A stretch of DNA of 64,000 bases from an uncultured Collinsella sp. (GCA_937966215.1 CALCKK010000039.1:4452-68451), one strand, 5' to 3'. Positions 1-64,000 are shown, counted from the first letter of the stretch. Notes: generated from the letters alone by a model not told the origin. Numbers and translations are program-made.

Positions 1-1
1 C

Positions 2-271
2 GAGCCGCAAGACGATGATCCGCTCATTTGGGAAGCCGCCCATATTGTGGTGGAATCGCAGCTTGGCTCCACATCTGGCCTGCAACGTCGTCTGAAGGTT
101 GGCTATGCGCGTGCCGGGCGTATTATGGACATGCTGGAAGAAAAGGGTGTCGTCGGCCCGCCCGACGGTTCCAAGCCGCGCGAGGTCCTGTTGGACGAGG
201 AGGGGCTTGCCGCGCTGGAATCTGTCGACGCCGAGATGGCACGTGAAGATCGTGAGTTTGGAGGATTCTGA
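2..271 (+). CDS. ftsK: DNA translocase FtsK/SpoIIIE, C-terminal gamma (winged-helix) fragment; 5' end outside window
   Basis: The frame is open from the window edge to the stop at 271. The translation ...[37 protein letters not shown] matches the conserved FtsK gamma-domain pattern. Confidence 0.8.
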
Positions 272-1782
272 TGGCTGCACGCTTTGGTGACATGCTGCTC
301 GAGCAGCGTCGCCGAATGGGCCTTTCCATTCAGCAGGTCGCCAACACCATCAAAATCAGGCCGCAGATCATCGAGTTTTTCGAGACCGGTAACTTTGCTT
401 CGATGCCGCCGCGCGGCTATGCGCAGGGCATGATTTCGAGCTATGCTCGCTTTTTGGGCCTCAATCCGCGCGAGGTCGTCAATGCCTACTTTGACGAGCT
501 GATGGCATACGAGCGCGAGACGTCGCAGCAGGGCGGTCGTTTTCAGGACGCCGCCGGCTATGTCAATTCACGTTCCTCGGTGGATAATGGGCGCTTCTTG
601 ATGGTTCAGGGTGGTCGCTCAACGCGTTATGGTCAGCGTCCGCAGCAGGCTGGCTATATTACCGAGACGGGTTCGGGCGAGGAGATTCGCTCACAGCGTG
701 ACCGGTTCCGCAGTACGCCGATGCCCGAGGACCGTGCACTTCCCGCTGCCCGCGGCGTGGCGCGTGACCCTCGTGCCGGCTACGGCGACGGCGGCTATTC
801 CGATCGCGGTCACCGTGGTATCTCCACCGGACGTTCTCGCAGTGGCTATGCGGACGCCGATGCCACGCAGGTGACGCCGCGTCTTCGCTCTCAATCACAG
901 CCGTATGGCCAGCGCTCTTCGGCTCCACGTGCGTGCCAGCGTGGCTATCAAGGCCGCGGTGAACTTGCGCCCCGCTCGGGTCAGCGCAGCCTTCAGGGCC
1001 AGGGTGGCTATCGCGGCCGTTCCGACAGCAATCGTGGTCGTATGCCTCAGGGAGGCGGCCGCAGCAGTTCCAGTCGTGGACGCGGCGGTTCCCGTACTCC
1101 TCAAAACAACGGTCTCGATCCGCGTATCGTCTACGCCGGCATCGGTGCCGTGGCGTTGCTGCTGATCGTGCTCATCGTGGTACTTCTGCGCGGCTGCGCA
1201 TCTTCGACGCCCGAGACCACGCCCGAGACGCCCACTGCTACCAAGACGACGCCCAAGAAGTCCTCTAAGAAGACCGAAACGGTCGACGAGGATGAGGACA
1301 CCGATGAGGCGACGGATGAGTCGACCGATTCGGACGCCACCAAGACGACGGCTAAAAAGGAAGAAAACGAGGTAACGAAGGTCAAGGTCTCCGTTGCCAA
1401 GGGAAAGACCGCCTGGATTGAGGTCAAGGTCGATGGCAAGTCGGTCTATGGCGCCCAGGCGACTGGCCCCTTTGAGCAGGAGTACACGCCTGAGTCCTCG
1501 ATCGAGATCACCACGTCCAAGCCTTCCGATGTCACCGTTACCAAGAACGGCGAAAAGGTCCGTTACGATACCAAGACCTCGGGCGTGGCGCGTGTGACGA
1601 TCACCGTTCCCAAGAAGGAGACGACTGGTTCCGAGAATGGTGAAAGTTCTGATGGTACCGACACCACCGATGGTGCCGACACCACCGACGGCACCGATGC
1701 CCAATCCACGGATGGCGCCGATACCGCAACTGACGGCCAGACGCCCACCGATTCTACCGACTATTCGTACGATAGCTACTAA
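271..1782 (+). CDS. RodZ-like membrane protein (Xre-type HTH, one TM helix, DUF4115-like C-terminus)
   Basis: N-terminal HTH (LLEQRRRMGLSIQQVANTIKIRPQIIEFFETGNF), then an Arg/Gly/Ser-rich linker and a TM helix (IVYAGIGAVALLLIVLIVVLL). A beta-rich segment KVKVSVAKGKTAWIEVKVDGKSVY follows, ending in an Asp/Thr/Gly low-complexity tail. Confidence 0.7.
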   Translation: MAARFGDMLLEQRRRMGLSIQQVANTIKIRPQIIEFFETGNFASMPPRGYAQGMISSYARFLGLNPREVVNAYFDELMAYERETSQQGGRFQDAAGYVNSRSSVDNGRFLMVQGGRSTRYGQRPQQAGYITETGSGEEIRSQRDRFRSTPMPEDRALPAARGVARDPRAGYGDGGYSDRGHRGISTGRSRSGYADADATQVTPRLRSQSQPYGQRSSAPRACQRGYQGRGELAPRSGQRSLQGQGGYRGRSDSNRGRMPQGGGRSSSSRGRGGSRTPQNNGLDPRIVYAGIGAVALLLIVLIVVLLRGCASSTPETTPETPTATKTTPKKSSKKTETVDEDEDTDEATDESTDSDATKTTAKKEENEVTKVKVSVAKGKTAWIEVKVDGKSVYGAQATGPFEQEYTPESSIEITTSKPSDVTVTKNGEKVRYDTKTSGVARVTITVPKKETTGSENGESSDGTDTTDGADTTDGTDAQSTDGADTATDGQTPTDSTDYSYDSY

Positions 1783-1808
1783 GCCGCTCGTACGCGAAAG
1801 GAAACATC

Positions 1809-2306
1809 ATGGCTAAAGATTCCAGCTTCGACGTCGTGTCCGAGGTCAACATGCAAGAGGTCGACAACGCCTTCCAGCAAACCACGCGTGAGATTTCCCA
1901 GCGCTATGACCTGAAGGATTCCGGCGCCACGATCGAGCTTTCGAAGGGCGACAAGCTCTTTACGATCAACGCCCCGGCCGACTTTGTCTCCAAGCAGATT
2001 ATCGACGTGCTGAGCTCCAAGCTCATCAAGCGCGGCATCGACCTCAAGGCTGTCTCGTGGGATGCTCCGCAGGCGGCATCGGGCGGCACCGTGCGCGTGC
2101 TCGGCCATATCGTCGAGGGTATCGACCAGACGACCGCCAAGAAGATCAACAAGGACATCAAGGACCAAAAGCTCAAGGTCAAGGTGACTATCGAGGCCGA
2201 CAAGCTGCGTGTTTCCTCTGCTTCGAAGGACGCGTTGCAGACCGTGATCCAGTTCCTGCGCGACCAGGACTACGGCCAGCCGCTGCAGTTCACCAACTAC
2301 CGCTAA
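1809..2306 (+). CDS. yajQ: YajQ family (UPF0234) nucleotide-binding protein
   Basis: 165 aa. MAKDSSFDVVSEVNMQEVDNAFQQTTREISQRYDLKDS... is a full-length YajQ-type sequence. Confidence 0.88.
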   Translation: MAKDSSFDVVSEVNMQEVDNAFQQTTREISQRYDLKDSGATIELSKGDKLFTINAPADFVSKQIIDVLSSKLIKRGIDLKAVSWDAPQAASGGTVRVLGHIVEGIDQTTAKKINKDIKDQKLKVKVTIEADKLRVSSASKDALQTVIQFLRDQDYGQPLQFTNYR

Positions 2307-2333
2307 TATCATTCGAAAGGACTGCTCTCCAAC

Positions 2334-3683
2334 ATGGATACACCGTTGGGCTCCGTGCTCTACATCACCCTCGGGTGCGCTAAGAACGAGGTTGACACCG
2401 ACCGCATGCGTTCTCTTTTGACCGCCGCGGGCTACGAGGAGGCATTCGACCCACAGGATGCCGATATCGCCATCGTCAATACATGCTCGTTCCTCGCCTC
2501 CGCAACGTCCGAGAGCATCGAGACCACGCTCGAGCTCGCCAACGAGGTTCAGGACGGCGTTCGTTCTTGTCCCATCGTCATGTGCGGCTGTGTGCCGTCG
2601 CGCTATGGCGACGACCTGCCTGACGAGCTGCCCGAGGTCGCTGCCTTTGTGAAGGCCGACGAGGAGGATGGCATTGTGACGGTCATCGATGGCGTGCTGG
2701 GTGTCGAGCGTGAGATTGCCGCCTATATTCCGCAGGTCAAGCGCACCGTCGAGGGCGCTGTCGCCTACGTCAAGATCTCCGATGGCTGCAACCGCTTCTG
2801 TAGCTTCTGCATGATCCCGTATATCCGCGGTCGTTATCACTCGCGCAATGCCGAGAGCATTATTTCCGAGGTGCGCGACTTGGTTGCCGGTGGCGTGCGA
2901 GAGATCGTGCTGATCGGCCAGGACACGGGTATTTGGGGCACCGACTTTGCCGACGAAGACGTCACCGATGGCTCGCCGCGCAATCTGGCGCAGCTGCTGC
3001 ATGCCGTCGCCGAGGCCGTGCGCCCGCACAACGTCTGGGTCCGCGTGCTCTACCTGCAGCCCGAGGGCATGACCGACGAGCTTATCGATACGATTCGCGA
3101 TACGCCCGAGGTACTGCCTTATATCGATATCCCCGTGCAGCACTGCGACGCGCGCATCCTCAAGGCTATGCGCCGTTCTGGTTCGCGCCAGGAGCTCGAG
3201 GACCTGTTCCGTGATCTGCGTGAGCGTATCCCCGGCATTGTGATCCGTTCCACGGCCATGGTCGGCTTCCCGACCGAGACCGACGATGAGTTCCGCGACC
3301 TTATCGACTTTATGGACACCGTCGGCTTTGACTACACGAGCGTCTTTGCCTACTCGCAGGAGGAGGGCAGCCTGGCCGCTAAGATGGAGGGTCAGGTCGA
3401 TGAGGAGGTCAAGCTCGAGCGCGCCCAGGAGGCCATGGACCTGGCCGAGTCGCTCGGTTTTGCCGCCACCGCCGCACATGTGGGCGAGCGCGCCCAGGTG
3501 ATTGTCGACGGCATCGAGGAGACCGAGGACGGCGCCGAGCTGATCGGCCACGCTTGGTTCCAGGCGCCCGATTCCGATGGCGCGGTGCACTTGGACGCCA
3601 GCGAGGCGTCCGTGGGCGATATTCTGACGGTCGAGTTTACCGATAGCTTCTGCTATGAGCTTATCGGCCATGTTGTGGAGTAG
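2334..3683 (+). CDS. rimO: Ribosomal protein S12 methylthiotransferase RimO (radical SAM MTTase)
   Basis: N-terminal MTTase domain (LYITLGCAKNEVDTDRM), radical-SAM CxxxCxxC (SDGCNRFCSFCMIPYIRG) and a TRAM-like C-terminus. It sits directly upstream of pgsA and is a distinct paralog of the MiaB at 10311. Confidence 0.82.
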   Translation: MDTPLGSVLYITLGCAKNEVDTDRMRSLLTAAGYEEAFDPQDADIAIVNTCSFLASATSESIETTLELANEVQDGVRSCPIVMCGCVPSRYGDDLPDELPEVAAFVKADEEDGIVTVIDGVLGVEREIAAYIPQVKRTVEGAVAYVKISDGCNRFCSFCMIPYIRGRYHSRNAESIISEVRDLVAGGVREIVLIGQDTGIWGTDFADEDVTDGSPRNLAQLLHAVAEAVRPHNVWVRVLYLQPEGMTDELIDTIRDTPEVLPYIDIPVQHCDARILKAMRRSGSRQELEDLFRDLRERIPGIVIRSTAMVGFPTETDDEFRDLIDFMDTVGFDYTSVFAYSQEEGSLAAKMEGQVDEEVKLERAQEAMDLAESLGFAATAAHVGERAQVIVDGIEETEDGAELIGHAWFQAPDSDGAVHLDASEASVGDILTVEFTDSFCYELIGHVVE

Positions 3684-3692
3684 GAGAGCATC

Positions 3693-4331
3693 GTGGCAAA
3701 CGAGAGCAATAAGGAACTGACGAGTGTTTGGACGCCCGCCAACATCGTGACGTGCGTTCGCATCGTCTTTATCCCGGTGTTCATGATCGTGTCGGCGCTT
3801 TCTCACACGAGTGTTGCCGGTACAGATTGGAGCACCTTCGACGGCCCGCTCGCCGCCGCTGCCTTCATTCTGTATGTGATCCTGTCGTGCACCGATAAGG
3901 TCGACGGTTATCTGGCGCGCTCGCGCAACGAGATTACCGATTTCGGTAAGTTCTTGGACCCCATCGCCGATAAGCTGCTGGTGTTCTCGGCTCTGCTGCT
4001 GTTCTTGGATTTTGGCGCTGTGACCGTGTGGTCCGTGTTCATTATCCTGTTCCGTGAGCTTCTGGTGAGCGCCCTTCGCATGGTCGCGAGTGCCGCCGGC
4101 GTTGTCGTTGCGGCCGATAAGCTCGGCAAGTACAAGACGGCGACCACGATGGTCTCCATCTGCGGTTACCTGTGCGTCTTTGCGATGGCCGGCTTGCACC
4201 TTGGCCCGCTGGCGCTGACGCTCGGCATCTACTCGGTGTCGCGCTTCCTGTACGCCGTTGCCGTTGTCCTGACCGTTATCTCGGGCGCCCAGTACTTCTG
4301 GAACTGCCGCAAGATCGTCTTTTCGGTCTAG
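3693..4331 (+). CDS. pgsA: CDP-diacylglycerol--glycerol-3-phosphate 3-phosphatidyltransferase
   Basis: CDP-alcohol phosphatidyltransferase motif DKVDGYLARSRNEITDFGKFLDPIADKLL, with multiple TM helices. Confidence 0.9.
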   Translation: MANESNKELTSVWTPANIVTCVRIVFIPVFMIVSALSHTSVAGTDWSTFDGPLAAAAFILYVILSCTDKVDGYLARSRNEITDFGKFLDPIADKLLVFSALLLFLDFGAVTVWSVFIILFRELLVSALRMVASAAGVVVAADKLGKYKTATTMVSICGYLCVFAMAGLHLGPLALTLGIYSVSRFLYAVAVVLTVISGAQYFWNCRKIVFSV

Positions 4332-4337
4332 GTTCTG

Positions 4338-4874
4338 GTGGGTATGACGGACTCTTTTGAGCAGATTTCCGCACATAACGAGGAGCTGGCGCGTCATATT
4401 GTCGAGCGCGCGAGCGCTCGGGGCGTGACGGTTTCGACGGCTGAGTCGCTGACAGCAGGTATGATCGCCTCGACGATTGCCGATATCCCGGGCGCCTCGG
4501 CGGTGCTGCGTGGCGGTGCGGTGACCTACTGCGATGAGATCAAGCATCGCGTTTTGGGTGTTGATCAGGAGACGCTCGACCGCTATACCGCGGTGTCGCA
4601 TCAGACCGCGCGCGAGATGGCGGCGCGTTCGCTGGAGCTGTACCAGAGCGATATTGCAGTGAGCGCAACGGGTTATGCCGGCCCCGGCGGCGGCACTGAG
4701 GACGATCCGGCTGGCACTTTCTATATTGGCTGGGCGTATCGCGCGGCTGATGGGGAAGTGCCGGTCGTGGACTCTGTGCGCTGCCGCTATGAGGGCGACC
4801 GTTCGTGTATTCGTGTCCATGCGGTCGCGGAGGCATTGGGACGCATTGCCCTTGTGCTTAACTCTATGGAATAG
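4338..4874 (+). CDS. CinA-family nicotinamide-nucleotide amidohydrolase (PncC domain)
   Basis: TAESLTAGMIASTIADIPGASAVLRGGAVTYCDEIKHRVLGV and GYAGPGGGTEDDPAGTFYIG are typical of the CinA C-terminal domain. It sits upstream of recA, as in many Gram-positives. Confidence 0.85.
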   Translation: MGMTDSFEQISAHNEELARHIVERASARGVTVSTAESLTAGMIASTIADIPGASAVLRGGAVTYCDEIKHRVLGVDQETLDRYTAVSHQTAREMAARSLELYQSDIAVSATGYAGPGGGTEDDPAGTFYIGWAYRAADGEVPVVDSVRCRYEGDRSCIRVHAVAEALGRIALVLNSME

Positions 4875-4881
4875 ACGTGTT

Positions 4882-4905
4882 TTAAGGGGCCTTCGGGCCC
4901 CTTAA
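4882..4905 (+). terminator. GC-rich palindromic stem-loop after cinA
   Basis: ttaaggggcc-ttcg-ggccccttaa is a perfect 10-bp stem with a tetraloop, 8 nt after the cinA stop. No strong T-run follows. Confidence 0.45.
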
Positions 4906-5079
4906 ATGTGGAGATAGGGACCCCTGACGAATTTAGCGTTTGCGCTGGTCATAGGTGTATTTTTGCCTTTCTTGTTCTTATTTGCCCCTTTGTGGTCAAG
5001 CATTTGGTCAGTGTTTGGTCGGCGTTTGGTTGGGTTTTGGAAAGACTGCCTGCATATGATTGGCCTGAACGGTTGACCA

Positions 5080-5093
5080 CGAACAGCCGTTCG
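5080..5093 (+). promoter_or_regulatory. SOS (LexA) box in the recA promoter
   Basis: CGAACAGCCGTTCG matches the Gram-positive/actinobacterial GAAC-N4-GTTC LexA operator. It lies between TTGACC (5073-5078) and TATTAT (5096-5101), which are separated by 17 nt. Confidence 0.7.
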
Positions 5094-5131
5094 TTTATTA
5101 TCGATGCAGGTTGTTAAGAGGAGGGCTATTC

Positions 5132-6280
5132 ATGGCCAAGAATTCAGGTCCCGTACGTACCGTTCATGCTCGCACGACGGGTAAAGAGCGCGATGAGATG
5201 ATCGCCACCACCAAGGCCGAGATCGAGAAGAAGTTCGGTCAAGGCTCCATCATGAGGTACGGCGACGGTGGCCCCGAGCTCGAGGTCGAGGCCATCCCTA
5301 CGGGCGCTCTGGCACTCGATGCCGCTCTGGGTATCGGCGGTGTGCCGCGCGGCCGAATCGTCGAGATCTACGGTCCCGAGTCCTCCGGTAAGACGACGCT
5401 TTCGCTCGAGATCCTGGCCGAGGCCCAGGCAATGGGTGGCGTGGTGGCATTTATCGATGCCGAGCACGCGCTCGATCCCACGTATGCCGCGCGCATTGGC
5501 GTGGATATCGACGAGGTACTGATTTCCCAGCCTGATACGGGTGAGCAGGCGCTCGAGATTGTTGACATGCTCGTGCGTTCCGGCGCCATCGATGCCATCG
5601 TCGTCGACTCCGTCGCCGCGCTGACCCCGCGTGCCGAGATCGAGGGAGAGATCGGCGATACCACGGTCGGTTTGCAAGCTCGCCTGATGAGTCAGGCGCT
5701 CCGCAAGCTCGCCGGCTCGCTGTCCAAGTCCAACACGACATGCATCTTCATTAACCAGCTGCGAGAGAAGATCGGCGTCATGTTCGGCAACCCCGAGACC
5801 ACGACGGGCGGCCGCGCCCTTAAGTTCTTCTCTTCGGTGCGTATCGACATTCGCCGCATCGACAGCATTAAGCTTAAGGATGAGGTTATCGGTAACCGCG
5901 TGCGCGCCAAGGTCGTTAAGAACAAGGTGGCAGCTCCGTTCCGTTCTGCTGAGTTCGACATCATGTACGGTACGGGCATCTCTAAGGAGGGCTCGATTCT
6001 GGACATGGCTGTCGAGTGCGGCATTTGCAAGAAGATGGGCTCCTGGTTTGCCTATGGCGAGGACAAGCTCGGCAACGGTCGCGAGGCCGCCAAGGCGTTC
6101 CTGCGCGAACACCCCGATTGCGCCGACGAGATTGAGCATAAGGTCCGCCTTGCCTGCGGGCTTGAGTTTGATGACGATGCTCCGTCCGAGGTCGAGCTGA
6201 CCGATCAGCCTGCGCCTGAGGAGTTTGACGAGCTTTACGCCATCGATGGTTCCGCCATGCTCGATGATGACGACGAGTAG
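5132..6280 (+). CDS. recA: Recombinase RecA
   Basis: Walker [19 protein letters not shown] and the L1/L2 regions are present. The ATG at 5132 is preceded by aagaggaggg, so the upstream TTG at 5111 is unlikely to be the start. Confidence 0.97.
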
Positions 6281-6291
6281 CGGTTACGCTC

Positions 6292-6984
6292 ATGTCGTAT
6301 ACGGTGACCGAGGCCACGGTCGTCTTTCCCGATAAGAAGGCGGCCTCCTCGTTCTCGAGCGGGTATGCGTCCAAAAAGCCTTGCGCACATATCGATTGTG
6401 AGCTTGAGGGCGGTTTTGAGCGGTCCATTTGGATTCCCGTGCGGGTCGCGCGCCTGTATGTCAAAAATCGCCCCGATCTTCCCTGTGATTGGGATAACTT
6501 TCGTGAAGCGGTGCAGCTCATCGAGCGTAAATGTGCACTTACCATGGTGACCGAGATGCTATCGCGACGCGACCATGCGACGGGTGAGGTCCGTGACAAG
6601 TTGTCACGCTACGGCTTTCGCCAGCCCGCGATCGATTTCGCCGTCGAGCGCGCCACCGAGTATCGCTTTTTAGACGAGAACCGCTTTTGCTCGTACTTTA
6701 TCGAGGAACGCAAGCGGCGCGGTTGGGGACAGCGTAAAATCGAGACCGAGCTCAAGCGCCGTCATGTCGTGCTCGATGACATTCCCGGTTATCCCGAGGA
6801 TTATTTTGCCGTCGAAGACGATTTGGCGCGTGCGTCAGCCCTGCTCGCCAAGCGGCGTGTTCCAGAGACGCGCGGATTCGAAAAACTGGTTCGGTTTTTG
6901 ATGGGCAAGGGCTTCTCGTATCACATCGCCGCCGATGCCGTTAAGGCACGTCTCGATGCCGAACGTGAGGAATGTGCGGTTTAG
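6292..6984 (+). CDS. recX: RecA regulator RecX (with N-terminal extension)
   Basis: The C-terminal two thirds (LSRRDHATGEVRDKLSRYGFRQPAIDFAVERATEYRFLDENRFCSYFIEERKRRGWGQRKIETELKRRHV) show RecX helical repeats. The gene lies immediately downstream of recA. Confidence 0.85.
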   Translation: MSYTVTEATVVFPDKKAASSFSSGYASKKPCAHIDCELEGGFERSIWIPVRVARLYVKNRPDLPCDWDNFREAVQLIERKCALTMVTEMLSRRDHATGEVRDKLSRYGFRQPAIDFAVERATEYRFLDENRFCSYFIEERKRRGWGQRKIETELKRRHVVLDDIPGYPEDYFAVEDDLARASALLAKRRVPETRGFEKLVRFLMGKGFSYHIAADAVKARLDAEREECAV

Positions 6985-7235
6985 GCGTATGCGTTTTGTG
7001 GCCCTGCCGTTCACCGCGTTTTAGCCGCCGTGCTGGGGCCATTTATTTGACAGTTGTTGTGGTTCAACGTACGATAAACACTGTCATTTGCTTTGTGATA
7101 TGTGCTCATCTGTGATGAGTTTGTTTATATGTTTACCTGTATCCGACCCGCATAAGCTGCGCCCATATTACTCAAATGTCGCGAGCCGTTCGTAAGGACG
7201 GTTCGCTTTGTTGTGTAACGAATCCATAAAAAGGA

Positions 7236-8792
7236 GTGAGCATGCCTATCATCGCAGCGCTCGTTGGCATCGTTTTGGGTGCCATCGCCGCCATTGCCTA
7301 CATGCGCACCGCCAAGCAGGGTAGTCTTCACGAGGCCGACGAAAAAATCCAGTCGGCACACGCACAGGCTGAGTCCCTGATCGGTGATGCTAAGCGTCAG
7401 GCCGAGACCCTCAAAAAAGAGGCTCTGCTCGAGGCTAAAGAGGAGATCATCAAGAACAAGCAGGCCGCTGAGGCCGAGGACAAGCAGCGTAAGAACGAGA
7501 TTCGTACGCTCGAGAACCGCGTGATGCAGCGCGAGGAATCCCTCGATCGCCGCAACGACGCTCTCGACAAGCGCGAGCATCAGCTGTCCAGCCAGGCCGG
7601 TCAGGTCGAGAAGCGCTCCCGTGAGCTCGAGGAGCTCTGCGCAAAGCAGACCTCCGAGCTCGAGCGTATCGCCGACCTTACCCGCGAGGACGCCCACAAG
7701 GAGCTCCTCGATAAGGTTCGCGGCGAGGTCACCCACGAGGCCGCCACGATCATTCGCGAGTCCGAGCAGCAGGTTCGCGCCGAGTGCCACAAGACCGCCC
7801 AGGAGATTCTGTCTCTGGCGATTCAGCGCTGCGCTGCCGATCACACTGCCGAGGTCACCGTTACCTCCGTGCACATTCCCTCTGATGACCTCAAGGGCCG
7901 TATCATCGGTCGCGAGGGTCGCAACATCCGGACCTTCGAGCAGGTTTCCGGCGTCAACCTCGTGATCGACGACACGCCCGAGACCGTCGTTCTTTCGAGC
8001 TTCGACCCGGTCCGTCGTGAGACCGCCCGTGTCGCCCTCGAGAACCTCATCGCCGACGGCCGCATTCACCCTGCCCGTATCGAGGAGATGTATCACAAGG
8101 CCGCCGACCTGGTTCAGCAGCGCGTGCGCGAGGCTGGCGAGCAGGCTGCCTTCGATACCGGCATCCACGATCTGCACCCCGAGATCGTCAAGACCCTTGG
8201 TGCCCTGCGCTACCGTACCTCGTTTGGTCAGAACGTGCTTCAGCATTCCCTCGAGGTCTCTGATCTGTGCGGCGTGATGGCTTCCGAGCTTGGCCTGGAC
8301 GTTGTGACCGCCAAGCGCGCCGGCCTGCTTCATGACCTGGGCAAGGCAATCGACCACGACGTCGAGGGCCCGCATGCCGTCATCGGCGCCGAGCTTGCCC
8401 GCCGTTATGGCGAGAAGCCCGTTATCGTCCATGCTATTGAGGCTCACCATGCCGATGTCGACCCCAACACGGTGCTCGATGTCCTGGTGCAGGCCGCCGA
8501 TGCTGTCTCTGCCTCTCGCCCCGGTGCCCGTCGCGAGTCTGCCGAGAACTACATCAAGCGTCTTGAGAAGCTCGAGGAGATCGCCAACTCCCATGACGGC
8601 GTCGAACGTACCTATGCCATGCAGGCCGGTCGCGAGGTCCACGTCATGGTCCAGCCGGACAAGATCTCCGATGCCCAGTCCACGGTCCTGGCTCACGATA
8701 TCGCCCATCAGATCGAGGAAGAGATGGAGTATCCCGGTCAGGTGCGCGTCGTCGTGATTCGCGAGAGCCGCGCTGTCGATATCGCTAAATAA
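7236..8792 (+). CDS. rny: Ribonuclease Y
   Basis: N-terminal TM helix, coiled coil, KH domain ([15 protein letters not shown]) and HD domain ([11 protein letters not shown]...HH). Confidence 0.95.
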
Positions 8793-8793
8793 C

Positions 8794-9879
8794 ATGAGCG
8801 ACGCGAACGAGCTCATCTCATTTATCGCGTCGATGTCGGGGGAGGGCAACCTTCGCGTCGAGGAGAACCTTGGCGAGGGGTATGTCCGCCTCCGCGTTTC
8901 GGAGGCCGAGCGGCGCCAGGCTAAGCACGACATTCAGCATGTCGAGGACATCGTCATCGAAATGCTCCGTAATGCTCGCGATGCCGGCGCCGACAAGGTC
9001 TATCTCGCCACGACCAAGGAAGATGGCGTCCGCACGCTTGTCTTTCTGGATAACGGTTCTGGCGTTCCGCAGGATATGCAAGAGCGAATCTTTGATGCCC
9101 GCGTTACCTCCAAGCTCGAGAGCATGAAGATGGACCGTTGGGGCGTTCACGGTCGTGGCATGGCATTGTTTTCGATTAAGCAGAACACCGACGAGGCCCG
9201 TGTGGTCACGTCCGGCGTCGATCTTGGTTCAGCCTTCAAGGTGAGCGTTGCGGCCGACCGCCTCAGTGAGCGTGCCGATCAGTCCAGCTGGCCCCAGGCC
9301 GTCAAGGATGAGGACGGACGTTATGTCTGCGCTCGCGGTCCACATAATATTATTCGCGCTGCTTGTGAGTTTGCGCTCGAGGAGTTGCGTGGTTGCGATG
9401 TCTATCTCGGTTCTCCGTCTGAGATTGCCGCGACCCTTTATGCTCAAGCGTCAAGTCGGCTCGATACGTCTCGTCTCCTGTTCATTGATGACGAGAGCGA
9501 GCTTCCGGTTGTCGATCGTTTAGGCCTTGCTTCTGATGCCGAGGACTTTATCCGTATTTGTTCGGGTTTGGGTCTTGAGATGTCCGAGCGCACGGCCCAT
9601 CGCATTTTGGCAGGGCAGATTAAGCCCGTTCGCGGTGTGACCGCGCGTCTGCTGCGCGAGCGTGATTCGTCCTCGCATGCGCCGGCTCCTGTCGATCTCG
9701 CGAAGGATCGTCGCGGGCTACGTATTGCCAAGGATGACATGGCACAGTTTTCGCGCGCTGTGGAACGCGACTTTAATGACCTTGCCACCCGGTACTATCT
9801 CAACCTTTGCGGCGACCCAAAGATCCGTGTTTCGCGTGATCGAATCACCGTGACCTTTGATCTTGCCAAAGAGGAATAG
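8794..9879 (+). CDS. GHKL/HATPase_c-like ATP-binding protein of unknown role
   Basis: N box EMLRNARDAGADKV, G1 FLDNGSGVP and G2 GVHGRGMALFSI are present. No TM helix and no His-phosphotransfer domain were recognised. Confidence 0.6.
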   Translation: MSDANELISFIASMSGEGNLRVEENLGEGYVRLRVSEAERRQAKHDIQHVEDIVIEMLRNARDAGADKVYLATTKEDGVRTLVFLDNGSGVPQDMQERIFDARVTSKLESMKMDRWGVHGRGMALFSIKQNTDEARVVTSGVDLGSAFKVSVAADRLSERADQSSWPQAVKDEDGRYVCARGPHNIIRAACEFALEELRGCDVYLGSPSEIAATLYAQASSRLDTSRLLFIDDESELPVVDRLGLASDAEDFIRICSGLGLEMSERTAHRILAGQIKPVRGVTARLLRERDSSSHAPAPVDLAKDRRGLRIAKDDMAQFSRAVERDFNDLATRYYLNLCGDPKIRVSRDRITVTFDLAKEE

Positions 9880-9953
9880 TGCCTTTACCGAGTCCACTCG
9901 GTACGATACAGTTATTGCAGTTAAAACGTACTTTTAAATGCAGGAGTTTCTTC

Positions 9954-10271
9954 ATGGATTGCCTGAAGGTATCAAGCAAATCATCGCCCGCGTCCGTTGC
10001 CGGCGCCATCGCCGGCATGGTCAAGGATGGTGTACCCGTCAACATCCAGTGTGTCGGCGCTGGTGCCGTCAACCAAGCCATTAAGGCCGTTGCTATCGCG
10101 CGCGGTTTTTTGATTCCAACCGGTTTTGATATTTCCTGCGCGCCCGTGTTCTCCGACATCCTCATTAACGGGGAGTCGCGCACGGCCATCCGCCTTTCTA
10201 TCTACGTTCACCAGATCAATCGAGCTGCTATGGATAACGTCGTCATGGATGATGTTAAGCCTGTGGCATAG
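9954..10271 (+). CDS. spoVS: SpoVS family protein
   Basis: MDCLKVSSKSSPASVAGAIAGMVKDGVPVNIQCVGAGAVNQAIKAVAIARGFL...RTAIRL is a close SpoVS pattern. The ATG at 9954 is preceded by aggag (9942-9946). Confidence 0.85.
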   Translation: MDCLKVSSKSSPASVAGAIAGMVKDGVPVNIQCVGAGAVNQAIKAVAIARGFLIPTGFDISCAPVFSDILINGESRTAIRLSIYVHQINRAAMDNVVMDDVKPVA

Positions 10272-10310
10272 CTTCTGCTTGCCTCGTTCCGCTCCCCATC
10301 GTTAGGACTT

Positions 10311-11687
10311 ATGCACATGGACCAGCGTTCCGTACGCGATATTCTTGCCGGTAAAACCTACTTTATCCGCACCTTTGGCTGCCAGATGAATCAGCACGAC
10401 TCCGAGCGCGTGAGTGGTCTGCTCGATTCGTATGGTTGCCTCATGGCGCTCGATCCCGAGCATGCCGATATTGTTGTCTTCATGACATGCTGCGTGCGCG
10501 AGGCCGCCGATACTCGCCTGTACGGTCAGTGCAATTCCTGCAAAAGCCTGCCGCCTTCGCCTTCGGGCAAGCGCGTGGTTGCCGTGGGTGGCTGTATCGC
10601 GCAGCGCGATGGCGAGGGTCTGCTCACCAACGTCGATAATGTCAATGTCATTTTTGGCACGCATTCCATCGCACATGTGGCCGAGCTCATTGCCGAGGCG
10701 TTCCTTGATGGTAAGCGTCATATCCGTACCAATGAGCATGAGGATACGGATGCCATGAGCATGCCGTGGCATCGCGAGACCCAGTATCACGCTTGGGTGC
10801 CCATCATGACAGGCTGCAATAATTTCTGCACCTACTGCATCGTGCCGTACGTTCGCGGTCGCGAAAAGAGCCGCCCCTTCGAGGAGATTGTCGACGAGGT
10901 GACCGGTCTGGTGCGCCAGGGCGTGCGCGAGATCACACTTTTGGGCCAAAACGTTAACTCATATGGTCGCGATCTGTTTGGCAAGCCGCGTTTTGCCGAT
11001 TTGCTGCGCGCCGTGGGCGATACGGGTGTGGAGCGTATCTTCTTTACGTCTTCGCATCCCAAGGATCTGTTGCCCGAGACCATCGACGCCATGGCCGAGA
11101 CGCCTGCCGTTATGCCGCAGCTGCACTTGGCCGTCCAGTCAGGTTCGACGCGGATCCTCAAAGAGATGAATCGCCGTTATACACGCGAGGACTATCTGGG
11201 CCTGGTCGATCGCATTCGCAACCGCATGCCCGATATCGCGCTCTCGACTGACATTATCGTCGGCTTCCCGGGCGAGACTGAAGAAGACTTTGAGCAGACG
11301 CTCTCACTTGCCGAGACGGTCCGTTATGCTCAGGCCTATACCTTCATCTATTCCAAGCGCGCCGGTACCCCGGCCGCCGAGATTGACGATCCTACGCCGC
11401 ATGAGGTTATTCTCGAGCGTTTCAACCGCCTGGTTAAGGTTATCGAGACCACGGCACACGAGTATAACCAGGGTGAGCTCCATACTGTGGTGCCGGCGCT
11501 CATTGAGGGAACGAGTAAAAAGAACGACGCGGTCCTGCTGGGTAAGAGTCCCAAGAATCAGACCGTGCATGCGCCCATCCCCGAGGGCTACAGCATCGAT
11601 CAGCTTGTTGGCAAGATCGTTGATGTTGACGTTGACGTTGCCAAGACCTGGTATTTGTCAGGCTCCGTTGTGGGCGAGCCGCGCTAA
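10311..11687 (+). CDS. miaB: tRNA-2-methylthio-N6-dimethylallyladenosine synthase MiaB
   Basis: YFIRTFGCQMNQHDSERVSGLL, radical-SAM MTGCNNFCTYCIVPYVRGREKSR and a TRAM C-terminus. It is followed by miaA. Confidence 0.93.
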   Translation: MHMDQRSVRDILAGKTYFIRTFGCQMNQHDSERVSGLLDSYGCLMALDPEHADIVVFMTCCVREAADTRLYGQCNSCKSLPPSPSGKRVVAVGGCIAQRDGEGLLTNVDNVNVIFGTHSIAHVAELIAEAFLDGKRHIRTNEHEDTDAMSMPWHRETQYHAWVPIMTGCNNFCTYCIVPYVRGREKSRPFEEIVDEVTGLVRQGVREITLLGQNVNSYGRDLFGKPRFADLLRAVGDTGVERIFFTSSHPKDLLPETIDAMAETPAVMPQLHLAVQSGSTRILKEMNRRYTREDYLGLVDRIRNRMPDIALSTDIIVGFPGETEEDFEQTLSLAETVRYAQAYTFIYSKRAGTPAAEIDDPTPHEVILERFNRLVKVIETTAHEYNQGELHTVVPALIEGTSKKNDAVLLGKSPKNQTVHAPIPEGYSIDQLVGKIVDVDVDVAKTWYLSGSVVGEPR

Positions 11688-12625
11688 TGGTTTCTCCCGG
11701 GGCAGGTCTTTCCGCCGTTGCGATCGTCGGTCCGACGGCGGTTGGTAAGAGCGATGTTGCCGACCGTTTGGCAGCTTGTCTTTCGTCCGAAGTGCTGTCG
11801 TGCGATGCGATGCAAATCTATCGCGGCATGGACATCGGTACTGCAAAGATGACGCCCGATGAGTGTACGGCGCCGCTGCGTCTCGTCGACATTGTAGAGC
11901 CGGGTGTGGCATATTCTGCTGCGCTTTATCAGGCTGACGCTCGTGTGCATGTTGAGCGTCTCCTTGGTTCGGGTTGCCTGCCGGTTTTTTGCGGAGGTAC
12001 GGGGCTGTATCTCAAGGCCGCCCTCGATGAGTTGGACTTTCCCTCGGGTGAACTTGAGGACGATCGCCGTGCGGGCTATCAGGAGCTTGCCGAGCGTATT
12101 GGCGAGGATGAACTGCATGCCCTGCTTGCCGAGCGCGATCCAGAATCGGCTGCTGTTATTCATCCCCATAACGTGCGGCGTGTGATTCGCGCGCTCGAAA
12201 TGCACGATGATGGCGTTTCCTATGCGCAGCAAAAGTCGCAGTTTAGTGTTCCGCGCGAGCATTATCATGCGTTATGGTTTGGCCTAACGCGAAATCGCGA
12301 GGTGCTCTATGAACGCATTAACCTGCGCGTCGATCTGATGTTTGAGCAGGGTCTTGTCGATGAGGTCCGCGGTCTTATGGACCAGGGGCTGGGAGATGCC
12401 CTGACGTCGATGCAGGCAATTGGCTATAAAGAGATCATCGATGCTTTCAATGGCGTGATAAGCATGGATGAGGCTCGCGAACTCATTAAGATGCGTTCGC
12501 GTCGTTATGCCAAGCGTCAGCTTTCGTGGTTTAAGCGCGATGACCGTATTGTGTGGTTTGATATGGATGTATGTACGATCGATGAGGCCGTTGAGGATAT
12601 CCTGCATCGTATCGAGGCTGCCTAA
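11687..12625 (+). CDS. miaA: tRNA dimethylallyltransferase MiaA
   Basis: P-loop IVGPTAVGKSDVA, MQIYRGMDIGTAK and a RQLSWFKRD C-terminal motif. Confidence 0.93.
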   Translation: MVSPGAGLSAVAIVGPTAVGKSDVADRLAACLSSEVLSCDAMQIYRGMDIGTAKMTPDECTAPLRLVDIVEPGVAYSAALYQADARVHVERLLGSGCLPVFCGGTGLYLKAALDELDFPSGELEDDRRAGYQELAERIGEDELHALLAERDPESAAVIHPHNVRRVIRALEMHDDGVSYAQQKSQFSVPREHYHALWFGLTRNREVLYERINLRVDLMFEQGLVDEVRGLMDQGLGDALTSMQAIGYKEIIDAFNGVISMDEARELIKMRSRRYAKRQLSWFKRDDRIVWFDMDVCTIDEAVEDILHRIEAA

Positions 12626-13914
12626 TGGCCCGTTTCCCCCTTGTTCCCACGGCACCCGAGCCCGAGCGTGCCATTTTAGTTGGTGTTGAGTGGCGCGACA
12701 ATGCATGGCCACTCAATCGATCGCTCGATGAGCTGGAGCGCCTTGCCCACACGGCTGGTGCCCAGTGCGTGGCTCGCTTGTCTCAGCGTTTGGTAAAGCC
12801 GTATCCCAAATCATTTATCGGTTCCGGTAAGGTAGAGGAGCTTTGCGGCCTGGTACATCGCATGGATGCCGATGTCGTTATTTTTGATGACGACCTGACG
12901 CCCTCGCAGCAGTCCTATTTGGAGAAAGCCGTGGGCGAGCCGGTGAAGATTATCGATCGTACAGCACTGATCCTGGATATCTTTGGCCTGCATGCTCAGA
13001 CGCGTGAGGGACGCCTACAGGTACAGCTGGCACAGCTTCAGTATCTGTTGCCTCGTCTGCGCGGCATGTGGAGCCATCTTGCCAAGGAGCAGACGCGCGG
13101 CGGCATCGGCTCACGCTTTGGTCAGGGCGAAAGTCAACTCGAGGTCGACCGTCGCCTCATTCGCAATAAGATCGCTGCGCTCCGTCGTGAGCTCAAGCAG
13201 GTTGAACAGCGTCGTGATGTTCAATCCAAGAGTCGCATTGAGTCGCCGGCGTTTCGCGTCGCATTAGCCGGCTATACCAATGCCGGTAAATCGACGTTGC
13301 TCAATCGTTTAACCGGCTCGACGGTACTTTCGCAGGACAAGCTGTTTGCTACGCTCGACCCGACGACGCGTTCGTATCGTTTGCCCGGCGGTCGCGGCAT
13401 GACGATTACCGATACCGTCGGCTTTATTCAAAAGCTGCCGCATGGTCTGGTCGATGCCTTTAAATCAACGCTGTCCGAGGTGTTGGGTGCCGATCTAATT
13501 CTCAAAGTCGTAGATGCGTTTGATGAGGACTATGAGCGGCAGCTGGAGGCTGTCGACCGCGTGCTTGATGAGATCGGCGCCGGAGAGCGTTTGACGCTGG
13601 CCGTATTCAATAAAATCGATCTTCTCGACAGCGTTGATCGATTGAGTTTCCGTCGTCGCTATCCCGAGGCCGTTCTGTTCTCGGCCCAAACGGGCGAGGG
13701 GCTCGATGATCTCGTCGATCGCATTGCTCGCGAGGCGGCTGCCACCGATGTGTTGCTCTCCGCTGATATCCCGTATTGCGAGGGCGCCCTCATCACGCTG
13801 GTGCATGAACAGGGAACCCTTCTGCATGAAGAATATCTCGAGAACGGCGTTCGAATTGTGGCGAAGTTGCCGGCCCGAATCGCGCCGCGTCTCGAGCGCT
13901 ATCGTACGGAATAA
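12625..13914 (+). CDS. hflX: GTPase HflX
   Basis: HflX N-terminal domain (IFDDDLTPSQQSYLEK, QVQLAQLQYLLPRL) and G domain (GYTNAGKSTLLNRLTG, DTVGF, NKID). Confidence 0.93.
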   Translation: MARFPLVPTAPEPERAILVGVEWRDNAWPLNRSLDELERLAHTAGAQCVARLSQRLVKPYPKSFIGSGKVEELCGLVHRMDADVVIFDDDLTPSQQSYLEKAVGEPVKIIDRTALILDIFGLHAQTREGRLQVQLAQLQYLLPRLRGMWSHLAKEQTRGGIGSRFGQGESQLEVDRRLIRNKIAALRRELKQVEQRRDVQSKSRIESPAFRVALAGYTNAGKSTLLNRLTGSTVLSQDKLFATLDPTTRSYRLPGGRGMTITDTVGFIQKLPHGLVDAFKSTLSEVLGADLILKVVDAFDEDYERQLEAVDRVLDEIGAGERLTLAVFNKIDLLDSVDRLSFRRRYPEAVLFSAQTGEGLDDLVDRIAREAAATDVLLSADIPYCEGALITLVHEQGTLLHEEYLENGVRIVAKLPARIAPRLERYRTE

Positions 13915-14603
13915 ACGAGTTCTAGTACGCCTAGAATGACAGGCTGATGGAGCAGGTAGAACGGTAAGGCATGCCGACCAAGGACTGTGAGCGCCGGGAT
14001 GGGATTGGCGTATGCCCATTCGGGCGCTTCGAGGCTTGATGCTTGTGCTACCTGGGCAGCAAAATAGCCGGTAAGGTACATAAAGACAAACGGAATGAGC
14101 GGATAGTAGTCTCCCGATATAAAACCCGGGCCCGGAAATCCTAGCCATGCCAGGTAGGGGAGTGGGTAGACCGCTTTTGGAATGCCCCAGGTTAGGGCAA
14201 AAAGAACAAGGCAAGCCGCGATGCCCCACGAGCCCGGTAATTTTTGGAGTAGCGGACGGGTGAGTGCAACCACCGCGGTGCACGCCGCCATGCAATAAAT
14301 GATGCCAAAGTTCACTGAATCGTCGACCGATACGACCGTTGTTGCGATCCAGACGACCAAAGCTGCGGCAGCGTACTTGGCCGCTCGTTTAGCATTGTTG
14401 CGTGAGAGCGTGCACATCCAACCCGCGATAAACAAAAATACCCAGCTGATGCTGGCGCGCCAGATGTCTTGAAAGACAGTCTGGGTAAACCAGGGCATAT
14501 CCCAGTCGTACAGGTAGGCGAGATCATAGCAAGCGTGAAAACCTGCCATTGAAATCATCGTAAACCCGCGGACGGTATCAAAGATGGTGATGCGTTTTTG
14601 CAT
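13899..14603 (-). CDS. DUF1624-like (heparan-alpha-glucosaminide N-acetyltransferase-like) membrane protein
   Basis: The N-terminus RITIFDTVRGFTMISMAGFHACYDL and at least six hydrophobic helices resemble the DUF1624 family. The family was assigned from memory. Confidence 0.55.
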   Translation of the reverse strand: MQKRITIFDTVRGFTMISMAGFHACYDLAYLYDWDMPWFTQTVFQDIWRASISWVFLFIAGWMCTLSRNNAKRAAKYAAAALVVWIATTVVSVDDSVNFGIIYCMAACTAVVALTRPLLQKLPGSWGIAACLVLFALTWGIPKAVYPLPYLAWLGFPGPGFISGDYYPLIPFVFMYLTGYFAAQVAQASSLEAPEWAYANPIPALTVLGRHALPFYLLHQPVILGVLELVYSVR

Positions 14604-15247
14604 TACGAGAACCGGCGCATCAAGCCAACGACTTTGCCCAAGATAACGGGATTCGTTGCATAGATAGGCTCCATGGTGTCATTCTCAGGCTGCAGGCGTA
14701 CGCGTCCCTGCTCCTTGTAGAACGTCTTGACGGTCGCTGAACCATCAATCATGGCCACGACAATTTCGCCGTTCATGGCACTCTTTTGTTCACGGACGAT
14801 GATGTAATCGCCATTGAAGATGCCGACATTGATCATTGAGCTCCCATGCACCTCAAGGATAAAGGAACCCTGATCGGTGGCGATTTCGGTCGGGATAGTA
14901 AACGTGTCTTCGATATTCTGCTCGGCCAGAATGGGAATCCCAGCCGCGACGCGACCAACGAGCGGTAGCGAGACCGTCCCGCGAGGTGCGGAGGGCTCGT
15001 CAGATTTAGAAATTGAGACCGAGGAGCCGTCTTCGTTAAAGAGTTCCAGGGCGCGCGGTTTGGTGGCATCGCGCTTGAGTAGCCCGCGCGCCTCCAGGGC
15101 AGAGAGATGAGCGTGCACGGTGCTGGGGGAGGAAAGGCCCACGGCAGAAGCCATCTCGCGCACGCTGGGCGGATAACCCTTCTCCTGCTGATATTCCTTG
15201 ATGAAGTCGTAAATTTGCTGCTGACGCTTGGTAATTTTGCGAGCCAT
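14603..15247 (-). CDS. lexA: LexA repressor
   Basis: wHTH (YPPSVREMASAVGLSSPSTVHAHLSALEARGLLKR), cleavage region GRVAAGIP and S24 peptidase Ser/Lys (HGSSM ... SATVKTF). Start taken at Met36 of the tracked ORF (ATG 15247). Confidence 0.95.
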   Translation of the reverse strand: MARKITKRQQQIYDFIKEYQQEKGYPPSVREMASAVGLSSPSTVHAHLSALEARGLLKRDATKPRALELFNEDGSSVSISKSDEPSAPRGTVSLPLVGRVAAGIPILAEQNIEDTFTIPTEIATDQGSFILEVHGSSMINVGIFNGDYIIVREQKSAMNGEIVVAMIDGSATVKTFYKEQGRVRLQPENDTMEPIYATNPVILGKVVGLMRRFS

Positions 15248-15299
15248 CAGGGCGTCCTCTCTACCCATGTCAAACAAATGTTCGAATTTTGCTTGACAG

Positions 15300-15311
15300 G
15301 AACAACTGTTC
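15300..15311. promoter_or_regulatory. SOS box 1 in the lexA / LysM-gene divergent region
   Basis: GAACAACTGTTC (GAAC-N4-GTTC) lies in the spacer between TTGACA (15293-15298) and GATAAT (15315-15320) of a plus-strand promoter facing the LysM gene. Confidence 0.65.
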
Positions 15312-15326
15312 GAAGATAATAATAAC

Positions 15327-15339
15327 CGAACATTCGTTC
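15327..15339. promoter_or_regulatory. SOS box 2 in the lexA / LysM-gene divergent region
   Basis: CGAACATTCGTTC (GAAC-N4-GTTC), 16 nt from box 1 and upstream of lexA on the minus strand. Confidence 0.65.
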
Positions 15340-15407
15340 TCGCGCCAGACATTTTTGTCCGCGCGGCTTGATAAAACTGTTCTCAGCAAAACACGCGAGA
15401 GGAGAAC

Positions 15408-15860
15408 ATGATGAATGCAACGAATATGGTCCAGGGAAACCTCGCCCTTAAGCTCGAGACGTCTGCAGAACCCACTTTTACGGTTGTTCAAGGTGGCCGC
15501 TCCGGCTTTCAGCCTATGACTGTAAAGCCTTCTCGCAATCAGCAGACTGTAGCCGCGCCTGCCCGCGTTGCCCTGAAGGTTTCGACGATTGTCGCCGTTG
15601 CCGTTGCGCTTACGCTCTTCTTTGTCCTCGCTACGTCTGTCTTTAGCGCTCGTCACGCTGCGTATGCCGAGTCCGTTTCCAATGTAACCTACGAGACCGT
15701 TCGCGTTCAGCCTGGCGATTCTCTTTGGTCGCTCGCCGAGGAATATCCAATCGAAGGCCTTTCCACGCAAGAGACTTCCGACATGATCCGTAACGTCAAT
15801 CATCTGGAGCATGGTTCGCTCGCCGCCGGTGCGCATCTTAAGGTTCCTGCTCGTTCGTAA
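15408..15860 (+). CDS. LysM-domain membrane protein (YneA/ChiZ-like position, putative SOS-induced)
   Basis: One TM helix (VSTIVAVAVALTLFFVLATSVF) and a C-terminal LysM domain (YETVRVQPGDSLWSLAEEY...GAHLKVP). It is divergent from lexA with SOS boxes in its promoter. Confidence 0.8.
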   Translation: MMNATNMVQGNLALKLETSAEPTFTVVQGGRSGFQPMTVKPSRNQQTVAAPARVALKVSTIVAVAVALTLFFVLATSVFSARHAAYAESVSNVTYETVRVQPGDSLWSLAEEYPIEGLSTQETSDMIRNVNHLEHGSLAAGAHLKVPARS

Positions 15861-15911
15861 TCATTATCGCGCTGCGCATGGTACCCTTGTTATCGTTTAA
15901 GAGGAGGTACC

Positions 15912-16355
15912 ATGCGCTGTCCCAAATGCGGCAAGGCACATACCCGCGTCGTTGATTCCCGTATGCAGGAGTCAAATAACACCATTAAGCGCCGTCGCGA
16001 ATGTTGCTCGTGTAACTATCGCTTTACAACGTTCGAGCGATGCGAAGACCCAATCGAGGTCATTAAGTCGGACGGAACCAAGCAGCGGTTCGATCGCAAT
16101 AAGCTGCTCGTCGGCTTGATGCGCGCCACCATCAAGCGCGATATCGACACTAAGAAGCTCAATGAGCTTATCGACGACATCGAGGTCGAGCTTCGTTCTC
16201 GCACGCTGACGGCCGTCACGTCCCATGAGTTAGGTGACATGGTGCTCAAGCGTTTGGCCAGGATCGACAAGGTAGCGTACATTCGCTTTGCCTCGGTCTA
16301 CCGTGATTTCAAAGACGTCGATGAGTTTCTGCAAGAGCTCGACAAGCTAAGGTGA
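15912..16355 (+). CDS. nrdR: Transcriptional repressor NrdR
   Basis: Zinc ribbon MRCPKCG...[12 protein letters not shown] followed by an ATP-cone. Confidence 0.95.
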
Positions 16356-16359
16356 TTCC

Positions 16360-16803
16360 ATGTCCAACATTACCGTCAATATAAAGCGTCTCGACCCCAC
16401 CGTCGAGCTTCCCAAATACGCCCATCCTACGGATGCCGGCCTTGACCTGCGTTCCAACGAGGACTGCGTTCTGAAGCCCTTCGAACGCCGTCTGGTCTCT
16501 ACTGGGCTGGCCATCGCCCTGCCCGATGGCTACGCCGGCTTCGTTCAGCCCCGCAGCGGCCTGGCCATTAAGCAAGGCCTGTCTATAGTCAACACTCCTG
16601 GCCTCATCGACGCCCACTACCGAGGAGAGCTTAAAGTCATCCTCATCAACCTAGACCCCACGAACAACATCCAAATCAACAAAGGCGACCGCATCGCCCA
16701 ACTCGTCATCCAAGAAGTCCCCACGGTCAACCTCGTAGAAGTACAAGAACTAGACGAAACCGACCGAGGCAAAGGAGGCTTCGGCTCCAGCGGCGTAGCC
16801 TAG
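16360..16803 (+). CDS. dut: dUTP diphosphatase
   Basis: Trimeric dUTPase motifs [25 protein letters not shown] and [10 protein letters not shown]. Confidence 0.95.
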
Positions 16804-16820
16804 TCATTTACGTACTGTCC

Positions 16821-16922
16821 GCTGACCGGCCCGACCGCCTATATATCATCCCATGCTCAAACATTCTCGCTTCGCTGCGAAACTGCGCGTGGGACGATAT
16901 ATAGGCGGTCGGGCCGGTCAGC
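16821..16922. repeat. 33-bp inverted repeat (1 mismatch) separated by 36 bp
   Basis: gctgaccggcccgaccgcctatatatcatccca (16821-16853) pairs with tgggacgatatataggcggtcgggccggtcagc (16890-16922). It is flanked by a direct near-repeat, tttacgtactgtccgctg / tttacgcactgccagctg. Confidence 0.85.
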
Positions 16923-17095
16923 TGCGTTTACGCACTGCCAGCTGCGCCGGATCCTCATATTAGAAGCTGCAAAGGTGAACCAAAGTAATTAATTGCAGTT
17001 AGCAGATGCGGCAAAGGGATTGCTTCTTTGTCGCATCTGCATATCAGAAAGATTGATTATTGTTTTCAAGCGGGCGGGAGGGATACGAGCGCCCC

Positions 17096-17128
17096 GCGAG
17101 AATGTTTGAGCATGGGATGATATATAGG
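17096..17128. repeat. Inverted 33-nt copy of the 16838-16870 segment
   Basis: gcgagaatgtttgagcatgggatgatatatagg is the exact reverse complement of cctatatatcatcccatgctcaaacattctcgc at 16838-16870. Confidence 0.85.
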
Positions 17129-17159
17129 GGCCTCCCGCAGGTAAGCGGACATAAAGACG

Positions 17160-18500
17160 CTAGCGGATATGCGCGGGTTTTCCGCCCCAGTAGAAGCGGC
17201 AGAAGGCTCGTTTGCGCTTTTGGGGTTTGCCTACGAGCTCCATGGTTGCGATGGCTATGTCTTCGGCTGCGTGGGGGCGGCGTAGTACTTCGCCGTTGAT
17301 GAGTAGGGCTTTGAGTGATTCGGGATGGTCGTGCAAGTGACGTAGGGTAACGATGAGCTCTCGTGCGGTGGTGACATGCATGCTGGCGCCCATGCCGGTG
17401 AGCATGGTGGTGTTGGCCTTTTCCTGGCCATAGGACTTGCCCAGCAGAATCATCGGCAGATGTGCGCATAGGCACTCGGTGACCGTGAGTCCGCCCGATT
17501 TGAGAATTGCCAGGTCGCAGCCGTGCATAAGCGCTGCCATATCATCGACATAGTCCAGAACCGTGACGTTTTCGAGCTTCATGGCGTCGAAGAGCGTTTT
17601 GAGGCGGGTGGCATATTCGGTGTCTTTGCCCGGCAAAAAGACAAAGTGCATGTCTTCGAAGCTGCGTAGGAAGGGGAGGGTGCGGTCCATCTCCGCGCGA
17701 AAGCGAACGTACGGTTGAGGCAAACTGGCACCGGCCATTACCAGCACGACGGTCTTCTCGGTGGGGAGGTTGAACTTAGCTAGCTCTTCCTCGCGATCGT
17801 AATCCGTGTCGAATCCGGCGCGAATAGGAATGCCGGTAATGCGAATCTTTGTCTCGAGCACCTTGCGCGGACGCAGCGTTTCGGCCATAAATTCGTTGGC
17901 AACACAGAATAAATCGGTGTCCTTGTGGGGCCACCATCCCTCGACTTCGTAGTCGGTCGGTACGCAGATGACCGGATAATCGATACCCGTAATTACGCGG
18001 GCGCCCACGGCAACATTGGCTGCTGTGATGTGCGTTGCAACCACGGCTATGGGCCTGCGGCTACGAATATATTCGTTGAAGGCGGGGAACATAATTCGCG
18101 ACCATGCCGTTCCGCCACCCCAGAGAAGATGTCCCGTAAGCGTATATCGCCAGGTCAGGTCGTAAATGGGGCGCGTGGCTCCCGTAAAAGAAGCCGCGGT
18201 CTTATTGCCGTCGAATTTAATACGTCCAAAATCAAGGATATCGAGCACTTCAATCTCAATATCCTCGGGGATGCCATTGGTGCCGCGGATGAGGTCGAAT
18301 GCCTGCGCTATCGCATTTGCGGCGGCCTTGTGGCCCGAGCCAACGGAGGCATGCACGATGGTCACGAGAGGTTTTTGCTGAGCCAGGAGCGTGGTTTGCT
18401 CCGATTGGGGAGTGCTGTGCGTGAGCAGGGGAGCGTCGTCACTCGTCTGCGCCTGGTCCATCGATAACTCCCCTTCAGCTTTGTAATACGGATTTATCAT
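17160..18500 (-). CDS. Diacylglycerol glycosyltransferase (MGDG-synthase/UgtP-like, GT28 family)
   Basis: N-terminal IVHASVGSGHKAAANAIAQAF and C-terminal LKSGGLTVTECL...GQEKANT are typical of MGDG synthase-like processive glycosyltransferases. The start may be an internal Met. Confidence 0.8.
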   Translation of the reverse strand: MINPYYKAEGELSMDQAQTSDDAPLLTHSTPQSEQTTLLAQQKPLVTIVHASVGSGHKAAANAIAQAFDLIRGTNGIPEDIEIEVLDILDFGRIKFDGNKTAASFTGATRPIYDLTWRYTLTGHLLWGGGTAWSRIMFPAFNEYIRSRRPIAVVATHITAANVAVGARVITGIDYPVICVPTDYEVEGWWPHKDTDLFCVANEFMAETLRPRKVLETKIRITGIPIRAGFDTDYDREEELAKFNLPTEKTVVLVMAGASLPQPYVRFRAEMDRTLPFLRSFEDMHFVFLPGKDTEYATRLKTLFDAMKLENVTVLDYVDDMAALMHGCDLAILKSGGLTVTECLCAHLPMILLGKSYGQEKANTTMLTGMGASMHVTTARELIVTLRHLHDHPESLKALLINGEVLRRPHAAEDIAIATMELVGKPQKRKRAFCRFYWGGKPAHIR

Positions 18501-18579
18501 TGTAGTGCATGAGTGTCACGTTCACGTAAATTTGGGTACGAGCGCAAAGAACGACAACGTTTCGACGAAAGGACGCTTC

Positions 18580-19518
18580 ATGACTACCGATAAGCCGATC
18601 GATGTTGCGATTATCGGTGGCGGCCCCGCGGGCTATGCTGCCGCCATTTATGCTGCGCGTGCCAACCTGACGACGACCGTGATTGAGCAGGGCATGTCGG
18701 GAGGGCAGATCGCCACAACCAATGAGGTCGAGAACTATCCGGGTTTCCCGCTCCTGAGTGGCGCCGAACTCGGCGAGCGTTTTCAGCAGCATGCAGAGGG
18801 CCTGGGAGCACAGGTTACATGGAGCATGGTTACGGGTATCGATTACGATGCCGATGCAGCGTTGTTTACGGTGCATCACGATATGGGCGATACGCTGGCC
18901 TCGAGCGTTATCGCTTGCATGGGTGCCACGCCGCGTCCGGCAGGTTTCGCAGGCGAGGATACGTATCGCGGTCGTGGCGTTTCATATTGCGCAACATGTG
19001 ACGGCATGTTTTTCCGCGGCAAGCAGGTTTTTGTAATCGGTGGTGGCAATTCGGCATGCGAAGAGGCGCTGTTCCTGTCCGACATTGCCAGCAGTGTGAC
19101 CATCGTGCTGCGCCGCGACCAGTTCCGTGCGCCCGATGGTGTTGTTCAGAAAGTACTCGCAAAGGACAATATTACAGTTAGGTACCAAACTAGTATTGTG
19201 GAGCTATCGGGCGAAGCCATGCCAACGACGATTACCTTTAAGGACAATGCATCTGGGGAAACTCATGCCGAGTCATTTGAGCCCGGCTCGTTTGGCATCT
19301 TTGTCTTTACGGGGACGCAGCCACATACCGAGCTTGTTGAGCATCTAGTCGATCTGGCTCCCGACGGCGGTATTGTTACCGATGATTCGATGGCCACCCG
19401 TACGCCCGGCTTATTCGCAGCTGGCGATATCCGTTCCAAGCGTTTACGCCAGGTTGTGACTGCCGTTTCTGACGGAGCCATAGCGGCAACCGGCGCATAC
19501 GCTTTTCTACGCGGATAA
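18580..19518 (+). CDS. trxB: Thioredoxin-disulfide reductase
   Basis: FAD motif IIGGGPAGYAAAIYAAR, redox centre CATCDG, NADPH motif GGGNSACEEA and GDI. The ATG at 18580 follows gaaagga. Confidence 0.93.
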   Translation: MTTDKPIDVAIIGGGPAGYAAAIYAARANLTTTVIEQGMSGGQIATTNEVENYPGFPLLSGAELGERFQQHAEGLGAQVTWSMVTGIDYDADAALFTVHHDMGDTLASSVIACMGATPRPAGFAGEDTYRGRGVSYCATCDGMFFRGKQVFVIGGGNSACEEALFLSDIASSVTIVLRRDQFRAPDGVVQKVLAKDNITVRYQTSIVELSGEAMPTTITFKDNASGETHAESFEPGSFGIFVFTGTQPHTELVEHLVDLAPDGGIVTDDSMATRTPGLFAAGDIRSKRLRQVVTAVSDGAIAATGAYAFLRG

Positions 19519-19560
19519 GTACGATAATATATCTTATGTAAGGTTGCTATCTTTACACAA

Positions 19561-19602
19561 AGTGGTTGGACGATGCATCAATGTGTTGTCCAACCACTTT
19601 TA
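19561..19602 (+). terminator. Rho-independent terminator after trxB
   Basis: agtggttggac-(16 nt)-gtccaaccact, an 11-bp perfect stem, followed by tttt. Confidence 0.7.
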
Positions 19603-19672
19603 CTTGCCGGCTATGTGGTATGCAAAACTAGATAACCTAGAATACAATATAGAAAATGAACGGAGGACCTTT

Positions 19673-20284
19673 ATGAACCACGTTAAACACGTTATTCCGA
19701 TGTCCGATTCGTCGGTCAGTATTAAGCCTGAGGATATTCAGCCCACGGTGCTACCCGATGCATTCATTCAGTCCGATATCGTGCGTAAACTCAATACGTT
19801 GAGTCTGCCGCGCTATAACCAGTTGCCCAATGTGACGCTCTACCGCGACCAGGTCATTGAGTATGTTGCGCTGTGGATGGAGCCGCTGTCCATTTGCGTT
19901 GAGCACCCTGTCATTACGCCATCGATGATCAATAACTACGTGAAGGTCGGCCTGGTGCCTGCTCCGGTCAAAAAGCAATATGGCCGCGAGCAGATTGCCC
20001 GCCTGATCGCTATCTGCCTCTTTAAGCAGGTGTTACCTATTGCTGCGGTGCAGGCACTCTTTAACATTCAGCGTTTGAGCTACGATGCCCCGACGGCCTT
20101 CGATTATGTGGTCGATCAGCTCGAGGCATCGATTCGTTCGGCGTTTTCCGTCGAGCAGACGCCGGTTCCCGATACGGCGCATCAGGTAACGCGTGAGTCG
20201 CTGCTTGTGCGCAGTGCGGTTTCATCCTTCGTTTCGAAGGCGTACCTGATGAGCTATCTAAAGTTTAATGGGTTTAATAGCTAG
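19673..20284 (+). CDS. DUF1836 domain protein
   Basis: YRDQVIEYV...PSMINNYVKVGLVPAPVKKQYGREQIARLIAICLFKQVL resembles DUF1836 (assigned from memory). The ATG at 19673 follows ggagg, and the gene is paired convergently with degV. Confidence 0.65.
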   Translation: MNHVKHVIPMSDSSVSIKPEDIQPTVLPDAFIQSDIVRKLNTLSLPRYNQLPNVTLYRDQVIEYVALWMEPLSICVEHPVITPSMINNYVKVGLVPAPVKKQYGREQIARLIAICLFKQVLPIAAVQALFNIQRLSYDAPTAFDYVVDQLEASIRSAFSVEQTPVPDTAHQVTRESLLVRSAVSSFVSKAYLMSYLKFNGFNS

Positions 20285-20357
20285 CCGACGTATAAAACGG
20301 GCGGAGCAAAGGGTCATCTGTCACTTTGTCCCGCCCGTATTTTTGCTTGGTTGGACT

Positions 20358-21224
20358 TTATTGGCCCGAAGCCACGTCCATGCCGTAGCCGATAATAAGA
20401 CCGTGCATCTCGGCGTAATAGGAATCCAGGCCGTTGCAGGGCATGATGATAGTCTTGGAGCCGGGCCAGCGCTCCACAATGCGGCTGGCAAGTGCCTGGG
20501 CGCCTGCCTCATTCTCGACATGGTCGATGACGACCTCGCCGCCCGTAAAACCCTCGGCTTCCATGGTGTCGATGATCTTGTTGAACATCTTCTTTTCGCC
20601 ACGCGTGTGTCCGACGAGTTCGATTTTACCGGCCTCACTCGCCGTGCCCAAAATGCGAATATTGAGCTTGTTGGCAATGACGCCGGCTGCCTTAGGGATA
20701 CGTCCGGCTTTGGCCAGGTTTTCGTAATTGCACAAGCTGAAGAGGATTTTGCTGTTCTGCTCAAGGCTATTGAAGTATGCGCAAGCGTCCTCGAATGAGA
20801 CATCCGGATTGCTTGCAAGATACCGGTCGAACAGCAGTAAGATCAGGTCCATTTTGCCGCCGGCTCCGCGTGAATTGACCAAATGAATTTGACGGTTCGG
20901 CTCCTCGGCAAGAACCAAATCGCGTGCCGTGGCGGCGGCGTTATAGCTCCCCGATACGCCCTCCGAGATGGGCATACAAATCGTCTTGTCGGCAAGCCTA
21001 AAGAGTTCGGTCCACTCGCCTACGCTCGGACAGGCGCTCGAAGAAGCGCTCGACTCCGCCTGCACGGCGCAATTGAGTTCGTGAACGTCGAGCGTGAGGT
21101 CATCGACGAACTCGCGCTCCCCCACTCGAATTTTGAGGGGTGCAAATGCAAAGGTGGTATGGGGCGCGGTCGGTTGCCAATCGCGGAGGTTACAGCTCGA
21201 ATCGGAGATAAGTGCCCAGCTCAT
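20358..21224 (-). CDS. DegV family fatty-acid-binding protein
   Basis: SWALISDSSCNL at the N-terminus, ...SGSYNAA... and a length of 288 aa are typical of the DegV/EDD fold family. Confidence 0.88.
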   Translation of the reverse strand: MSWALISDSSCNLRDWQPTAPHTTFAFAPLKIRVGEREFVDDLTLDVHELNCAVQAESSASSSACPSVGEWTELFRLADKTICMPISEGVSGSYNAAATARDLVLAEEPNRQIHLVNSRGAGGKMDLILLLFDRYLASNPDVSFEDACAYFNSLEQNSKILFSLCNYENLAKAGRIPKAAGVIANKLNIRILGTASEAGKIELVGHTRGEKKMFNKIIDTMEAEGFTGGEVVIDHVENEAGAQALASRIVERWPGSKTIIMPCNGLDSYYAEMHGLIIGYGMDVASGQ

Positions 21225-21334
21225 AGAGGGTCCTTTCTATATGCTTCTCAATCATTATAGCTATATTGCTCACCGATGAAGCGTGCTTCTAGTATTGAAA
21301 ACTAGCACATTAGGATCATGTATGGAGCACGGTC

Positions 21335-21375
21335 ATAAATAAATGAACCTCGCAGCTCAAAGGCCACGAGGTTCA
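21335..21375 (-). terminator. Terminator after the NlpC/P60 gene
   Basis: tgaacctcg (21344-21352) pairs with cgaggttca (21367-21375). On the minus strand the stem is followed by tttattta. Confidence 0.6.
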
Positions 21376-21399
21376 CCTTCGTTCGCTATACAGAGTGAC

Positions 21400-22521
21400 T
21401 TAGTAGCGCACGAAAATGTAGTTGTTGTTCATACCGGCTGCGACGGAACTGATGATGACGCCCGTTTTGTAGTCGGAAGCATGGATCATCTGACCATTAC
21501 CGATATAGATGCCGGTATGGTAGGAGTTAACCACAACATCGCCGGGTTGCGGATCGGACACACGGGTCCAACCCATGAAGTCGACCGTGGTGCCCAGACG
21601 GCAGTAGCGTCCCGTGAGGCAATAGCTTACAAAACCGGAGCAGTCAAAGCTGTTCGGCCCAATGCCACCCCAAGAGTAAGCGTATCCGAGCTTGCTATAG
21701 GCACGCGAAACAACGGAACCGCCGTCAACGGACTGGCTCGGTGCGGAAGGCGTCGGAGCCGGAGCCGGAGCCGGAGCGGGCGTCGGGGGCTGCGGAGTGG
21801 GAGCGGGCGCGGGCGTGTTTCCGCCGCCGTCGTTGGTCGTACCGCCACCCTTGTTGGTGTTCTCGCTCGTACCGGCGGTGTCGTTGCTCACCGTGGCCTT
21901 TTCGGCGGTGCTAGCATTTATGCCAGCCTGCAGCGCGGCGTTGGCCTGGGCCTCGGCAGCAAGCTCGGCCTGCAACTGTGAATCCAGGGAGTTCACGACA
22001 CTCTGGGCTTCAGCCTGCTGGGCGTTAAGCTCATCGACCTTCTTTTGCGTGGTGGCGACGTTCTTCTCCTGCTCGGCCTGCTTATCGGTGAGCTGCTGCT
22101 TAAGCTCCTTGACCTCTTGAATGGTCTGAGCCTGCTTATCGGAAACTTTGCCGTAGTAGAACAGACGGTTGAGCATATCGCTCAGGTCATCGACGCCGGT
22201 CAGAACCTGAAGCAGGCTCAGACCGCCGGTTTTGTACTCGCCGGCGACATAGGTCGAGAGCTTGGCCTGACCGTCAGCGATCTCCTGCTGCTTTTGCGTG
22301 ATCTCGCCAGCAGTCTGATCGAGCGCCTGCGTCTGCGTGGCGAGCTCATCGTAAATCTGCTGGGTTTGGGTACCGATCTGCTCGAGCTTCGTACGAGCAG
22401 CGGCAAGGTCGGATGCGGTATCGGCGTAGGCAGGAGCCGCGAGGCCCAAGCCCAAAACACAAGCGAGGGTTGCCGTAGCAGCGCAGCGTGCCATGTTTTT
22501 GTGCGTGTTTGCTGTGCGCAT
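21400..22521 (-). CDS. Secreted NlpC/P60 (C40) peptidoglycan endopeptidase with coiled-coil N-domain
   Basis: Signal peptide, a long Gln/Ala/Glu coiled coil, a Pro/Ala/Thr linker and a C-terminal NlpC/P60 domain (FDCSGFVSY catalytic Cys; SYHTGIYIGNGQMIHAS). Confidence 0.87.
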   Translation of the reverse strand: MRTANTHKNMARCAATATLACVLGLGLAAPAYADTASDLAAARTKLEQIGTQTQQIYDELATQTQALDQTAGEITQKQQEIADGQAKLSTYVAGEYKTGGLSLLQVLTGVDDLSDMLNRLFYYGKVSDKQAQTIQEVKELKQQLTDKQAEQEKNVATTQKKVDELNAQQAEAQSVVNSLDSQLQAELAAEAQANAALQAGINASTAEKATVSNDTAGTSENTNKGGGTTNDGGGNTPAPAPTPQPPTPAPAPAPAPTPSAPSQSVDGGSVVSRAYSKLGYAYSWGGIGPNSFDCSGFVSYCLTGRYCRLGTTVDFMGWTRVSDPQPGDVVVNSYHTGIYIGNGQMIHASDYKTGVIISSVAAGMNNNYIFVRY

Positions 22522-22553
22522 GTAGCTTCCTTTCCAGTAACTAAGGGTAACGG

Positions 22554-23084
22554 CTAGTCCACCGTCACCAGGCTAAAGAGCTCAACATCGTCGTCAGTCG
22601 GCGTGAGCTTCTCGCGCGGGTTGAGAAACGCAAGCTCAAGGATACACCCGTAGCCCACAAGCTTTGCGCCCATATCTCGCACAAGTTTACCTGTTGCCTC
22701 GACGGTTCCGCCCGTCGCGACCAAGTCGTCCAGAATCAACACGGTATCTTTAGAGGTAATGGCATCGGCATGGATCTCGATAGAGTCGGTGCCGTATTCG
22801 AGCTCATAGCTCTGGCTCACCGTCTTGCGGGGTAGCTTGCCCGGTTTACGTGCGGGAACAAAGCCGGCACCAAGGGCCACAGCCACCGGTACGCCAACCA
22901 TAAAGCCACGGGCCTCGGGACCCACGACCTTGGTGATCCCCATGCCGGCAAAGTGCTCGGCGAGGGCATCGGTCATGGCTTTGAGCGCCTCGGGATTGCC
23001 AAAGAGCGGCGTAATGTCTTTGAAGATGACTCCGGGCTCGGGATAGTCGGGGATGTCGACGATTTGAGATTCGAAGTCGTACAT
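22554..23084 (-). CDS. apt: Adenine phosphoribosyltransferase
   Basis: MYDFESQIVDIPDYPEPGVIFKDITPLF and PRPP motif VLILDDLVATGGT. Start at Met29 of the tracked ORF (ATG 23084). Confidence 0.93.
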   Translation of the reverse strand: MYDFESQIVDIPDYPEPGVIFKDITPLFGNPEALKAMTDALAEHFAGMGITKVVGPEARGFMVGVPVAVALGAGFVPARKPGKLPRKTVSQSYELEYGTDSIEIHADAITSKDTVLILDDLVATGGTVEATGKLVRDMGAKLVGYGCILELAFLNPREKLTPTDDDVELFSLVTVD

Positions 23085-23124
23085 TGCATGACCTTTCAAT
23101 GGGTTGCCGGATAAGCGGTAGCTG

Positions 23125-24003
23125 TTATTTGCCCGCGGTGACAGTGTCGGATTGCGAAGGGGCGACAACCTTGAGCGGCTTTACGAGAGAATCCTCGTGT
23201 GAAGCCGGCGCGGCAGTTTCTTCGTTTTTGGCCTTGGTGGACTCGGAGCGAGCGATTTCTTCATCGAGTGCATCGATGTCGGCGTCCTCGACCACGGCGT
23301 TGAGCGACTCAAAAACGCGGTTCTTGAGCAGCGCAGTGTGCACACCCTCGGTCAGGTCGTGAAGCTTCTTAAACGCACGCTCGAGCTTGGCGTCGCGCTC
23401 GTCATCGGAGGTATCCATTCCGAGCATGCTCACGAGCACCTGCTCAAACATCGAGGACTCACGGTTGGCGGAAGACACGTACTGACGCAGGTTGCGGGGC
23501 TCGATATGGAAGCGTGACAGCTCGGAGCAGTAGCGGATGATTGGAAAATCGCGACCATCGACGAGCTCACGATTCTGCGGACTCTTGATGATGCGAATGA
23601 GGTCGTTCTCGGCGAGCGAGCGGATAAACGAAATCTCGACGCCCAGCATATCGGGAATGGTCTCAATGGGATGCAGCTTTTGCTTAGTCTCCTTGGGCTC
23701 CGTCTTGAGCGGAACATCGGACAGCAAGCCCACCTCGTAAGCGAGCGTTGACAGGTCCGTGGCGTTTTCCAAGCGCTGCTTAATCACGTTGAGCGGCATG
23801 TAGCGGGTCTTCTGCAAGTGCAGGATGACCTCCAGGCGATCAACGTCCTCCTTAGAGTACTGACGGTATCCCTTAGGCGTACGATGAGGGGTAATGAGCC
23901 CCTCATCTTCTAGAAATCTAATTTTTGAGTTCGAAAGATCGGGGTATGCGCCTCGAAGTAGGTTGACGACTTGGCCGATACTCAGATAGTTGCGTTCGGC
24001 CAT
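23125..24003 (-). CDS. MerR-family transcriptional regulator (actinobacterial FHA-linked type)
   Basis: The HTH YLSIGQVVNLL...IRFLEDEGLITPHRTPKGYRQYSKEDVDRLEVIL is present. The gene is adjacent to an FHA protein and a CDP-alcohol transferase, as in the mycobacterial garA-MerR neighbourhood. Confidence 0.83.
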   Translation of the reverse strand: MAERNYLSIGQVVNLLRGAYPDLSNSKIRFLEDEGLITPHRTPKGYRQYSKEDVDRLEVILHLQKTRYMPLNVIKQRLENATDLSTLAYEVGLLSDVPLKTEPKETKQKLHPIETIPDMLGVEISFIRSLAENDLIRIIKSPQNRELVDGRDFPIIRYCSELSRFHIEPRNLRQYVSSANRESSMFEQVLVSMLGMDTSDDERDAKLERAFKKLHDLTEGVHTALLKNRVFESLNAVVEDADIDALDEEIARSESTKAKNEETAAPASHEDSLVKPLKVVAPSQSDTVTAGK

Positions 24004-24006
24004 GCC

Positions 24007-24474
24007 CTACTCACCGGTTTCGATGCGCTCCGGCGTGCTCTCGTGGTAGATGAGCGTAAACGTACCGATCTGGACAGAAGAACCGTCGTGCAGCGGGGCT
24101 GCATTGACGATGGCACCGTCGACCCAGGTGCCATTGAGCGAGCCCAGGTCCTCAATGCGAGCGCCGAGGCCCTCGCGAATAATGCGCGCGTGGCTACGCG
24201 AAACGGTCATGTCATTGAGGAAGATGCCGTTCGCAGGATCGCGGCCGATGGTGGTCACGTCGTCCTCGAGCTCAAAGGCGGCACCAGTCTGCGGACCCTT
24301 GACGATGGACAGAACGGGTGCGGTGATGCGCACGTTGGCCATGAGGTCGGGAACGGTGACGTCGCTTGAAGGCACGCGGAATACGCAGGTAGCGTCAGCG
24401 GCCTTATCATTCTGAGGCATATTGTTAACCATGTTGTCCATGACAACCCCTAACTTATCGCGGACGTGCCGCAA
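24007..24474 (-). CDS. FHA-domain protein (GarA/OdhI-like)
   Basis: FHA core TIGRDPANGIFLNDMTVSRSHARI...GSLNGTWVDG with a short N-terminal tail. Confidence 0.85.
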   Translation of the reverse strand: MRHVRDKLGVVMDNMVNNMPQNDKAADATCVFRVPSSDVTVPDLMANVRITAPVLSIVKGPQTGAAFELEDDVTTIGRDPANGIFLNDMTVSRSHARIIREGLGARIEDLGSLNGTWVDGAIVNAAPLHDGSSVQIGTFTLIYHESTPERIETGE

Positions 24475-24507
24475 ATAATGAACCGTACGTAATCATACCC
24501 CAACGAA

Positions 24508-25302
24508 TCAGTCTTCGATTTCAGGGTTCAGAAAGTCGATGTCCTCGTCCTCGGGATGCGCGAGAGCCTGTTTAATGGCCACTCCGCCCTTAATGGAATA
24601 GATGACAGCCGTGAGCATGGAGAAGATCACGCCGCCGTACACAAAGAAGATGCCGAGGGGCACCGAGCTTCCGTTGAGGCCCGGGAAGGCCGTAAGGGTT
24701 GAAGGTAAAAGATGCAGGCCGTCGATAACGGGGAACCCGAGCAGCATGAGCGAGAAGCCGGTCATGAGCAGTGCAGTGGCAATCTTTCCGGGAAAGACGA
24801 CATCGATGGGGCGACGGTGATAATGACGAACGATAAGCGTGCCGATGCCCAGATAGATGTCGCGGCCAATAATGAGCACGCAGACCCAGATGGGCAGCTC
24901 TCCGCGGACCACCAGCCCAAGTACGCCGGTGAACAGCAGCGCACGGTCGCAGATGGGGTCCATGACCTTGCCGAGCCACGAGACCGTCTTGGTCATGCGG
25001 GCGATCTGACCGTCCATCCAGTCGGTAGAGGCGGCAACGGCGTAGATAACGATGGCGATGACGCGGTTGTTATCCGTCACAAACAGGTACAGAAATACCA
25101 GAGTGAGGATCAGGCGCGTAAAGGTGATGAAATTGGAGATCGTAAAGATCTTATTCGACGGGTAATCGGAAGTGCCGATAAGCTCCTTTTTGATCTTCTT
25201 TTTGATGCCCACAGGACTCCCCCGCTGGTTAACGACAAAACTTTCGCTACTATACCCGTTCCGGCGATGTCTATCCAGCGTAAGCATAGAGAGTCCAGAC
25301 AT
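24508..25302 (-). CDS. CDP-alcohol phosphatidyltransferase family protein
   Basis: Motif DWMDGQIARMTKTVSWLGKVMDPICDR (DG-x2-AR...G-x3-D-x3-D) and about six TM helices. The true start is probably downstream of the tracked start. Confidence 0.8.
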   Translation of the reverse strand: MSGLSMLTLDRHRRNGYSSESFVVNQRGSPVGIKKKIKKELIGTSDYPSNKIFTISNFITFTRLILTLVFLYLFVTDNNRVIAIVIYAVAASTDWMDGQIARMTKTVSWLGKVMDPICDRALLFTGVLGLVVRGELPIWVCVLIIGRDIYLGIGTLIVRHYHRRPIDVVFPGKIATALLMTGFSLMLLGFPVIDGLHLLPSTLTAFPGLNGSSVPLGIFFVYGGVIFSMLTAVIYSIKGGVAIKQALAHPEDEDIDFLNPEIED

Positions 25303-25608
25303 GAGGAAGGCGCTTTTGGGCGGCGGTGGATTTCACATTCGTGTACATCAGCCTCCAAACATGCCGAAAAATGTCGGTTTTGGAGGGTGATGTACACGTT
25401 TTGATTCGGTGATTACATCGATCGGGAAAGTTGTTGCCTTAAGCAAATTAATCATGATGTGCGGGTCGAGAAGGGTTGGCGCCAAAAGAACCCAACGGCC
25501 GTTATGGCTTCGTTAGAAACGCGCCCCACCATGGATGGTGAACCCGAAAGGTAAGGCGCGCGGGCACGGTGACTCGGCCCGCGCTCCCGGAAGAGAAAGG
25601 ATAAACCC

Positions 25609-26338
25609 ATGGGTTACATGCTCGAGACGCGTGGGCTCACCAAGCGCTTCGGCCGCGGCGACCAGGCGCAGGACGCCGTGGCCGACGTGAGCCTTCATAT
25701 CCGCGAGGGCGAGGTGTACGGGCTGCTCGGTCCCAACGGCGCCGGCAAGTCGACAACGCTCAAGATGATCTGCGGGATGCTGCGGCCGACGGCCGGGGAG
25801 ATCCTCTTTGCCGGGCACGCCTGGCGCCGCGAGGACCTCTACGCAATCGGCAGCCTCATCGAGGAGGCGCCGCTCTACCCCAACCTCACCGCGCGCGAGA
25901 ACCTGCGCGTGCGCACCACGCTGCTGGGCCTTCCCGAGAGCCGCATAGATGAGGTGCTCGCCGCCGTGGACCTCGCGGACACCGGGAAGAAGCGCGCCGG
26001 GCGCTTCTCGATGGGGATGCGGCAGCGCCTGGGGCTCGCGTTGGCGCTGATCGCCCGGCCACGCCTGCTCGTGCTCGACGAGCCCACCAACGGCCTCGAC
26101 CCCATCGGCATCGAGGAACTGCGCGACCAGATCCGCGGCTTCGCGGCGGCGGGTACGACGGTGATCGTCTCGAGCCACATCCTTTCCGAGGTGCAGCAGA
26201 TGGCGGACACCATCGGCATCATCTGCGGGGGGGCGCCTCGCCTACGAGGATGCGCTTCGTCCCGGGCAGGACCTCGAGGAACTCTTCATGAGCTTCTGCC
26301 GGGAAGGGCGACGAGCGCGCGGGGAGGTGGCGGCATGA
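25609..26338 (+). pseudogene. ABC transporter ATP-binding protein (LanF/BcrA-like), frame broken at a G7 run
   Basis: Walker [10 protein letters not shown], signature FSMGMRQR and Walker B LLVLDEPTNGLD are present. After GGGGGGG (26227-26233) the expected C-terminus RLAYEDALRPGQDLEELFMSFC...* is in the +1 frame. As sequenced, the frame reads through into the permease. Confidence 0.8.
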
Positions 26339-27105
26339 CGGGCGAGAAAGGCGGCCTGCTTGCGGCCCTGCGCGCCGAGGCCCTGAAGTCGCGCCACGCG
26401 GCACCGGTTCGCCTGGCCGTGCTCATGGCGCTGCCGATGCCGCTGCTCGGCGCGATGCCCTACCGGGGCGTGCAGATCTTCAGCGCGTGGAACTACTGGT
26501 ACGCGCTCTTCCTGCCCGTGTCTCTCTCGCTCGTGGTGGCGTGCGTCGCGCGGGCGGACGCGCGCACGCGGATGCGGGGGCTTCTGGGCCTGGGCTTCCC
26601 GCTCGGGCGCGCCTGGTGGGCCAAGGCGCTCTGGTGCCTCGCGCTCTGCACGCTCTCGAACCTCGTGGTCTTCGGCATCTACCTCGCGGGATCGGCGTTC
26701 TCCTCGCAGGGTCTCACGGCCGCGGGCACGCTCACGATGCTCCTCTGCGCGCTCGCCAACACGGTGACCGCGGCGTGGATGATCCCCGCAGGGCTCTTCC
26801 TCACGGCGAGGCTCGGCATGCTCGCGGGCATCTTCTGCCCGCTCGCCGCGCAACTCGTAGGTGGGTTCGCCTGGTCGTTGGTGCCGCTGCCGCAGCTCTT
26901 TCCGCCGTCGGCGAACATGGTCATCCCCACGAGCTTCATCCCCGTGCTGCCGAGCGGCGAGCCGCTCGCGGCGGACATGGCGCTCGGCGAGGCGCTCGCG
27001 TCGGACGGCATGCTCACGCTGGCGGGCCTTGCGGTCTGCGCGCTCGCGTTCGCCGCGCTCACGGCGGCGGGCGCGGCCTGGTTCGCGCGCTCCGAGGAGA
27101 GGTGA
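26335..27105 (+). CDS. ABC-2 type permease (lantibiotic-immunity MutE/EpiE-like)
   Basis: ATG 26335 forms an ATGA overlap with the native ATPase stop. The product is about 256 aa with six hydrophobic helices. The family was assigned from architecture only. Confidence 0.65.
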   Translation: MTGEKGGLLAALRAEALKSRHAAPVRLAVLMALPMPLLGAMPYRGVQIFSAWNYWYALFLPVSLSLVVACVARADARTRMRGLLGLGFPLGRAWWAKALWCLALCTLSNLVVFGIYLAGSAFSSQGLTAAGTLTMLLCALANTVTAAWMIPAGLFLTARLGMLAGIFCPLAAQLVGGFAWSLVPLPQLFPPSANMVIPTSFIPVLPSGEPLAADMALGEALASDGMLTLAGLAVCALAFAALTAAGAAWFARSEER

Positions 27106-27920
27106 TGGCCATGACACGACTCTCCGACCCGATGCCGCGCATGACTCTCCCGCGGGCCCTGCTCTCCGAGGCCCTGCGCCTGGCGCGCTCCCCGCTCGCG
27201 GCGGTGCACCTCGCCTGCGGCCTGGCAGCCGGTCTTGCCTGCGGCGAGTACTTCTCCGTAACCCGATGGGACCCGGCGCTGGGCGCGGACGCCTACGCCC
27301 AGTTCCTCGGCGCCCTCATGCCGCTCATGTCCGCCATCGTCTGCGGGCTCGCCGTGGACGAGGAGCGCGCTGCCGGGCGCCTCGCCAACCTCACGGCGGT
27401 CCCCTCGCGCGGGCGCGCCGTCGCGGCGAAGTTGCTCGCCCTTGCGGCGCTCGGCGCGGGCGCGCTGGCCGTGGCGCTCGGCGTTTTCGGGGCCGTGCTC
27501 GCCGTCGCCGGGCGCCTGCCGCTCGGGCCCGCTCCGCTTGCGGCCGCCTGGGCGGGCATCGTGCTGGGCAGCCTGCCCCTCTACGCGCTGGGGCTCGGCG
27601 TGGCCCTGCGCCTCGGCCGCAACGCCACCATCGGCGCCGGCGCGGCGGGGATGCTCCTCGCGTTCTTCTCAGTGGGCGGACTTGCGCACGGTCTCATGAC
27701 CGGCGAGCTCACCGGTGCCCTGGCGACGCCCCTGAGCTGGGTGCCGCTCGCCTGGCCCGCGCGCCTGGGGTCGCTCGGGGTGGAGGCCTTCATCGACGCC
27801 GCACGCGCGGCGGGCCCTCTCCTCACGACTGCGCTCGCTGGCCTCGCGTTCACCCTGGCAGCCGCCGCCGTCCTTCTCGCCTGGTTCTGCCGCTTCGAGG
27901 ACGGGAGGGCAGATGCGTAG
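27105..27920 (+). CDS. ABC-2 type permease (MutG/EpiG-like)
   Basis: The ATG overlaps the upstream stop (TGATG). The product is 271 aa and multi-TM, the second permease of an F-E-G arrangement. Confidence 0.65.
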   Translation: MAMTRLSDPMPRMTLPRALLSEALRLARSPLAAVHLACGLAAGLACGEYFSVTRWDPALGADAYAQFLGALMPLMSAIVCGLAVDEERAAGRLANLTAVPSRGRAVAAKLLALAALGAGALAVALGVFGAVLAVAGRLPLGPAPLAAAWAGIVLGSLPLYALGLGVALRLGRNATIGAGAAGMLLAFFSVGGLAHGLMTGELTGALATPLSWVPLAWPARLGSLGVEAFIDAARAAGPLLTTALAGLAFTLAAAAVLLAWFCRFEDGRADA

Positions 27921-28314
27921 GAGGCCGCTCGCCGCCGTGCTCGCCCTCCTCTCCGCAGCGCTCGTCCTGGGCAGGAATGCCCTGCTCGACGCCGGCTGGG
28001 GTTCGGCGCTGCGCTCGATCGCCGACCGCGTGCTGCCCAACCCTGAGATCGCCATGTGGGCGCCCGCGCCCGAGCCCGGCAGCCACGCGAGCTCCTACGC
28101 CGACGCCACCGGGGCGGGGGCAAACTACGTCTACCTGGTGGACGCGGCGGACGACAGAGGCAATGTCCGAGAGCTCCAGCTCATCTTCTTCGGGCGGGAG
28201 TCGGACGGCGAGGGCTGGCTCGAGATCGAGGCGCGCGGCGGCTCGGGCGTGCGCTACCGCGCGTGCGACGCGGCCGAGACACCCGTGGCTGCGCGCAGGG
28301 CTCTGGACCGCTGA
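27913..28314 (+). CDS. Small secreted protein (possibly YxeA/DUF1093-like)
   Basis: Signal peptide MRRRPLAAVLALLSAALVLG and 133 aa. It lies between the ABC permeases and a two-component system. The family guess rests on size, context and memory only. Confidence 0.4.
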   Translation: MRRRPLAAVLALLSAALVLGRNALLDAGWGSALRSIADRVLPNPEIAMWAPAPEPGSHASSYADATGAGANYVYLVDAADDRGNVRELQLIFFGRESDGEGWLEIEARGGSGVRYRACDAAETPVAARRALDR

Positions 28315-28359
28315 GCGCGGCGTTAGTACAATTCCGACGAGAGTTTCAGGAGGTCGAAC

Positions 28360-29022
28360 ATGGCGAGGATACTGGCAGTGGATGATGAACGGGCGATCCT
28401 CGACGCGCTTGCGCGCGTCCTCGGCCGCGACGGCCATGAGGTCGTCAAGGCGGAGGACCCGACGGCGGTCCCGGGGATGGACCTCTCGCGCTTCGACCTC
28501 GTGCTCTGCGACGTCATGATGCCGGGGCTCGACGGCTTCGAGCTCGTGCGGCAGATCCGCCCGGACTTCGACGGCCCCATCGTCTTCCTGACCGCTCGCG
28601 TGGCCGAGGAGGATGCCGTGGCCGCCTACGGCCTGGCCGCCGACGACTACGTCCGCAAGCCCTTCGGGGCCGCGGAGCTGCGCGCCAAGGTCGCGGCCCA
28701 TCTACGCCGTGAGCGCCGGCCGCGCTCGCACGCCCTCTCCTTCGGGGAGGTGCGGATCGACCTCAGGGCGCGCGGCCTCGCCGTGGGCGGCGAGGCCGTG
28801 CCGCTCACGCCCACCGAGTACGCCATCTGCGAGTACCTCGCCCGCCACCCCGGGCAGGTCAAGAGCCGCGCGCAGATACGCGAGGCGGTGCTCGGCTGGG
28901 AGAGCGACGCCGACGACGCGGCCATATCCATGCAGGTCAGTCGCGCCCGGAGGAAACTCTCCGAGGCCGGCGCCGATCCGATCGCGACCGTCTGGGGGAT
29001 GGGGTACAAGTGGCAGCTCTGA
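28360..29022 (+). CDS. OmpR-family response regulator
   Basis: Receiver domain (ILAVDDE, LVLCDVMMPGLDG, KPF) and winged-helix output domain (LTPTEYAICEYL...VWGMGYKW). Confidence 0.92.
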   Translation: MARILAVDDERAILDALARVLGRDGHEVVKAEDPTAVPGMDLSRFDLVLCDVMMPGLDGFELVRQIRPDFDGPIVFLTARVAEEDAVAAYGLAADDYVRKPFGAAELRAKVAAHLRRERRPRSHALSFGEVRIDLRARGLAVGGEAVPLTPTEYAICEYLARHPGQVKSRAQIREAVLGWESDADDAAISMQVSRARRKLSEAGADPIATVWGMGYKWQL

Positions 29023-30446
29023 GGATCGGGGCGCGAGGTCGCGGGGGCATGCCGCTCTCCTTCGTCATCGCGCGCTACTTCGCCTGCGCGTTCGCGGCAG
29101 TCGCCACGGCGTGGCTCGCCTCGTTCATGATGCTCTCTGTGGCGATCAACGCGGGCTTCGTCTACGAGGCAAGCTGGGGGCCGGCCAATGCGCGCGAGGT
29201 CGCGGAGGGCCTGGCACGCGACGGCGTCTGCGGGCAGCAGGACGTGCCGACGGCGTACCGCTACCTCATCCTGAACAAGGACGGAAACGTGCTGATGACA
29301 GACCTCGAGAGCACGCGGCTCGAGGACGCGAAGGAAATGGCTCGTACGGCACTCGCCGCGGATCCGGGCACAGTGGAGATCGAGGGCGGGGGTTCGGGCG
29401 TTACCTACGCCGCGTTCCCGCTCAAAGGTGGCGGGGCCTGCGCGCTCGTCAGCGAGTATCTGCCGCAGTGGGTCTCGCGCGACCTCGCCGGCCTGCTTCC
29501 CAACCCGCAGAACCTCATGCTCGTCGGCGCCACGGCGGGAAGCGCACTTGCGCTTGCGCTCGTCGCGCGCCGCGCGAGCCGCGTGATCTCGCGCAAGATG
29601 GCGCCGCTCGCGGAGGCGGCGGGGCGCGTCGGCGCGGGGGAGCTCGACTTCGCGGTCGGCAGCACCAACGTGCGCGAGGTGAACGACGTCCTCGCCGCGA
29701 TGGACGCCATGCGGGCCTCCCTCGCCGAGTCGCTCGAGGCCCGCTGGGCCGCGGAGCGGGGGCAGCGCGAGCAGATGACGTCGCTCGCCCACGACCTCAA
29801 GACGCCGCTCACCGTGCTGCGCGCCAACGCCGACTTCGTAGCGGAGGAGCTGGAAGACGAGAAAGACGCCGACCTCGCGGCCGCCGCGCGCGACATAGCC
29901 GGCAGTGTCGAAAGGCTCGACGGCTACGTGCGCCTGCTCATCGAGGCCTCGCGCGGGTCCGGCGGGGCGGAGAGGGCCCCCATGCGGCCGGCCGAGCTTT
30001 GCGAGCAGGTCCTCGCCGAGGCCGCCCAGATCGCCCGGGCGCGAGGCGTGACGCTCGACGCGGCCACGGGCCCCGCTGTCGCGGGCGCGCCCGAGGCCGC
30101 GCTCGACCGAACCGCCCTGGCGCGAGCCGCCGCGAACCTCGTGGCCAACGCCGCCGAGCACGCACGCTCGCGCGTGGCTGTCTCCTGCGACGTCGCGGGC
30201 GGGCACCTCGTCATCGAGGTTGCCGACGACGGACCGGGCTTTTCTCCCGCCGCCCTCGAACGCGGCTGCGAGCGCCTCTTCACAGACGACTCCTCCCGCT
30301 CCTCGCGTGACGAAGGCCGCCACTACGGGCTCGGCCTCCACGTCGCCTCCGAGGCCGCGAGCGCCCACGGGGGATCCGTCTCGCTCGCCAACGGCCCCTC
30401 GGGCGGTGCGGTGGCCACCATCGCGGTCCCCCTGTGCGGGATCTGA
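29010..30446 (+). CDS. Sensor histidine kinase
   Basis: Two TM helices, a HAMP-like linker, H box SLAHDLKTPLT, N box NLVANAAEHA and G boxes DDGPGF / GLGLHV. Confidence 0.9.
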   Translation: MAALRIGARGRGGMPLSFVIARYFACAFAAVATAWLASFMMLSVAINAGFVYEASWGPANAREVAEGLARDGVCGQQDVPTAYRYLILNKDGNVLMTDLESTRLEDAKEMARTALAADPGTVEIEGGGSGVTYAAFPLKGGGACALVSEYLPQWVSRDLAGLLPNPQNLMLVGATAGSALALALVARRASRVISRKMAPLAEAAGRVGAGELDFAVGSTNVREVNDVLAAMDAMRASLAESLEARWAAERGQREQMTSLAHDLKTPLTVLRANADFVAEELEDEKDADLAAAARDIAGSVERLDGYVRLLIEASRGSGGAERAPMRPAELCEQVLAEAAQIARARGVTLDAATGPAVAGAPEAALDRTALARAAANLVANAAEHARSRVAVSCDVAGGHLVIEVADDGPGFSPAALERGCERLFTDDSSRSSRDEGRHYGLGLHVASEAASAHGGSVSLANGPSGGAVATIAVPLCGI

Positions 30447-31020
30447 CGATTTCCTCGATGTCTACCTCGACTGCGATATGTCGCTCGCCGAGGCCGCGAC
30501 GAGATGGTGTTGCGTCTGCCCCGTTTGGTGCTTCTAGCTCAAATTTGATCTGATGTAAGGCCCGTGCAATCCTGCATGGGCCTTACTTTTGGCAATTGCT
30601 CGACCGATTCGTGGCTTGAAACACAAATTATCGAGTTAAGGAGAAATGGGGTCATACAGCAGCTCTCAGAGCGCTTGCCGCACTCCCCCGCCATTACCTC
30701 TGCGGCGTCCTCGTATAGAGCCCATACCGTTTGGCATATCGTTGCAATCGCCCACTTGTCCACCGGTCAAGTGAACTACTGGAATAAATACAGCGACACG
30801 CTTGTCCGTTACAGTCGCTATATCTGTGTAAATCGCCGCGATAAATACAGCCTGTACTCGGCTGTATACCAACTACGCGTATGTAGATTCATATCGCGTT
30901 AATAAATCGGCTCAAGCGTGTGCAAAACGCGCAAGTAACCGCAAAAGGCGATTATCGCTCAGGTAGATTTTTGGCACCCCGTTGCTTAATCAAAATTAAG
31001 CAATTGCTTAAAACAAAAAA

Positions 31021-31043
31021 GGTCAGGCACTAGATGCCTGACC
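31021..31043 (-). terminator. Terminator downstream of tRNA-Pro
   Basis: ggtcaggca-ctaga-tgcctgacc is preceded on the plus strand by aaaaaa, which is a U-run on the minus strand. Confidence 0.65.
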
Positions 31044-31053
31044 TGCAAACTTC

Positions 31054-31130
<77 letters not shown>

Positions 31131-31210
31131 AAGCTTTTGTTTGTTGCTCTGCTCTCGCTCGCAACAGGGAGTATATTAACCCGAAACTTTAGACTTGTGC
31201 AAGAACTTTT

Positions 31211-32425
31211 TTATAAATTTTGAAGCAAGTCCAAAATTGTATCTGCGAGCTGGGGTTTTGTTAGAACGGGAAGTTCTTTCGTACCCGTTGTGCTCACAAT
31301 CCAGGCCTTGTTGGTATCGGTTCCAAAGCCCGAATCGGCGCGTGAGACATCGTTGGCGATAATGGCATCGCAGCCTTTGCGTGCCAATTTGCGCTCGGCG
31401 TACTTGACGACGTTATCGGTCTCGGCAGCAAATCCGATTACGAGGCGATCGCCCTTTTGGCGTGAGAGTTCGGCCAAGATGTCAACGGTCTCGACGAGCT
31501 CGATTCGATCCAGGCGCTCGTTGGCCTTTTTGAGCTTATGGTCCGCCGGGGCCGCCGGCGTGTAGTCGGCGACGGCGGCGGCGCAAATGGCAGCGTCGGC
31601 CGTCTGGAAGGCGCTCAGCGCCGCCTGCAGCATCTCTGCGGCGGTCTGCACGCTTACGCACGCCACGCCGCGGGGAACATCGAGCGATGTCGGTCCCAGC
31701 ACGAGCGTGACCTCGGCACCGCGGCGAGCGGCCTTCCCCGCCAGGGCGATGCCCATCTTGCCCGACGATCGGTTTCCAATAAAACGCACGGGGTCGATCG
31801 GTTCGTGCGTAGGACCGGCAGTGATGACGATGCGCTTGCCCGCCAGGTCTTGCGGCACGGGATTGAGCACCTCGCAGATGGCTTCGACGATGTCCTCGGG
31901 CTCGCTCATGCGCCCCGTGTCCACGTCGCCGCAAGCAAGGTAGCCACTACCGGGCCCAACCACGTGCACCCCGCGGTCGCGCAGCGTGGCCATATTGGCC
32001 TGGGTTGCCGGCGCCTTCCACATGCCATTGTTCATGGCCGGCGCGATCACAATGGGTCGCGGCGTGGCGAGTAGCGTCGTAGAAATCAGGTCATCGGCAA
32101 TGCCGTTGGCCATCTTGGCGATGATATTGGCCGTCGCGGGCGCCACGGCCACCAGATCGGGCTCCTGCGCCAGCGAAATGTGGTGGATGGGGTCGGAAGG
32201 ATCGTCGAATAGCCCAACCGCGACCGGCTCGTTGGTGAGCGCGCGGAAGGTAAGCGGCCCCACAAACTCCGTGGCATGCTCGCTCATAACGACTTTGACA
32301 CGTGCGCCGCGCTTTTGCAGCAGGCGCACGATATTGCACGACTTATAGGCGGCGATCCCGCCGGTAATGCCCAGCAGGATCGTTTTTCCCTCAAGTTGCA
32401 TTGAATTGTTGGATGCCGCCGTCAT
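31211..32425 (-). CDS. coaBC: Bifunctional phosphopantothenoylcysteine decarboxylase / phosphopantothenate-cysteine ligase
   Basis: Flavoprotein N-domain (LGITGGIAAYKS, PAMN) and CoaB C-domain (GNRSSGKMG, AAVADY). Confidence 0.95.
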   Translation of the reverse strand: MTAASNNSMQLEGKTILLGITGGIAAYKSCNIVRLLQKRGARVKVVMSEHATEFVGPLTFRALTNEPVAVGLFDDPSDPIHHISLAQEPDLVAVAPATANIIAKMANGIADDLISTTLLATPRPIVIAPAMNNGMWKAPATQANMATLRDRGVHVVGPGSGYLACGDVDTGRMSEPEDIVEAICEVLNPVPQDLAGKRIVITAGPTHEPIDPVRFIGNRSSGKMGIALAGKAARRGAEVTLVLGPTSLDVPRGVACVSVQTAAEMLQAALSAFQTADAAICAAAVADYTPAAPADHKLKKANERLDRIELVETVDILAELSRQKGDRLVIGFAAETDNVVKYAERKLARKGCDAIIANDVSRADSGFGTDTNKAWIVSTTGTKELPVLTKPQLADTILDLLQNL

Positions 32426-32427
32426 CG

Positions 32428-33147
32428 CTAGGCTTCCTTACTCGGGAGCACCAGGAGGCGGTGGCAGTACGGACAGTGCGTAATCTCGCTACCGTCGTGG
32501 TTGAGGTCGCTCATGGACGATGCCTGCAGCGCGGTGTGGCAGACCGTGGGGATGTTGCCCTGGATGGTCTCGACGGCCAAGCCGCGGAACTGCTTGAGCA
32601 GACGCTCGTAGTCGCTGAGCACGTCGGTGGGCAGCGTAGCGGCCAGCGCGGTGCGCTCCTTGGTGGCGGCATCGATCTGGGCCTGGAGGTCGGCTGCCTT
32701 GGCGCGGGCGGCCTTGGTGTCGGCCTTCACGCCCTCCTCGAACTTGGCGATGATTGCCTGTGCGCGAGCCTCGCGGTCGAGCGCCTCCTTGTGGGCGACT
32801 ACGACGTCCTTGCGGGTGTGCTCGATCTTGTCCAGGCGCTTGGCCAGGGTGGCGAGCTCGTTCTCCAGGTCCTGAACCTCGCGATAGTCAGAGCCGTCGA
32901 CGTGGCGCTTCTTAGCGGCCTCAATGGCGTTATTGGTCTGGATCTCGGTGGTGTTGAGATCGTCGAGCTCAATATCCAGGTCCTTGCGCTGAGCGTAGAG
33001 CTTGGTCATTTCGGCCTTGAGCTTTACATAGGTCTTGCGCTTGGAAGCGAGCTCCTTGAGCTCCGGCATATTGGCAAGTTCGCTCTTGTTGCGGGCGAGC
33101 TCCAAATCGATCTGTTGCAGCTTGAGTAGCGTAGCGCCGGCGCTCAT
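32428..33147 (-). CDS. Coiled-coil C4 zinc-ribbon protein (COG1579-like)
   Basis: Long coiled coil and a C-terminal CHTALQ...CPYCHRLL zinc ribbon. The ATG at 33147 forms an ATGA overlap with the Nif3 stop and follows aaggagag. Confidence 0.75.
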   Translation of the reverse strand: MSAGATLLKLQQIDLELARNKSELANMPELKELASKRKTYVKLKAEMTKLYAQRKDLDIELDDLNTTEIQTNNAIEAAKKRHVDGSDYREVQDLENELATLAKRLDKIEHTRKDVVVAHKEALDREARAQAIIAKFEEGVKADTKAARAKAADLQAQIDAATKERTALAATLPTDVLSDYERLLKQFRGLAVETIQGNIPTVCHTALQASSMSDLNHDGSEITHCPYCHRLLVLPSKEA

Positions 33148-33953
33148 AAGTTCTCTCCTTTTGTCACAGTCCACCATTGGCAAGGGTTCAGTATTTTAAT
33201 CGCATGACGGGGGTCGACCCCGGCGTCAACTGCAGAGTTCATCAATATATCAACGAACGGCTCCTCGGAGCGGTCGTGGCCGAGCAAGATCACCGACAGC
33301 CCGCGCAAGGCAAGGTCTTGCGCCACGTGGTAGCCCGCCTCGCCCGTCACGACAACATCTGCGCCCGCGGCGATGGCGAGCTCTCCGAAGTCGCCCAGGG
33401 AGCCGCCCAAAATGGCGACGGTGCGGCACGGGCGATCAGCTTTGCCCCACACACGCGGGTCGCTGCCAAAGGCCGTGGCAGCACGGGTGGCAAGATCGCG
33501 CAGCGTGCACGGGTCGTTGAGCGTTGCAAGTGCGCCCAGGCCGGTGGCCTCGGGGTCGTCCACGTGCTCCAGTGAGCTCACGGGTGCGGCACCCAGCAGC
33601 TTGCTCAGGCAGACACGGGCTTCGTGCGAGCGGTCCAGGTTGGTGTGGAGCGAGATAATGCTCACCCCGCAGCGGGCAGCCTCGTAGAGGGCCGCACTGC
33701 ACTGGGGTCGTGTGGCATCCGCCGGACAAAAGGCCTCGGGTGCCTTGATGTATATGGGATGATGCGTCAGCAGCACGTTGGCGCTTGCTTCTTGGGCGCG
33801 GCGAACATTAGCCTCAGTCGCATCGAGTGCGCAGGCAACGCCGGTGATCTCCGCGGCCGGATCGCCAACGGAGAGTCCTACGTGGTCCCAGGGCTCGGTG
33901 TCCGTCTTGGGATAGCGTGCCAGTAGCGCGCGCTCGAGCTCGGCGACGATCAT
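33144..33953 (-). CDS. Nif3-like dinuclear metal centre protein
   Basis: LLTHHPIYIKAP, SLHTNLD and C-terminal VVVTGEAGYH...LLGHDRSE match NIF3 family metal ligands. Confidence 0.85.
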   Translation of the reverse strand: MIVAELERALLARYPKTDTEPWDHVGLSVGDPAAEITGVACALDATEANVRRAQEASANVLLTHHPIYIKAPEAFCPADATRPQCSAALYEAARCGVSIISLHTNLDRSHEARVCLSKLLGAAPVSSLEHVDDPEATGLGALATLNDPCTLRDLATRAATAFGSDPRVWGKADRPCRTVAILGGSLGDFGELAIAAGADVVVTGEAGYHVAQDLALRGLSVILLGHDRSEEPFVDILMNSAVDAGVDPRHAIKILNPCQWWTVTKGENL

Positions 33954-35128
33954 GCGGCACCTGCGATCGAGAGCAGCGTCTGGGCAAACTCGTCCAGATC
34001 GTCCGGATTCACGCGGTCGTCAAAGGAAATGCGCAGTGCACCTAGTGCCTGCTCGCGACCAATGCCCATGGCGCTGAGCACATGGCTCGGGTCCATGCTG
34101 CCGCTCGAGCACGCCGAGCCGGCCGAAACCTCAAAGCCGGCGGCGTCGAGCTTGATGATGAGCTCCTCGGAGTCCATGCCGTCAATGTAGATCGATAACA
34201 TGCCGGGCAGACGGTCGGCTTGCGCGTAGTCACCCATGGTGGCGTGAATGCGCGGATGGGCCGTAAGCGTGGCGTAGAGCTTGTCGGAAAGGGCTTGCAG
34301 CTTCGCGCGCTCCTGAGCCACATGGGGCGTCAGAGACGAGGCGGCAGCGGCAAAGGCGAGCTGCGTGCGCAGGTCTTGCGTGCCGGCACGACGACCGGCC
34401 TCCTGTCCGCCGCCGAAGATGCGCGGGCGCAGCGGCGTGCGGCTCTTAAGGTAGAGTGCGCCAGATGCCACGGGACCGCCAATCTTGTGGGCTGCGACGG
34501 ACATGGCGTCGACGCCCAGCTCGGTGACATCGAGTGGAATATGCAAGTAGCCCTGGATGGCATCGGTGTGGAACAGGGCACCTGCGGTGTGCGCAGCTGC
34601 GGCAAGCTCGCGGATGGGCTGCACCACGCCGGTTTCGTTGTTGGCGACCATAATGCTCACGAGCGCCACGTCGTCGCCTAGCAGCTCGACAAGCGTGGCA
34701 GGCTCAACGTAGCCCGCGCGGCAGGGCTGCACCAGGTCGACGGTAAAGCCGGCGGCACGCAGCAGCGGCAGGTTGTCCAGAATCGAATCGTGCTCGATGG
34801 CCGAAACGATTACGCGACCGCGCTTGCGATCGCGCTGACGAGCGCCCTCGGCAAGACCGAGCAGCGCCAGCTGGTTGGCTTCGGTGCCGCCGTTGGTCAG
34901 TACAATCTCGGACGGGCGGACGTGCGCGCCAAAGCTGCGGGCGATCTCGCGACGTGCAACCTCCAGACGCGCGGCAGCCTTGCGGCCGAGCGAATGCAGC
35001 GAGTTGGGGTTGACGCCGGCAAGCTCGCTGTCGTCGTACTCGCGCTGCGCAAGGAGCGCCTCGGCGCGCATTGGCGTCGAGGCGGCATAGTCAAGATTCA
35101 CGGGTATGCGGTTTTGACCTGCGGTCAT
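33950..35128 (-). CDS. Cysteine desulfurase (class V aminotransferase, NifS/IscS-like)
   Basis: PLP lysine context SVAAHKIGGP and active-site Cys GSACSSG. Confidence 0.9.
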   Translation of the reverse strand: MTAGQNRIPVNLDYAASTPMRAEALLAQREYDDSELAGVNPNSLHSLGRKAAARLEVARREIARSFGAHVRPSEIVLTNGGTEANQLALLGLAEGARQRDRKRGRVIVSAIEHDSILDNLPLLRAAGFTVDLVQPCRAGYVEPATLVELLGDDVALVSIMVANNETGVVQPIRELAAAAHTAGALFHTDAIQGYLHIPLDVTELGVDAMSVAAHKIGGPVASGALYLKSRTPLRPRIFGGGQEAGRRAGTQDLRTQLAFAAAASSLTPHVAQERAKLQALSDKLYATLTAHPRIHATMGDYAQADRLPGMLSIYIDGMDSEELIIKLDAAGFEVSAGSACSSGSMDPSHVLSAMGIGREQALGALRISFDDRVNPDDLDEFAQTLLSIAGAA

Positions 35129-35134
35129 AAGGGT

Positions 35135-35806
35135 TTATGCCTCCTGTGCGGCCTCGTTGCCCAGCTTCTGCAGCAGCGCAACCTCGGCAGCGGGATCTTC
35201 GGACTTAAATACGGCGGAGCCGGCCACGAGCACGTTGGCGCCGGCCTTGACGACCTCGGCGATGTTCTTGGAAGAGATACCGCCGTCGACCTCGATCAGG
35301 GGCGACACGCCGTGGCGCTCGCACATGGCCTTGAGCTCGTGAAGCTTTGCGATGGTGCCCGGGATAAAGCTCTGGCCGCCAAAGCCCGGGTTCACGCTCA
35401 TGAGCAGCACCATATCGACGACGTCGATGATGCTCTCGAGCACGCACACGGGGGTGGCGGGGTTGAGCACCACGCCGGCCTTGACGCCGCGCTGCTGCAG
35501 ATGCGTGAGCGTGCGGTGCAGGTGCGTGGAAGCCTCGTAGTGCACGGTGATCATGTCGGCACCGGCGTCGGCGTACCAATCGACCGTCTCGTCGGGGTTC
35601 GTCACCATGAGGTGCGCGTCGACCGGTACATCGGTGGAGCGCTTGACGGCCTTAAGGATGTCAACGCCAAAGGTGAGGTTGCCGGTAAAGTGACCGTCCA
35701 TAACGTCGAAGTGCACGTAGTCGGCACCGGCGATCTTGTCGAGTTCGCCCTTGAGGTTGGCCATGTCGGCCGAAAGGACAGACGGAGCGATTTTGATGGA
35801 ACCCAT
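35135..35806 (-). CDS. rpe: Ribulose-phosphate 3-epimerase
   Basis: APSVLSADMANL, HFDVMDGHF and MSVNPGFGGQSF. Confidence 0.95.
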   Translation of the reverse strand: MGSIKIAPSVLSADMANLKGELDKIAGADYVHFDVMDGHFTGNLTFGVDILKAVKRSTDVPVDAHLMVTNPDETVDWYADAGADMITVHYEASTHLHRTLTHLQQRGVKAGVVLNPATPVCVLESIIDVVDMVLLMSVNPGFGGQSFIPGTIAKLHELKAMCERHGVSPLIEVDGGISSKNIAEVVKAGANVLVAGSAVFKSEDPAAEVALLQKLGNEAAQEA

Positions 35807-35824
35807 GGTAGAAGCCTTTCTGCG

Positions 35825-36832
35825 CTAGTCGGTGAGTCCGTAGAACTCTTGAGAGGGGACGCGATCGGTAAGAATCTCGAGCGCCCTATCCAAAGTAACA
35901 CCGTTGTAGAGCGTTTGCTCCACGGCAAAGGTGAGCGGAATGTCTACGCCCAGTGAACGGGCAAGCTCACTGACGCTGCGGGCCGCGACGGCGCCCTCGA
36001 CCACCATATGCGTACGTGCCTGGTACTCGTCGAGCGAGACGCCGTGGGCAAACTCGTAGCCAAAGGTGCGGTTGCGCGAATGCTCGGAGGTGCAGGTGGC
36101 AATGAGGTCACCCATGCCGGCGAGCCCCATGCAGGTCATGGCTTGACCGCCGCGGGCGTGCACCAGTCGGCTGATCTCGGCCAGGCCGCGCGTCATGATG
36201 AGGGCAAGCGTATTGTCACCCGCGCCCGAGCCGGCGGAGATGCCGCACACGATGGCGATGACGTTTTTCATGGCGCCGCAAACCTCGACGCCGGTCATGT
36301 CCTGCGACAGGTAGATGCGGAAGGCCGTGGATAGGAGCAGGTCCTTAAAGGTCTCCCCTACCTGCGGATCTTTGCTGGCGATGACGGCGGCAGAAAGCCC
36401 GCCGCGGCAGATCTCCTCGGCATGGTTGGGGCCCGAGAGCGCCGCGACACGCGACTCTTTGCCGATCTCACTGGCGATGACCTCGCTCATAAGCAGGCCG
36501 GATTCAGGCTCAATGCCCTTGGTGAGGCAGAGCACCGGGGTATCGGAGCCGATAAAGGGCGCGGCCTGGTGACACACGTCGCGCAGGTGCGTGGAAGGCA
36601 CGGCAAAGATTAGCGCATCGGCACCGTCGAGCGCTCGGGCGAGCTCGGTCGTTGCTACCACGTTGTCCGGCAGCTCGTATCCCACCAGATAGCGCGGGTT
36701 GCGGTGCTCGCCGTTAATGCCGGCGGCCGTCTGCTCGCTGTGGGCCCACATGGTCACGCGCTCGGCTCGCGCGGCGGCAAGGCCGGCGACGGCGGTTCCC
36801 CAGGAGCCGGAGCCAATCAGCGCAACATTCAT
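35825..36832 (-). CDS. gpsA: NAD(P)H-dependent glycerol-3-phosphate dehydrogenase
   Basis: LIGSGSWGTAVA Rossmann motif, KGIE and a GpsA-type C-terminal domain. Confidence 0.95.
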   Translation of the reverse strand: MNVALIGSGSWGTAVAGLAAARAERVTMWAHSEQTAAGINGEHRNPRYLVGYELPDNVVATTELARALDGADALIFAVPSTHLRDVCHQAAPFIGSDTPVLCLTKGIEPESGLLMSEVIASEIGKESRVAALSGPNHAEEICRGGLSAAVIASKDPQVGETFKDLLLSTAFRIYLSQDMTGVEVCGAMKNVIAIVCGISAGSGAGDNTLALIMTRGLAEISRLVHARGGQAMTCMGLAGMGDLIATCTSEHSRNRTFGYEFAHGVSLDEYQARTHMVVEGAVAARSVSELARSLGVDIPLTFAVEQTLYNGVTLDRALEILTDRVPSQEFYGLTD

Positions 36833-36841
36833 GACTCTCTC

Positions 36842-37525
36842 CTACTTATCGTCGGGCTCGGTGACGCGCTTGGTAAACGAGAGCTTGGACTCCTTACCGG
36901 CCATGAGCTTTTGGATATTCGAGCGATGGGCCCACACCACGGTGATGCCGATCATCGCCATGCATAACTTGAGGCCCAGGCTGCTGTACGGAAAGACCGC
37001 GCAAGCAGCGATAGGAAGTCCGATGGCCGCGGCAAGCGAACCCACTGACACATACTTGGTGATGGCGACGGCCACGATAAACATGCCCAGCAGCGACAGG
37101 CCAATAGGCCAGTACCAGGCGAGGATCACGCCCAGACCAACGGCGATACCCTTGCCGCCATGGAAGTTGAGGTAGGGCGAGAAGATATGGCCCCATACAG
37201 CTGCCAGGCAAATGACGCCGAGCATCCAGTCGCCGGGGGCTCCAGGCGCCATGATGCTCGGCGGAAAACCATAGCCAAAGTCGGCGATGAGCGGACGGGC
37301 GATAAGGACGCAGATGGCGCCCTTAAGGCAGTCGAGCAGCAGCGTGAGTGCGGCCACCTTGGGGCCGGCCACGCGCAGCGCGTTGGTGGTGCCGATGTTG
37401 CCGGAGCCCGCCTTGCGAATGTCCGTGTGGTTGAACACACGGCCCAAGATCAGGCCAAACGGAATCGCCCCGATAAAGAACGAGACCACGGCGCAGATGG
37501 AGGTCAGCAGAATCGGATTATGCAT
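36842..37525 (-). CDS. plsY: Glycerol-3-phosphate acyltransferase PlsY
   Basis: FIGAIPFGLILG, GSGNIGTTNALR and FHGGKG. Start at Met17 of the tracked ORF (ATG 37525). Confidence 0.93.
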   Translation of the reverse strand: MHNPILLTSICAVVSFFIGAIPFGLILGRVFNHTDIRKAGSGNIGTTNALRVAGPKVAALTLLLDCLKGAICVLIARPLIADFGYGFPPSIMAPGAPGDWMLGVICLAAVWGHIFSPYLNFHGGKGIAVGLGVILAWYWPIGLSLLGMFIVAVAITKYVSVGSLAAAIGLPIAACAVFPYSSLGLKLCMAMIGITVVWAHRSNIQKLMAGKESKLSFTKRVTEPDDK

Positions 37526-38855
37526 CCTTCTGTTCCTTCTTCCTAAAGAAGAGTCGAATGGGCGTGCCGGCAAAGTCGAAGGTCGAGCGCATGCGGTTCT
37601 CTACATAGCGCTGGTAGGTGTCGTTGACCAGGTCGCTGTGGTTGACGAAAAACGTGAACGTCGGCGGGTTGACGCCCGTCTGGGTCACGTAGTGCATGCG
37701 CAGGCGGCGCTTGCCGTCCACCACGGTGTGGCCGAACTCGCGCAGGTCGGTGAGGAAGGTGTTGAGGCGCGAGGTAGTGATCTTTTGCGAGCGCGTCTTT
37801 TCGGCGGCGTCGACCATTGCCCAGATCTTCTCCACGCTGCGGCCGGTCAGGGCCGAGATGCGCAGATACTGGGCCCAGGGAGCCATGACGCCCAGACGGC
37901 GGTCGACGGTCTCCATGCAGGCCTCGCGCTTGCGGTCGTCGTCGAGCAGGTCCCACTTGTTGAGCAGCACAACGATGGCGCAGCCGCGCTCGATGGCCAA
38001 GCCCATGACCTTTTGGTCCTGCTCGGTGACGCCCACGGAGGCGTCGACGACGAGTAGCGCCACGTCGGCGCGGTCGATGGCGCGCAGGCCACGGACCATG
38101 GAGTAGTACTCGATGTTTTCGTACACGGTGCTCTTCTTACGGATGCCCGCGGTATCGACCATGCGGTAGTGCTTGCCGTTGCGCTCGACGACCGTGTCGA
38201 TGGCGTCGCGCGTTGTGCCGGCGATGTTCGAGACGATGGAGCGGTCGGCGCCCAGGATGCGGTTGAACAGCGAGGACTTACCGGCGTTGGGGCGGCCGAT
38301 GATGGCCACGTTCAGCGCATCGGGGAACTCGTCGGCGACCTCGTCCTCTTCTTCCTCGGGAAGCAGGGCCACGATATCGTCGAGCAGGTCGCCCGTGCCA
38401 TGGCCATGCAGGGCCGAGAGCGGCGTGGGCTCGCCGATACCGAGCGAATAGAACTCCCAGATGCTGTCGTTTTCGCGATCGGGGTTGTCGAGCTTGTTCA
38501 CCAGCAGAAAGACCGGCTTGTCGCAGCGCTTGAGCATGCGGGCGACCGACTCGTCCTCCTCGGTGACGCCGGTGCGGCCATCGACTACAAACAGGATGAC
38601 TGCGGCTTCCTCGGCGGCGGCGAGCGCCTGGTCGCGGATGGACGTGGCAAAGACGTCGTCGCTCTTGAGCGGCTCGATACCGCCCGTGTCGACGATGGTG
38701 AACTCGCGGCCGTTCCAATCGGCCGTGTGATACGAGCGGTCGCGCGTGACGCCGCGAGACTCGTGGACGATGGCGTCCGAGGTCTGGGCCAGGCGGTTAA
38801 CGAGCGTGGATTTGCCCACGTTGGGGCGTCCGACGACGGCGACGATAGGTTTCAT
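37518..38855 (-). CDS. der: Ribosome-biogenesis GTPase Der (EngA)
   Basis: Two G domains (GRPNVGKSTLVNRL and GRPNAGKSSLFNRI) plus a KH-like C-terminus. The ATG at 38855 follows aaaggagag. Confidence 0.95.
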   Translation of the reverse strand: MKPIVAVVGRPNVGKSTLVNRLAQTSDAIVHESRGVTRDRSYHTADWNGREFTIVDTGGIEPLKSDDVFATSIRDQALAAAEEAAVILFVVDGRTGVTEEDESVARMLKRCDKPVFLLVNKLDNPDRENDSIWEFYSLGIGEPTPLSALHGHGTGDLLDDIVALLPEEEEDEVADEFPDALNVAIIGRPNAGKSSLFNRILGADRSIVSNIAGTTRDAIDTVVERNGKHYRMVDTAGIRKKSTVYENIEYYSMVRGLRAIDRADVALLVVDASVGVTEQDQKVMGLAIERGCAIVVLLNKWDLLDDDRKREACMETVDRRLGVMAPWAQYLRISALTGRSVEKIWAMVDAAEKTRSQKITTSRLNTFLTDLREFGHTVVDGKRRLRMHYVTQTGVNPPTFTFFVNHSDLVNDTYQRYVENRMRSTFDFAGTPIRLFFRKKEQKDA

Positions 38856-38865
38856 CTGCTCTCCT

Positions 38866-40308
38866 TTAATGGGTAGGTTCAGTGGAAGTGTTAGAGTCGG
38901 CAGGCACAATGCCAAGGATATGCTCCAGGGTATCGAGCAGCTCATGCGGCATGGTCGACACCACATGAACCTCGGCGCCGCGACTGGTAAGGCTTGCGAG
39001 TAAATCGTCCCGATGATACTCGTCAAGCGTCATGCCGTCAGCGTTGAACATGAGCTTAGGCACAAAGAGCATAACCCCCGACAGATCTTGGGGCAGCTGC
39101 TCCAAGATGTCACACGCGACGATGAGGCCGGTCACGTCCACGTTGCCGCCAAAGTAGCGGTTCTTGATGGCCGTGACAGTGCCGGCGAGTCCCTGGGGCG
39201 ACTCCACAAAGCGGGCCACCGTGTCGCGTGCGCTGGCGCCCGAGAGGCACAGCAAATGCTGGCTGCGGGCGGCGATGGCCTCGCGGACGCGGGCCAGACG
39301 CTCGGTATAGGCGGCAAGCACGTCGTCGGTCTCGTCTAGATACGAGCGGATCATGCCGATGCCGTCGTAGTACTGCGGGTAACCGTCGTAAAAGTCTGCC
39401 TCTGGAGGATCGATGCCGGCGTCCAGATAGAACTCGTCGCTCATCTGGAAGGTGTGGCGGCCAAAGCGCTCATAGGCGCGGTCCTGGAACGGTCGGATCA
39501 TGGCAATGGTCTCGCGCGCCAGTTCGGGCTTGTCGCTGTATGACCAGCTAAAGCGGTTTTGGTGTTTGGTAAAACCGAGCGGCACAATGCCCAGGCTTGT
39601 GATTTGCTCGTGCTCCTCGCAAAAGCGCAGGGTCTTTTCCAGCTCCTCGCCGTCGTTCATGCCGGGGCACAACACGATCTGCGCGTGAATCTCGATGCCG
39701 GCGGCCATGATGGTCTCGAGTACGTCCATGCCTCGCTGGGCGTTACGGCCCATCATACGACGGCGGACGTCGGGGCTCACAGCGTGGACCGACACGTTCA
39801 TGGGACTCATGTTGCGCTGGATGACGTTTTGCACGTCCTCGTCGGTGAGGTTCGTAAGCGTGACAAAGTTGCCTTGCAAAAAGCTTAGGCGATAGTCGTC
39901 GTCGCGAATGTAGAGCGTGGAGCGGCCACCCTTGGGCAGCATCGTCATAAAGCAGAACACGCAGGCGTTGACGCAGGTACGCATGCCATCGAAGATAGGG
40001 CCATCGAACTCAAGGCCCCAGTCCTCTCCCGGGAAGCGGTCGAGCTCGACGGAGGTGACGGTGCCGTCGCGCGGGTCGAATACCTCCAAATCAACGGTGT
40101 CGTCGTCGGCCTCCCAAAGCCATACGATCATGTCGGTGAGCGCCTCACCGTTGACCGTGAGCACGCGCATGCCCGGCTCGATACCCACATCCCATGCGGG
40201 CGATTCGGGACGCACATTCTTAACGAGCGCGCCCTCACCCGGCTCGGGGTCGCGGCTGCGCCCGTAATCGGCCACCTCGGCGGCGTATGCGGGTACGGTC
40301 TGGTCCAT
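38866..40308 (-). CDS. DUF512 domain protein (PDZ plus radical-SAM-like)
   Basis: PDZ-like N-terminus (VRPESPAWDVGIEPGMRVLTVNGE), Cys cluster CVNACVFCFM and DDDYRLSFLQGNFVTLTNL. Start at ATG 40308, just after the ispH stop. Confidence 0.8.
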   Translation of the reverse strand: MDQTVPAYAAEVADYGRSRDPEPGEGALVKNVRPESPAWDVGIEPGMRVLTVNGEALTDMIVWLWEADDDTVDLEVFDPRDGTVTSVELDRFPGEDWGLEFDGPIFDGMRTCVNACVFCFMTMLPKGGRSTLYIRDDDYRLSFLQGNFVTLTNLTDEDVQNVIQRNMSPMNVSVHAVSPDVRRRMMGRNAQRGMDVLETIMAAGIEIHAQIVLCPGMNDGEELEKTLRFCEEHEQITSLGIVPLGFTKHQNRFSWSYSDKPELARETIAMIRPFQDRAYERFGRHTFQMSDEFYLDAGIDPPEADFYDGYPQYYDGIGMIRSYLDETDDVLAAYTERLARVREAIAARSQHLLCLSGASARDTVARFVESPQGLAGTVTAIKNRYFGGNVDVTGLIVACDILEQLPQDLSGVMLFVPKLMFNADGMTLDEYHRDDLLASLTSRGAEVHVVSTMPHELLDTLEHILGIVPADSNTSTEPTH

Positions 40309-40310
40309 GG

Positions 40311-41210
40311 TTAGCGGCAAAGCTCCTTGATGCGCTCGACGGCGCGCTCGATGTGTTCTTGCGGGGTGGAGGCTCCGGCAGTGATGCCGATGTGGCGCGC
40401 GTTGGCAAACCATGCGGCCTGGAGCTCGGAAGCTTCCTCGATGTGATACGTGCGCTCGCAGGCGTCTGCGCAAATCTGCGCCAGGCGGCGCGTGTTGCCC
40501 GAGTTCTTGCCGCCCACGACGACCATGCAGTCGCAGCGGTTAGCAAGTGCGGCGGCTGCCTGCTGGCGCTCGCTCGTGGCTGCGCAGATGGTGTTGATCA
40601 CGCGTAGTTCCTGCACGCGCGGGGTGATGGCAGCCACAACCTCGGCGAGGTTCTGCGCGGTCTGGGTGGTCTGCACGACGAGGCCCACCTTGCCCTTGAG
40701 CGACAAGGCGTTGGCGTCGGCGGCACAGCTCACGACCTGCGCGTCATCGCCGGCGTGACCCAGAATGCCCTCGACCTCGGGATGCCCCGGCTCACCCACG
40801 ACGAGTACGCGATAGCCCTCGCGCACCAGCCGCTCGGCGGCCACGTGGACCTTCTTGACGTAAGGGCAGGTGGCGTCGATCACGTTGAGGCCGCGCTTGC
40901 GGGCAGCATCGATGACCTGCGGCACCACGCCGTGGGCGCGGATGATCACGGTGCCGGTTGCTGCGTCGTCCAGGGTTTCGGCCAAGCCAACGCCTGCCTC
41001 AGCGAGCTCGCGTACCACGATGGGGTTATGGATGAGCGGACCCAAGGTATGGACCTGAGTGCACTCTCCTGCCTGCGGCGCGGCCGCCAGCGCCATATCG
41101 AGCGCACGCTGTACGCCGTAGCAAGTGCCGGCGTGGGCGGCGATCTCGATTGTCGGCGCGGTTGCCTGGTCGGACGTAGCCGCGGCGGTGTTCGTCACGT
41201 TCTCGCTCAT
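40311..41210 (-). CDS. ispH: 4-hydroxy-3-methylbut-2-enyl diphosphate reductase
   Basis: GTCYGVQRAL, GPLIHNPIVV, TCPYVKKVH and a C-terminal GASTP motif. Confidence 0.92.
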   Translation of the reverse strand: MSENVTNTAAATSDQATAPTIEIAAHAGTCYGVQRALDMALAAAPQAGECTQVHTLGPLIHNPIVVRELAEAGVGLAETLDDAATGTVIIRAHGVVPQVIDAARKRGLNVIDATCPYVKKVHVAAERLVREGYRVLVVGEPGHPEVEGILGHAGDDAQVVSCAADANALSLKGKVGLVVQTTQTAQNLAEVVAAITPRVQELRVINTICAATSERQQAAAALANRCDCMVVVGGKNSGNTRRLAQICADACERTYHIEEASELQAAWFANARHIGITAGASTPQEHIERAVERIKELCR

Positions 41211-41212
41211 GG

Positions 41213-41941
41213 CTAGAACCTGCCCGGATGCTCGGCGCACAGCTCGTCTCGCATGGCGTAGACGCGGTTCATGGCCTCGGATTCAAACCAGGCCAAGCGC
41301 TCCGTGCGTTTAAGCCCGGCCGGTGCGTCGGAAAGTGAGACGGCCTTGCCGGCACGAATCCAGCACTTCTTGGGACGCATGAGCTTTTTGCCCGCGGGCG
41401 TGATGTCGGACCAGCCACAGATGGCGAGCGGGTTGACGGGCGCCTTGCCCATCTGGGCGATGAGCGCAAAGCCGCCGTGGACCTCGGGCTTGATCTCGCG
41501 CGAGCGGATGCGCGTGCCCTCGGGGAAGATCAGAACGTCCTCGCCGCGCTGCAGCGCATGCTGGGCGGCACGCAAGCACTTCATATCGGCAGTACCACGC
41601 TCCACGGGGATGCCGCCCACGCGGCTAAAGGCCCAGCGCACAATCTTGCTCTTGGCGAACTCGGACTTAAAGATGGGGCGAATGCGGCGGCCCCCAAAGA
41701 ACAGCGCCGTCTCCACGGCCAGGAGCTCGGCCATCGAGGTGTGGTTGCAGATGACCACGCTGCCGCGGCCTTCCTGGCGCTCAAACAGAAGATTGGCGTC
41801 CTCGACCTTCCAGCGCCACATGAGCTTGGAGAAAGCCCAAAGGATGGCCATGACTACGACGACGGTGCCGCGGATCAGCGCTGGAAACTCGGCGTAGGGG
41901 GCGTTGTAATAGTCCTCGGGCGTCTGCTTAAACAGGCGCAT
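41213..41941 (-). CDS. plsC: 1-acyl-sn-glycerol-3-phosphate acyltransferase
   Basis: Acyltransferase block I NHTSMAE (the usual Asp is Glu here) and block III FPEGTR. Confidence 0.82.
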   Translation of the reverse strand: MRLFKQTPEDYYNAPYAEFPALIRGTVVVVMAILWAFSKLMWRWKVEDANLLFERQEGRGSVVICNHTSMAELLAVETALFFGGRRIRPIFKSEFAKSKIVRWAFSRVGGIPVERGTADMKCLRAAQHALQRGEDVLIFPEGTRIRSREIKPEVHGGFALIAQMGKAPVNPLAICGWSDITPAGKKLMRPKKCWIRAGKAVSLSDAPAGLKRTERLAWFESEAMNRVYAMRDELCAEHPGRF

Positions 41942-41944
41942 GGG

Positions 41945-42631
41945 CTACCTCCTTTGGTTGATGAGGTCCTCGATGATACGAACGACCTCGTCGATGGTGT
42001 GGGCGGTGGAGTCGATGTGCACGGCGTCCTCGGCGGGCACGAGCGGGGCGACCTCGCGACTACTGTCGAGCTTGTCGCGCTGCTTAAGGGCGTCGAGGGT
42101 CTCATCGACCTCAGCCTCGAGCTGCTCGGACGTGAGCGGCTGGGCATCGTTTTGGTGACGCTGAAGCACGCGGCGGCGGGCGCGCTCGCGCGGGTCGGCG
42201 GTTAGGAAGACCTTGACCTGCGCGTTAGGGAACACGACGGTTCCGATGTCGCGACCCTCGGCCACGATATCGCGGTCCTCGGCTGCGCGGCGCTGGTGGA
42301 TGAGCATGGCGGTGCGCACGCCCGGGTAGGCCGAGACCTTGGACACGTTGGCGTCGACCTGCGGGGTACGAATGGCGGCCGAAGCGTCCTGGCCGTCGAT
42401 GGTCAGGCGCGTGTCCTCGCCGGTACCGTTGGTAAAGCGGATCTCGATTTGCTCGGCGAGGGCGTCGATTGCCGCCTCGTCGTCCAAATCGATGCCGCGG
42501 TCGAGCGCGGCGAAGGTGACGGCGCGATACATGGCACCCGTGTCGAGCTTGTTAAAGCCAAGCTGGCGGGCGATCTCCTTGGCGATAGTGGACTTGCCGG
42601 AACCGGCGGGGCCGTCGATGGCGACGATCAT
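41945..42631 (-). CDS. cmk: Cytidylate kinase
   Basis: MIVAIDGPAGSGKSTIAKEIA and GRDIGTVVFP. Start at Met97 of the tracked ORF (ATG 42631), preceded by gaaaggaag. Confidence 0.93.
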   Translation of the reverse strand: MIVAIDGPAGSGKSTIAKEIARQLGFNKLDTGAMYRAVTFAALDRGIDLDDEAAIDALAEQIEIRFTNGTGEDTRLTIDGQDASAAIRTPQVDANVSKVSAYPGVRTAMLIHQRRAAEDRDIVAEGRDIGTVVFPNAQVKVFLTADPRERARRRVLQRHQNDAQPLTSEQLEAEVDETLDALKQRDKLDSSREVAPLVPAEDAVHIDSTAHTIDEVVRIIEDLINQRR

Positions 42632-42698
42632 GCAATGCTTCCTTTCGATGGTTGACGTGCTGGTATGGTTCGCGGGCGCTGGGGGCACGGCGGGTTGT

Positions 42699-43628
42699 CT
42701 AGCCCGTGTAGCGCTCGCGGTAGGTGTTGCGCTTGGGTGCGGAGCCGTGGCTACCGTGGTGACGCGTGCGACTGGCGGGCGTGTCTTGGGGCTTGCCGCC
42801 GTTTCGCTTGTCGATCGCCTGCTTGGGCGGGATGCCACCGGCCTTGAGGATCTGCACCTCGCGGTCGGTGAGCTCGCGCCACGAGCCCTTGGCCACGCCC
42901 TCGAGCTCAAGGCCGGCAAAGTTGCAGCGGTGCAGGCGGATCACCGGATGGTGAATCTTGCTCAGCATGCGCTTGACCTGGTTCTTGCGCCCCTCGCGGA
43001 TGATGACCTCCACGGCGGTGGTGCCGGGCTTGATGCCTTGGGGAGCTACGGCCTCGGCCTCGCGCGCGTTGATGACGCGGCAGATCGCCGGCTGGCACAG
43101 GCCGTCGTCGAGCTCGATGCCACGGCGGAGTGGGTCTAGATCGCGGTCGGACAGCTGCCCGTTCACGAGTGCCTGGTAGGTCTTGTAGACGTGCTTGCTG
43201 GGGTGCAGCAGGTCCTGCGACAGGTCGCCGTCGGTGGTAAAGAGCAAAAGGCCCGTGGTGTCGCGGTCCAGGCGGCCCACCGGGAAAAGTCCCGGAAAGC
43301 GGTCGCGGGGGACCAGGTCGGCCACGCAAGGGCGCTCCTGCGGATCGCTCATGGTGGTGAGGTAGCCGGTCGGCTTGTAGAGCATCAGGTACACGGCGCC
43401 CTGGTTGAGCTTGACGGGCATGCCGTCGACCTCGATATGGTCGCGGTCGACGTCGACCTTGGTACCTAGTTCGGTCGCGACCTGGCCGTTGACGGTCACG
43501 CGGCCGGCGGTCATCAGGTCCTCCGAGCCGCGGCGGCTCGCCACGCCCGCACGCGCCAAAAAGCGCTGCAGGCGCATGGTGTGCGGATAGACGGGCTGGG
43601 TGTCGGTTGCGGGTATTGCGTTGCCCAT
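42699..43628 (-). CDS. rluB: rRNA pseudouridine synthase (RluB/RsuA family)
   Basis: S4 domain MRLQRFLARAGVASRRGSEDL, catalytic GRLDRDTTGLLL and a basic C-terminal tail. The start is uncertain (43628 or 43664). Confidence 0.87.
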   Translation of the reverse strand: MGNAIPATDTQPVYPHTMRLQRFLARAGVASRRGSEDLMTAGRVTVNGQVATELGTKVDVDRDHIEVDGMPVKLNQGAVYLMLYKPTGYLTTMSDPQERPCVADLVPRDRFPGLFPVGRLDRDTTGLLLFTTDGDLSQDLLHPSKHVYKTYQALVNGQLSDRDLDPLRRGIELDDGLCQPAICRVINAREAEAVAPQGIKPGTTAVEVIIREGRKNQVKRMLSKIHHPVIRLHRCNFAGLELEGVAKGSWRELTDREVQILKAGGIPPKQAIDKRNGGKPQDTPASRTRHHGSHGSAPKRNTYRERYTG

Positions 43629-43650
43629 GGCGCGCGTCTCCCCTACTTCG

Positions 43651-44379
43651 TTAGTCCTCGTCATGCAAATCCTCCGAGGTCTCGTCGACGACCAGGGTCT
43701 CCAAGTTCTCGACTGCCTCAACATCTTCAACATCGGTATCGAGCAGTTCGCGCTCTTCGTCCAGGTCCTCAGCCTGCTCCTCGAGCGTGGACTGAATACT
43801 GCGGCCGCTCAGGCGCTCGCGGATAAACTGACGCGACTGTTCGTCGGGGGCAAACTGCTCCAGGTCGGGCAGGTCGCGGGTGGAGCGCAGACCGAACTTT
43901 TCCAAGAAGGCGTTGGTCGTGCCGTAGATAATGGCTTGACCGCGCTGGGGGTCGCGGCCGAGCTCGCGCACCAGGCCCTTGTCGACGAGCGACGCGATGA
44001 CGCCGTCGGAATTGACGCCGCGGATGCCCTTGACCACCTCGCGCGTCACAGGCTGGTGGTATGCGATGACGGCCAGGGTTTCGAGCGCCGCTTGCGACAG
44101 CTTTTGCGTGTCCCAGCTCAACACATAGGCCTCGACTACGTCGTGGTAGGCGGGGTGCGTAAACAGGCGCCAGCCGCCGGCGACCTCGCGCAGCTGAAAG
44201 CCGCGGTTGGCCTCCTCGTACTCAACCTTGAGCTCGGCGAGCAGCGACGCGCATTCGCCGGGGGCGATATCCAGCGCACCTGCCAGCGCGGGCGCGCTCA
44301 CCGGGTCGCTCGACACCAGCAGCAGCGCCTCGAGGGCGCCTTTGAGGCTGTTTGCCTCCAGCGTTGAAAGGGTTGACAT
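43651..44379 (-). CDS. scpB: Segregation and condensation protein B
   Basis: ALLLVSSDPVS...LAVIAYHQPVTREVVKGIRGVNSDGVIASLVDKGLV, two winged helices and an acidic tail. Confidence 0.9.
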   Translation of the reverse strand: MSTLSTLEANSLKGALEALLLVSSDPVSAPALAGALDIAPGECASLLAELKVEYEEANRGFQLREVAGGWRLFTHPAYHDVVEAYVLSWDTQKLSQAALETLAVIAYHQPVTREVVKGIRGVNSDGVIASLVDKGLVRELGRDPQRGQAIIYGTTNAFLEKFGLRSTRDLPDLEQFAPDEQSRQFIRERLSGRSIQSTLEEQAEDLDEERELLDTDVEDVEAVENLETLVVDETSEDLHDED

Positions 44380-44390
44380 GGTTGCGGCTC

Positions 44391-45203
44391 CTATTCGGTG
44401 AGCTCGGGGCCCTTGCCGGGCACGTATGCCTCGGCGCCCTCGACTCGGTTGATGCAGATGGTTCCGAAGATCTCGTCCTGGCTCAGCGTGAGCGAGCCGC
44501 GCTTGGCGAGCTCGAGCATGGCCAGGAAGGTGACGACGAGCTGCTCGGTGGTGGCGTCGCCGTCCAGCAGCTCACGGAAGGTGCAGGTTTGGTGTGCCAT
44601 GGTAAAGCGATCGACCGAGGCCACGGTCAGGTCGAGCGGCACACGATGCGGCGCCACGTGCTCGGCTTCCAGCAAGAAGGTCTGTCGCTTGCCGTCAAGG
44701 TCGGCACAGATGACGGCCAGACCGCGCAGGGTGATGCCGGCCAGGTAGTCGGGCATGAGCCCCAGGAACTCGGGGTCGGGGCCGGCCACACGCGGGTGCA
44801 TGCGGCTTTCGGCCTGCATGCGGGCACCGAGGGCCGCAGCCGCGCCTTTAAACTGCTTGTAGGCAATCAGGCGCTGGATCAGGACCTCGCGCAAGGCGTC
44901 GCCGTCGAGCGCGCTGAGTTCCTCGAGGTCTTCGTCGAACTCGTCATCGTCGTCATCGACTTTGCGCGGGGCCTCCTGCGGCACCAGAGAGGCGGCCTTG
45001 ATGTCCAGAAGGGTTGCCGCGACCAGCAGAAAGTCGCTCGCCACGTCCAGGTCCAGCGCCTCGATGCGCTCCACCTCGGCAAGGTACTGCTCGGCCACCT
45101 CGCTGATGGAGATGGCGCCGATATCTACTTTTTGGCGGGTTACCAGCTGCAGCAACAGGTCGAACGGCCCGCTGTAGACCTGAGTCGACACGCGATACGA
45201 CAT
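44391..45203 (-). CDS. scpA: Segregation and condensation protein A
   Basis: YSGPFDLLLQLVTRQKVDIGAISISEVAEQY and a C-terminal FLAMLELAK motif. Confidence 0.9.
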   Translation of the reverse strand: MSYRVSTQVYSGPFDLLLQLVTRQKVDIGAISISEVAEQYLAEVERIEALDLDVASDFLLVAATLLDIKAASLVPQEAPRKVDDDDDEFDEDLEELSALDGDALREVLIQRLIAYKQFKGAAAALGARMQAESRMHPRVAGPDPEFLGLMPDYLAGITLRGLAVICADLDGKRQTFLLEAEHVAPHRVPLDLTVASVDRFTMAHQTCTFRELLDGDATTEQLVVTFLAMLELAKRGSLTLSQDEIFGTICINRVEGAEAYVPGKGPELTE

Positions 45204-45287
45204 CTTCGACCTCCTTTGACGGCGCCTTCGCGGCGCGGTTTGGGTGCATGTTGCGACCGTTTTGCGCGGTCGACCTGTAAGTTTACC

Positions 45288-45971
45288 TTAGATGCCGGCG
45301 ATTGCGAAGTTGAGCAGCTGCTCAGCAAGCGGATACACGGTAACGTCGAAATAGCGGCCGATCACATCGATGCCGGTCCACATGGGCAGTAGATACAGCA
45401 CAATGATGAGGATGGGCATAGCGTATTGCTGCAGACGGTAATAATTGTTGAGCGCCTTGCCTTTGAGGAACGGCACGATGATCGACGAGCCATCGAGCGG
45501 CGGGATCGGGACGAGGTTAAAGAACGCGAGCGACAGGTTGACTACGATAAACGTGGCGCCGAAGTTCATGATCTGTGACGCCAGGGCAAAGGACATGTTG
45601 GTATAGAGGCTGCCATATGCCGCGTGCATGAGGGCGGCAGCGAGGCACGCGAGCGAGATGTTCGATGCGGGGCCGGCTACGCTCACCAGGACCTCGTCGC
45701 GCTTGGGGTGCTTGAGGTTGTTGAGGTAGACGGGCACGGGTTTGGCGAAGGCGAACACTGGGCCGCCGGCCGCGAGCATGAGCAGCGGCAGGATGATGGT
45801 GCCAAACGGGTCGATATGGTTAAGCGGGTTGAGCGACACGCGGCCGCGCGAACGGGCCGTCTTGTCGCCGAGCGCCCAGGCCGCGGCGGCGTGTGCGCTC
45901 TCGTGGATCACGATGCCCACGATGACGGCGACGGCGCTGGCGAGCAGGTTCATGAGGTAGCTGCTGGACAT
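45288..45971 (-). CDS. Site-2 protease family (M50) membrane metalloprotease
   Basis: HExxH in a TM helix (IHESAHAAAAWALG), NLVPIPPLDGS and multiple TM helices. Confidence 0.8.
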   Translation of the reverse strand: MSSSYLMNLLASAVAVIVGIVIHESAHAAAAWALGDKTARSRGRVSLNPLNHIDPFGTIILPLLMLAAGGPVFAFAKPVPVYLNNLKHPKRDEVLVSVAGPASNISLACLAAALMHAAYGSLYTNMSFALASQIMNFGATFIVVNLSLAFFNLVPIPPLDGSSIIVPFLKGKALNNYYRLQQYAMPILIIVLYLLPMWTGIDVIGRYFDVTVYPLAEQLLNFAIAGI

Positions 45972-45980
45972 GGCGCTCCC

Positions 45981-46247
45981 CTAGCGGACGCGACGCGAGG
46001 CGCGCGTGAGCAGGTAGTCGGCCACAAACAGGATGACGGCCACGATGGCGTAATCCAAGCGGAACACGCCGCCAAAGGGCGATGTGATGACGCCGTAGCC
46101 GGCGATGGCGCTCGGCAGTGCGCGCGAAAGCTCGACGACAAAGCCCACAATCTGCAGCTTGGCGGTCAGGCCGCTAAAGCACAGCAGCACGGTCATCGCG
46201 CTCATAAAGATGCCGCAGATGCGACAGGCGATGGCGATGATGCTCAT
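45981..46247 (-). CDS. Small membrane protein (about 88 aa), function unknown
   Basis: Three predicted hydrophobic helices begin at MSIIAIACRICGIFMSAMTVLL. The longer tracked ORF would overlap the ABC-F 3' end, so the internal Met is preferred. Confidence 0.4.
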   Translation of the reverse strand: MSIIAIACRICGIFMSAMTVLLCFSGLTAKLQIVGFVVELSRALPSAIAGYGVITSPFGGVFRLDYAIVAVILFVADYLLTRASRRVR

Positions 46248-46263
46248 CGCCACGGCAGCGGCC

Positions 46264-48297
46264 TTACGAGAGTTCACGCGCGGTCTCCTCTTCGATCTGG
46301 GCGGAAAGCTCCAGCCATTCGTCCTCGAGCTTGGGTAGCTCTTGCTTAAGGCCGTTATATTCCCCCAGCGCGGCGTTGAACTTATCCTGATCGGCATAAA
46401 GTTCTTCGCTCGCCATCAATTCCATAAGCTCGTCATAGCGGGCGCGCTTTTTGTCGAGCTCCGTCTCGATCTTCTTGAGCTGGTTACGCACGCCCTTGAG
46501 CTTTTTGTTGAGCGCAGCGCGGGCTTGGGCCTCGGCGCGCTTTTGCTCCTTGGTCTTTTTGCCCTCGGCAGGCTTGGGGGCGGCGACGGGGGTGTCGGCC
46601 TGGGCAGCGCTGGCCTTGGTGGACTTGGTCGTGGCCGGCGCGCTCTCCGTGGACGCCTCGGCGGCGGCGCGGGCCGCGAGGTCCTCACGCTTGTAGAGGT
46701 AGTAGTCGTAGTCGCCGTCGTAGACCGTGACCTTGCCGTCGCGAATGTCGATGATGCGGTTGGCCACGGCGCGCACCAGGTGCTCGTCGTGGCTGATCAG
46801 CACGATGGTGCCGGGGAAATTTTGCAGGGCGTTCTCGAGCATGTCCACCGAGTCGATGTCTAGGTGGTTGGTGGGCTCGTCCAGGCACAGGAGCGCCTCG
46901 GGTGCTACGAGCATCTTGGCGAGCGCCAGACGCGCCTTTTCGCCGCCGGAGAGGACGCGAACCTGCTTTTCGATTGCGTCGTTGTCGCTAAACAGGAAGG
47001 CGCCCAGCAGGCTGCGCTGCTGCGGCACGGTCCACTTGGGCGTGACGGTGTCAATCTCTTGCAGGACGGTATTGGACTCGGTCATGCCCTCGAGTGCGTG
47101 CTGGGCGTAGTAGGCTACGCCTACGTTGGTGCCCAGGTCCCGGGTGCCGGTGGTGGGCGGCTCCAGTCCGGCGATGATCTTCATGAGCGTGGACTTGCCG
47201 GCGCCGTTGGGGCCGACGAGCGCCACGTGCTCGCCGCGGTAGAGCTTGAGGTCGATATCGCTGTAGATGTGTTTGTTGCCGTAGGACTTGGAGACGCCCT
47301 CCAGGCCCACGACCATATCGCCGGAGCGCGGTGGGTCAGGGAACTTAAAGTCGATGTGCTTGTGGCCCTCGGGTAGGATGACAAGCTCCTTTTTGATCTG
47401 CTCGATCTTGCGGATGCGCTCCTGGGCCTGGGCTGCCTTGGTGGGCTTGTAGCGGAACTTGTCGACGAAGACCTGCATGTGGGCGATGTCGCGCTCCTGG
47501 GCGGCGCGCTTGGCGCGCATCTGCTCAAGGTTGTCCTCGCGCTGCTTGAGGTAGCTGCTGTAGTTGCCGGTGTAAGTGGTCACGCGACGATTTTCGAGTG
47601 CGGCGACGTGGTCGACGCAAGCGTCCATGAAGGCGCGGTCGTGGCTGACGATGAGGACGGCGCCGTCATAGTTGGCTATAAAGCCGCGCAGCCACTGGAC
47701 GCTTTCGAGGTCCAGGTGGTTAGTGGGCTCGTCCAGAAGCAGCAGGTCGGGATGGCGCAGGAAGAGCTTGGCGAGCGCGATGCGCATCTGCCAGCCGCCC
47801 GAGAACTCGGAGCACGGGCGCTCAAAGTCGGTGACCTTAAAGCCAAGGCCGGACAGGATCTTGCGGGCGTTGCTCTCGAGCTCGTAGCCGCCCAGGTGCT
47901 CAAAGCGGTCCTGGACCTGGCCGTACTCGTTAAGGAGCGCGTCAACGTCCTTGCCCTGTTCGGAGAGCTCAGTGATCTGGGCCTGCAGCTCGTTGGCGCG
48001 CTCGCCCATGCGGCGGATTTCCTTGGCGGCGGCCATGACCTCAGCGAGGATGGTGGTGTCCTTTTGTTCCAGATTAGTTTCCTGCTCTAGGTAGCCCACC
48101 TGGCAGTCCTTTGCGTACTGGACCTGGCCGGAGTCGGGACTGTCGATGCCCATGATGATTTTGAGCATGGTGGTTTTGCCGGCGCCGTTGGGGCCCACGA
48201 GCGCGAAGCGCTCGCCGGGGTTGATCTGGAAGGACGCGCCGCTAAAGAGGACGCGTGCGCCGAAGCTTTTTTCGATCTTGTCGACCAGGAGGATCAT
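46264..48297 (-). CDS. ABC-F family ATPase (translation-factor type, no TM domain)
   Basis: Two cassettes ([13 protein letters not shown] / LSGGWQMR; [13 protein letters not shown] / LSGGEKAR), an interdomain linker and a Lys/Ala/Glu-rich C-terminal coiled coil. Start [13 protein letters not shown] at ATG 48297. Confidence 0.93.
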
Positions 48298-48328
48298 GGT
48301 GCCGCCTTTGACCTTGTGTGCCAATATG

Positions 48329-48356
48329 AAAAAAGGCCCCAACTTGCGTTGGAGCC
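48329..48356 (-). terminator. Terminator downstream of tRNA-Ala copy A
   Basis: ggccccaac-ttgc-gttggagcc is preceded by aaaaaa on the plus strand, a U-run on the minus strand. The copy at 49151-49178 has a perfect stem. Confidence 0.65.
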
Positions 48357-48372
48357 TCATTCAATGCTCGGG

Positions 48373-48445
48373 TGGAGACGAGGGGGATCGAACCCCTGAC
48401 CTCTTGACTGCCAGTCAAGCGCTCTCCCAGCTGAGCTACGCCCCC
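48373..48445 (-). tRNA. tRNA-Ala (anticodon GGC), copy A
   Basis: The reverse complement GGGGGCGTAGCTCAGCTGGGAGAGCGCTTGACTGGCAGTCAAGAGGTCAGGGGTTCGATCCCCCTCGTCTCCA has the G3:U70 Ala identity pair. The anticodon loop is CU-GGC-AG. Confidence 0.92.
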
Positions 48446-48457
48446 GTGCGAAGAAGT

Positions 48458-48486
48458 ACTATACGGGAACTCGGACCACGATGCAA
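48458..48486 (-). promoter_or_regulatory. Candidate sigma70-type promoter of tRNA-Ala (repeated at 49280-49308)
   Basis: On the minus strand: TTGCAT, 17 nt, then TATAGT, with the -10 element ending 12 nt before the tRNA 5' end. Confidence 0.5.
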
Positions 48487-48635
48487 GGACAATTTTGGAA
48501 AAACTTTCCGGGGGCGCGGGCGCCGGAGTCCCGCGGGGCCGCGACGGCGGAGACCGGCGCCCGCGGGGCCGATGCGGGCGGGCGGCGCTGCCGCCGCCCG
48601 CCTATCAGGCTCCACTCCGGTCGCCCCCGGGATCC

Positions 48636-48799
48636 CCGCCACGAAACCGGCCCATCTACTACGTTTGGGCGACATCTCCCGACCATGGCGTCTCGGGCAG
48701 AAATAAAACCGCAGGTAGACGGCCTGCGGTTTTCGCGAAATACGGGGTATGGTCGAGGGGTCGGGGTTAAACGTAGTAGATGGGCCGGTTTCGTGGCGG
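48636..48799. repeat. 31-bp perfect inverted repeat enclosing about 100 bp with an internal terminator-like hairpin
   Basis: ccgccacgaaaccggcccatctactacgttt (48636-48666) pairs with aaacgtagtagatgggccggtttcgtggcgg (48769-48799). The internal hairpin aaccgcagg-tagacgg-cctgcggtt plus tt lies at 48707-48733. Confidence 0.85.
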
Positions 48800-48920
48800 C
48801 GGCATCGCAGGCAGCCGACCGAGGGCGTCCGGAAGTGAGCAAGCAGGCTATTTGCAAGTGAAAACTAATGCCATGAAAAAGAAAACAGGCCAGACATATT
48901 GCCTGACCTGTTGAAAAACC

Positions 48921-48996
48921 TGGTGGGCCCTCCGGGATTCGAACCCAGAACCCAGGGATTATGAGTCCCCTGCGCTAACCGTTGCGCCAAGAGCCC
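48921..48996 (-). tRNA. tRNA with CAT anticodon (elongator Met, or Ile2 if lysidinylated), CCA encoded
   Basis: The reverse complement GGGCTCTTGGCGCAACGGTTAGCGCAGGGGACTCATAATCCCTGGGTTCTGGGTTCGAATCCCGGAGGGCCCACCA has a G1-C72 pair, which argues against an initiator. Confidence 0.85.
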
Positions 48997-49086
48997 TTAT
49001 AAAGTGGCGCTTGCAGTTGGGGTGGCAGAACAGCCTCCAACGCTTTGAACCACGATGTGAAATACTACCATGCGCGCGGCACCCGT

Positions 49087-49119
49087 TCAACGCACGATCT
49101 TGTCGACCAGGAGGATCAT
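49087..49119 (-). pseudogene. Remnant of the ABC-F 5' end (10 codons) inside repeat copy B
   Basis: The minus strand reads ATG ATC CTC CTG GTC GAC AAG ATC GTG CGT TGA ([10 protein letters not shown]). The first 8 codons are identical to the start of the ABC-F gene at 48297. Confidence 0.8.
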
Positions 49120-49326
49120 GCTGCCGCCTTTGAGCTTGTGTGCCTATATGAAAAAAGGCTCCAACTTGCGTTGGAGCCTCATTCAATGCTCGGGTGGAGA
49201 CGAGGGGGATCGAACCCCTGACCTCTTGACTGCCAGTCAAGCGCTCTCCCAGCTGAGCTACGCCCCCGTGCGAAGAAGTACTATACGGGAACTCGGACCA
49301 CGATGCAAGGACAATTTTGGAAAATT
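49095..49326. repeat. Direct repeat copy B (232 bp)
   Basis: See copy A. Beyond 49326 only loose similarity to the region after 48504 remains (for example cgcaggtag...gaaat.c.gggtatgg at 48710 and 49494). Confidence 0.9.
49195..49267 (-). tRNA. tRNA-Ala (anticodon GGC), copy B
   Basis: Sequence identical to copy A at 48373-48445. Confidence 0.92.
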
Positions 49327-49634
49327 TCGCAGTCGCGGCGCGTTCCGCCATCCGCCCAACGGCCGTCTTGCCGGCGCCAGGCCCATTACCGGGGCCGACC
49401 GCGCCCCCGCCGACCCGGCGATTCCAAAACCATGCCGGTTTACGGGGCCAGGCCGGGAACCCCCGAGCATGCCGTAATCGGTAAAATCAAAATCGCAGGT
49501 AGGCGACTTGCGCATTCCGTGAAATGCAGGGTATGGACGGCCGGTCCGGGTCCAGCCCCGTAATCCGGCACAGTTTTGAAATGACATTAATTCACTAACA
49601 GGCAAACTAGGTAGTTCTAGCGCCTTGTCGCCGG

Positions 49635-50792
49635 CTAATTTCCGATTTCCAACCAGTTGCACAAAACATTTGCTCGCAGTCTCGTCTCGGCGCACTTCAT
49701 TGCCTCAGTTTTGACTTTATAGCGAATCCCTAAACGGTCGCAGACACTTCTGACTATGGTGTCTAGCTGCTTTGAATCGTTGAGCATATCGTGAGTCACC
49801 AGGAATACATCGAATCCCATGCTCTGCAACGCAGTCATGCGTTCCGCATCGTGGTCAAGTATTGCACCTGAACCATGAATGACTTCACCTTGGATTTCGA
49901 TAATTGCCCCTTTCATAAGAATCGGATTTACGATCACGATATCGCCGTAGCAGACCTTTTGACCTGCGATGCTTTGCGCCGATATGGAAAGAGGAGTTAA
50001 GTCGTTGGCATAAACGTTCGTGAAGCCAGCGCCGCCAAGACGCCGCGGACGGTTTAGAAGCAAGATTCCTGCAACCTCGAGCGGAGACGCAGCAATGCCG
50101 ATAACCTGCTGAGCGGCATCATAAAACTGCTTTCCCCACATTTGACTTTTGACCTTGTCGGCGAAACGATGCAGGTCGCTCAGCTCGATGAGCGGCTTTC
50201 TCATCCAGAGAGAAGTACCTTTGAGTTTCGTAACCTCTCTTCCATCTTCACGCTTGCTCGTTTGGCTATCATTATCTGGGTCCTTAACGGTTGCGCGGGC
50301 ATAAACTCGTTTCCAAGGAACCTCGTCTTCGCCTTCTCCAAGTTCGAACAGATCCTGCGTGCTGGAATTGCGATTCTCCTCTACCGCCATTTTTAACTGC
50401 ATTTCGGCAGCGGGAGCCGGCTCGAAAACAGAAAACCAACCGCAAAGTTCGTACATAGCCAGTACGAGATCTATTTGGGATACAAAGCGTGTCATAGTAA
50501 ATAACGTGTTAAGCGGATTGGTGACACAAAAGCCTAAATTAGTGTCGATTGTTGTGCCGGCATCCGATGCCCCTTCCCAGCGAATAGTAGAGCGCAATCC
50601 CGAGTGGTGATTACAACAACCTGGCGAAGTAACAGCGATAATTGGGGTCTTGAGGACTTCGGTTACAAAAGGGGCTTGGGATAGAGCTCGCCAGCCGTCT
50701 TCGGAGTTGGGCAGGCGCGGGTAGAGATTGCGCACCTGCGGTGGGCAGCGCCAATAGCGGAATGCAGTGTTTGCGCAGACGATATCGTCCAT
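49635..50792 (-). CDS. Hypothetical protein with C-terminal DUF559/Vsr-like endonuclease-fold domain
   Basis: The C-terminus GAIIEIQGEVIHGSGAILDHDAERMTALQSMGFDVFLVTHDML resembles the DUF559 pattern (hE.DG..H...D..R...L...G..V.R). The N-terminal 250 aa were not recognised. GC content is visibly lower than in the core genes. Confidence 0.45.
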   Translation of the reverse strand: MDDIVCANTAFRYWRCPPQVRNLYPRLPNSEDGWRALSQAPFVTEVLKTPIIAVTSPGCCNHHSGLRSTIRWEGASDAGTTIDTNLGFCVTNPLNTLFTMTRFVSQIDLVLAMYELCGWFSVFEPAPAAEMQLKMAVEENRNSSTQDLFELGEGEDEVPWKRVYARATVKDPDNDSQTSKREDGREVTKLKGTSLWMRKPLIELSDLHRFADKVKSQMWGKQFYDAAQQVIGIAASPLEVAGILLLNRPRRLGGAGFTNVYANDLTPLSISAQSIAGQKVCYGDIVIVNPILMKGAIIEIQGEVIHGSGAILDHDAERMTALQSMGFDVFLVTHDMLNDSKQLDTIVRSVCDRLGIRYKVKTEAMKCAETRLRANVLCNWLEIGN

Positions 50793-51161
50793 TTGCGCCT
50801 CCCCTGGTATCGGCCGTAGGCCGTGCGGATTGCGGGCAAGGTCGATTATCTACTGGCGCATCATGCGGGTAAGTACGGGTAGCTGACCAAACACTGACCA
50901 AAAGCTTGACGCAATCTATTGAAAATCCGCCATAGACATGAACGTGCTGGTACGAGCTGTGAGCCAGTGGTCTCTGTCTCCACAATTGCGCATAGATTGC
51001 GCAGAGAATTCAATGAATGAACGCAGATGCACTTTTCAAAACGTGCGATGACGACAACTAAAGTGAACTGCATAACATACAACGCTTTAGGTAAATTCGG
51101 TTCGATTTGGCATCATATGAAAAAAGGCCAGAGGCTTAACACCTCTGACCTGCGCTTTTGA

Positions 51162-51236
51162 TGGTGGGCGATACAAGATTCGAACTTGTGACCCCATCCG
51201 TGTGAAGGATATGCTCTACCCCTGAGCCAATCGCCC
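51162..51236 (-). tRNA. tRNA-Val (anticodon CAC), CCA encoded
   Basis: The reverse complement is GGGCGATTGGCTCAGGGGTAGAGCATATCCTTCACACGGATGGGGTCACAAGTTCGAATCTTGTATCGCCCACCA. A terminator-like hairpin ggccagagg-cttaaca-cctctgacc lies downstream at 51126-51150. Confidence 0.9.
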
Positions 51237-51380
51237 GTCGCCTTTCGGCAAAAGAGATACTAACATAGCCGCGCGTGGTTTACCAAGAACTTTTTGCCCT
51301 CGATTTTAAATTCGTGGGTGCTAGCCAAGCCAAAACAATCAAAGCAATCTGAAAAACCGCAGCTAAACCACCCTTTATCG

Positions 51381-52184
51381 TTAAATCCACGAGGTCTCGG
51401 GACGGCAGATAAGTCGCGCGTTGTTGTAGGCCATGTCGAGCGTGAGGCAGGTGCGTGCGGCGTAGAAACCGTCCTCGCGCTGGATGGTCAGCGCCAGCAC
51501 GGGCTTGTCGCCGGTTAGGCACAGCGGCAAGAGCAGCTGGATCCGGCCGCCGTAGAACTGCGGCACGGCGAGTGTGTAGTTGGCGGCGGCGCGGCGGGCG
51601 GCCTCGACGACGGCACCCTCAAAGGCGCGGCGCAGCAGCAGCGAGTTACCCTCCCCCATCAGGCTGGCAGGAATGCGCGTCAGGTTCTCCTCGTCGCCCA
51701 GAATGTGATCGATGTTGGAGCGGATGGGAAGGCGGTGGTCAAAGACCAGCTCGGAAGGGTCCTCGGCAAAGCGTACGCGGCACGGCAGGTACTCAAACGA
51801 GACTAGCATGGGGTCGCTTTCCTTAAAGGAGCCCTTCAAAAACCAGTGCTGGTGCGCGTCGGGCTTGGTGTTGGGCTCAAACAGGCCGTAGGTGGTCTCG
51901 TAGCGGCGCGTGTGCAGGCCGGTGTTGAATAGGCAGCGGACGTCGTCGAACACCAGCGGCAAGTTGGACGGGGCGGTCTGGTCCACGTCGCGCTCGGTCA
52001 GGAACACCGCGCGGCTAAACGAAAACGACAGGTAGTTTTTGAGGATGCGGTTGCCGGGGCCCCAGTCCTCGGGGTCGGCGAGGTCGACCAGGCGGTCGTA
52101 GCAGGGCTCGGGGCAAAACGCGAAGTCGTACACATTGCTGCACAGGGTGCTGGGGATCTCCGTGTGGTGTCCAATCCATTTCAT
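51381..52184 (-). CDS. DUF3825-like protein
   Basis: ILKNYLSFSF, FNTGL, SNIDHILGDEENLTRIP, NYTLAVPQFYGGRIQLLLPL and LDMAYNNARLI match my recollection of DUF3825 conserved blocks. No database check was possible. Confidence 0.45.
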   Translation of the reverse strand: MKWIGHHTEIPSTLCSNVYDFAFCPEPCYDRLVDLADPEDWGPGNRILKNYLSFSFSRAVFLTERDVDQTAPSNLPLVFDDVRCLFNTGLHTRRYETTYGLFEPNTKPDAHQHWFLKGSFKESDPMLVSFEYLPCRVRFAEDPSELVFDHRLPIRSNIDHILGDEENLTRIPASLMGEGNSLLLRRAFEGAVVEAARRAAANYTLAVPQFYGGRIQLLLPLCLTGDKPVLALTIQREDGFYAARTCLTLDMAYNNARLICRPETSWI

Positions 52185-52520
52185 AACTGGAGTGCGGATC
52201 CTTAGATTCTATACGCGCGACAGGTCGCCGGCTCGCCACAAAGCAATTGCGACCTTGCTTTTTGACGAGCTTGTCGCGGGAGTGGCTTTCGAAAACGAGG
52301 TCGCGGATCCAAGCGAAGTGCGGAGTAAAACCAAGGCCCGTCGACCAGACCCCGGTTTTACGCTTTTGCGACATGCGTTTTTTAAATAGAGGATGTGTTG
52401 GGGCTGCTATGGCTGCCATGTAATTTAAAAACAAAAGACCGCTCAACAGATAGGGGTGCCCCGGCATTGGCCGGGGCACCCCGTCTCGGAAGCCATATTG
52501 CTTACCTTTAGATCACTTGA

Positions 52521-53306
52521 CTATTTACGAAAAGCAAGGAAAACCGCCGCTGCGATGCATATGATGCCTATCACGAGCGGAAGCCACGCCTTATCTTCTT
52601 TATCCTTAACAAGAAAAGCCTCAATTGCGGACGCAAGGACCAGGAATCCGCCGATAATCAGCAGATCAAGCGCAACGAAACGGACGGTCGTTATATCGGA
52701 AGAAACCCCTCCGGCATTAACGTTCACAAGCGTGAAGATCGCGGCAAAAATGGCGAAGAGAGCCAGAACATTGCCATAGATACGAGACTCGATGTTGGCG
52801 ACTTCGTTCTTTTTATCCTCGACCTTTTTGAGCTCTCCGGCATAGACGTCGGAATAGTCGGCAAGCCCATTAAAATTGAGCTCATCGGAAAAGGCTCCAT
52901 GGTAAGGATGAGCAACCGTGCCTTCGACGCGCTGGAATGCGACTTGCGCGATACCCTTAGATTTATCAAGGGCAATCGTGTTGCCGCTTACGTTTGTAAC
53001 ACGGTAGAACAGCCGTGTTCCATGACCGGGGAAATATAGCGGCGCATCCAAAGAAAGCCCCTGGCGAATGCGCGAATTGCGTAAAAGAACGCTAGCGGTC
53101 AAATCGTTGGGCAGCGCGATACATTCAACGCAAGAGACAAAAGTCGAGTCTCCAGGGCCAAGTTCGACCTCGGATTGCTTGCTTTCGTTAACGTAGAACC
53201 CGTCAGTGCGCAAGTCATACGTAACCTGTCCGATGTTCGAAGCATCGGCATTGAGCAGCACCTTGCTGTCGATGAGCTCCTGAATCTTAGTATCGCTCAA
53301 GTACAT
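52521..53306 (-). CDS. dCTP deaminase/dUTPase-fold domain fused to a C-terminal multi-TM region
   Basis: The N-terminal 170 aa or so align by eye with Dcd (MYLSDTKIQELI..., ELGPGDSTFVSCVECIALPNDL, LLRNSRIRQGL, FPGHGTRLFYRVTN, IAQVAF). A coiled segment and 3 hydrophobic helices follow (VLALFAIFAAIFTLV, FVALDLLIIGGFLVLASAI, LPLVIGIICIAAAVFLAF). The ATG at 53306 follows aaggaag. Confidence 0.7.
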   Translation of the reverse strand: MYLSDTKIQELIDSKVLLNADASNIGQVTYDLRTDGFYVNESKQSEVELGPGDSTFVSCVECIALPNDLTASVLLRNSRIRQGLSLDAPLYFPGHGTRLFYRVTNVSGNTIALDKSKGIAQVAFQRVEGTVAHPYHGAFSDELNFNGLADYSDVYAGELKKVEDKKNEVANIESRIYGNVLALFAIFAAIFTLVNVNAGGVSSDITTVRFVALDLLIIGGFLVLASAIEAFLVKDKEDKAWLPLVIGIICIAAAVFLAFRK

Positions 53307-53430
53307 ATGAATCACTTCCTTAGGACAACGAGTATAGCACTGAGGTATTGCGCTGGCGGCTGTCCCCAAAGGGGACATAGGGGAAGAAGTTTGAACACAT
53401 ATTTAAGGCTCGGACACGTGGTTGCGATTC

Positions 53431-54309
53431 CTATTCCTCGTCCGGAAGTAGAAACCTGGTATACATCTGAAAGACGGCAAGAAGAAATAGGTCTTCCATG
53501 GTCTCGATTCTCTCGCCATCGAAACCGCCGGGGCACCCGTAGTCCTTATCGTTGGCCTCGTCACCAGAGCCGTAGGTCGCCGCGTAGAATGCAACGGTTA
53601 ACGCGAATCGGCAGGCCTCAATCTCGGAGCTCGATTCGAATTGATATTCATTTTTCAGATAGGAAATGGGGGCGAAGGAAGCGACCCTGGATTCGAAGGC
53701 CTCGGAAAGGACCTTACGGATAAGGTAATCGTACCCCGGGGAACAGCTATCAGGGGGCAGAAAGGAAGAGTCCAGGCACTCAGAAAGAAGGTCAACCCGA
53801 GGTTCTGGCAGCCTCTCCCCCGCATACCTTTCGAGGCTGCGAAGCACGTATTTCCCATCATCATAAAGAACGGGTTCATCTTCTGGGAAGCGGTCACGGA
53901 GGGCGGCTTCGACTGCGGTGATGCAACGGACGAACAGGTCATCCTCTCCCCTGACCCGCAAGTCAAGATTGCAGTATTTAAGAATTAGATTCTGTACCTC
54001 CGGCACGAGACAACAAAAGTTCCGGTACATCTCACGTGAATAATAAAAAAGGTCATTGTGCATGGCGGCGACAGCGCAAAGCGGAATTAATCCTCTGTCT
54101 GAGTAATACTTCGAGATAAACTCGATTGCCTGCGCCTTATTCCCTTCGGCGTGTCTGCGTTCGTCTCTTTCGTCCTGGCGACGCTCGAATTCCTCCATGC
54201 GCTTGCTCTGGCAACACTGTTTCTTGCCAATGATGGCTGTCACAATTAAAGAGATAAACGCGCATATTAATTCAGCCAATTCGTTCCACTTCACAAGAAA
54301 CCCCCACAA
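53431..54309 (-). CDS. Membrane-anchored hypothetical protein
   Basis: N-terminal TM helix (LAELICAFISLIVTAIIG), a charged helix (EEFERRQDERDERRH) and a 230-aa domain with no recognisable motif. It lies directly upstream of the Dcd-TM gene on the same strand. Confidence 0.5.
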   Translation of the reverse strand: MWGFLVKWNELAELICAFISLIVTAIIGKKQCCQSKRMEEFERRQDERDERRHAEGNKAQAIEFISKYYSDRGLIPLCAVAAMHNDLFYYSREMYRNFCCLVPEVQNLILKYCNLDLRVRGEDDLFVRCITAVEAALRDRFPEDEPVLYDDGKYVLRSLERYAGERLPEPRVDLLSECLDSSFLPPDSCSPGYDYLIRKVLSEAFESRVASFAPISYLKNEYQFESSSEIEACRFALTVAFYAATYGSGDEANDKDYGCPGGFDGERIETMEDLFLLAVFQMYTRFLLPDEE

Positions 54310-54735
54310 TACTTAATGGTGTTGCAATTCTATATACCAAGCAATTCTACGCATGGGACGTAGGCCTCGACCGCAACAGCCGGATATACGCAAAAGAGGG
54401 GTTAGACCATACTGCTTGCACTATAAATGAATTCAGCGGATCTAAATCCGCCTTGCGCTCGACCCTGATTGTTGCATTGCGGTGCTCTGTGTACTGCCGA
54501 TATTGCGCTTGGGCACCGGAGCCGACATAAGTCCCGGTGCCCTTTTTGCTGTTTGTGATCTGCACCACCTTATTGTTGAATTCTTTTCTCCCGTATATCA
54601 ACCCGGGTCTCGTTGCCGCGATTCAGCCCATGGACGCGTCCGTATGGCCTCTGCCTTCGATAATTGGGCGCCTATAAGCAAACAAGCAAATAGCAATGCC
54701 TTGTGGATGTCCCTTTCTTCCAAATGGCAGCTATC

Positions 54736-55875
54736 TCAACAACGACATGCGGCAGCTAGAAGCATTGTACCAAGCAGGAAAAGCGTCACGGAAGCTGCGA
54801 CCCAGTTGTTGTCGCCGGTCTTGGGGAGTAACGCAGTTGTCGCGGTGGCGGTTGCGGTCTTGGGCTTATAGGACGTGGACACCGTGGTCTTGGTTACTGT
54901 CGTTGTTGTCTTGGTTGTCGCGGCCGCGGGCTTCAGCGAGGGATTTGCCGTGGGTACCGTGGTGGGCTCTCCGGTAGCGGGGTTGGCATTGGCGGGAGAC
55001 TTGTCCGTGCTATCGCCCAGCACGTCGTGTCCATCGGTCTCCCCCGCCGGAGGCGTGGCCACATCGGGCTCAACCACCACATGCGGTGCCACCGCACCGG
55101 AGGCGTCCACCACGCCGCTAGCACCAAAAGCCCCACCAGCAGGCGTCACAAACCGCGCAGATACAAGTGACCCGCCCGTGCTCGCAAGGCCGCCGTCGGC
55201 ACCGGTCGCATCGAGCCACGAGGCGTCGACGGAAAGCCGACAGCCGGCCGCACCGTCGCCAAGGCCCGCATCCTGCAGACACACGCCGTAGGCGCGCACG
55301 CCCGCTCCGGACCCGGCGCCCGCGGCGACGAAGCGCCCGCCGCCGCGCACGGCCATATCGCCTGCGATCACGCCGGCGACCGCCTCGTCCGTAATATCGG
55401 CCCCATCCGCCCGCGCATCGACGGTGCATCCGTCCACCACGAGCGCCTGCGAGACGTGGATCCCGCACTGTGAGCCCGTCGCCGTCAGGGTCCCGGTACC
55501 GCGAAGCGTCAGGTTGCCCCACACCTCCATGCCGCACAGCGTGATGTCCGCATCGGGCGCATGCGACTCCGTCACGGAGTTTTGCCCGGCAAGCGTCAGC
55601 ACCAGGTCGCCTTCGGCGCCGATGGCCTCCCCCGCGTAGCCGTTAAGCTCCAGGTGGTCGGCATCGGTCCAGGCCCAGCCGGGGCCCGACGCGCCCGGCT
55701 CGTAGTACGTCTCGCCCGCGATGATGAGGCTCTCCGCGCCCGCGGCATAAGAAGGCCCGCCCAGCAAAACGCATAGGCAGGCCATGGCAGCGATCGCGAT
55801 GTGATGACGGCTGGTGTGGGACTCGGCAGCAAACATACCCGCTCCGATCTTCGCAGGAGCCAATAGAATGTGCAC
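54736..55875 (-). CDS. LPXTG cell-wall-anchored surface protein
   Basis: Signal peptide (IAIAAMACLCVLLGGPSYAAGA), a Gly/Ala/Asp-rich beta-like region, a Thr/Lys/Pro stalk and a C-terminal LPKTG motif with a hydrophobic helix and tail. The start is possibly Met14. Confidence 0.8.
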   Translation of the reverse strand: MHILLAPAKIGAGMFAAESHTSRHHIAIAAMACLCVLLGGPSYAAGAESLIIAGETYYEPGASGPGWAWTDADHLELNGYAGEAIGAEGDLVLTLAGQNSVTESHAPDADITLCGMEVWGNLTLRGTGTLTATGSQCGIHVSQALVVDGCTVDARADGADITDEAVAGVIAGDMAVRGGGRFVAAGAGSGAGVRAYGVCLQDAGLGDGAAGCRLSVDASWLDATGADGGLASTGGSLVSARFVTPAGGAFGASGVVDASGAVAPHVVVEPDVATPPAGETDGHDVLGDSTDKSPANANPATGEPTTVPTANPSLKPAAATTKTTTTVTKTTVSTSYKPKTATATATTALLPKTGDNNWVAASVTLFLLGTMLLAAACRC

Positions 55876-56077
55876 CAGAAAATGCCCTGGTAGCAGCAGT
55901 TATTAGTTTAGCGAGATCAGACGATGAGCAAAGAATAAAACCGTGATCAACTCCCAAAATTAGGTGTAAATCGTTTTGCCAGTCGGCGAAAGGAAGAATC
56001 GCCTCGAGTCGATTGGCGTTCATAAATTCCTAAGTCTGTAACAAAGGACCCTTACAGGTTGAAATCGTAAGAATAGC

Positions 56078-57871
56078 CTACTTTGACAATTGCTTAAAAT
56101 CCTGAGCTGATGATTCCGCAGCCTCAACCATTGTTAACCAATCGTCTAATTTTGGAGGACGAACGGTCCATAAAGTATCTCGGCCCTTCAGCACATCTTC
56201 ATTTGGTGGAACCATTGCACATATAGCTTTGTTTCCGTACTGATCATCTGGGCTTAAGACTAGCTTACGTTCAGAATCTTTTATTTGGTCTGCTGAGCAT
56301 TCTGAAGAACCAATTACTAGAGTAGTCTGTGCAAAACCGCAGAATGCCTCTTTGCTTCCAAGCTTAACAGCTATAGGCTTAATCCAGCGCGCTAAAGAGG
56401 GGTATTCAAAGTTTGGGACTTCATCCCCTTCTAGATTAAACCCATGTGATTCCCAACTATATACAATCGTTTCGCCATCGAGCAGTCTTGCTGCATCTTT
56501 AATATTTGCGACTTCTCCTTTAGTGATTTTAAAATAATCAGGGAAAGGCATTTCGCCGTCCGCAGCCCTGTTAATAGTTTCTAACGCAACCGCAAGACCG
56601 TATATGGCATTTACTTCGGCAACCACATCATCCCTGAGGCCGAGATAAAAATAGAGAGCACTCGTGCCATCGATTCGAAGCTCCACTTTTTCATCTTCGG
56701 CTTCGCTTAAGAATCGATAAGTTCTTACTACATCTCGAGAACGCTTATTGAGTAATTTGTTAAATGAAAACTCATAGTTAATCGTTCCGCCGGACTGGCT
56801 GCCGATCCATTTAAAGCTCAATCGAAAGGTTTCCGTCGCGTCATGGGCAGAAAAGAAAGCTCCCTTCGTTCCATGAGTGGCCTTATCAACTATTAGATGT
56901 AGTTCACCACAGCCTTCCCAGAACAACGAAGCCGACCTTATGCAAGTTGATGTGGGCAGATCAAGGGTCTTAATGATTCCCTTTCGAATACCATCGCAGG
57001 AACGTCCAACGGGCAATTGGTAGGCCTGATCAATCACTTCCGCCGGCAACGAAGTGAAGGGCATACCATACTCGATAAAATTTTTGGCCTGTTCCTTCTC
57101 ATCGTCAGTCCCTGCAGTGATTTTCAGTGAAAACCTTAATGGATGCAGCATTGAAGCAATTGGCGTCTTTTCAATTACGTCGATTGCGATTCGACCTGCT
57201 CCCGGGGTTACTAGAATTTGGGACATAACAACGCCAGGGGCACATGCGCAAAAATCATCGCGTTTGTCGTATTCTGAGAGCACGTGAACTGAATATGCAT
57301 AGTAAGGGTCCAGTTTATCAAGATGGGAACATAGATCGCGCAGCCTATTTTCGAGAATGGCTGGATCGCTGCAGTCTGGAAGATTGGCCATGGAGAGCAG
57401 TTTCGCAGCATACTCAGAGACCTCTTCTTTTCCATTTGAAAAGTAATAATCAATTACTTCTGGGTGTTTGGACGCCCAGCCATCAACTCTTGAAAGGCCA
57501 TCCCAGACGAATTTTGTACCAGAAGTTTCAACCAGCTCCTTAGCCCATCTTAGATTCTCATTTGTGGGATCTAATGGCATAACAAGATGCCAGCTATTTA
57601 TTTTTACATGCAAATCGACTGTGGTTGCCGATAATTCCTGCCACGAATTTTCAATCTGAGCTTTCTGGCCGTTTTTTAGATTTTCAGCAAATTTCTTAAT
57701 TTGATATATGTCGACCGTTTCAGCATCAAGGTAAACGATAAGGTCAATTCCTCCATCGCCCCTAGAAGGTCGAATTTTAATGGCGTCTCGCTCTTCAAGA
57801 GAAATAAACGTCGCAAGAACTGACTCGATATCCTCACCTGAATATCGAGTCCAAGGGATACGTCCAGTCAT
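56078..57871 (-). CDS. Large protein with N-terminal PD-(D/E)xK (Mrr-like) nuclease motif and an unrecognised C-terminal 450 aa
   Basis: The N-terminus WTRYSGEDIESVLATFISL...RPSRGDGGIDLIVY...VDIYQIKKF matches the Mrr-cat pattern (GDGGID ... Q-x-K). No P-loop was found. It lies 41 nt downstream of the RT gene on the same strand in AT-rich DNA. Confidence 0.6.
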   Translation of the reverse strand: MTGRIPWTRYSGEDIESVLATFISLEERDAIKIRPSRGDGGIDLIVYLDAETVDIYQIKKFAENLKNGQKAQIENSWQELSATTVDLHVKINSWHLVMPLDPTNENLRWAKELVETSGTKFVWDGLSRVDGWASKHPEVIDYYFSNGKEEVSEYAAKLLSMANLPDCSDPAILENRLRDLCSHLDKLDPYYAYSVHVLSEYDKRDDFCACAPGVVMSQILVTPGAGRIAIDVIEKTPIASMLHPLRFSLKITAGTDDEKEQAKNFIEYGMPFTSLPAEVIDQAYQLPVGRSCDGIRKGIIKTLDLPTSTCIRSASLFWEGCGELHLIVDKATHGTKGAFFSAHDATETFRLSFKWIGSQSGGTINYEFSFNKLLNKRSRDVVRTYRFLSEAEDEKVELRIDGTSALYFYLGLRDDVVAEVNAIYGLAVALETINRAADGEMPFPDYFKITKGEVANIKDAARLLDGETIVYSWESHGFNLEGDEVPNFEYPSLARWIKPIAVKLGSKEAFCGFAQTTLVIGSSECSADQIKDSERKLVLSPDDQYGNKAICAMVPPNEDVLKGRDTLWTVRPPKLDDWLTMVEAAESSAQDFKQLSK

Positions 57872-57911
57872 CGCTGCACCTCAATAGAAGCTAAATAAAA
57901 AAATCCAATCA

Positions 57912-59459
57912 CTAATTTAAATATTCGGGTTTAATGAACTTGATTCCCCTCTTTTTAATGGCCCTCCACTCATCAGACGGTAACCACTCTTTTGATCGAA
58001 TATGATAGAGAAAAAGCCACATCTCTTCAAATTCACGCCCTTCTATTGGGAATTCCTTAGCATGCTTTGTAAGACGATCAAGCAAATATCCATCGCCAAA
58101 ATGCTTGGCGTAAAGATAGACGAATAAGTATAAAAGACAGTCATTAGCCCTTTTGATATCTTCAAAATCGGGCATATCAACCTTAAAATCGAACTTAATT
58201 GCGTAGTAAAGGCCGTAGCAAACCGAAAGGTGATCACCGTGATTAAGACAATCAGAGATAATAACCTTTGAGAGACACTCAATATAATCTTTGTCCATAC
58301 TCAAAGGCTCAATTATTGCTTTCTCGAATGACGGCAGCAAATAAGGAAATACGATTGCAAGGTGCATAGCATAGTCCCGAAAATAGGCTTTTGCCGAAGG
58401 CTTTAGTGAGCGCGATGCGAGCATTTTGAACGCGTATAGCAGTATTGAGGCATTATTCTGGTAAGAAGGAAGAAGACTGGTCGCGTATTCCAAAAAAGAT
58501 GACACATCTTTGTAATCAAGCGGGTCCGATTTATTAGGTTCATTGCGCCTTAATGAATTTACCCAGCCATTAGAAAGCGCTATGGGTAATTCTAGTATTT
58601 CAGTTTTCTTCTGATTCAGTGTTAGACGAAACTTGGACAGCTCTTCCTGCAACGAGATGATGAACTGCTCGGCCTCGTATCGCGATGCGACATAACAATT
58701 GTAGTCATCGATATTTCGAATAAATCTATAGCCTTTGTTAAATAAACTAGCATCGATAACTGTGAGAATTAATTCTGAGACAACATTGGAAGCGTGTGGA
58801 CCGATAAGTAATCCGTGGGTTTCGCCGTCGCACGCCTTTTGAAGTAGTCCGTCAATTTCGTTCGCCCAACCGCCCCGACGGGAACTTCTATTTTGCTTTG
58901 CGTTATCCCTTCCCATAATCGCCCAAGGCAAAGAATGCGTGTATATACTCGGAAAACAAGTGGAGATGTCGCATTTCACGAGGTATTTTTTACCAATAAG
59001 AATAGTTGGTTCAGGGTTAGGATCAGTCATCCAGTTTGAATAGTTCATTTGGAATATTGCTTGCGAATCGGGAATCACACGAGGATGAATCCTGCTAACT
59101 GCATAAGGCTGCGGTAATGTGTATTTTTGAACGTGACGGACTATATCGCCCCAATTGTCGGCTAAACCGCGGACGAGTCGCTCGTAGGTGAAGGGGGTTG
59201 GTATGCCGAATTTTCGATATTGTCCATTGCACCGAATGTAATTAAATCTAATCCACTCTGAGCGTGAATCGTTGCTTGCCATTTTGCGATTATTGCAATA
59301 CGTAACAAATTGTTCTGCCGAAAAAATCGGCGGTAGTTTGTCGGCAAACCATCCGGCAAGCATTAGTCCGTTATAAACAGCATCTTCGGATAACTCTTGC
59401 CAATATGCCCAGTAAGGCTTGGAAGGAGCAAAGAGCTTGTCACATAATTGAGATTCCAT
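57912..59459 (-). CDS. Reverse transcriptase of the UG/Abi (defence-associated) type, helical C-terminal half
   Basis: The RT palm motifs occur in order: LVKCDISTCFPSIYTHSLPWA (A), GLLIGPHASNVVSELIL (B), FIRNIDDYNCYV (C, with DD) and LTLNQKKTEIL (D/E). The C-terminal 200 aa or so are helical and contain an R-x4-H match (FRDYAMH). There is no maturase or endonuclease domain. Confidence 0.8.
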   Translation of the reverse strand: MESQLCDKLFAPSKPYWAYWQELSEDAVYNGLMLAGWFADKLPPIFSAEQFVTYCNNRKMASNDSRSEWIRFNYIRCNGQYRKFGIPTPFTYERLVRGLADNWGDIVRHVQKYTLPQPYAVSRIHPRVIPDSQAIFQMNYSNWMTDPNPEPTILIGKKYLVKCDISTCFPSIYTHSLPWAIMGRDNAKQNRSSRRGGWANEIDGLLQKACDGETHGLLIGPHASNVVSELILTVIDASLFNKGYRFIRNIDDYNCYVASRYEAEQFIISLQEELSKFRLTLNQKKTEILELPIALSNGWVNSLRRNEPNKSDPLDYKDVSSFLEYATSLLPSYQNNASILLYAFKMLASRSLKPSAKAYFRDYAMHLAIVFPYLLPSFEKAIIEPLSMDKDYIECLSKVIISDCLNHGDHLSVCYGLYYAIKFDFKVDMPDFEDIKRANDCLLYLFVYLYAKHFGDGYLLDRLTKHAKEFPIEGREFEEMWLFLYHIRSKEWLPSDEWRAIKKRGIKFIKPEYLN

Positions 59460-59979
59460 TGCCGACCTTAAGATAGGCTACTTAATGAACAATAGTTTAA
59501 TCAAATAGCTGCATAGATATTTATGAAATACTTCAATTTAGAAGTGTGAATCACATTGAAATTGCTGTAATTAATTTAAAGGATTTCTATGTGCCTGCAG
59601 TCAACCTATTAATACCGATCCGATTGCTTATACTAAATGCTGGCTCGGGTCTACGTAACTAATACGAGCCAGTTATATTGCTCCTATTATATTGAGGTCC
59701 GAGAGAAGCGGGGCCATCGCACTCCCCAGATGTCGCCAAACAAGTCCTTCGCGTACGCCCTGTCTCTGCTACGAGCTTGTCCGTTTAAGTAGGCTTTATC
59801 GTGCTCCCGTGACGCATATCCTTAATGTAATTACTTCTATCCTAAAAGTCCTCCAACGGCAGGCGAAGGCCATCATATGAGCCACTAGAAACGGCCAAAC
59901 TGCGTCACGAGATAGCTTGCTTGGACAATCGGTAGATACGGAGTGTTGCCACTAATCGACATGTAATCTATCCATTCTC

Positions 59980-60639
59980 TCAGCGCCATATAGGACCTGC
60001 TAGTTGCATTTGGCGCTGAATTGCACCTCTCTTGTTTAGCTGGCATAGAGTTTTGTATGATGCGGCAAGAGTGTTTTCTCTTTCAAAGAGATCTTGCCGT
60101 TGATCGGGCTCATCTAACCTTTCAGAAGCCTGTTCAAGCGTCCATTGATATTCCCTTGCATTCTTGAGCATCTTATTAAATAGAATCTGATACTGATACA
60201 TTGAAAACAAAAGGGATTGATAATCTTCTATGAATTCGGCAATTGCCTTTCCACTCTTTCCCTTGAAGCAAAATCTCGCCTCCATGGCGAGCGATCTCAT
60301 TTCATCAAGCTTTAAATGCAATTTAAGTTGAAGGTCGGCATCTAACACCTTATTAATTGAGGCTGAGATTGATTGCAGGTACGTGGTGTTAGTCAGCCAT
60401 ACAAATAGTAGGTCGATTGCCATTTGCGGTTCGTCGTCATGTTCCAAGTTCTTCGCGTTTTTTGCGTAAACGCTCATGAGATTATCGACGGTTATCCATA
60501 TATTTAAACGTCGATTGAATAGAGACTGTTTATTGCTGAGACGAGCCTGGTAACAAGAAATGAGCAACGCGATGATTGCCACAATCGCTGAGATGTACTC
60601 AGGTAAATTTGTTAGGTTCATTGTCTCCTCCGCAGCCAA
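59980..60639 (-). CDS. Single-pass membrane protein with helical cytoplasmic domain, unknown function
   Basis: TM helix YISAIVAIIALLISCY near the N-terminus, with the remaining 180 aa predicted helical. It lies in AT-rich DNA between the SMODS operon and the RT module. Confidence 0.5.
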   Translation of the reverse strand: MAAEETMNLTNLPEYISAIVAIIALLISCYQARLSNKQSLFNRRLNIWITVDNLMSVYAKNAKNLEHDDEPQMAIDLLFVWLTNTTYLQSISASINKVLDADLQLKLHLKLDEMRSLAMEARFCFKGKSGKAIAEFIEDYQSLLFSMYQYQILFNKMLKNAREYQWTLEQASERLDEPDQRQDLFERENTLAASYKTLCQLNKRGAIQRQMQLAGPIWR

Positions 60640-60814
60640 AAATCAATTGGCAATACTACAATTATCGATCTGCATTCAGGATTCTCTGACAATAGGAATT
60701 ACGTTACTGAGGTCATTGATCGTAGTAGAATATCCGATTGATTTGAAAGTCGTTCCACATCGTAGCTTATGCTGTTAGTTGATTGGTTATATGGGCTGTT
60801 TAGGGGATAATTCC

Positions 60815-61366
60815 CTAATTGATATCCTTTCCTTTAAACGACGTGGATAGCATCATCAGAAGAACGTCGTTGACCATTCGTCCCCTGAAGTTGCAAAGCG
60901 CGGTAAATGAAATCATACTAAGCAGTTTCATGCCCTGCTCATCGATCCTTCCTTTTTCAGGAGGGCAGTAGACGATTAATCCGCACTGGGGCTTTTTACC
61001 TCGGACAACAGCATTGAATTCTTCGTTGCTTAGATATTCATGAACAATAATCATTAAAAGCGCTGATTGAGCTTCATCAAGGTGTTTGTTGGTGACATGC
61101 TGAATATTTCTTGTTTTAATAAGGCCGGAATTGACCAAATCTTTTCGAATGTCATTAAAATCATCAAGTCCTGCGATAATAGCGATTTTCTTTGCGAATA
61201 ACGCTAGCCCGAATCTGATCAGGGCTTGAGTAATGCCAGCAAAAGATCCCGCGGCAACTACCAACAGTGCGATGAACCCAAATACTGAGCAGATAGCAGT
61301 TATGCAGTCACGGGCGCTATAAAAGATTTGTAGGAGCTGTAGTATTATTTCCAACAATTTATCCAT
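60815..61366 (-). CDS. 2TM protein with small alpha/beta C-terminal domain (candidate effector of the SMODS enzyme)
   Basis: Two hydrophobic helices (ITAICSVFGFIALLVVAAGSFAGI and LIRFGLALFAKKIAIIAGL) precede a domain of about 110 aa with alternating strand/helix character. The start lies 10 nt after the SMODS gene stop. Confidence 0.55.
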   Translation of the reverse strand: MDKLLEIILQLLQIFYSARDCITAICSVFGFIALLVVAAGSFAGITQALIRFGLALFAKKIAIIAGLDDFNDIRKDLVNSGLIKTRNIQHVTNKHLDEAQSALLMIIVHEYLSNEEFNAVVRGKKPQCGLIVYCPPEKGRIDEQGMKLLSMISFTALCNFRGRMVNDVLLMMLSTSFKGKDIN

Positions 61367-61375
61367 ATCAATTAT

Positions 61376-62698
61376 CTACTCCACATTAATGAAAAACGGA
61401 CGGGTCCATCGTACGCAATAGCCTTTACGCACAACAAAGCACTGCACGATATGTTTTCCGGTATAGGCTGTTTCTTCTCGTCTTGAAGTTTTCCCTTCGT
61501 TGGGAGCTTCAAAGCCCCCACGCTGACAGCATCGCATAGCCTCTTCACCGGTATTGGTGATCTGCCATCTTACACGCCCGTCTTTAATTGGGCTGTATGT
61601 GACTTTATATATCACTGAGGACCCTTTCGGAACCGCCGGCCCATCATTTGGAAGATTGATTTGTTTGCCCGAAGGAAGAGTGGCAGTTGCAGTGATGGTT
61701 GCATTTGGTTTTTGAGATTGCAAGGGATACTTCAGCTTTTGTCTATGGGTAACGGACAACGCGCGTTCCTGTGCAATTCGCCTCGTTCCAGCTGCGTAAG
61801 ATCTCGATTCATTCCCTGCTGGGAAATTAATGCCAAGAATGGTTCTCCAAATATCGTTGCCAGTGCCTTTTTCTGCAAGAAGATCAAGTTGTTCGATCAG
61901 TCTATTTGAAAACTCAAGGAAGTCGTTGTGTTTGTACTTTTCCGCTAGGTTATTTTCGCAAAATGCGGGATCTTCGATAAATGGAGTGTTGCCAGAACTT
62001 AAATCTTCTGAGTACGCTTCTGACAAATTGGCCATTGTTTGCATTACACGCTCTTCAATCGTGAGGTGCGGTTCTGGTAAATTATCAGCAATCATTTTCT
62101 CAAGAGTAATTCCCTTTGGATATTTGACATTCGATGGACAGTTTTCTCTTCGCCACCATTTAAAAATTTTCACCAAAGGCTTATATGCATTTTCATACCC
62201 TTGATTAACTTCTGTTGTCCAAGAAATATGTTTCTTCGGATCAGTTCGCTTCCAAGTGCCTTCCTTAGATGATCCAATATTAAGAAAACCGTTTTCATCT
62301 CTGACCAAGGGCACAACATCAAGATGGAAACTTGCCATATCTATACCGACAGAATGATTTTGAATAGTCGTTTTTTGGTAACAGCTGCGTAGTTTGAGGG
62401 CCTTTTCAAGCTCATTCAATACAAAAGTCGGAGAATCGTTTGTTGAACGACTAGTTTCGATGACAACGTCAATATCGCAGCAATCCGAATTCTTTTTTGG
62501 ACGAATGAACGTTTGCTTAGCGTAAGATCCTGACAAATAGCTGTGAACATAAATATGTTTATAGCTCTCACAAGTTTTCAAGTGATTCCTAAGATTCTGG
62601 TGAAGTCTGCTTGCTTCATCGATAGTAGATTTACTTGGGTTGATATCTTTTAGAAAAGACTCGAAGTCGGTACTGTTTGCCACAATTCTCCAATTCAA
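61376..62698 (-). CDS. SMODS-family nucleotidyltransferase fused to an AGS-C sensor domain
   Basis: Pol-beta NTase signature LSGSYAKQTFIRPKKNSDCCDIDVVI (GS ... DxD) plus a third acidic residue in HLDVVPL. The C-terminus VRWQITNTGEEAMRCCQRGGFEAP...ETAYTGKHIVQCFVVRKGYCV resembles the AGS-C pattern (assigned from memory). Confidence 0.75.
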   Translation of the reverse strand: MNWRIVANSTDFESFLKDINPSKSTIDEASRLHQNLRNHLKTCESYKHIYVHSYLSGSYAKQTFIRPKKNSDCCDIDVVIETSRSTNDSPTFVLNELEKALKLRSCYQKTTIQNHSVGIDMASFHLDVVPLVRDENGFLNIGSSKEGTWKRTDPKKHISWTTEVNQGYENAYKPLVKIFKWWRRENCPSNVKYPKGITLEKMIADNLPEPHLTIEERVMQTMANLSEAYSEDLSSGNTPFIEDPAFCENNLAEKYKHNDFLEFSNRLIEQLDLLAEKGTGNDIWRTILGINFPAGNESRSYAAGTRRIAQERALSVTHRQKLKYPLQSQKPNATITATATLPSGKQINLPNDGPAVPKGSSVIYKVTYSPIKDGRVRWQITNTGEEAMRCCQRGGFEAPNEGKTSRREETAYTGKHIVQCFVVRKGYCVRWTRPFFINVE

Positions 62699-62819
62699 AC
62701 GTATGTTCTATTATAAGTAATAATATTCGAGTAGATTAATTTATGTGACATCAATTTAAATACTGATTCGAATCTTAGATTGATAGTTTCTGCCAGGGTG
62801 TTTTTGGTTTTCCATTTAT

Positions 62820-62865
62820 GAAATCGACCCCTGAGGATCTGTTTTACTCCTCAAGGGTCGATTTC
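62820..62865. other. Long hairpin in AT-rich spacer at the island edge
   Basis: gaaatcgacccctgagga-(10 nt)-tcctcaagggtcgatttc is an 18-bp stem with one mismatch. Confidence 0.6.
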
Positions 62866-63310
62866 AATTTATATATCAGTTTAGAAAACAGTTGATGATT
62901 CAGAGACCGGAAGGCCCCCGAAGATCGTGTCGAAAATGTGAGCCTGATTCTAAATCAAATTATGTAGTCATCATGACCCTAGCATAGAGTCTTTTATTTG
63001 GTTTGCTTAACCAAGTACCAAATAGCGAAGACACATTCAAGTGCTTACGGAGGGTTACGTTGGTTCAAAAGTTGGCTTAGTCAATTTTTGAACCAACGTA
63101 AGTCAAAACTCATGGAGAGAGTTTACGTGGAAGTAGCTAAATTTCGGCTTCCGTTATTCGCAAGTTGCTGCTTGCGTTGTAGTTAAATCAATGAAAGATA
63201 AGCATGCAATTGAGATGCTGACCGCTATCATCCAGACGAATGATAGTTACCACTCCCCCATGCTTCAGATTACGGCATGAATAATGCGCCGAGTGTATAT
63301 CTAAGCGCGG

Positions 63311-64000
63311 CTATCTCGCTACGCCTTCACCACAGGTGTCGCTCCCGAGCTTGATAGGCGACAGTTCGATGTGGTCTTTACTTGCGTCGAATTGACCCAG
63401 CAGGCCAGCTATGGCGGCGGATACACTATCATCGATGTAAAGACCGCATTTGCCTCCACGCTCAGCTGCTCGCGCGAACTCGACGAGCTCGTTTCGAATT
63501 CCCTCGCCGTCAAGCTGGAAGAAATACCGCTTGTTTTGAGAAGGATCCTCTTTGCGTACCTCGAAGTAGTCTGTTTTCCACCAGGGAGCGGGTACGTAAA
63601 TGTAGCCATCCGTGCCGGAAACCACAAGCGACCCCTCAGATTTAGCCGCCTTGCCGAAAACCGCCTCGCCGTAGCCATCCTCGAATGCCAGTCGGATCTC
63701 ACCAAACGCGTCAAAGCCAGCGTAACCTTCAAGGTCGGCCCTTACAAAATCGGCTGATTGATAATTAGTTCCGAGTAGCTGCAAGATGGGCAGCAACGCT
63801 GCTGGACCCCAGGCTTTGGAGCTCGACCACTTGCCCTCAACGCTCGAGATGTCCTCACTGCCAAGATCAACAAGGCTGGTGCATACAGCGCGCACCGACA
63901 GAACTCGTCCAATGTGACCACTCTTGGCGAGCAGAAGCAGTCGATGGTAGGCCGTTGAATACGCCGTCTTGATCGCGTCGGCCAAAACGAGGCCCTTTGA
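63311..64000 (-). CDS. Gfo/Idh/MocA-family oxidoreductase, C-terminal part (5' end outside window)
   Basis: The frame stays open to the window edge upstream of the tracked TTG. AYSTAYHRLLLLAKSGHIGRVLSVRAV is typical of the junction into the Gfo/Idh/MocA C-terminal domain. Confidence 0.6.
   Translation of the reverse strand, partial: SKGLVLADAIKTAYSTAYHRLLLLAKSGHIGRVLSVRAVCTSLVDLGSEDISSVEGKWSSSKAWGPAALLPILQLLGTNYQSADFVRADLEGYAGFDAFGEIRLAFEDGYGEAVFGKAAKSEGSLVVSGTDGYIYVPAPWWKTDYFEVRKEDPSQNKRYFFQLDGEGIRNELVEFARAAERGGKCGLYIDDSVSAAIAGLLGQFDASKDHIELSPIKLGSDTCGEGVAR

What the first reader, a model, noticed from the sequence alone, without database searches (positions are those of the whole stretch)
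59980..62698. SMODS-AGS-C nucleotidyltransferase operon with 2TM and 1TM proteins instead of a classical CBASS effector
The 440-aa enzyme has an intact GS...DxD...D pol-beta NTase site (SMODS-type) and a C-terminal domain resembling AGS-C. It therefore probably makes a nucleotide second messenger in response to a sensed ligand. The next gene starts 10 nt downstream and encodes two TM helices plus a small alpha/beta domain of about 110 aa. A third gene, 175 nt further on, encodes a single-pass membrane protein. No Cap2/Cap3, SAVED, patatin, endonuclease or TIR effector is present. The layout recalls the SMODS-SLATT associations predicted in comparative-genomics work and the 2TM/1TM gene pairs of some phage-satellite defence systems. 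To my knowledge this combination has not been experimentally characterised. The 1TM gene could alternatively belong to the downstream RT module, since AbiA-small systems pair an RT with a SLATT membrane protein.
Basis: partly seen in the sequence, partly recalled or inferred. Interest (0 to 1): 0.8.

Follow-up and report, generated by a model that had tools for sequence, protein, structure and literature searches.

The report
Two-gene CBASS with membrane effector
This is an ordinary two-gene anti-phage alarm system (type I CBASS) in a gut Collinsella genome, in which a nucleotide cyclase is paired with a small membrane protein of an already catalogued but biochemically untested effector family; the third "membrane gene" is an unrelated neighbour.

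Summary

**Cyclase.** The 435/440-aa protein is a CD-NTase with SMODS (1.7e-35) and AGS-C (4e-20). Its active site is intact.

**Effector.** The 183-aa protein starts 9 nt downstream. It is not an alternative to a classical effector. It matches PADLOC's CBASS "Effector 1TM" model (1e-32), as do all 109 relatives tested. A cyclase sits directly upstream in every assessable locus with an intact homologue. It has one clear TM helix and a confidently modelled flavodoxin-like domain (pLDDT 91.6). That domain resembles no known nucleotide receptor fold.

**Wider family.** Relatives also occur in a type II CBASS and inside a type III-B CRISPR locus. Rare relatives carry TIR in place of the TM helix.

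**Third gene.** The 213-aa gene is an independent cassette. It occurs without CBASS or an RT in 9 of 9 assessable loci, and once upstream of the cyclase.

**Neighbours.** The RT is DRT4-like. The 597-aa gene is another separate cassette.

**Signal.** The predicted signal is cA3.

**Verdict.** This is a type I CBASS, a new member of a known kind. The sensor domain is the only fresh angle.

The parts
61376..62683 (-). CD-NTase cyclase gene with C-terminal AGS-C. It is 435 aa from GTG 62683; the mechanical ORF runs to TTG 62698, giving 440 aa.
   Evidence: Pfam SMODS 1.7e-35 and AGS_C 4.1e-20. PADLOC CBASS Cyclase PDLC00773 3.6e-79. The nearest solved structure is B. cereus CdnD 9sa4, E 1.6e-42. 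A GGAG lies 4 nt before the GTG. An identical contig has a 435-aa gene call.
62204..62674 (-). SMODS nucleotidyltransferase core. It holds SGSY (62522-62533), catalytic D70/D72 (62468-62476) and D122 (62318-62320). The lid residues are T147 and H152.
   Evidence: Pfam residues 9-165. Alignment to BcCdnD, where 9sa5 is the D-to-N catalytic mutant. Sequence read directly. Motif rules come from PMC13424991.
61382..61753 (-). AGS-C domain fused to the cyclase. The literature describes it as Ig-like.
   Evidence: Pfam PF18134 4.1e-20, residues 316-439 of the 440-aa ORF. The literature describes it as typical of type I CBASS.
60815..61366 (-). CBASS effector of the '1TM' class, 183 aa. It starts 9 nt after the cyclase stop.
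   Evidence: PADLOC PDLC00664 'Effector 1TM' 1.1e-32, C3a59 3.7e-30 and Mem_04 4.2e-8. A cyclase lies directly upstream in every assessable locus with an intact homologue.
61229..61309 (-). Predicted transmembrane helix of the effector (residues ~20-46), preceded by an amphipathic N-terminal helix.
   Evidence: Kyte-Doolittle 19-residue window peaks at 2.6. AlphaFold2 models a continuous helix over residues 2-57.
60833..61201 (-). Cytosolic flavodoxin-like alpha/beta domain of the effector (residues 56-178), the presumed signal receptor. It contains the near-invariant N87, N159, G162, R163, L164 and D167. The sixth, R51, lies just upstream in the juxtamembrane segment.
   Evidence: Domain-only AlphaFold2 gives pLDDT 91.6 and pTM 0.87 with 5 beta/alpha units. 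Conservation was measured over 109 relatives. Foldseek finds no significant match; the best are DNPH1 and CheY-like at E >= 4.6e-3.
60689..62939 (.). Extent of the mobile CBASS cassette: the block of DNA homology shared with other Collinsella loci, ending in the intergenic regions on both sides.
   Evidence: blastn breakpoints fall at about 60689/60729 and 62760/62939 in L024, L025, L026 and L055.
59980..60621 (-). It is an independent single-gene cassette of unknown function.
   Evidence: No hit in Pfam, PADLOC, NCBIfam or PHROGs. There are 377 homologous clusters, and the 120 listed are 85-96% identical. Its own homology block is 59951-60646. It has no CBASS or RT neighbour in L001-L009 and lies upstream of the cyclase in L026.
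57912..59459 (-). NOT part of the system: a neighbouring DRT4-like defence reverse transcriptase.
   Evidence: PADLOC Drt4 3.9e-186. NCBIfam Drt4 1.3e-107, at 360.8 bits, which is below the 450-bit equivalog cut-off. It is absent from L023, which shares the CBASS and 213-aa genes.
56078..57871 (-). NOT part of the system: a 597-aa protein forming another conserved cassette next to the hotspot anchor.
   Evidence: Only weak LmuA N-terminal similarity, 1.3e-4. Homologues at 84% identity sit beside Gabija-like genes and not an RT.

Best explanation
Window 60689-62939 carries a self-contained two-gene type I CBASS anti-phage cassette. It sits in a variable defence-island hotspot of a Collinsella aerofaciens-like chromosome.

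Proposed mechanism:
1. On phage infection, the CD-NTase is activated. The cue is unknown, and the fused Ig-like AGS-C domain may modulate it.
2. The CD-NTase makes a cyclic oligonucleotide, most likely the trinucleotide 3',3',3'-cA3.
3. The signal binds the cytosolic flavodoxin-like domain of the 183-aa membrane-anchored '1TM' effector. The candidate ligand site is formed by the conserved R51, N87, N159, R163 and D167.
4. Ligand binding drives oligomerisation or rearrangement of the N-terminal TM helices. This depolarises or permeabilises the cytoplasmic membrane and aborts the infection.

What is shown: domain identities, the intact active site, conserved and tight cyclase-effector linkage, membership of the catalogued CBASS 1TM effector family, and the cassette boundaries.

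What is inferred: the defence function, the identity of the signal, the sensor role of the alpha/beta domain, and membrane disruption.

The 213-aa membrane protein, the DRT4-like RT and the 597-aa protein are separate neighbouring cassettes.
For: Identity of the two genes:
- The cyclase matches SMODS and AGS_C and PADLOC CBASS Cyclase at 3.6e-79. It has GS/DxD/D aligned to BcCdnD.
- The effector matches PADLOC CBASS 'Effector 1TM' at 1.1e-32, and 109 of 109 relatives also match.

Linkage:
- Across the loci, every assessable intact effector homologue has a cyclase directly upstream. Those with gene calls show 8-10 nt gaps.
- Cyclase/effector identities fall together: 99/99, 97/93, 91/81, 70/65, 65/53 and 64/47%.
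- DNA homology blocks end in the flanking intergenic regions.

The soluble domain as sensor:
- The family is almost uniformly a short TM plus this domain. It comprises 236 clusters at 50% identity.
- Two clusters replace the TM with TIR: P0280 (Pfam TIR_2 1.4e-11) and P0289 (PADLOC CBASS TIR effector 4.8e-7).
- The family also serves a type II CBASS made of cyclase, Cap2, Cap3 and effector (L069).

The cA3 prediction:
- The SGSY motif and lid residues T and H are identical to cA3-making BcCdnD, following the rules set out in PMC13424991.
- A 43%-identical AGS-C cyclase of the same PADLOC subfamily is paired with NucC. NucC structures carry bound cAAA (PMC10419184).
- The type II cyclase partnered with this effector family is EcCdnD-like, at 7e-80.

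Literature:
- Type I CBASS with AGS-C cyclases and TM effectors defend against phage.
- TM effectors act by disrupting the inner membrane.
Against: - There is no experimental evidence for this locus or for any member of the 1TM family in the literature searched.
- The soluble domain has no significant structural match to STING, SAVED, CARF, the Cap15 beta-barrel or the Cap1 CARF-like domain. Ligand binding is therefore inferred from architecture and context only.
- The best weak structural hits include the nucleotide hydrolase DNPH1, so an enzymatic role is not excluded.
- The preprint reports no AGS-C fusions among type I clade D cyclases. This cyclase's nearest solved relatives are clade D, so its clade, and the transfer of specificity rules, is uncertain.
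- The NucC-paired paralogue has Ala, not Thr, at lid 1.
- The promoter scan gave no more sites than shuffled sequence.
- The full-length AlphaFold2 model has only moderate confidence (mean pLDDT 79), so the membrane topology is uncertain.
Confidence: 0.82

Rival explanations
1. One reading: a three-gene system in which the cyclase signals to a 2TM protein and a 1TM protein working together, comparable to 2TM/1TM pairs in satellite-encoded defences.
For: The three genes share a strand and are adjacent in this window and in L023 and L065. Both downstream proteins are membrane-anchored.
Against: - The 213-aa gene is absent from most effector-bearing loci and present near CBASS in only three. In those it lies downstream (L023), upstream of the cyclase (L026), or beside a decayed effector remnant (L055).
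- It occurs without any cyclase or effector in L001-L009.
- In L023 the cyclase and effector are 99% identical to the window, but the 213-aa protein is only 86% identical. DNA homology breaks between the effector and the 213-aa gene in L024, L026 and L055.
- It has its own GGAGG-ATG start and a 193-nt gap.
Confidence: 0.04
2. The 213-aa membrane protein is the partner of the downstream reverse transcriptase, in an AbiA-small/SLATT-like two-gene RT system.
For: It lies upstream of the RT on the same strand.
Against: - The RT is DRT4-like (PADLOC 3.9e-186), and AbiA is not among its top matches.
- No SLATT or any other family matches the 213-aa protein.
- A 520-nt gap separates the two genes.
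- Loci holding the 213-aa gene lack any RT homologue.
- L023 keeps the 213-aa gene but has different cargo in place of the RT.
Confidence: 0.03
3. Guard logic as in Panoptes. The cyclase makes its nucleotide constitutively to hold the membrane effector inactive. Phage sponges or nucleases that deplete the signal then release the effector.
For: A small membrane effector held inactive by cA3 exists in type II Panoptes (PMC13577387). The predicted signal here is also cA3. The effector's sensor fold is novel, so the sign of its response is unknown.
Against: - Panoptes uses a minimal CRISPR polymerase (mCpol), not a CD-NTase.
- This enzyme matches CBASS cyclase models and carries AGS-C, a domain linked to phage specificity in type I CBASS.
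- Homologous effectors sit in a type II CBASS with Cap2/Cap3 and in a type III CRISPR locus. In both kinds of system, signal production is known to be induced by infection.
Confidence: 0.06
4. The alpha/beta domain of the 183-aa protein is itself an enzyme anchored at the membrane, for example a DNPH1/nucleoside deoxyribosyltransferase-like nucleotide hydrolase. The TM helix would then be only an anchor and not the killing device.
For: The top Foldseek hits for the domain-only model include DNPH1/Rcl nucleotide hydrolases (E 4.6e-3, TM about 0.5). The domain has conserved polar residues N87, N159, R163 and D167.
Against: - The structural matches are not significant, and CheY-like receivers fit better (TM 0.63).
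- Relatives replace the TM segment with TIR while keeping the domain. That is the pattern expected of a sensor module joined to interchangeable effector modules.
- The family-wide architecture is TM plus domain.
Confidence: 0.07

Closest known systems
Type I CBASS with an AGS-C-fused CD-NTase and a transmembrane effector (e.g. CdnB06-Cap15, CdnF04-SLATT6; Richmond-Buccola et al., bioRxiv 10.1101/2023.05.21.541620)
   Same: A two-gene operon with a SMODS cyclase carrying C-terminal AGS-C, a small membrane effector immediately downstream and no ancillary genes. About 40% of type I systems have AGS-C, and TM effectors are the commonest class.
   Different: The effector is neither Cap15 (beta-barrel), S-4TM nor SLATT. 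It belongs to the '1TM' class and has a flavodoxin-like domain. The host is a gut actinobacterium, not the gammaproteobacteria tested.
CBASS '1TM' effector class (Millman et al. 2020 typing; PADLOC PDLC00664) / type III CRISPR accessory 'C3a59'
   Same: Direct HMM membership at 1.1e-32 with near full-length coverage, and 109 of 109 relatives match. The Gloeothece type III-B homologue matches C3a59 at 4e-69 and is 31% identical to this effector.
   Different: Nothing distinguishes it from the family. The family has no Pfam model and no experimental study in the literature searched.
Cap15 (CBASS 2TM + beta-barrel cyclic-dinucleotide receptor; PDB 7N34/7N35)
   Same: A small N-terminal TM segment plus a C-terminal cytosolic receptor. 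Cap15 oligomerises on ligand binding and ruptures the inner membrane, which makes it the working model for this effector.
   Different: The receptor domain here is alpha/beta, not an 8-stranded beta-barrel. There is no sequence or structural match. The likely ligand is a trinucleotide and not a uracil-containing dinucleotide.
Type III CRISPR membrane effectors Cam1, Csx23 and Cap1 (cA4-gated tetrameric pores)
   Same: A short TM region is fused to a compact cOA-binding cytosolic domain, and the outcome is membrane depolarisation. Homologues of the present effector also sit in a type III-B locus.
   Different: Cam1 uses a canonical CARF. Csx23 and Cap1 use mixed or antiparallel sheets with two helices. 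The model here has five parallel beta/alpha units. No CARF protein appears among the top 50 Foldseek hits.
B. cereus CdnD (PDB 9SA4; cA3 synthase of a type II CBASS; PMC13424991)
   Same: It is the nearest solved homologue of the cyclase core (E 1.6e-42 over residues 1-295). Both have the SGSY motif, the DxD and D catalytic residues, and lid residues T and H.
   Different: BcCdnD lacks AGS-C, works with Cap2/Cap3 and signals to the Cap4 nuclease.
DRT4 (neighbouring gene, not part of the finding)
   Same: The 515-aa RT matches PADLOC Drt4 over its full length, at 3.9e-186.
   Different: It scores below NCBIfam's Drt4 equivalog cut-off (360.8 against 450 bits). It is unrelated in function to the CBASS cassette.

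Membership tests
CBASS (type I) | CD-NTase/SMODS cyclase with an intact GS...DxD...D active site | tested here: met
   Pfam SMODS 1.7e-35 and PADLOC Cyclase 3.6e-79. SGSY, D70/D72 and D122 align to BcCdnD.
CBASS (type I) | An effector gene adjacent to, and conserved with, the cyclase | tested here: met
   PADLOC CBASS 'Effector 1TM' 1.1e-32. A cyclase lies directly upstream in all assessable loci with intact effector homologues.
CBASS (type I) | No ancillary genes (Cap2/Cap3, HORMA/TRIP13, or the type IV set) | tested here: met
   None of the flanking genes matches such families in Pfam, PADLOC or NCBIfam. The cassette boundaries enclose only two genes.
CBASS (type I) | Makes a cyclic oligonucleotide on infection and protects against phage | not testable with these tools
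   Needs biochemistry and phage challenge. The only inference is from motifs, which predict cA3.
CBASS '1TM' effector family (PADLOC PDLC00664) | Near full-length HMM match plus an N-terminal TM segment | tested here: met
   Residues 21-178 match profile positions 15-172 of 174, at E 1.1e-32. There is one strong hydrophobic segment at residues 20-46.
Cap15 / S-2TM-beta | C-terminal 8-stranded beta-barrel receptor; Pfam S_2TMBeta | tested here: not met
   No Pfam hit at E <= 1. The model is alpha/beta. PDB sequence and fold searches give no Cap15 match.
SLATT (SLATT_1-6) | Match to SLATT profile HMMs | tested here: not met
   Neither the 183-aa nor the 213-aa protein matches any SLATT family at E <= 1 in Pfam.
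Cap13 (TM-STING) / Cap14 (TM-SAVED) / Cap16 (TM-NUDIX) | A STING, SAVED or NUDIX receptor domain behind the TM segment | tested here: not met
   There are no such Pfam or PADLOC hits, and none appears among the top 50 Foldseek PDB matches.
CARF / CARF-like membrane effectors (Cam1, Cap1) | A CARF Rossmann fold, or the Cap1 mixed-sheet CARF-like fold | tested here: inconclusive
   No CARF protein appears in the top 50 Foldseek hits, and the topology differs from the published Cap1 description. However, there is a weak PADLOC match to Mem_04 (4.2e-8), which its authors note may be a CARF 'diverged beyond recognition'. Cap1 coordinates may not yet be in the PDB copy.
   It is present near only 3 of about 46 effector-bearing loci, in varying positions. 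It is absent from all the others and occurs alone elsewhere.
DRT4 (neighbouring RT) | Full-length match to Drt4 models | tested here: met
   PADLOC Drt4 3.9e-186 over residues 14-513. The NCBIfam Drt4 match is below its equivalog cut-off, at 360.8 against 450 bits.

The most novel reading that the evidence does not exclude
The flavodoxin-like cytosolic domain of the '1TM' effector family is a previously unrecognised class of cyclic-oligoadenylate (probably cA3) receptor.

- It is structurally unrelated to CARF, SAVED, STING, the Cap15 barrel, and the Csx23 and Cap1 domains.
- It is shared between type I and type II CBASS and type III-B CRISPR-Cas.
- It is used modularly with either a pore-forming TM helix or a TIR domain.
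Probability: 0.4. Interest if true: 0.55.

Novelty: new member of a known kind. Interest (0 to 1): 0.28.

Why it matters
As a locus it adds little. It is one more type I CBASS in a defence island, beside a DRT4-like RT.

The value is twofold. First, the analysis corrects the three-gene reading. It also maps a recombination hotspot in Collinsella, a common human-gut genus, where single defence cassettes are swapped between a polysaccharide gene and a surface-protein gene.

Second, it singles out the 1TM effector family as a tractable target. The family is small (about 170-180 aa), confidently modelled, and linked to CBASS types I and II and to type III CRISPR. It still has no known ligand or mechanism. 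Solving it would add a receptor fold to the catalogue of nucleotide-sensing immune domains.

Tried and rejected
- **SLATT, S_2TMBeta, S_4TM, SAVED, STING and TIR families.** Pfam gave no match for either membrane protein.
- **PHROGs.** Nothing matched the effector, the 213-aa protein or the 597-aa protein.
- **PDB sequence searches with effector profiles.** These returned only spurious hits such as designed TIM barrels.
- **Foldseek.** The full-length model against PDB and viral structures, and the domain-only model against PDB, gave no significant match. The hits showed only a generic flavodoxin/CheY-like fold.
- **A conserved 189/190-aa gene upstream of the cyclase.** This was seen in two locus sets, but the two proteins are unrelated, so it was rejected.
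- **The 597-aa protein as a DRT4 partner.** Its homologues sit beside Gabija-like genes instead, so this was rejected.
- **Rfam on 55800-63400.** The only hit was a spurious mir-548 match to a palindrome.
- **Promoter and terminator scans.** These were no better than shuffled sequence.
- **Repeat search for cassette-boundary sites.** It found only short, probably chance, repeats and two hairpins.
- **Literature.** A search for 'C3a59' and for the Gloeothece accession found nothing relevant. The Millman 2020 and Duncan-Lowey 2021 papers are not held.
- **Formal CD-NTase clade assignment.** This was not possible without a reference set.


Full report
**Observation.** The region 56000-63300 is a low-GC island (0.36-0.47) between flanks of 0.55-0.72. 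All of its genes lie on the minus strand.

In order, the island holds:
- a 440-aa ORF (61376-62698)
- a 183-aa ORF (60815-61366)
- a 219-aa ORF (59980-60639)
- a 515-aa ORF (57912-59459)
- a 597-aa ORF (56078-57871)

Reading the sequence refines two starts. The first gene most likely begins at GTG 62683, behind a GGAG, giving 435 aa. The third most likely begins at ATG 60621, behind a GGAGG, giving 213 aa. An independent gene call on an identical metagenomic contig gives the same lengths of 435, 183, 213, 515 and 597 aa (L065). The cyclase stop and the effector ATG are 9 nt apart.

**The enzyme.** Pfam finds SMODS (1.7e-35) and AGS_C (4.1e-20). PADLOC finds a CBASS cyclase (PDLC00773, 3.6e-79). 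The nearest solved structure is B. cereus CdnD (9SA4, E 1.6e-42 over residues 1-295), followed by the Enterobacter and Salmonella CdnD enzymes.

The alignment shows SGSY, D70-x-D72 and D122 in the catalytic positions. 9SA5 is the D-to-N mutant at the first of these aspartates. The enzyme therefore looks active.

**The second gene is a catalogued CBASS effector.** It has no Pfam or NCBIfam family. It does match three PADLOC models:
- CBASS 'Effector 1TM' (PDLC00664, 1.1e-32, near full length)
- 'C3a59 trans-membrane' (3.7e-30)
- 'Mem_04', more weakly (4.2e-8); this is a type III CRISPR membrane protein with a globular domain

'1TM' is one of the effector types defined by Millman et al. 2020, as other papers use the term. 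Membrane proteins (1TM, 2TM, S4TM, SLATT) make up over 40% of CBASS effectors (PMC12480259; PMC10419184). About 40% of type I CBASS cyclases carry AGS-C, and several AGS-C cyclase plus TM-effector operons have been shown to defend E. coli (bioRxiv 10.1101/2023.05.21.541620).

**Anatomy of the effector.** Hydropathy gives one strong TM segment (residues ~20-46) after an amphipathic N-terminal helix. The second hydrophobic stretch is strand 1 of the soluble domain.

A domain-only AlphaFold2 model built on 40 diverse relatives is confident (pLDDT 91.6, pTM 0.87). It consists of five beta/alpha units. Foldseek against the PDB finds nothing significant. The best hits are DNPH1/Rcl (E 4.6e-3) and CheY-like receivers (TM about 0.63). 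No STING, SAVED, CARF, TIR or Cap15 appears in the top 50. The published description of the Cap1 CARF-like domain, a mixed sheet with two helices, also differs.

**Gene neighbourhoods.** Effector homologues came from exact-protein look-ups and from a scan of species-representative genomes. The scan returned 34 true loci, in Collinsella, Enteroscipio and Eggerthella/Eggerthellaceae.

In every assessable locus with an intact effector homologue, a SMODS-AGS_C cyclase lies directly upstream (tblastn). In two of these loci the cyclase is split by an insertion sequence. In one the effector gene lies at the contig edge, with the end of the cyclase just in view upstream. One further locus could not be assessed, because the effector gene itself is cut by the contig end. 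Another holds only a 69-aa effector remnant. Cyclase and effector identities fall together, from 99/99% to 64/47%.

The 213-aa protein is near CBASS in only three loci. It lies downstream in L023, upstream of the cyclase in L026, and beside the remnant in L055. Its own homologues form 377 clusters, and the 120 listed are 85-96% identical. They lie in loci with no cyclase, effector or RT.

**DNA comparison.** This delimits three blocks:
- a CBASS block at about 60689-62939
- a separate block for the 213-aa gene at about 59951-60646
- a conserved anchor at 55000-56000, covering the LPXTG-type surface protein gene; this anchor follows the variable cargo in nearly all Collinsella loci

In L023 (C. 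aerofaciens BIOML-A13) the cyclase and effector are 99% identical to the window. The 213-aa protein is only 86% identical, and the RT and 597-aa genes are replaced by other cargo.

The 597-aa protein's homologues sit next to Gabija-like genes, not an RT. The island is thus a mosaic of independent cassettes: [CBASS, two genes][213-aa gene][DRT4-like RT][597-aa gene][anchor].

**The effector family beyond this genus.** A profile of the soluble domain finds 236 clusters (50% identity) among 1.84 billion representatives. Nearly all are 160-185 aa, with the domain after a stretch of about 40 residues. All 109 that were tested match the PADLOC 1TM and C3a59 models.

Three contexts are informative:
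- Two clusters replace the TM segment with TIR: P0280 and P0289.
- One member is the effector of a type II CBASS, arranged as cyclase, Cap2, Cap3, effector (L069).
- The only hit among annotated plasmids is a 169-aa homologue (31% identity) inside the type III-B CRISPR-Cas locus of Gloeothece verrucosa PCC 7822. It lies between a TIR-TM gene next to the cas10/cmr genes on one side and cas1/cas2 on the other.

A domain kept constant while the N-terminal module changes, and used by both CBASS and Cas10 systems, is most simply a signal receptor.

**Which signal.** Three lines point to a cyclic trinucleotide, most likely cA3.
1. The specificity positions described in PMC13424991 are identical to those of cA3-making BcCdnD. 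These are the first residue of XGSX (S in SGSY), lid 1 (T) and lid 2 (H).
2. In L069, an AGS-C cyclase that is 43% identical over its full length, and of the same PADLOC subfamily, is paired with a NucC nuclease. NucC structures carry bound cAAA (PMC10419184).
3. The type II cyclase that partners this effector family is EcCdnD-like (7e-80), and Cas10 enzymes make cyclic oligoadenylates.

This remains an inference. The clade is unassigned, and the type I survey reported no AGS-C in clade D.

**Mechanism proposed.** Infection activates the cyclase, perhaps modulated by AGS-C. The cyclase makes cA3 or a similar signal. The signal binds the flavodoxin-like domain, and the TM helices oligomerise or rearrange. 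The membrane loses integrity or potential, and the infection aborts. This follows Cap15 and the Cam1, Csx23 and Cap1 effectors.

The rivals are all less likely, for the reasons given in their entries. They are a three-gene system, an RT-partner role for the 213-aa gene, Panoptes-like guard logic, and an enzymatic membrane-anchored domain.

**Verdict.** The sequence features are real and were described accurately. The novelty claim is not supported. This is a type I CBASS with an AGS-C cyclase and a 1TM-class effector, and so a new member of a known kind. The residual interest lies in the uncharacterised receptor domain of the 1TM family and in the Collinsella defence hotspot.

Noticed in passing
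window 55000-64000 (anchor block 55000-56000; upstream flank 63311-64000): A defence-island hotspot in Collinsella. Low-GC cargo varies between a polysaccharide-biosynthesis gene and an LPXTG-type surface protein gene (54736-55875). In other genomes the same site holds Gabija-like GajA/GajB, AbiH, HEPN_AbiU2, SocA_Panacea, RelB/YafQ, AAA_15/21 proteins, or a different CBASS variant.
   Followed up: partly
window 59980-60621 (-): The 213-aa single-pass membrane protein matches no family in four libraries. It is nevertheless kept at 85-96% identity across hundreds of Collinsella contigs as a roughly 700-bp single-gene cassette in changing contexts. It may be a stand-alone defence or hotspot-associated gene. 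In L023 its reading frame appears interrupted.
   Followed up: partly
window 56078-57871 (-): The 597-aa protein shows only weak LmuA N-terminal similarity (1.3e-4). It starts 40 nt after the DRT4-like RT here. In other genomes it lies beside Gabija-like genes and always directly upstream of the anchor gene.
   Followed up: partly
window 59460-59979: A 520-nt stretch between the 213-aa gene and the DRT4-like RT has no ORF of 60 aa or more on the coding (minus) strand and no Rfam match. It includes a higher-GC segment at about 59700-59900. Homology with L023 ends inside it, at about 59604.
   Followed up: no
window 62819-62866 and 63055-63101: Two strong hairpins lie upstream of the cyclase. 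One has 19-nt arms, 95% complementary, with a 10-nt loop. The other has 23-nt arms with a 1-nt loop, and it produced a spurious mir-548 Rfam hit on both strands. They may be terminators of the upstream gene or regulatory sites.
   Followed up: no
L069 2708-10066: One contig carries two CBASS systems side by side. The first is a type II system: an EcCdnD-like cyclase, Cap2, Cap3 and a 1TM-family effector. The second is a NucC nuclease followed by an AGS-C cyclase that is 43% identical to the window's cyclase.
   Followed up: yes
L066 (Gloeothece verrucosa PCC 7822 plasmid NC_014534.1, locus 6068-8411): [quoted passage not shown] This suggests two membrane-associated accessory effectors for a single Cas10.
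   Followed up: partly
P0280 (L067, L068) and P0289: These rare relatives replace the N-terminal TM segment of the effector family with a TIR domain. The contigs are too short to show their neighbours.
   Followed up: partly
L015 and L031 (3029-5990): In one Collinsella lineage an insertion sequence splits the CBASS cyclase into a SMODS fragment, a 430-aa HTH_38 transposase and an AGS_C fragment. The effector remains intact.
   Followed up: no
L055 4532-6207; protein P0176: This is a decayed CBASS. Only the last 69 codons of the effector (93% identical) survive, fused into a 273-aa ORF downstream of the 213-aa gene. The chimera recurs in 44 member sequences.
   Followed up: partly
L019-L022, L027 (Enteroscipio rubneri and related contigs): A CBASS variant with about 70% and 65% identity (cyclase and effector) rides on a conjugative element. 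It lies between relaxase/ParAB genes and TrbL/sortase-pilin genes, which suggests a route for horizontal spread among Coriobacteriia.
   Followed up: no
L073 104-1913: A distant effector homologue (P0240) lies upstream of, and overlaps by 14 nt, an AGS-C cyclase of a different PADLOC subfamily (PDLC00785). This is the reverse of the gene order seen here.
   Followed up: partly
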